A DNA stretch of 20,572 nucleotides from Hormoscilla sp. (lineage in GTDB: Bacteria; Cyanobacteriota; Cyanobacteriia; Cyanobacteriales; Desertifilaceae). Made by a program: the position numbers and the translations under genes. The notes beneath the pieces are model-generated. The model ran no database searches. It worked only from the letters and a program-made list of their open reading frames with translations, and was not told the origin of the DNA. Below are positions 1 through 20,572 of this stretch, piece after piece. Location: NCBI GenBank assembly GCA_051439505.1, contig JBFRWI010000150.1, positions 1-20,572 on the forward strand. The letters are read 5' to 3'. How positions within the stretch are numbered: the stretch's first letter is position 1; each line of letters opens with the position of its first letter.

Positions 1-20
1 GATCTCAAGGAGACATATAG

Positions 21-452
21 ATGAGCACAGTACAAGAAACTACTCTTCATAAGACCCTACCATTACCAGCAGCAGCAACACCCAAAGGAGTTGTGGCCAC
101 AGAACTGCGGCCTTGGGGTTCCTTCACAGTGCTAGAAGAAGGACGGGGATATAAAATTAAGCGGATCGAAGTCAAGCCAGGTCACCGGCTAAGCCTGCAA
201 ATGCACCACCATCGCAGCGAACATTGGATCGTAGTCTCGGGTACGGCCAAAGTGACCTGCGGCGATCGAGAGATGATGATTTACAGCAATCAATCTACCT
301 ACGTGCCCCAATGTACCGCTCATCGCTTAGAAAACCCAGGAGTCATACCCTTAGTTCTGATCGAAGTCCAGAATGGCGAGTATCTCGGAGAAGACGACAT
401 CATTCGCTTCCAAGATGACTACGCCCGCACAGAGTCCAAAACCGGCAGATAA
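21..452 (+). CDS. Cupin-domain protein, phosphomannose isomerase type II C-terminal-like
   Basis: RPWGSF start motif, LSLQMHHHRSEHWIVVSG, HRLENPG and IEVQNGEYLGEDDIIRFQDDY, as in the ManC C-terminal cupin. AAGGAG RBS at 7-12. Confidence 0.9.
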   Translation: MSTVQETTLHKTLPLPAAATPKGVVATELRPWGSFTVLEEGRGYKIKRIEVKPGHRLSLQMHHHRSEHWIVVSGTAKVTCGDREMMIYSNQSTYVPQCTAHRLENPGVIPLVLIEVQNGEYLGEDDIIRFQDDYARTESKTGR

Positions 453-562
453 ACAACAAGGGCGCTACAGATAGAACCCCCCCAGCTATACCTTGCGCCA
501 AGCTATATATAATCAAGCGCAAGGTTGACCGAAACAATAACTGTAGCAAGCAATATATAAAA

Positions 563-898
563 ATGATTCAATTGAGTCCAACAGCAGCTGTAGAAATAGA
601 GCGGATGAAATCAAAGCATCTCAAAGCGAAGGCATTCTTGAGAGTCGGAGTAATAGCCGGTGGTTGTCAGGACTGGGCTTACACAATGGAGTTATCAGAC
701 CAGCTGCAAGAGTCAGACCGGATATATGAATGTGAAGGGATACAAGTAGTGATAGATGCAGGCCACAGTGAATACATAGATGACCTTACCCTAGATTACT
801 CGGAAGACCTGATGGGAGGAGGCTTTCGCTTCCACAACCGCAAAGCGATCGCTACCTGTGGCTGTGGGAACTCCTTTTCCATTGAAAAAAAAACTTGA
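563..898 (+). CDS. HesB/IscA family A-type Fe-S carrier protein
   Basis: GGC motif, LDYSEDLMGGGFRFHN and C-terminal CGCGNSF. Confidence 0.92.
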   Translation: MIQLSPTAAVEIERMKSKHLKAKAFLRVGVIAGGCQDWAYTMELSDQLQESDRIYECEGIQVVIDAGHSEYIDDLTLDYSEDLMGGGFRFHNRKAIATCGCGNSFSIEKKT

Positions 899-924
899 CA
901 CAGCGCCTCCGAAATCGCTATAAT
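895..924 (+). promoter_or_regulatory. Consensus sigma70-type promoter of the str operon
   Basis: TTGACA (895-900, overlapping the upstream TGA stop), 18-nt spacer, TATAAT (919-924), about 50 nt before rpsL. Confidence 0.8.
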
Positions 925-976
925 AATAAATTGTCGTGATCTTTTACAGAAAAGAAGCCAGATTGGCGCGTAACAC

Positions 977-1348
977 ATGCCCACTATTCAACAGTTAATT
1001 CGTAGCGAACGTCAGAAAGTCCAAAAGAAGACGAAATCACCGGCTCTGAAAAGTTGCCCTCAGCGTCGCGGTGTCTGCACCAGAGTTTACACAACAACTC
1101 CGAAAAAGCCAAATTCGGCCCTCCGCAAAGTAGCGCGGGTGCGCCTCAGTTCGGGATTTGAGGTGACAGCATACATCCCAGGAATTGGTCACAACCTGCA
1201 AGAACACTCAGTGGTGATGATTAGGGGAGGTCGGGTGAAAGACCTGCCCGGTGTCAGATATCACATCATTCGCGGCACACTGGATACGGCGGGTGTAAAG
1301 GACCGCCGTCAGGGGAGATCGAAGTATGGCGCTAAGCGTCCAAAATAG
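977..1348 (+). CDS. rpsL: 30S ribosomal protein S12
   Basis: [20 protein letters not shown] and [12 protein letters not shown]. Both streptomycin-related lysines are wild type. Confidence 0.99.
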
Positions 1349-1448
1349 ACTCAAGCATTGGTAGTGTTCTCCGGAAAGTCTGCGGACTGCTACCGCTGCT
1401 AGAGGATGTCGGGCCACAATGGTCCAGTGCCAATGATATACTTTGAAC

Positions 1449-1483
1449 GGTCAGCGGTCAGCTATCAGCGGTCAGCTATCGGT
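1449..1483 (+). repeat. Heptamer short tandem repeat (GGTCAGC/TATCAGC) in the rpsL-rpsG spacer
   Basis: ggtcagc ggtcagc tatcagc ggtcagc tatcggt; a complementary ctgatag follows at 1491-1497. Confidence 0.8.
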
Positions 1484-1584
1484 ACCAAAACTGATAGGGT
1501 CTGGGGTGAGAAAGATGGCAGCAGGCTAATCAAAGTATGATTGACAGCTGAAAGTGCAAGATAAGAATTAATTAAAGGCTGACT

Positions 1585-2055
1585 ATGTCTCGTCGTGGTG
1601 TAACTCAAAAAAAATCTGTACCCGCAGATGCAGTGTACAATTCGCGCCTGGTAAGCATGATGATCAGGCGGATAATGAAAAGTGGCAAGAAGTCCCTAGC
1701 ATCTAGGATAGTTTATGGGGCGTTTAAGACCATTGAAGAAAAAACGGGGACTGACCCCCTAGAAGTCTTTGAAAAAGCCGTGCGGAATACAACACCTCTG
1801 GTGGAAGTAAAGGCGCGGCGGGTGGGTGGTGCTACCTACCAGGTGCCGATGGAAGTGCGTGCGGACCGGGGCACAAGTCTGGCCCTCCGCTGGTTGATCA
1901 GATTTGCTCGGGCCCGATCGGGAAAATCAATGGTCAGCAAGTTGGCGAACGAACTCATGGATGCAGCTAACCAAACGGGTAGTGCCATTAGAAAGCGGGA
2001 AGAAACTCACAGAATGGCTGAGGCCAATAAGGCTTTTGCCCATTATCGCTACTAA
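1585..2055 (+). CDS. rpsG: 30S ribosomal protein S7
   Basis: MSRR start, [16 protein letters not shown] and [15 protein letters not shown]. Confidence 0.99.
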
Positions 2056-2211
2056 ACAGGCCCAGCGGTGACAAGGGAACAATCGACAAAGGACAGGGGA
2101 AAAATTCTCCGGGTCCGAACCAGGGGAAAAACGATCGGTTGTCGTCAAAAAAGTATAGAATCTTAACATAGCAGTAAAAAAGCTGTGTAGAGAGACAAAA
2201 GGAGGTAAACT

Positions 2212-4287
2212 GTGGCACGAAATATACCGCTGGAGCGAGTGCGGAATATGGGAATTGCGGCCCATATTGATGCGGGCAAGACAACGACAACAGAAAGGAT
2301 TCTGTTTTATTCGGGGGTGGTTCACAAAATTGGGGAAGTACACGATGGTACAGCCGTAACGGACTGGATGGCCCAGGAGCGCGAGCGAGGCATTACCATC
2401 ACGGCAGCGGCAATCAGCACGAACTGGAGGGACCATCAAATCAATATCATTGATACCCCCGGTCACGTAGACTTCACGATCGAGGTGGAACGCTCCATGC
2501 GGGTGCTGGATGGGGTGATCGCTGTATTCTGTTCGGTCGGAGGAGTTCAGCCCCAATCAGAAACAGTGTGGCGCCAGGCAGATAGGTACAAGGTACCTCG
2601 GATTGCCTTTATCAATAAAATGGATAGAACAGGGGCCAACTTTTTCAAGGTATACCAGCAGCTCCGCGATCGCCTCCGTGCCAATGCAGTGCCGATACAG
2701 GTGCCGATCGGCAGCGAAGGGGAATTCAGAGGGATTGTAGACTTGGTGCGAATGCGAGCCAAGATCTACACCAACGACCTGGGTACAGATATCGAAGACG
2801 CGGAAATTCCCGAAGACATACTGGAATTGGCCGAAGAATATCGTGCCAAGCTGATCGAGTCGGTAGCAGAAACAGATGATGTCCTCACGGAAAAGTATCT
2901 GGAAGGGGAAGAACTGACAGAAGCAGAAATAGCGACGGCCCTGCGCAAAGGTACGATCGACGGTACGATCGTGCCAGTGCTGTGCGGTTCGGCGTTCAAA
3001 AACAAGGGGGTGCAATTACTGCTGGATGCAGTGGTAGACTACCTGCCAGCGCCAATAGACGTGCCGCCAATTCAGGGAACATTGCCAGACGGAGAAGTAG
3101 TAGCTCGCAAAGCAGATGATGAAGATCCATTCTCGGCTTTGGCGTTCAAAATTATGGCAGATCCCTATGGTCGCCTGACATTTATCCGCGTATACTCGGG
3201 TGTGTTGAAGAAAGGAAGCTACATCCTCAATTCAACGAAAAACAAGAAAGAGCGAATTTCCCGCCTGATCGTCTTGAAAGCAGACGATCGCATAGAGGTA
3301 GACGAAATGAGGGCAGGAGATTTGGGAGCAGCTTTGGGATTAAAGGACACCTTTACGGGAGATACGCTCTGCGATGATAAGGAACCGGTGATACTGGAGT
3401 CTCTGTACATCCCCGAACCGGTAATATCGGTGGCAGTGGAGCCCAAAACCAAGCAAGATATGGAGAAGCTATCGAAAGCACTCCAAGCCCTGTCGGAAGA
3501 AGACCCCACATTTCGGGTAAGCGTGGATGCAGAAACAAACCAAACCGTGATTGCGGGGATGGGGGAACTGCACCTGGAAATTCTGGTAGACCGGATGCTG
3601 CGAGAATTTAAGGTGGAAGCAAATGTAGGGGCTCCTCAGGTGGCATACCGGGAAACAATTCGCAAGGCAGTCAAGGCTGAGGGGAAATTTATCCGCCAGA
3701 GTGGTGGCAAAGGTCAGTACGGTCACGTAGTGATCGAACTAGAACCGGCAGAGGCAGGGAGCGGCTTTGAATTTGTCTCCAAAATCGTAGGGGGATCTGT
3801 GCCAAAAGAGTACATAGGCCCAGCAGAACAAGGGATGAAAGAAGCTTGCGAATCGGGAGTTTTGGCAGGCTACCCGGTGATCGACATGAAGGTGACTCTG
3901 GTAGATGGGTCTTTCCACGAAGTAGACTCCTCGGAAATGGCATTCAAAATAGCTGGCTCGATGGCGCTCAAAGAGGCAGTGACCAAGGCATCACCGGTGA
4001 TGTTAGAGCCGACGATGAAGGTGGAAGTAGAAGTACCCGAAGACTTTATTGGTGATGTGATTGGAGACTTGAATTCTCGTCGGGGCCAAGTAGAAGGCAT
4101 GGGTACGGAAGAGGGGATTAGCAAGGTATCTGCTAAAGTACCATTGGCACAGATGTTTGGCTATGCGACAGATATCCGGTCGAAAACTCAAGGTCGTGGT
4201 ATATTCTCAATGGAGTTTAGCCACTACTCGGAGGTGCCTAAGAATGTGGCAGAAGTAATCATTGCTAAGAACAAAGGTTCGGCCTAG
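2212..4287 (+). CDS. fusA: Elongation factor G
   Basis: GTG start with [27 protein letters not shown] and NKMD GTPase motifs; MGELHLEI; 691 aa. Confidence 0.99.
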
Positions 4288-4402
4288 GGGAAAGGCCCTG
4301 GGGATGGAGATGTTGGCTTGAAAAAGCGTAAAAGAATGGTTCATCCCCAGGAAAAAATCCCGATAGATCGCATAATAATTATAAATGGGTTAATTCATCA
4401 GT

Positions 4403-5632
4403 ATGGCACGCGCAAAGTTTGAAAGGAATAAACCTCACGTAAACATCGGTACCATTGGTCACGTTGACCACGGGAAAACAACACTGACCGCCGCAATAAC
4501 CATGTCCCTGGCGGCCCAAGGGAAGGCAAAGGCGAAAAATTACGCAGATATAGATGCGGCACCGGAGGAAAAAGCCCGGGGGATCACGATCAATACGGCT
4601 CACGTTGAGTATGAAACGGAGGAACGGCACTACGCTCACGTGGACTGCCCCGGTCATGCTGACTACGTGAAAAACATGATCACCGGAGCGGCTCAAATGG
4701 ATGGGGCGATCCTGGTGGTGTCAGCAGCAGATGGGCCCATGCCCCAGACCCGGGAGCACATCCTCCTGGCACGTCAGGTAGGGGTTCCTAACCTGGTAGT
4801 GTTTTTGAACAAGCAAGACATGGTGGATGATGAGGAACTGCTGGAGCTGGTGGAACTGGAAGTCCGGGAACTGTTGAGCGATTATCAATTTGATGGTGAT
4901 AATATTGCCATTGTCGCGGGCTCGGCATTACAGGCAGTAGAGGCTCTGACAAAAAACCCGAGCATTGCCAAGGGTGAAGATGAGTGGGTAGATAAAATCC
5001 TGGCACTCATGGATGAAGTAGACGGTCATATCCCCACCCCAGAGCGGGAGGTGGATAAGCCGTTCCTGATGGCGGTGGAAGATGTATTCTCGATCACCGG
5101 TCGGGGAACAGTGGCAACCGGTCGGATCGAACGGGGTAAGGTAAAGGTAGGCGAAACGGTGGAACTGGTGGGAGTCAGGGACACCCGCAGTACCACAGTA
5201 ACCGGTGTGGAAATGTTCCAGAAAACCCTGGATGAAGGAATGGCCGGGGATAATGTGGGATTGTTGCTCCGGGGGATCCAGAAGGAACAGGTGGAACGGG
5301 GTATGGTGATTGCTAAGCCCGGTTCGATCAATCCTCACACGGAATTTGAGGCGGAGGTGTACGTGCTGAAAAAGGAAGAAGGTGGTCGGCACACTCCTTT
5401 CTTCCCTAACTACCGTCCTCAGTTCTACGTGCGGACTACGGATGTAACGGGTACGATCAAGTCCTTTACGGCGGATGATGGCAGTACGGCAGAAATGGTG
5501 ATGCCCGGCGATCGCATCAAGATGAATGTGGAGCTGATCAATGCGATCGCGATCGAGCAAGGGATGCGCTTTGCTATTCGCGAAGGCGGTCGGACGATCG
5601 GTGCGGGAGTGGTCTCGAAAATCGTCAAGTAG
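4403..5632 (+). CDS. tuf: Elongation factor Tu
   Basis: [25 protein letters not shown] and [15 protein letters not shown]; 409 aa, the cyanobacterial length. Confidence 0.99.
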
Positions 5633-5641
5633 ACCGCAAGA

Positions 5642-5708
5642 GAAGGGGAATGGGCGAAGTCTGGGCGCAGAAGCAAAAGACCAGCATGGGCTTCGCTCAT
5701 CCTTCCTC
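5642..5708 (+). other. Long imperfect stem-loop between tuf and rpsJ (mRNA stabiliser or partial terminator)
   Basis: GAAGGGGAATGGGCGAAGTCT pairs imperfectly with GGGCTTCGCTCATCCTTCCTC. A similar stem (CCTGGGGATGGA/TTCATCCCCAGG) follows fusA at about 4297-4352. Confidence 0.55.
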
Positions 5709-5753
5709 AAAAGCTAGCAGACAGAACCTTGAAAAGTTATAAGAAGTGAGAAA

Positions 5754-6071
5754 ATGGTAGCAATAGGACAGCAGAAAATCAGAATTCGTCTGAAAGCATT
5801 CGATCGGCGTTTATTAGATACGAGTTGCGAAAAAATAGTCGATACAGCAAATCGCACCAATGCGACGGCAAGAGGACCAATTCCGCTGCCAACGAAGCGT
5901 CGGATATACTGCGTGCTGCGATCGCCCCATGTGGATAAGGATTCCCGCGAACACTTTGAGACTCGCACCCATAGGCGGATTATAGATATATACCAGCCTT
6001 CATCAAAAACGATAGACGCGCTGATGAAACTGGATTTACCGGCAGGTGTGGATATTGAGGTAAAACTGTAG
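5754..6071 (+). CDS. rpsJ: 30S ribosomal protein S10
   Basis: [32 protein letters not shown] and [11 protein letters not shown]. Confidence 0.99.
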
Positions 6072-6270
6072 CTGGCGTTAATTGCTATAGGGTGTTGCAT
6101 AATAATGGGATGAAACGACTTTTAGCTAATGGTTAATTGCTGTTCTCGCTCCAGGGAAAGAGAAGCAATTAGCAATTCTTTAATCCATCATCCCGAAAAT
6201 AGGCAACGCAGTTAAGAGTTTATTTAAGATTGCAATTAACAATTAACCATTACCTGGGATGGAAAGAAAA

Positions 6271-6930
6271 ATGACATCCTCAACATCAATTGGTGTCCGA
6301 GAACTTCCTCTGTTTCCCCTGCCAGAAGTTGTGTTGTTTCCCGGCAGACCGCTGCCACTCCACATCTTCGAGTTTCGCTACCGGATGATGATGAACACGA
6401 TTCTCTCCGACGATCGCCGCTTTGGAGTGTTGATGTGGGATCCGGCGGAAGAAAAAACAGCACCGGTGGGGTGCTGTGCAGAAATTGTGCAATATCAACG
6501 TCTGCCAGACGATCGGATGAAAATGTTGACGATCGGACAGCAACGATTCCGGGTGTTGGAGTATGTCCGGGAAAAGCCCTATAATGTAGGCTTGGTAGAG
6601 TGGATTTCTGACGAGCCACCAACAAAGGACTTGAGACCTCTGGCGGCTTCGGTAAATCAGTTGCTAAAAGATGTGGTTAATCTATCGGCGAAGCTGACGG
6701 ATAAACAAATAGAATTGCCAGAAAAAATTCCTGACTTACCCAGAGAATTGTCTTATTGGGTGGCCAGCAATCTCTATGGTGCGGTGTCCGAACAACAAGC
6801 AATGCTAGAAATGCAATCCACGGCGTCGAGATTGGAGCGGGAAGCGGAAATTCTCAACAATACTCGCAATCATTTAGCAGCCCGCACAGTGCTCAAGGAT
6901 ACATTCAATGACATGAATATGGAGAACTGA
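6271..6930 (+). CDS. LON peptidase substrate-binding (N-terminal) domain protein
   Basis: RELPLFPLPEVVLFPG..LPLHIFEFRYRMM. Usual cyanobacterial neighbour of rpsJ. Start at MTSS (6271) preferred over 6259. Confidence 0.9.
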   Translation: MTSSTSIGVRELPLFPLPEVVLFPGRPLPLHIFEFRYRMMMNTILSDDRRFGVLMWDPAEEKTAPVGCCAEIVQYQRLPDDRMKMLTIGQQRFRVLEYVREKPYNVGLVEWISDEPPTKDLRPLAASVNQLLKDVVNLSAKLTDKQIELPEKIPDLPRELSYWVASNLYGAVSEQQAMLEMQSTASRLEREAEILNNTRNHLAARTVLKDTFNDMNMEN

Positions 6931-6963
6931 GAAGGGTGGTCAATTATCTATGCGCAGGAGAAT

Positions 6964-7836
6964 TCATAATTCATCATTGGTAAAGATTTGAATGTTGTAG
7001 CTGCCAAAGATTTTCAGGATTTCAGTGTGAGCTGTTAGTTCGGCAAGTGCGGCTTGGGTTGATGGGGCTTTGGCGTCGGCTTCCAGGTCCAGAAAGAAAA
7101 CATAGTCTCCGAGCGATCGCTTGCTAGGACGAGATTCTATGCGACTGAGGTTTATACCCCGACTGGCAAAAGCCTGTAGGGGTTTGACTAAGGCTCCCGG
7201 AACATTGGCAGGAACGCTGAAGGCGATCGAGGTATGACTTTTATCCTCTTCAGTGGGGCCGAAGAAGGGAGATGCTTGTAGGCTGAGCACCAAGAAGCGG
7301 GTACAGTTGTCGGGATGGTCGTTGATGGGGTAGGCTAATACTGGTTTCTGGTAGAGTTCCGCTGCCCTTCGAGAGGCGATCGCGCCTGCTTGACGATCTG
7401 AGTCTAGATACTTTAATGCTTCGGTGGTCGAGTTAGTGGGAATTAACTGCCGTTCTGGGAGGAAATTTTTCAACCACCCGTGGCACTGAGCTAGGGCCTG
7501 GGGATGAGAATAAACTGTTTTGATTTCCTCCAGTTTGCTGGCCAGTGATAGCAGTGCATGAGAAATTGGCAAGACATAAGCCTGCTGGATTTGCAGCTTG
7601 TCCAGTTGCCATAGGGTATCTAGGGTAATAGTGACAGTACCTTCTAGAGAATTTTCTACTGGCACAACTGCAAGCTGGGCCCCACCTTCTGCTGCTGTCT
7701 CGATCGCCCGGGCAATACTGGGACAAGCACATAAAAGCGTTTCCACTCCTAGATCCTGCAGCGATCGGGCAACAGAGATCGCTGCTGCTTCTGAATAAGT
7801 TCCTGTAGGCCCTAAATGGGCGATCGATACTGCCAT
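6964..7836 (-). CDS. pheA: Prephenate dehydratase
   Basis: LGPTGTYSE, VPVENSLEG, SHPQALAQC, NCTRF and ACT domain NLSRIESRPS. Confidence 0.97.
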   Translation of the reverse strand: MAVSIAHLGPTGTYSEAAAISVARSLQDLGVETLLCACPSIARAIETAAEGGAQLAVVPVENSLEGTVTITLDTLWQLDKLQIQQAYVLPISHALLSLASKLEEIKTVYSHPQALAQCHGWLKNFLPERQLIPTNSTTEALKYLDSDRQAGAIASRRAAELYQKPVLAYPINDHPDNCTRFLVLSLQASPFFGPTEEDKSHTSIAFSVPANVPGALVKPLQAFASRGINLSRIESRPSKRSLGDYVFFLDLEADAKAPSTQAALAELTAHTEILKIFGSYNIQIFTNDEL

Positions 7837-7960
7837 ATAATTCAGCGGCTGAATTTTATCTTACTTATTGCTGATTATCTGTCCTCCCGGGCTCCAACTC
7901 GCCCAGGAGGATTTCTATTGAGATACTAAATCAGATTGTGGTTTTTGGACAAATGCCGAT

Positions 7961-7989
7961 ATTATACCATTTTATATTGATAAAGTCAA
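7961..7989 (-). promoter_or_regulatory. Sigma70-type promoter for pheA
   Basis: Minus strand TTGACT (7989-7984), 17-nt spacer, TATAAT (7966-7961) preceded by TGG (extended -10). Confidence 0.7.
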
Positions 7990-8119
7990 TCGTTTAATCA
8001 GCATTTTTACTCTTAACTGACAACTGACCACTGACCAATAACATGAAACTGAGTCAGATAAGGTTAAAAAATTGTAAAATATATTTACACAAGGTAACTC
8101 ACTTTAACAGATCTCTCTC

Positions 8120-8701
8120 ATGTATACCAGGTTTTTTGCTTCCCAATCGGTTGAACTGGCGGTACCGGATGAGTCGGTTTCGATTCGGCATTATCTGCGC
8201 AAGCCGAAGCGCTTGGTGGATTCCTTGACCTGTTCTAGTCAGATATTGCAGCTGAGCGAGGAGTATTTTCGCCTGAAAATGCGCCCGTTGACCTTCATGA
8301 TTTTCTCGTTACAACCAACGGTCGATATGAGAGTGTGGGCGGGGGACAATGGAACGATTCACTTGCAGTCAGTAGCCTGTGAAATTCGTGGGATCGAGTA
8401 TATCAATCAACGATTTGCTTTTAACCTGGTAGGGAAACTTTATGCTGAAGAGCGACATGGCCTCATTTACTTGAGTGGAAAGGCGGATTTAGAGGTGAAG
8501 GTAGAAGTGCCTCCTCCCTTGAATCTCACACCGAGGCCAATTCTAGAGACATCGGGAAATACTCTGCTGGCAAGTGTTCTATTGACGATTAAACAACGAT
8601 TGATGAACCAACTGTTATTGCATTATCGCCAGTGGGCACGCTCTCAGGCGACGGTATCTGTCTATTCTCCCCAAGAGAAGCTATCAGCAATTAGCTATTA
8701 G
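8120..8701 (+). CDS. DUF1997 family protein
   Basis: RFFASQSVELAV..IRHYLRKPKRLV, FRLKMRPL, LQPTVDMRVW and GNTLLASVLLTIKQRL; divergent from pheA as in other cyanobacteria. Confidence 0.85.
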   Translation: MYTRFFASQSVELAVPDESVSIRHYLRKPKRLVDSLTCSSQILQLSEEYFRLKMRPLTFMIFSLQPTVDMRVWAGDNGTIHLQSVACEIRGIEYINQRFAFNLVGKLYAEERHGLIYLSGKADLEVKVEVPPPLNLTPRPILETSGNTLLASVLLTIKQRLMNQLLLHYRQWARSQATVSVYSPQEKLSAISY

Positions 8702-8744
8702 CGATCGGGCTTGATTTGCGAACTAAAAGATGCCCAGAAAGCCC

Positions 8745-8777
8745 AGAAACCCGGTTTCTTCAAGAAACCGGGTTTCT
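8745..8777. repeat. Perfect 33-bp compound palindrome
   Basis: AGAAACCCGGTTTCTT-C-AAGAAACCGGGTTTCT: 16-bp perfect inverted repeat in which each arm is itself a hairpin. It lies between convergent genes. Confidence 0.9.
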
Positions 8778-8803
8778 AAACTTCTCAATCTGTTAAAACT
8801 TTC

Positions 8804-8999
8804 GATCTTACACCATTCTTAATTATCAATTAGCCTCATAGCCCGCCGTGGGTTCAAACCCACGGCTAATAGCTAAAGTCGGTTGAAAACCGACTGAAAG
8901 CCTTGTATTGTATAGAAAGGATTTATTCTCCTTTGGTAGACTTGGTATTTTCGCCTCTATTTTTAATTAGAGGCTGGTTATTGCGACTGGTGTAATATG
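8804..8999. mobile_element. REPIN/MITE-like element containing inverted REP hairpins
   Basis: Ends GATCTTACACCA (8804-8815) and TGGTGTAATATG (8988-8999) are 10/12 inverted. An intact double-hairpin REP lies at 8839-8895 and a degenerate inverted counterpart (GCCTCTA..TAGAGGC) near 8963-8974. Confidence 0.55.
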
Positions 9000-9011
9000 T
9001 GAGTTCTAAGC

Positions 9012-9219
9012 CAATACTTTTCGGTTAATGACTTGTCATTGCGAGGGGGGAAACCCAAACCGATAATTTAGGGATCGCCGCCTTTATCCCCCCTCATACG
9101 GGACGGGGGGATTGCTTCGGGGGGGGGGGTAACTCAATTGGTGCAGAAGTTAATCGCGGAGTACCCCCCCCCTCGCAATGACAAATATTCCCGCCGCTGT
9201 GTTTAACCGAGAAGTATTG
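9012..9219. mobile_element. MITE, 208 bp, 17-bp TIRs, 10-bp target-site duplication
   Basis: CAATACTTTTCGGTTAA (9012-9028) vs TTAACCGAGAAGTATTG (9203-9219), 16/17 inverted. Flanks AGTTCTAAGC (9002-9011) and AGTTCTACGC (9220-9229). No ORF inside. Confidence 0.85.
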
Positions 9220-9223
9220 AGTT

Positions 9224-10777
9224 CTACGCAGCTGACTGGGGAGTTACTTTCTGGTGGTAGAGGCTGATAATTCGCTCCATTACTTCATTAATGCTGAGAT
9301 TATCTGTTTGTAGTTCAATGGCGTCAACTGCTTTTCTTAACGGCGCTATACTGCGACTGCTGTCGAATAAGTCCCGATCGCCTATTTCTTTCTCCAACTG
9401 TTCTAGACTAATATTATCTGCTGCTTGTTTGGCCAGATCTTGCTGACGCCTGCGGGCTCGTTCTTTGATAGAAGCTGTTAAAAATATTTTCAGTGCCGCA
9501 TTGGGGAATACATTAGTACCAATGTCCCGCCCTTCGGCAACTATGCCTCCTTTTTCGCCCCAGCGCTGCTGTTCTTTAACCATGACTCGACGCACGGCTT
9601 TTTGAGCTGCGATCGCGGATACCTGGGATGTCACTTCTCTGCTACGAATTTCTTGGGTGACGTTATGACTATCGATCCATACTTCTGTAGGAGTTAGTTG
9701 AATTTGACAGTTGCTGACTAATTCTGCTACCCCTGGTTCATCTGTCTCATCGATGCCCGATCGCAGCACCAACCAGGTTACAGCCCGGTACATGGCCCCA
9801 GTATCAAGATAAAGTAATCCTAAACCCTCAGCCACCAGACGGGCGACAGTGGATTTTCCGGCCCCCGCTGGACCATCGATCGCCACTATTGGTTGGCGTA
9901 CCCCCAGGACTATATTATCGATTAAGCGGGTGGCACCCACATAAGCGGCGCAGGCTAACAGTCCTTTATCCTCTATTTTGTCCAAAGGTACCAGGGTATC
10001 TGGGTGAACTAAATCAACGTACTCCAACTGCACCTGTTTTTCCTCTGCTACAATGGACTGAAATGCTGAGAGCAAAATTTGGCGCGATCGCTCTTTTCCC
10101 TGAAATACCCGTTCGGCTTGCTGCAAGCCGCGATATAATACTGAGGCAACTTCTTTTTCCGACGCTGTCAGATATTGATTGCGGGAACTATATGCCAGTC
10201 CCGACTCTTCTCGGACGATCGGACAAGCAACAACGGACAGTTCTAAGTTCAAGTCGGCTACCAGACGGCGGATAATTGCCAGTTGCTGGGCATCTTTCTG
10301 ACCAAAATAGGCCCTCCTCGGCTTGACGATGTTAAATAGTTTAGTCACGATCGTGGCTACGCCCTGGAAATGCCCCGATCGAGAGAGACCGCACAACCGC
10401 TGAATCATAGAGTCAGGGGGAACTACCGCGATCGCGATGCCATTTTCGACTCCCATTTCCACAGCAGTCGGGGCGAAAATTACATCCACCCCTGCTTGGG
10501 CGCATAGTTGCTGGTCCCCTTCCAAATTGCGGGGATACTGTTGCAAATCCTCCGTCGGGGCAAATTGCAGAGGGTTGACAAAGATGCTGACTACACATAT
10601 ATCATTTTCTCGCCTCGCCCGTTCGATCAAGCTCAGATGACCAGCATGTAATCCTCCCATCGTCGGTACTAGGCCGATCGATTTATGCCCGATAAGCTCA
10701 TTATCTTTGCTAAGATCTCCGCATCGCTGCTGTTCTAAGTAACAGCGCAGTGCCGCAACCGTCGTATACAGGCGCAC
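9224..10777 (-). CDS. panC/cmk: Bifunctional pantoate-beta-alanine ligase / cytidylate kinase
   Basis: PTMGGLHAGH, SIFVNPLQF, FGQKD, SSRN and RLIDN (PanC), then AIDGPAGAGKST, LDTGAMYR and EGRDIGT (Cmk). GTG start at 10777 has a GGGAG RBS and is preferred over 10795. Confidence 0.97.
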   Translation of the reverse strand: MRLYTTVAALRCYLEQQRCGDLSKDNELIGHKSIGLVPTMGGLHAGHLSLIERARRENDICVVSIFVNPLQFAPTEDLQQYPRNLEGDQQLCAQAGVDVIFAPTAVEMGVENGIAIAVVPPDSMIQRLCGLSRSGHFQGVATIVTKLFNIVKPRRAYFGQKDAQQLAIIRRLVADLNLELSVVACPIVREESGLAYSSRNQYLTASEKEVASVLYRGLQQAERVFQGKERSRQILLSAFQSIVAEEKQVQLEYVDLVHPDTLVPLDKIEDKGLLACAAYVGATRLIDNIVLGVRQPIVAIDGPAGAGKSTVARLVAEGLGLLYLDTGAMYRAVTWLVLRSGIDETDEPGVAELVSNCQIQLTPTEVWIDSHNVTQEIRSREVTSQVSAIAAQKAVRRVMVKEQQRWGEKGGIVAEGRDIGTNVFPNAALKIFLTASIKERARRRQQDLAKQAADNISLEQLEKEIGDRDLFDSSRSIAPLRKAVDAIELQTDNLSINEVMERIISLYHQKVTPQSAA

Positions 10778-10869
10778 TTTTTTTCTCCCTGTCAAGTAAT
10801 GACCGATCTACTTTCCTAGGTATACAGAAGTTGGTACCTGCTTTCATGATAGATTATAATTGAAAGAGG

Positions 10870-11412
10870 CTACCTACCCAGAACGTCTACACGCACTGGA
10901 ACCACCCCAGACTGTCGCATCCTTACCGCCCGCGCCGCAGCAGCGGAAACATCGATGATCCGACCTCGTATATATGGACCCCGATCGTTGATGCGAACCA
11001 CGACACTGAGGTTATTATTCAGATTGGTCACCCGCACCCAGGTGCCAAAGGGTAAGTTCCGATGAGCAGCTGTCATATCGTGCTGGTTGAAAATTTCGCC
11101 ATTGGCGGTCAGATTACCATGAAAACCTGGACCATACCAGGAAGCCCAACCCTTCTGGCTATAACCCCGCCACTCCTTTTCCCCTGATGGGGCGATCGCA
11201 CTGGAGATCTTCTCCGTGGCCCAAGCGGACGATTCCACTTTGACTATATCTGTCAAGCGATCGGCTAAATCAGATAAAAGGCGAGGCGCAGTTGCTTTAA
11301 TTTTCTGGATGTAGCCAACATCAGCCGTTTTTGTTTGTTCCAGGTGATTTGATAATCCTATCCCTGTTAAGATCAGGGCAGTAGCGAGACCATTTCCAAC
11401 TTTTTGATGCAT
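10870..11412 (-). CDS. rlpA: RlpA-family septal lytic transglycosylase (DPBB domain), short form
   Basis: GWASWYGPGFHG..TANGE..TAAHRNLPFGT.VRVTN..VVVRINDRGPY..RIIDVS; hydrophobic N-terminal segment. Confidence 0.9.
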   Translation of the reverse strand: MHQKVGNGLATALILTGIGLSNHLEQTKTADVGYIQKIKATAPRLLSDLADRLTDIVKVESSAWATEKISSAIAPSGEKEWRGYSQKGWASWYGPGFHGNLTANGEIFNQHDMTAAHRNLPFGTWVRVTNLNNNLSVVVRINDRGPYIRGRIIDVSAAAARAVRMRQSGVVPVRVDVLGR

Positions 11413-11734
11413 ACGCTTGGCTATAATTTTTTAATGTTATCTGAAAAGGCTAGTTGCGAGCATGGAAAATCTGCGAATTGCATCTACTGCAACCGCTATT
11501 TCGTCCTCTTTATATTTCCACTTTTATGAAAGCACCTGTCATTATTTACCATTAAATCACTTTTGGTGTTCTATCCCTGGATGGATATTTTGTCTTCATC
11601 AATATCTTCGAGGGAACTAATCCAAAATACTACAGCCACAGCAGTTATTCAAAATGAGCGAACCAAATTATGATGATAATCAGTTATAGTTATCATAACG
11701 AGAAGCATAATAAACATACATGGAAAATAGAACT

Positions 11735-12772
11735 ATGGACTACAAACAAGCTGGTGTTGATGTAGAAGCTGGTCGCGAATTTGTCGATCGCATCAGATCG
11801 ATGGTGTCTAGCACCCAGCGAAAGGAAGTGTTAGGTGGACTGGGAGGTTTTAGCGGGTTATTCGCCCTTCCCAGCGGCTACAAAGAACCGGTTTTAGTCT
11901 CGGGCACGGATGGGGTCGGCACTAAGTTGAAACTGGCAACGGCACTCGATCGCCACGACACTGTGGGCATCGATCTAGTCGCTATGTGCGTGAATGACGT
12001 GCTGACTTCAGGGGCGGAACCGCTGTTTTTTTTGGATTATTTGGCAACCGGGAAATTAAATCAAGCCCAGTTAACTCAGGTAGTCGCAGGGATCGCCGCA
12101 GGATGCCAGCAGGCCGGGTGTGCTTTACTGGGGGGCGAAACCGCAGAAATGCCCGGTTTTTATTCCCCAGGAGATTACGATATGGCGGGTTTTGTGGTGG
12201 GCATTGTGGAAAAAAGTATGATATTAGATGGATCTCGGGTCAAGCTGGGCGATCGGGCGATCGGGCTAGCAAGTAGTGGCGTCCACAGTAATGGCTTTAG
12301 TCTCGTGAGAAAAATAGTAGCAGAGTCTGGCCTGGGCTGGGACCATTGCCCAGAAATACTCGATGGTCGCAGCTTAGGGGAAGTTTTATTAACACCGACT
12401 CAGATTTATGTTAAACCACTGTTAGAGGCCCGTCGTGCCGGACTGGACATTCACGGCATGGCCCACATCACTGGGGGCGGTTTACCAGAAAACTTGCCCC
12501 GCTGTCTGGGTAAAGACCAGTCCGTCCGCCTTGACGCCAGCAGTTGGACCGTCCCGGCAATTTTTGATATCATCGCCCAGGCGGGTCAGGTTAGTCCCGA
12601 TGCCATGTTTAATACCTTTAATATGGGCATCGGGTTCGTGCTGCTGGTACCACCTGACCAAGTAAACGGGGCAATTTCCTGGTTTGCCCAGTATAATATT
12701 AATGCTTGGGCGATCGGGGAAGTAGTTGCGGGCACGGGTAGCTTGGTTGGCATCCCCTCAGCGAAGGGTTAA
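11735..12772 (+). CDS. purM: Phosphoribosylformylglycinamidine cyclo-ligase (AIR synthetase)
   Basis: [43 protein letters not shown] and FNMGIG. Alternative start at 11720. Confidence 0.97.
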
Positions 12773-12807
12773 AGGATAAAAAATTGTGATTGAGATTCTC
12801 TTTTAAA

Positions 12808-13449
12808 ATGGACATTGAAGCAATACGATCGGGTAAAATCAAGCAGCTAGCGGGGGCTGATTTAGAAGACGAAGATCTTTCGGGAAGTCAGCTAGAACGG
12901 GTTAATCTGGCAGGTGCAACCCTAGTGGGGACGGATCTTTCTGGTTGTAACCTGAAAGGGGGGCGTCTAGATGGTGCTAACATGATTGGGGCCCAGTTGG
13001 ACTCGGCAGATTTACGAGCAAATCTGCTGGGTGCTAATTTGATGCAAGCGGATTTAACAACTGCTGATTTGCGGGGTAGTAACCTGCGCGGCGCTAATTT
13101 AATGGGGGCAAAACTGACTCAGGCATCTTTAGCAGGTGCGTTTTTGAGTGGTGCGAATTTAATGGGCGTTAACTTGCAGGGAGTTGACTTGCGAGGTGCG
13201 GAGTTGCGGGGGGCAAATCTCAATAATGCTAACCTCAAAGGTGCGGATTTGAGTTATGCTGATTTGCAGGGGGCTTCTTTGAGTGACGCTAATCTAGAGG
13301 AAGCTGATTTGCGGGGTGCTAATCTCGCAGGTGCTGCTTTGATGGGGGCAAATCTCCTCTGTGCTGAGTTGGAAGGCGCTAATTTGACTGGCGTTAATCT
13401 CGATCGCGCTTGCGTAATTGGCACAAATGTCACCCAGATGGCTTCCTAA
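12808..13449 (+). CDS. Pentapeptide repeat protein
   Basis: Near-continuous A(D/N)LxG repeats over about 200 aa. ATG at 12808 preferred over TTG at 12790. Confidence 0.93.
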   Translation: MDIEAIRSGKIKQLAGADLEDEDLSGSQLERVNLAGATLVGTDLSGCNLKGGRLDGANMIGAQLDSADLRANLLGANLMQADLTTADLRGSNLRGANLMGAKLTQASLAGAFLSGANLMGVNLQGVDLRGAELRGANLNNANLKGADLSYADLQGASLSDANLEEADLRGANLAGAALMGANLLCAELEGANLTGVNLDRACVIGTNVTQMAS

Positions 13450-13463
13450 TATGATTTCTTAAA

Positions 13464-13756
13464 AGGGGGGTAATAATTCTCTCTCTTCGTTGTTAGCCCG
13501 CCGGGGGTTCAAACCCCCGGCTAATAGCTAAAGTCAGTTTAAACTGACTAATAAAATTTGATAAAAAATGCTGCAAAAAATGTTATCGGAAAGGTATTTG
13601 CTATGAAAAGTATTGGCGTAGGGGGGGAATAATTCTCTCTCTTCGTTGTTAGCCCGCCGGGGGTTCAAACCCCCGGCTAATAGCTAAATTCAGTTAAAAC
13701 TGACTAATAAAACTTGGAGTCAATGCTGCTATAAATGTTCATCTGTAATGTATTTT
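13464..13756 (+). repeat. Tandem duplication (156-bp period) of a REP-like double-hairpin unit
   Basis: AATAATTCTCTCTCTTCGTTGTTAGCCCGCCGGGGGTTCAAACCCCCGGCTAATAGCTAAA starts at 13472 and 13628. Its core matches 8839-8895. Confidence 0.9.
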
Positions 13757-13805
13757 GAACGATTTTGGGGGAACGAAGATATAATAGAACATATGGGATA
13801 TTATT

Positions 13806-14390
13806 ATGACGATCGCAGTCCCTAAATCGGGAAGCTTGGCAAATTTATTACAACTACCAGATATTGAATCATCGCCTGCTTGGGAATTTATAGAAGGAGA
13901 AATATGTCAAAAACCCATGCCAGGTGGAAAACACAGTCGCCTGCAAGTACGCTTGGCAAGTGCTATTAATATAGCTGTCCAAAGCTATGAGGCATTTTCC
14001 GAACTGCGCTGTACCTTTGGAGGAAGATCGATCGTGCCAGATCTAGCAGTGCTTGCTAGCATCCGCATCCCGAGCGCTGCGCGAAAAATCGACGAAAATG
14101 GAGAAATCATCAGTACGGGAATTGATTTTGCGCCCAACTGGGTAATAGAAATTATTTCTCCAGACCAGAGTCACACCCGAGTCACCCGCAAGATATTGCA
14201 TTGCTTGGGTCATGGATGCCAGCTGGGTTGGCTCGTTGACCCGATCGATCGGGTGGTGCTGGTCTATCGGGGCGATCGGCTGCCCTCGGAGTTCACCGGC
14301 GATATGCTACTGCCTTGTCTGGAGGAAATCAGCTTAGACTTGACCGTAGACCAGATGTTCGGTTGGCTGAAAGTAGCCCGAAATCCCTGA
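13806..14390 (+). CDS. Uma2 (DUF820) family PD-(D/E)XK endonuclease-like protein
   Basis: WEFIEGEICQKPMP..HSRLQ, ELRCTFGGRSIVPDLAV, APNWVIEIISP and GWLVDP. Confidence 0.92.
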   Translation: MTIAVPKSGSLANLLQLPDIESSPAWEFIEGEICQKPMPGGKHSRLQVRLASAINIAVQSYEAFSELRCTFGGRSIVPDLAVLASIRIPSAARKIDENGEIISTGIDFAPNWVIEIISPDQSHTRVTRKILHCLGHGCQLGWLVDPIDRVVLVYRGDRLPSEFTGDMLLPCLEEISLDLTVDQMFGWLKVARNP

Positions 14391-14433
14391 GGGGACTTCG
14401 GGCAATGTCTTAGATATCAAGGGTTTGGGGCTA

Positions 14434-14505
14434 TGGGTGACCAGGGATTCGAACCCTGAGCCAATGGATTAAGAGTCCAGTGCTCTACCGTTGAGCTAGT
14501 CACCC
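14434..14505 (-). tRNA. trnK: tRNA-Lys(CTT)
   Basis: Minus strand GGGTGAC TA GCTC AACGGTA GAGC A CTGGA CT-CTT-AA TCCAT TGGCT CAGGG TTCGAAT CCCTG GTCACCC A. Full cloverleaf, with one mismatch at the top of the anticodon stem; CCA not encoded. Confidence 0.96.
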
Positions 14506-14548
14506 ACTAAAGTTATTGTAGCTTACTTAAAACAGTATAACCACATTT

Positions 14549-14720
14549 TGCCAGGTTGGGAGTGAAAAATTTTTCCCTCTGGTCGCCGGTAGTGTTACCG
14601 GTAGGATACGATCGCCCGGTCCGAAAGGCGCGAGTGCTTCTGTAGAGGAGACAGCCCACCTGAACGCTACCGGTAGTAGACAACCTGTCAATTGGCCTCA
14701 GTCACTGGTCACTGGTCACA
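14549..14720 (+). ncRNA. ssrS: Probable 6S RNA (ssaA/ssrS), diverged; ends approximate
   Basis: 12-bp stem GCCGGTAGTGTT (14585-14596) with AACGCTACCGGT (14663-14674), branched apical part with CC-GAAA-GG, and 3' bubble strand ACAACCTGTCAATTGGCC. These blocks resemble cyanobacterial 6S RNA as I recall it. TATAAC at 14536-14541 may be its -10. Confidence 0.7.
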
Positions 14721-14771
14721 GAAGAGCGCCCGATCGATTACGGTATAGAATAAACAAAACTACTACTAAGG

Positions 14772-16535
14772 GTGAATGTCATGCTGGAAACAACGCTGCG
14801 GAATCGCTATTACATCAGCAAAAAGCTGGGAAACGGGGGCACCTACCTAGCTGAAGACCGGGAGTTACCTGGTGGAAATGTTCAGTGTGTGGTCAAAAAC
14901 TTGAAGCTAGTAAATCCAGAACCGGCAACTTTGTCAGCTGCGAGAGATTTTTTTGACAAAGAAGCACAAATTCTCTACAAGTTAGGCAACAACAGCGAAG
15001 AAATTCCTCGACTTTTTGCCCACTTTGAGGAAAATGAGGAATTTTATCTCGTCCGGGAATTCGTTGATGGACATTCTCTGAGGCAAGAACTCACAGAGGG
15101 CAAGCCATTGAGTGAGAATGAGGTGGAGAAACTGTTGCAGGAGATCCTGGAAGCCTTGGTATTTGTCCATGAGAACAATGTTATCCACGGAAATATCAAT
15201 CCCAAAAATTTAATCCGTCGCCAAAAAGATAGCAAGATTGTCCTGATTAACTTTCATAAGATTAAAGAAATCACTAATTTAACCTTTAATAATCCGGGGC
15301 AAGGAATGACGATTGTTATGAATATTGTTCGCGGTTATATGCCGGTCGAACAAGGCATGGGGATGTCAAAGTTATGCAGCGATGTCTATGCGGTGGGAAT
15401 GATTGGGATTCAAGCCCTCACAGGGGTAAGGCCCGATGGATTACAAAAAAATGATAATACAGGTGGGGTCATTTGGCGCGAGCGGGCTAAGGTGAGCAAT
15501 GGGCTAGCAGACATTTTAGACAAAATGGTGAGCTATGATTTTAGCCAGCGTTACCAGGATGCAGCCGAAGCATTAGAGGCGTGGCAATCTCAATCCACTA
15601 TCACAATACCAAAGGGAAAGGGACAGTCGGTAAATGTGATGCTGGGAAAAACATTGCAGAATCGCTATGACATTATTAAACCCCTGGGAAGCGGGGGATT
15701 TGGCGATACTTACCTGGCGAAAGACCGTGATTTCCCCGAAGACGACCAGTGTGTGGTCAAGCGCTTGAAGCTAACAGAGTCAGATGCGGAAGTTGTATCG
15801 GTTGCCAAACGCCTTTTCCGGAAAGAAGCAGATGTTCTGTACAAGTTAGGCAACCACGACCAAATTCCCCGATTTTTCGACTACTTTGAGGAAAATGGGG
15901 AATTTTATATCGTCCAGGAATTCGTTGACGGTCACGATCTGAGTCAAGAGATCGCCCCCGGGAAGCAGTTGAGTGAGAAAGAGGTGGTGAAACTGTTGCA
16001 GGAGATCCTGGAAGTATTGGTATTTGTCCATGAAAACGATGTCATCCACCGAGATATCAAGCCCAAAAATTTACTCCGTCGCCAAAGAGATGATAAGATT
16101 GTCATGATTGACTTTGGGGCAGTTAAAGAAATCACTACTTTAAGCGTTAATGCTCAAGGACAAGCGAGGACGATCGCGATTGGGACTGGTGGCTATATGC
16201 CGGCTGAACAAGCCTTGGGGATGCCAAAATTATGCAGCGATGTCTATGCGGTGGGAATGATTGGCATTCAAGCCCTGACAGGGGTAAATCCTCGGAATTT
16301 ACGAAAAGATGACAATACCGGTGAAGTCATTTGGCGCGATCGGGCAAAAGTGAGCAATAAGCTAGCAGGTGTTTTAGACAAAATGGTGCGGGATCATTTT
16401 ATCGGGCGTTACCAGGATGCCGCCGAGGCGTTGCAAGTGCTGAAACAGCGATATCCCCAATCATCACAATCACTACTGGGTCAGGCTTTAACATTACCAA
16501 AAATTGCCTTGATGGCAATGCGAAATAGATTCTGA
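14772..16535 (+). CDS. Tandem Hanks-type Ser/Thr kinase: N-terminal pseudokinase plus intact C-terminal kinase
   Basis: Two homologous domains, the first 286 codons long. Domain 2 has GSGGFG, VVK, KEA, HRDIKPKN, DFG, GTGGYMPAE and SDVYAVG. Domain 1 has GNGG---T, HGNINPKN and NFH. Start GTG 14772 or ATG 14781. Confidence 0.93.
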   Translation: MNVMLETTLRNRYYISKKLGNGGTYLAEDRELPGGNVQCVVKNLKLVNPEPATLSAARDFFDKEAQILYKLGNNSEEIPRLFAHFEENEEFYLVREFVDGHSLRQELTEGKPLSENEVEKLLQEILEALVFVHENNVIHGNINPKNLIRRQKDSKIVLINFHKIKEITNLTFNNPGQGMTIVMNIVRGYMPVEQGMGMSKLCSDVYAVGMIGIQALTGVRPDGLQKNDNTGGVIWRERAKVSNGLADILDKMVSYDFSQRYQDAAEALEAWQSQSTITIPKGKGQSVNVMLGKTLQNRYDIIKPLGSGGFGDTYLAKDRDFPEDDQCVVKRLKLTESDAEVVSVAKRLFRKEADVLYKLGNHDQIPRFFDYFEENGEFYIVQEFVDGHDLSQEIAPGKQLSEKEVVKLLQEILEVLVFVHENDVIHRDIKPKNLLRRQRDDKIVMIDFGAVKEITTLSVNAQGQARTIAIGTGGYMPAEQALGMPKLCSDVYAVGMIGIQALTGVNPRNLRKDDNTGEVIWRDRAKVSNKLAGVLDKMVRDHFIGRYQDAAEALQVLKQRYPQSSQSLLGQALTLPKIALMAMRNRF

Positions 16536-16596
16536 AAATCAGAAAAAGCTGATAGCCGTGTTTTTCAAATTGATGTGGTACAGAATAATCGCCTAC

Positions 16597-16687
16597 TTGT
16601 CATTGCGAAGGGGGGGGGTAGATTAAGAAGTCACTTATGAAAAATAGAGTTACTCCCCCCCCGAAGCAATCTCCGACAGCAGATTGC
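16597..16687 (+). repeat. GTCATTGCGA...GAAGCAATC palindromic repeat with G-tract/C-tract insert
   Basis: TTGTCATTGCGAA-G9-TA-N26-GAGTTACT-C8-GAAGCAATC. The same architecture occurs on the minus strand at 9110-9184. Ends in the hairpin GCAATCT..AGATTGC. Confidence 0.8.
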
Positions 16688-16713
16688 ACAAAGGATGAGA
16701 AATGCTATATAAT
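16684..16713 (+). promoter_or_regulatory. Putative promoter of the partner-HEPN operon
   Basis: TTGCAC (16684-16689), 18 nt, TATAAT (16708-16713); GAGGTG RBS at 16734-16739 before ATG 16744. Confidence 0.55.
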
Positions 16714-16743
16714 GGTGAGAAAGAGATATCAAAGAGGTGAGAT

Positions 16744-17334
16744 ATGACAAGCACGCAAACAAGCACCGGCTTAGGCGGGACAGGAGCGGTGGCGATCGCC
16801 TCATTGCCAGACTCCCCAGAACAGAGTAAACATAAACCCGGAATCAAGGAATTGCTGGCCCAGTTGCAAGACGCGATCGCATCGGAGTCGAACCTAGACG
16901 AAGAGGATAAAGAGAAGGCGCTGAAACATTTGAATAACCTGGCAACAGTTGTAAAAAAACCGGGGGTAAACGGCCAAAATGGCACCGGCTTAGCCAATTC
17001 AACCCTCGATCGAACTGAAATAGAATCCCTAGAAAAGTTGTACAGCTTCAAGGAACCCCAAGCGGTCTATGATTTTCTGGAAGAATATCCATTTCTGGTT
17101 CCCCTCTTGCAAGAAGCCCAGGTCGAGATTCGCAAACATTTTCCCAACTCACGGCTGTTTCTGAAATACGTCACAGATCCGGAAATTTATAACCCGGAAC
17201 TAGCAATCTATATTACCAGACCGGAAAATATGGACGTGGAAGAGAGGATCGATCTCCTGGAACGCCTTGATGATGATTGGTGGTTGGATGCTGAACCCCG
17301 ATCGCAAGGAAAAATGTTTATCAATTTTGGATAG
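16744..17334 (+). CDS. Hypothetical two-domain protein, putative antitoxin/partner of the downstream HEPN protein
   Basis: Good RBS; stop is 3 nt before the HEPN ATG. N-terminal helical segment PGIKELLAQLQDAI..EDKEKAL and an acidic C-terminal domain (FLEEYPFLVPLL..TDPE..LDDDWWLD). No G-S-x-D-x-D MNT signature seen. Confidence 0.75.
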   Translation: MTSTQTSTGLGGTGAVAIASLPDSPEQSKHKPGIKELLAQLQDAIASESNLDEEDKEKALKHLNNLATVVKKPGVNGQNGTGLANSTLDRTEIESLEKLYSFKEPQAVYDFLEEYPFLVPLLQEAQVEIRKHFPNSRLFLKYVTDPEIYNPELAIYITRPENMDVEERIDLLERLDDDWWLDAEPRSQGKMFINFG

Positions 17335-17337
17335 AAA

Positions 17338-17700
17338 ATGAGTTTTGATTGGTCGCAATATTTGCATCTAGCGCAAGAACTTGCAGAAGAAACTACAGAT
17401 GAAGCCAAAATGCGATCGGCTATTAGTCGCGCCTATTATGCTGCTTTCATCAAGGCCCGAAACTATTTGCAAGAACGGGAAGGTTTGACAATTCCCACCC
17501 AAAACAGCCACCAGTATGTTATCAACCAATTTAAGGATAGCAAAGAAAAAGTGCGTGAAAAGATAGGTAACAGGTTGAAACGCCTGCGAGATTATCGTAA
17601 TCAAGCTGATTATGATAATACATTTCCCGACTTAGCTGAGAGGACTAAGGAGTCGTTAACCTTGGGTAGGCGGATTATTTCTGGGTTGGGTAATCTCTGA
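17338..17700 (+). CDS. HEPN domain protein (UPF0332-like), putative toxin
   Basis: RSAISRAYYAAF helix, SH motif and LRDYRNQADY (RxxADY); 120 aa, predicted all-helical. Confidence 0.85.
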   Translation: MSFDWSQYLHLAQELAEETTDEAKMRSAISRAYYAAFIKARNYLQEREGLTIPTQNSHQYVINQFKDSKEKVREKIGNRLKRLRDYRNQADYDNTFPDLAERTKESLTLGRRIISGLGNL

Positions 17701-17760
17701 TATTGTATAGCAATCCCAAATCCGTTGTGAAAACTGAAAAAATGGTTGATGGGCATCTTT

Positions 17761-17826
17761 AAGCCCGCGCAGGCGGGCTTTGTTCATGTAGCCCGACCCT
17801 TTAGGGTTGGGGCTTTAGGGTTGGGG
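17761..17826 (+). repeat. REP-like double hairpin (GTAG-type) with 14-bp terminal tandem duplication
   Basis: AAGCCCGC-GCAG-GCGGGCTT, then GTAG-CCCGACCC-TTTA-GGGTTGGG; CTTTAGGGTTGGGG occurs twice (17799-17826). Confidence 0.7.
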
Positions 17827-18675
17827 CGGCGGTGGCGGTCTGTGGGTGACATTGTATCGCCGAGAAATCATCCTCAGAAAAACAGCGATCGCGCCCAAAG
17901 AGATCAACCCCACCAACCCAGCCAAAGGATTACCATCAATACCAGTTACCCAGGTAGGGACTTGTGGAGAATAGGCCAGCAACTGACCGACATTAACGAT
18001 ATAATAGCCCCAAACTAATCCCCCATGGAGACCGATCGGGAAACCGAGGCGTCCGCGAGTACAGCGTTTAGCCCAAACCAAATTCAACCCCAGCAGCAGC
18101 AAACCCGGAAACTGGGCCCCTGTCCGGATCACCTCCGAAAGAGGTTTAATAAAGTGCAGCAGGGCAAATAAAAAAGCGTCAAGCCAGAGTGACGCCTTCA
18201 TAGTATAATCTCTCTGTAACTCATCCAGCAGCCAGCCTCGGAAGCATAACTCTTCCGCAAAGCCCACTGCCAAACCCACCAGTAACCCTTCGGGAATTAT
18301 TACTAGCCGGAATGTACTGGGTAGCCGCCAAGAAAGCCAACCCAGGAGTTCCTGGACAGTCAACATAGACAGGATGCTAACCAGGCCCAGGCCCAGTCCT
18401 GCTAGCAGTTCTAAACCATTTTGTTTGATTAATTTCAGACCATAGCCCTGCAATACCCGGGGTTGTCCGTAAACCCTCTTACCCCACAGCCTGACTAGAA
18501 AGATAAATTCCCCGTACAGCAGGGCCATCGTGATGATGCTGACCAAATTGCGATCGCCCACCCATAAATAAATGGGTGCTGCCAGGGGAACCCAAAGCAA
18601 CAGTAAAATCAACAGGAAGATAGCCATCCGCACCGGGGCCGGATAGCTAGCTAAATGGCTAGTCCTCTGGTTCAA
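17815..18675 (-). CDS. CPBP (CAAX/Abi) family intramembrane metalloprotease
   Basis: Multiple TM helices; EELCFRG, FALLH and IGLHGG motifs. The TTG start overlaps the clpS 3' end, so the start is uncertain. Confidence 0.9.
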   Translation of the reverse strand: MNQRTSHLASYPAPVRMAIFLLILLLLWVPLAAPIYLWVGDRNLVSIITMALLYGEFIFLVRLWGKRVYGQPRVLQGYGLKLIKQNGLELLAGLGLGLVSILSMLTVQELLGWLSWRLPSTFRLVIIPEGLLVGLAVGFAEELCFRGWLLDELQRDYTMKASLWLDAFLFALLHFIKPLSEVIRTGAQFPGLLLLGLNLVWAKRCTRGRLGFPIGLHGGLVWGYYIVNVGQLLAYSPQVPTWVTGIDGNPLAGLVGLISLGAIAVFLRMISRRYNVTHRPPPPPQP

Positions 18676-18940
18676 TGGTACTGGTCAGGCCGTGAAGCTT
18701 CAAATTTTCGCAATAGAACTCAGCATGTTCCAGGGCACAGACTATCACCAAAGCAATCCCATTATTGTGGGCTTCCATCATAATACTGACAGCCTGGGGT
18801 TCCGTCAGACTGCTGACCGTCTTCAGCAACACCTCCACCACATACTCCATACTATTGAAATCGTCGTTATGAAGTAGCACCCGATAGCGAGGGGCTAGTT
18901 TCCGAGTAGTCTTTGGCTTCTCTAGAGTTTGTACCGACAT
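18659..18940 (-). CDS. clpS: ATP-dependent Clp protease adaptor ClpS
   Basis: YRVLLHNDDFNSMEYVV, AVSIMMEAHNNG and EHAEFYCE; GAGGTG RBS. Confidence 0.97.
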   Translation of the reverse strand: MSVQTLEKPKTTRKLAPRYRVLLHNDDFNSMEYVVEVLLKTVSSLTEPQAVSIMMEAHNNGIALVIVCALEHAEFYCENLKLHGLTSTIEPED

Positions 18941-19229
18941 ATTGCTTCACCTCTTTGAGTCTCACATGTCATGCGATCGCGCCATCGGGTCCCACCCTGG
19001 GGCTTGCCGTCTTTTAGCGGTTGACATAATAATCTTTTTATGGTAATAGCTGTTCACCACTAAGACATTTACAGCTTGGAGGTGGAATCACTCCCATGGC
19101 GATCGGGATTAACTTAATATTTTTTATAGCATTCAATTATGGGATCCGACAGATATTTGCGGTACATTAATCGATAGAACCGGAAATCACAGTCCCACAG
19201 GGGGTTACCCCGACGAGACATCAGAAACA

Positions 19230-19592
19230 GTGAAGATGAATCGCGAATTTCAGCCCCTAGAGATCCTCTACCTAGAATCAGGGGGCGCCAGGCTGTATGC
19301 AGAAGTAATCCAAATAGTCAAATCTCGCCAGCTAGCCTGGGTGCGCCCCCTCATGCTTGCAGATGCTAGCCTCGATCCCAGGGAAACGCCAACCTTGTAC
19401 GACATGCGTAATGGTGCCGATTTGCTTTGGCCCCTAGCCTTATTCCAGCCAGCCCTGGATACCGAAGTCATTCCCCTGCTAGTCCAGCTGGAAGTCCACC
19501 AGACCGATCGGCTAGGACCACCGCCAGCTGCTCGACAACTCAGAGCCTTTGTCGAGCAAGTTTGGCTTGACCACCAGAACATTTTTCAATAA
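19230..19592 (+). CDS. Conserved cyanobacterial hypothetical protein
   Basis: LYAEVIQIV..RQLAWVRPLML and DLLWP..LFQPALDTEVIPLL, recalled from cyanobacterial hypotheticals. Start GTG 19230 or ATG 19236. Confidence 0.75.
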   Translation: MKMNREFQPLEILYLESGGARLYAEVIQIVKSRQLAWVRPLMLADASLDPRETPTLYDMRNGADLLWPLALFQPALDTEVIPLLVQLEVHQTDRLGPPPAARQLRAFVEQVWLDHQNIFQ

Positions 19593-19843
19593 TTCCCTAT
19601 ATTTGCAAGCCATAAATTATCATATTCACAATATTTTAATCGCCAGAAATCACGATGTTTAGCACCCTGATTGCCCGATCGCAAATTAATTTCCCCATAC
19701 AAACTTTCACATCATACCGCAGCTCTAAATTAAGTAGGTGTGCATTTTTCAACTGAATTATGTCAAGTTTTTCTAAGGTTGACATAATGCCTGAAAGCAC
19801 CTGCCATAAATTGTTTCAGCCATAATACAATTCCAACTTTAAC

Positions 19844-19884
19844 AACTACGAACTACGAATTACGAACTACGAACTACGAACTAC
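19844..19884 (+). repeat. Heptamer STRR (AACTACG) x about 6
   Basis: aactacg aactacg aattacg aactacg aactacg aactac, directly abutting the stop codon of the downstream minus-strand gene. Confidence 0.92.
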
Positions 19885-20079
19885 TTAGGGGCTAGGTACT
19901 AACTGAATCCGACCAGCATCCATCTCCGCCATCATCAGTTCCAGGGCCTCATAATCAACATCAGAGATATAACCCAGTCGGGTCAGTTCGGTATTGATTT
20001 CATTCTCGATCTCCGGGGTAAGTCGCTTGATGTCAAGGACTCGTTCTACTAGCTGACGAATAACACCTGTAGCTTTCAT
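19885..20079 (-). CDS. Small conserved hypothetical protein (64 aa)
   Basis: MKATGVIRQLVERVLDIKRLTPEIENEIN..ISDVDYEALELMMAEMDAGRIQLV, an amphipathic helical pattern. ATG at 20079 preferred over 20103. Confidence 0.72.
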   Translation of the reverse strand: MKATGVIRQLVERVLDIKRLTPEIENEINTELTRLGYISDVDYEALELMMAEMDAGRIQLVPSP

Positions 20080-20572
20080 GGGTTTAACTTTCAACTCCTG
20101 CAACTATACTAAAATTATCTCCGAGATCGCCGCCAGTCAAGGTGATCTCTTGTGGAGACAAAAAGTGATTTTTATCACTGAAAAAGGAGAATTAAAGGGG
20201 TGCATCCCAGTTTGGCAAATTGACAATTTGGTAATTAAAATAATGAATTCAAAAATTTAAATATAAACCAGAGCAAGTTGGCTATTTTCCATTCGACCTA
20301 GCGATCCGGTGTCGCGCACTGCGTATACGCAACGCCGCAGTATGCTCCCAATTAAAGTAGACTATCTGGTAAACTTGCAGTAGCCTGCAATACAAGATAT
20401 TAGCCAAGTTGGCCCGCAGTACCGAATCGAGCCAGGCCGCAGAAAATAGAGTTGTGACTAAGTACCTAAAAACTTACACATCTCTCATCTTTAGGGGAAT
20501 TATCAGTACGAGAAAGGGGTTATTGGGGTATAAATAAGGATAAATTTTTCGGTATTGTTAAGTAGAGGAGGC

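Follow-up and report, generated by a model that had tools for sequence, protein, structure and literature searches.

The window analyzed here, a 20,572-nucleotide stretch of Hormoscilla sp. DNA read on its forward strand and cyanobacterial in both its genes and their relatives, contains a gene whose product carries two protein kinase domains in tandem (Table 1). An earlier reading made from the sequence only (hereafter the sequence-only reading) placed the open reading frame at 14772-16535; this frame is indeed open and encodes both kinase domains, but its likely start is the ATG at 14781, which agrees with the 584-aa database gene call, rather than 14772. Pfam Pkinase (PF00069) matches the 584-aa protein in two stretches at 191.8 bits against a cut-off of 31.7, and the Pfam matches are to kinase-clan families only. 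The two domains are 65% identical in amino acids and 77% in nucleotides over 269 aligned codons. Their spacing was measured at 858 to 864 nt, and the protein has no transmembrane (TM)-like segment, its highest 19-residue hydropathy value being 1.38. Apart from small corrections, the coordinates and motifs of the sequence-only reading were all confirmed. The assembly is real at this locus, because contig pieces of sequencing run X2, which is possibly the source sample, match it with 0 differences, and one of these pieces (15377-15752) spans the junction.

Table 1. Coordinates of the tandem kinase gene, its domains, and its motifs in window numbering
Feature	Coordinates	Strand	Remarks
Upstream leader	14641..14780	+	In common with the congeners' single kinase-TM-TPR gene; by position, domain 1 appears as the continuation of that gene
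Tandem pseudokinase-kinase gene, 584 aa, soluble	14781..16535	+	Protein P0001; alternative GTG start 14772
Domain 1, pseudokinase (aa 1-270)	14781..15590	+	Motif loss; predicted full kinase fold
Gly-loop GNGGT	14829..14843	+	9-nt in-frame deletion (3 codons) versus GSGGFGDT
Likely gene-conversion tract, codons 114-240 of domain 1	15120..15500	+	Nearer domain 2 than congener kinase
Catalytic loop HGNINPKN	15186..15212	+	HRDIKPKN in domain 2; Asp to Asn also in X4, X10, P0002
NFH replacing DFG	15249..15257	+	Kept in X4; P0002 has DFF
IVR replacing GTG/GTP, end of activation segment	15324..15332	+	From alignment with domain 2
35-nt block, alphaF motif LCSDVYAVGMIG	15372..15406	+	Identical to 16230-16264
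Linker, 16 aa	15591..15638	+	pLDDT <50 at aa 273-282
Domain 2, kinase, begins with its own ATG	15639..16448	+	All motifs intact
C-terminal tail, 28 aa, no TM	16449..16535	+	Low-confidence helix, mildly amphipathic

The 5′ part of the linker resembles the DNA that follows the kinase domain in the congener gene, and its last 10 nt resemble the sequence preceding the tandem gene's own start. The ATG of domain 2 (window 15629-15641) lies in a context homologous to the gene start, so that separate translation of domain 2 is possible. Homology of the tail behind domain 2 to the juxtamembrane segment of the congener protein was considered and rejected, since 7% of 500 shuffles score equally high. The tandem gene encodes the only two-domain protein among the 69 kinase-matching open reading frames of the genome, and its first domain is among only 3 of 70 kinase domains failing the Lys/Asp/Asp triad. 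Two single-domain pseudokinases were noted in the same genome (G000, C222:26438-27856 and C148:20251-22146, both on the reverse strand), with the motifs HCN and HRA/GFG.

A tRNA-Lys(CTT) gene at 14433-14506 on the reverse strand is divergent from the kinase gene. Downstream, at 16744-17700, there is a 196-aa open reading frame matching no family and, 3 nt farther on, a HEPN-domain gene; this pair is conserved in congeners and looks like a two-gene module of the toxin-antitoxin type. The window also has three copies of a palindromic intergenic repeat (8839-8888, 13464-13560, and 13620-13716), the latter two forming a 97-nt tandem that is 96% alike, and another small family of repeats occupies 9033-9187 and 16594-16674. 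Scans for promoters and terminators yielded counts at chance level.

Domain 2 retains GSGGFG, VVK, HRDIKPKN at 16047, DFG at 16110, and GT. Domain 1 keeps the β3 Lys (K39, 14895-14897) and the αC Glu (E61, 14961-14963), and its losses at the Gly-loop (three codons), at HRDIK (now HGNIN), and at DFG (now NFH) were all confirmed, as was the retention of the Lys and the Glu. The fourth loss that the sequence-only reading listed, GT to VR before GYMP, needs adjustment: the segment is changed, but GTG aligns to IVR, one residue off. The Gly-loop deletion is also present in P0002, the one full ortholog found (584 aa; 2006 matches, 5618 candidates), and the strains X4, X10, and X11 have no indel relative to the window there. 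With both Asp residues missing, domain 1 fits the sequence definition of a pseudokinase, and P0002 fits it through absence of the HRD Asp; this definition, taken from the accessible part of PMC12599244, is the lack of at least one of the β3 Lys, the HRD Asp, and the DFG Asp.

Within the 42 nt around the catalytic loop (15183-15224), the halves indeed differ at exactly four bases (15189, 15192, 15200, and 15213), all of them non-synonymous and affecting R, D, K, and L/I. Note that we rejected this four-of-four count as evidence by itself because it is not significant (p 0.19-0.38). The 35-nt block is likewise an exact, non-extendable identity. We rejected it as a sign of recent duplication, since it covers the most conserved kinase motif and the single-domain congeners match it at 31-32 of 35 bases.

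To judge whether the loss is concentrated on catalytic positions, we used a reference of 163 homologous domains, 156 of which have HRD and DFG, with 59 remaining after removal of those more than 80% alike. At a conservation of at least 90%, 75 positions were taken as conserved, 12 of them named beforehand as catalytic and 63 others; conservation of the HRD and DFG columns is built in, as only domains with these motifs, which are also textbook invariants of kinases, were admitted to the reference. Domain 1 is changed at 6 of the 12 catalytic positions and at 2 of the 63 others (p 1.1e-4), and the corresponding counts for domain 1 of P0002 are 4/12 and 1/63 (p 0.002). Domain 2 of either protein has no catalytic position changed and three of the 63 others. 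The contrast between the two sets stays at conservation thresholds of 80% and 70%. Thus, the proposed concentration of changes on catalytic residues exceeds chance across the whole of domain 1.

A rough neutral model with branch dS values of 0.22-0.27 predicts that 40-46% of residues should have changed. The catalytic set of domain 1 (6/12) fits this expectation, whereas two or fewer changes among 63 structural positions have a probability of about 1e-11 under neutral decay. Because the structural set defies the neutral model and the catalytic set fits it, the pattern reads as purifying selection on the fold together with a relaxed active site: at the level of sequence, the fold of domain 1 is evidently kept by selection, and its active site looks merely relaxed. 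The sequence-only reading had argued for selection of a folded but dead domain over random decay. Selection over random decay is supported, given the retained structural positions and an omega below 1, but selection of the catalytic changes themselves is not, in that these fit neutral relaxation. The pseudokinase-kinase tandem is real and selected, and its function is something that we infer.

Variation among strains was assessed with four sequencing runs (X2, X4, X10, and X11) of 17 listed. Overlapping contigs of X4 tile the gene, those of X11 bridge the linker, and X10 provides pieces of the two halves that are not linked; the tandem itself is present in the window strain, X4, X11, and P0002. 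A joint in X11 that "goes back 861" is tentatively read as a graph cycle caused by a word common to the halves, not as a third domain. Counts and omega values refer to domain 1 only (14799-15374), wherein X4 differs from the window at 12 non-synonymous and 8 synonymous sites, X10 (to 15213) at 9 and 9, and X11 (14802-14937) at 0 and 3. The union of the three holds 16 non-synonymous and 15 synonymous differences with no stop and no indel, although single differences may be errors given contig depths of 4-6. The resulting omega is 0.30 (p 0.001) if no transition bias is assumed and 0.44 (p 0.018) with kappa set to 4, with an overall range, depending on that bias, of 0.30-0.50 (p 0.001-0.04); for X4 alone, omega is not significant at kappa of 2 or more. 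Frameshifts or scattered changes in domain 1 of related strains, which would have spoken for random decay, were not encountered: P0002, X4, X10, and X11 are free of frameshifts and stops, and omega is below 1.

The HGN/NFH pattern recurs only in part among orthologs. X4 keeps HGN and NFH, and X10 has HGNIN, but the pattern is not fixed, since domain 1 of P0002 reads HRNIT, DFF, and LVH beside an intact domain 2. Between P0002 and the window protein, 34 of the 270 residues of domain 1 are different, against 21 of the 270 of domain 2 (Fisher about 0.07). Differences in the N-lobe number 9/95 and 3/95, respectively, and the active site plus activation segment is the most variable part of domain 1, with 13 of 57 residues differing versus 5 in domain 2. 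At residues 114/401 and 149/436, the same substitutions occur in both halves of the ortholog, which hints weakly that the domains still undergo gene conversion with each other. No ortholog was present among 48 metagenome and 80 genome loci that are related, the best match being 56%.

The order of genes at the locus (pentapeptide gene, Uma2, tRNA-Lys, kinase, 196-aa open reading frame, HEPN) is the same in the window strain and in all four of the other genomes of the genus, G001-G004 (loci L011-L014 correspond to G001, G004, G003, and G002, respectively). Each of these four has a single, motif-intact kinase followed by a TM-like segment, with TPR repeats in G001 and G004. This single kinase is damaged in 4/4 congeners: G003 and G004 have a frameshift in common, G002 has a premature stop, and G001 has a frameshift close to the C terminus; in G002, G003, and G004, the breaks fall inside the kinase while HRD and DFG are intact, which is opposite to the pattern of domain 1. 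P0007 represents an intact version of the single kinase-TM-TPR gene. Domain 1 shares with the congener kinase gene the upstream leader, the 5′ end, and the post-kinase sequence, and by these marks it is to be regarded as the continuation of that gene.

The halves are separated by a dS of 0.48 and differ from the G001 kinase by dS values of 0.44 and 0.54, whereas four flanking genes yield only 0.12-0.22 against the congener. The excess of the value between halves over those of the flanks indicates that the duplication is older than the divergence of the window strain from these congeners. Therefore, the claim of a recent duplication is not supported, given this dS, a tandem common to several strains, and the uninformative 35-nt block. 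The segment 15120-15500 is nearer to domain 2 than to the congener kinase, to a degree reached in 0 of 300 permutations when all informative sites are used and with p 0.07 on synonymous sites only, which suggests that codons 114-240 of domain 1 may have undergone gene conversion with domain 2. A tree places domain 1, domain 2, and the congener kinase in one clade (98/91), wherein the order is unsettled and the halves are sisters at 72/18. Among 13 family relatives, no other copy of domain 2 was found except a same-locus remnant of its 3′ end in G002 (133 nt, 93% identical, behind a multicopy insertion), and no stand-alone domain-2 gene turned up among 1128 short candidates, whose best match was 66%. 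An origin by internal duplication is possible, as is one by fusion of two tandem genes.

Compared with congeners, the kinase locus is a divergent cassette, with 79% identity inside and about 87-96% in most flanking blocks, and congeners carry insertions here. The insertion in G002 has 65 matches in that genome. Its first bases resemble what we take to be a group II intron motif, but Rfam found nothing and the identification as such an intron was dropped. In G004, an IS630-like DDE_3 transposase adjoins the tRNA, and G003 and G004 have additional copies of the 196-aa open reading frame.

A search of 1.84 billion representatives, which ranked multi-domain kinases first, led to a scan of 156 proteins (146 new representatives and 10 earlier ones, including the window protein and P0002). 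Two to three kinase domains are present in 52 of these 156 relatives, a proportion that is no frequency because the search ranking favors tandems. Even so, the view of the architecture as a singular case has to be given up, since such tandems are common in the Pkn2-type family. According to motif calls on automatic alignments, the 52 comprise 20 kinase-kinase, 13 kinase-pseudokinase, 11 pseudokinase-kinase, and 5 pseudokinase-pseudokinase proteins along with 3 triples. Both triads are kept in 20 of the 52, and thus the death of one domain is not required. The HRD Asp is kept in 5 of the 38 tandem pseudo-domains and lost in 33, being replaced by Asn in 28 of the 33 and by Gly in none; the change of HRD to H[RGC]N recurs among tandem kinases. 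The pseudo state accounts for 19 changes on a FastTree tree, or at least 7 when well-supported branches are counted, and the trees give the other tandems origins separate from that of the window tandem.

Those tandems that come with organism names are all cyanobacterial (Floridanema, Symploca, Spirulina, and Xenococcaceae). Long tails predominate, and a TM-like segment is frequent in them; minimal soluble forms such as the window protein are few, and only P0202 (75%) has halves that resemble each other more closely. Altogether, the two- and three-domain Pkn2-type kinases collected (P0194-P0319, P0003-P0008, and P0035) make up about 50 clusters, many with TM and TPR tails and in all kinase/pseudokinase orders. 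With considerable doubt, we propose that cyanobacteria possess an undescribed polyphyletic class of tandem kinases, parallel to Janus kinases (JAKs) and plant tandem kinases, that would have arisen by repeated duplication of Pkn2 domains with one copy killed mostly by an Asp-to-Asn change. The window gene would then be a young example, with its sister allele still in congeners and the receptor's sensor replaced by a dead kinase copy as regulatory input.

An AlphaFold2 model built from a 44-sequence tandem alignment has both domains folded (mean pLDDT 89.5), and pLDDT in domain 1 is mostly above 88 except in the activation segment. The model contains no fixed inter-domain arrangement (pTM 0.54), its linker being disordered with pLDDT below 50. 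A PDB sequence search returned 10 matches, with StkP nearest and no cyanobacterial kinase structure among them.

Our tentative preference is that domain 1, tethered to domain 2 and itself non-catalytic, acts as its dimer partner and activates it allosterically. One reason is that the sister allele is a membrane receptor kinase, of a class for which activation through N-lobe dimers has been proposed; another is that the matching N-lobe residues are still present in domain 1, namely R9, Y10, and D-x-x-L-P, which in PknB numbering we take to be the back face. A further reason is that kinase-dead PknB stimulates wild-type PknB through the back-to-back N-lobe interface, an effect abolished by L33D according to the available portion of 10.64898/2026.10.08.757607; the back-to-back model is set out, and termed debated, in the accessible text of PMC13434768. 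Once the gene had been duplicated internally, or two tandem copies had fused, its TM segment and TPR sensor would have been lost, and a covalently linked partner would replace ligand-driven dimerization, the usual proposed route of activation for bacterial Hanks receptor kinases. The fold and the N-lobe surface would be all that such a partner requires, which would have left its active site free to drift, with the Asp-to-Asn change tolerated because it would preserve the shape of the loop. Against activation by domain 1 stand the lack of a predicted inter-domain arrangement, the Phe of domain 2 at the Leu33-like site, where domain 1 has L29, the more variable N-lobe of domain 1 between orthologs, its somewhat faster evolution overall, and the 20 tandems in which both triads are intact. 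Back-to-back activation in cyanobacterial Pkn2 kinases was not found reported in the portions of the literature available.

On the unlikely side, though explaining every sequence statistic as well as activation does, is the possibility that domain 1 does nothing for domain 2 and is a folded passenger, in frame behind the promoter, from which selection removes only fusion-destroying changes (stops, frameshifts, and misfolding). The retained frame and core, an active site drifting at the neutral rate, the lack of a predicted interface, the faster change of domain 1 relative to domain 2, and the dispensability of the single-domain allele in 3/4 congeners all agree with it. However, a useless 270-aa repeat that is 77% identical to its neighbor should delete easily, all the more as domain 2 could start from an ATG of its own in a similar context. 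Nevertheless, the tandem is retained in the window strain, X4, X11, and P0002, the stand-alone domain-2 gene is missing from the short candidates, and pseudo-domains arose repeatedly in other tandems. That domain 1 is simply the decaying half of a recent duplication is very improbable and largely refuted: the halves are among the closest of the 52 tandems and the motif losses of the window strain exceed those of P0002 by two residues, but 61 of 63 conserved non-catalytic positions are kept, omega is below 1, and the dS between halves is too far along for this.

A JAK-like arrangement, wherein domain 1 would pack against domain 2 and hold a sensor-less kinase in the off state until a signal releases it, seems rather improbable to us. 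A kinase deprived of its TM-TPR input would need another brake, and the pseudokinase-kinase order recurs in 11/52 tandems, but no interface is predicted and no releasing input was identified. JH2 is regulated through its ATP site, whereas that of domain 1 is damaged by the Gly-loop deletion and NFH. The order of domains does match JAK JH2-JH1, PglW, and some plant tandem kinases, as given in the available portions of PMC8761531 and PMC12839542. It is a distant prospect that domain 1 is a sensor or decoy: resembling the ancestral kinase, it would be bound or altered by the protein of a partner, phage, or competitor and would then set off domain 2, in the manner suggested for the tandem kinase receptors of plants. 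The variability of its active site and activation segment would suit this role but also fits relaxation; the locus is a divergent cassette with insertions in congeners and adjoins a HEPN gene, but neither downstream gene matches PADLOC. PADLOC PD-T4-6 profiles match strongly, but over the generic kinase domains only and with no cut-off given, and the curated cut-offs for defense kinases are missed (MAD6, 223.5 versus 460; PglW, 85 versus 990).

Arguments about how pseudokinases arise and why they are retained mostly draw on very old pairs. The window protein, in contrast, has halves that are 65% identical, it is small and soluble, and a single-domain sister allele is at the same locus, so that activator, inhibitor, and passenger are directly separable by domain-deletion and in-trans assays, and the roughly 50 other tandem clusters show bacteria taking this evolutionary step independently. 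The window tandem is older and less unique than first thought, and it is a good, tractable model for pseudokinase birth.

JAKs carry FERM and SH2 domains and are tyrosine kinases; the window protein has neither domain, is of the Ser/Thr type, has halves that are 65% identical, and lacks a predicted interface. Both place a pseudokinase directly N-terminal to an active kinase (PMC8761531, as available in part). The same partial source describes plant tandem kinase proteins (RPG1, WTK1-3), likewise soluble with two kinase domains of which one is a pseudokinase, as polyphyletic, formed by duplication or fusion with one copy decaying; the window domains, in contrast, are bacterial Pkn2-type, share only the kinase fold with these proteins, and have cyanobacterial kinases, not plant receptor-like kinases, as their nearest relatives. 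In bacteria, PglW of type 2 BREX/Pgl and some DndF proteins have a pseudokinase followed by an active Hanks kinase (PMC12839542 and PMC4365076, in the parts accessible). The window protein has no NERD nuclease or C-terminal sensory half, measures 584 aa versus 1400-1600 aa, and scores 85.3 bits with the PglW profile NF033442 (cut-off 990); no BREX genes occur in the window, where the neighbors are Uma2, tRNA-Lys, and HEPN. It also falls below the cut-off for the MADS kinase MAD6 (NF047741, mad operon; 223.5 of 460 bits). The bacterial pseudokinase family CP1 is defined by a fused COG3899 ATPase domain (PMC12599244, part), for which this protein has neither room nor a Pfam match, and ActPs1-3, DLHK, and GLW all lack the VAIK Lys (10.1101/2025.01.12.632604, part), whereas domain 1 retains K39.

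Although pseudokinase-kinase tandems are already known from JAKs, plant tandem kinase proteins, and PglW, no description of cyanobacterial Pkn2 tandems was found in the available portions of the literature, including PMC2176072, PMC11863333, 10.1101/2025.01.12.632604, and PMC12599244; an earlier mention elsewhere is possible. The terms "tandem" and "two kinase" have 0 occurrences in the main texts of PMC2176072 and PMC11863333, and the accessible part of PMC7517822 holds nothing relevant to such tandems. The Pkinase match, the intact motifs of domain 2, and a tree position nested among cyanobacterial kinases identify the window protein as a cyanobacterial Pkn2/Hanks-type Ser/Thr kinase. Members of this group without the catalytic Asp are noted in the available text of PMC2176072 and PMC11863333; SpkE, of the same family, is degenerate but single-domain, whereas the window protein is a tandem, and because SpkE was later reported to be active in the sources as available, total inactivity of domain 1 should not be assumed. 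PknB-type back-to-back receptor kinases have the Hanks fold as well, and the congener allele is a kinase-TM receptor as they are (10.64898/2026.10.08.757607 and PMC13434768, both in part). The window protein differs from PknB in having neither TM nor PASTA and in a partner that is covalently linked and, judged by its motifs, naturally dead.
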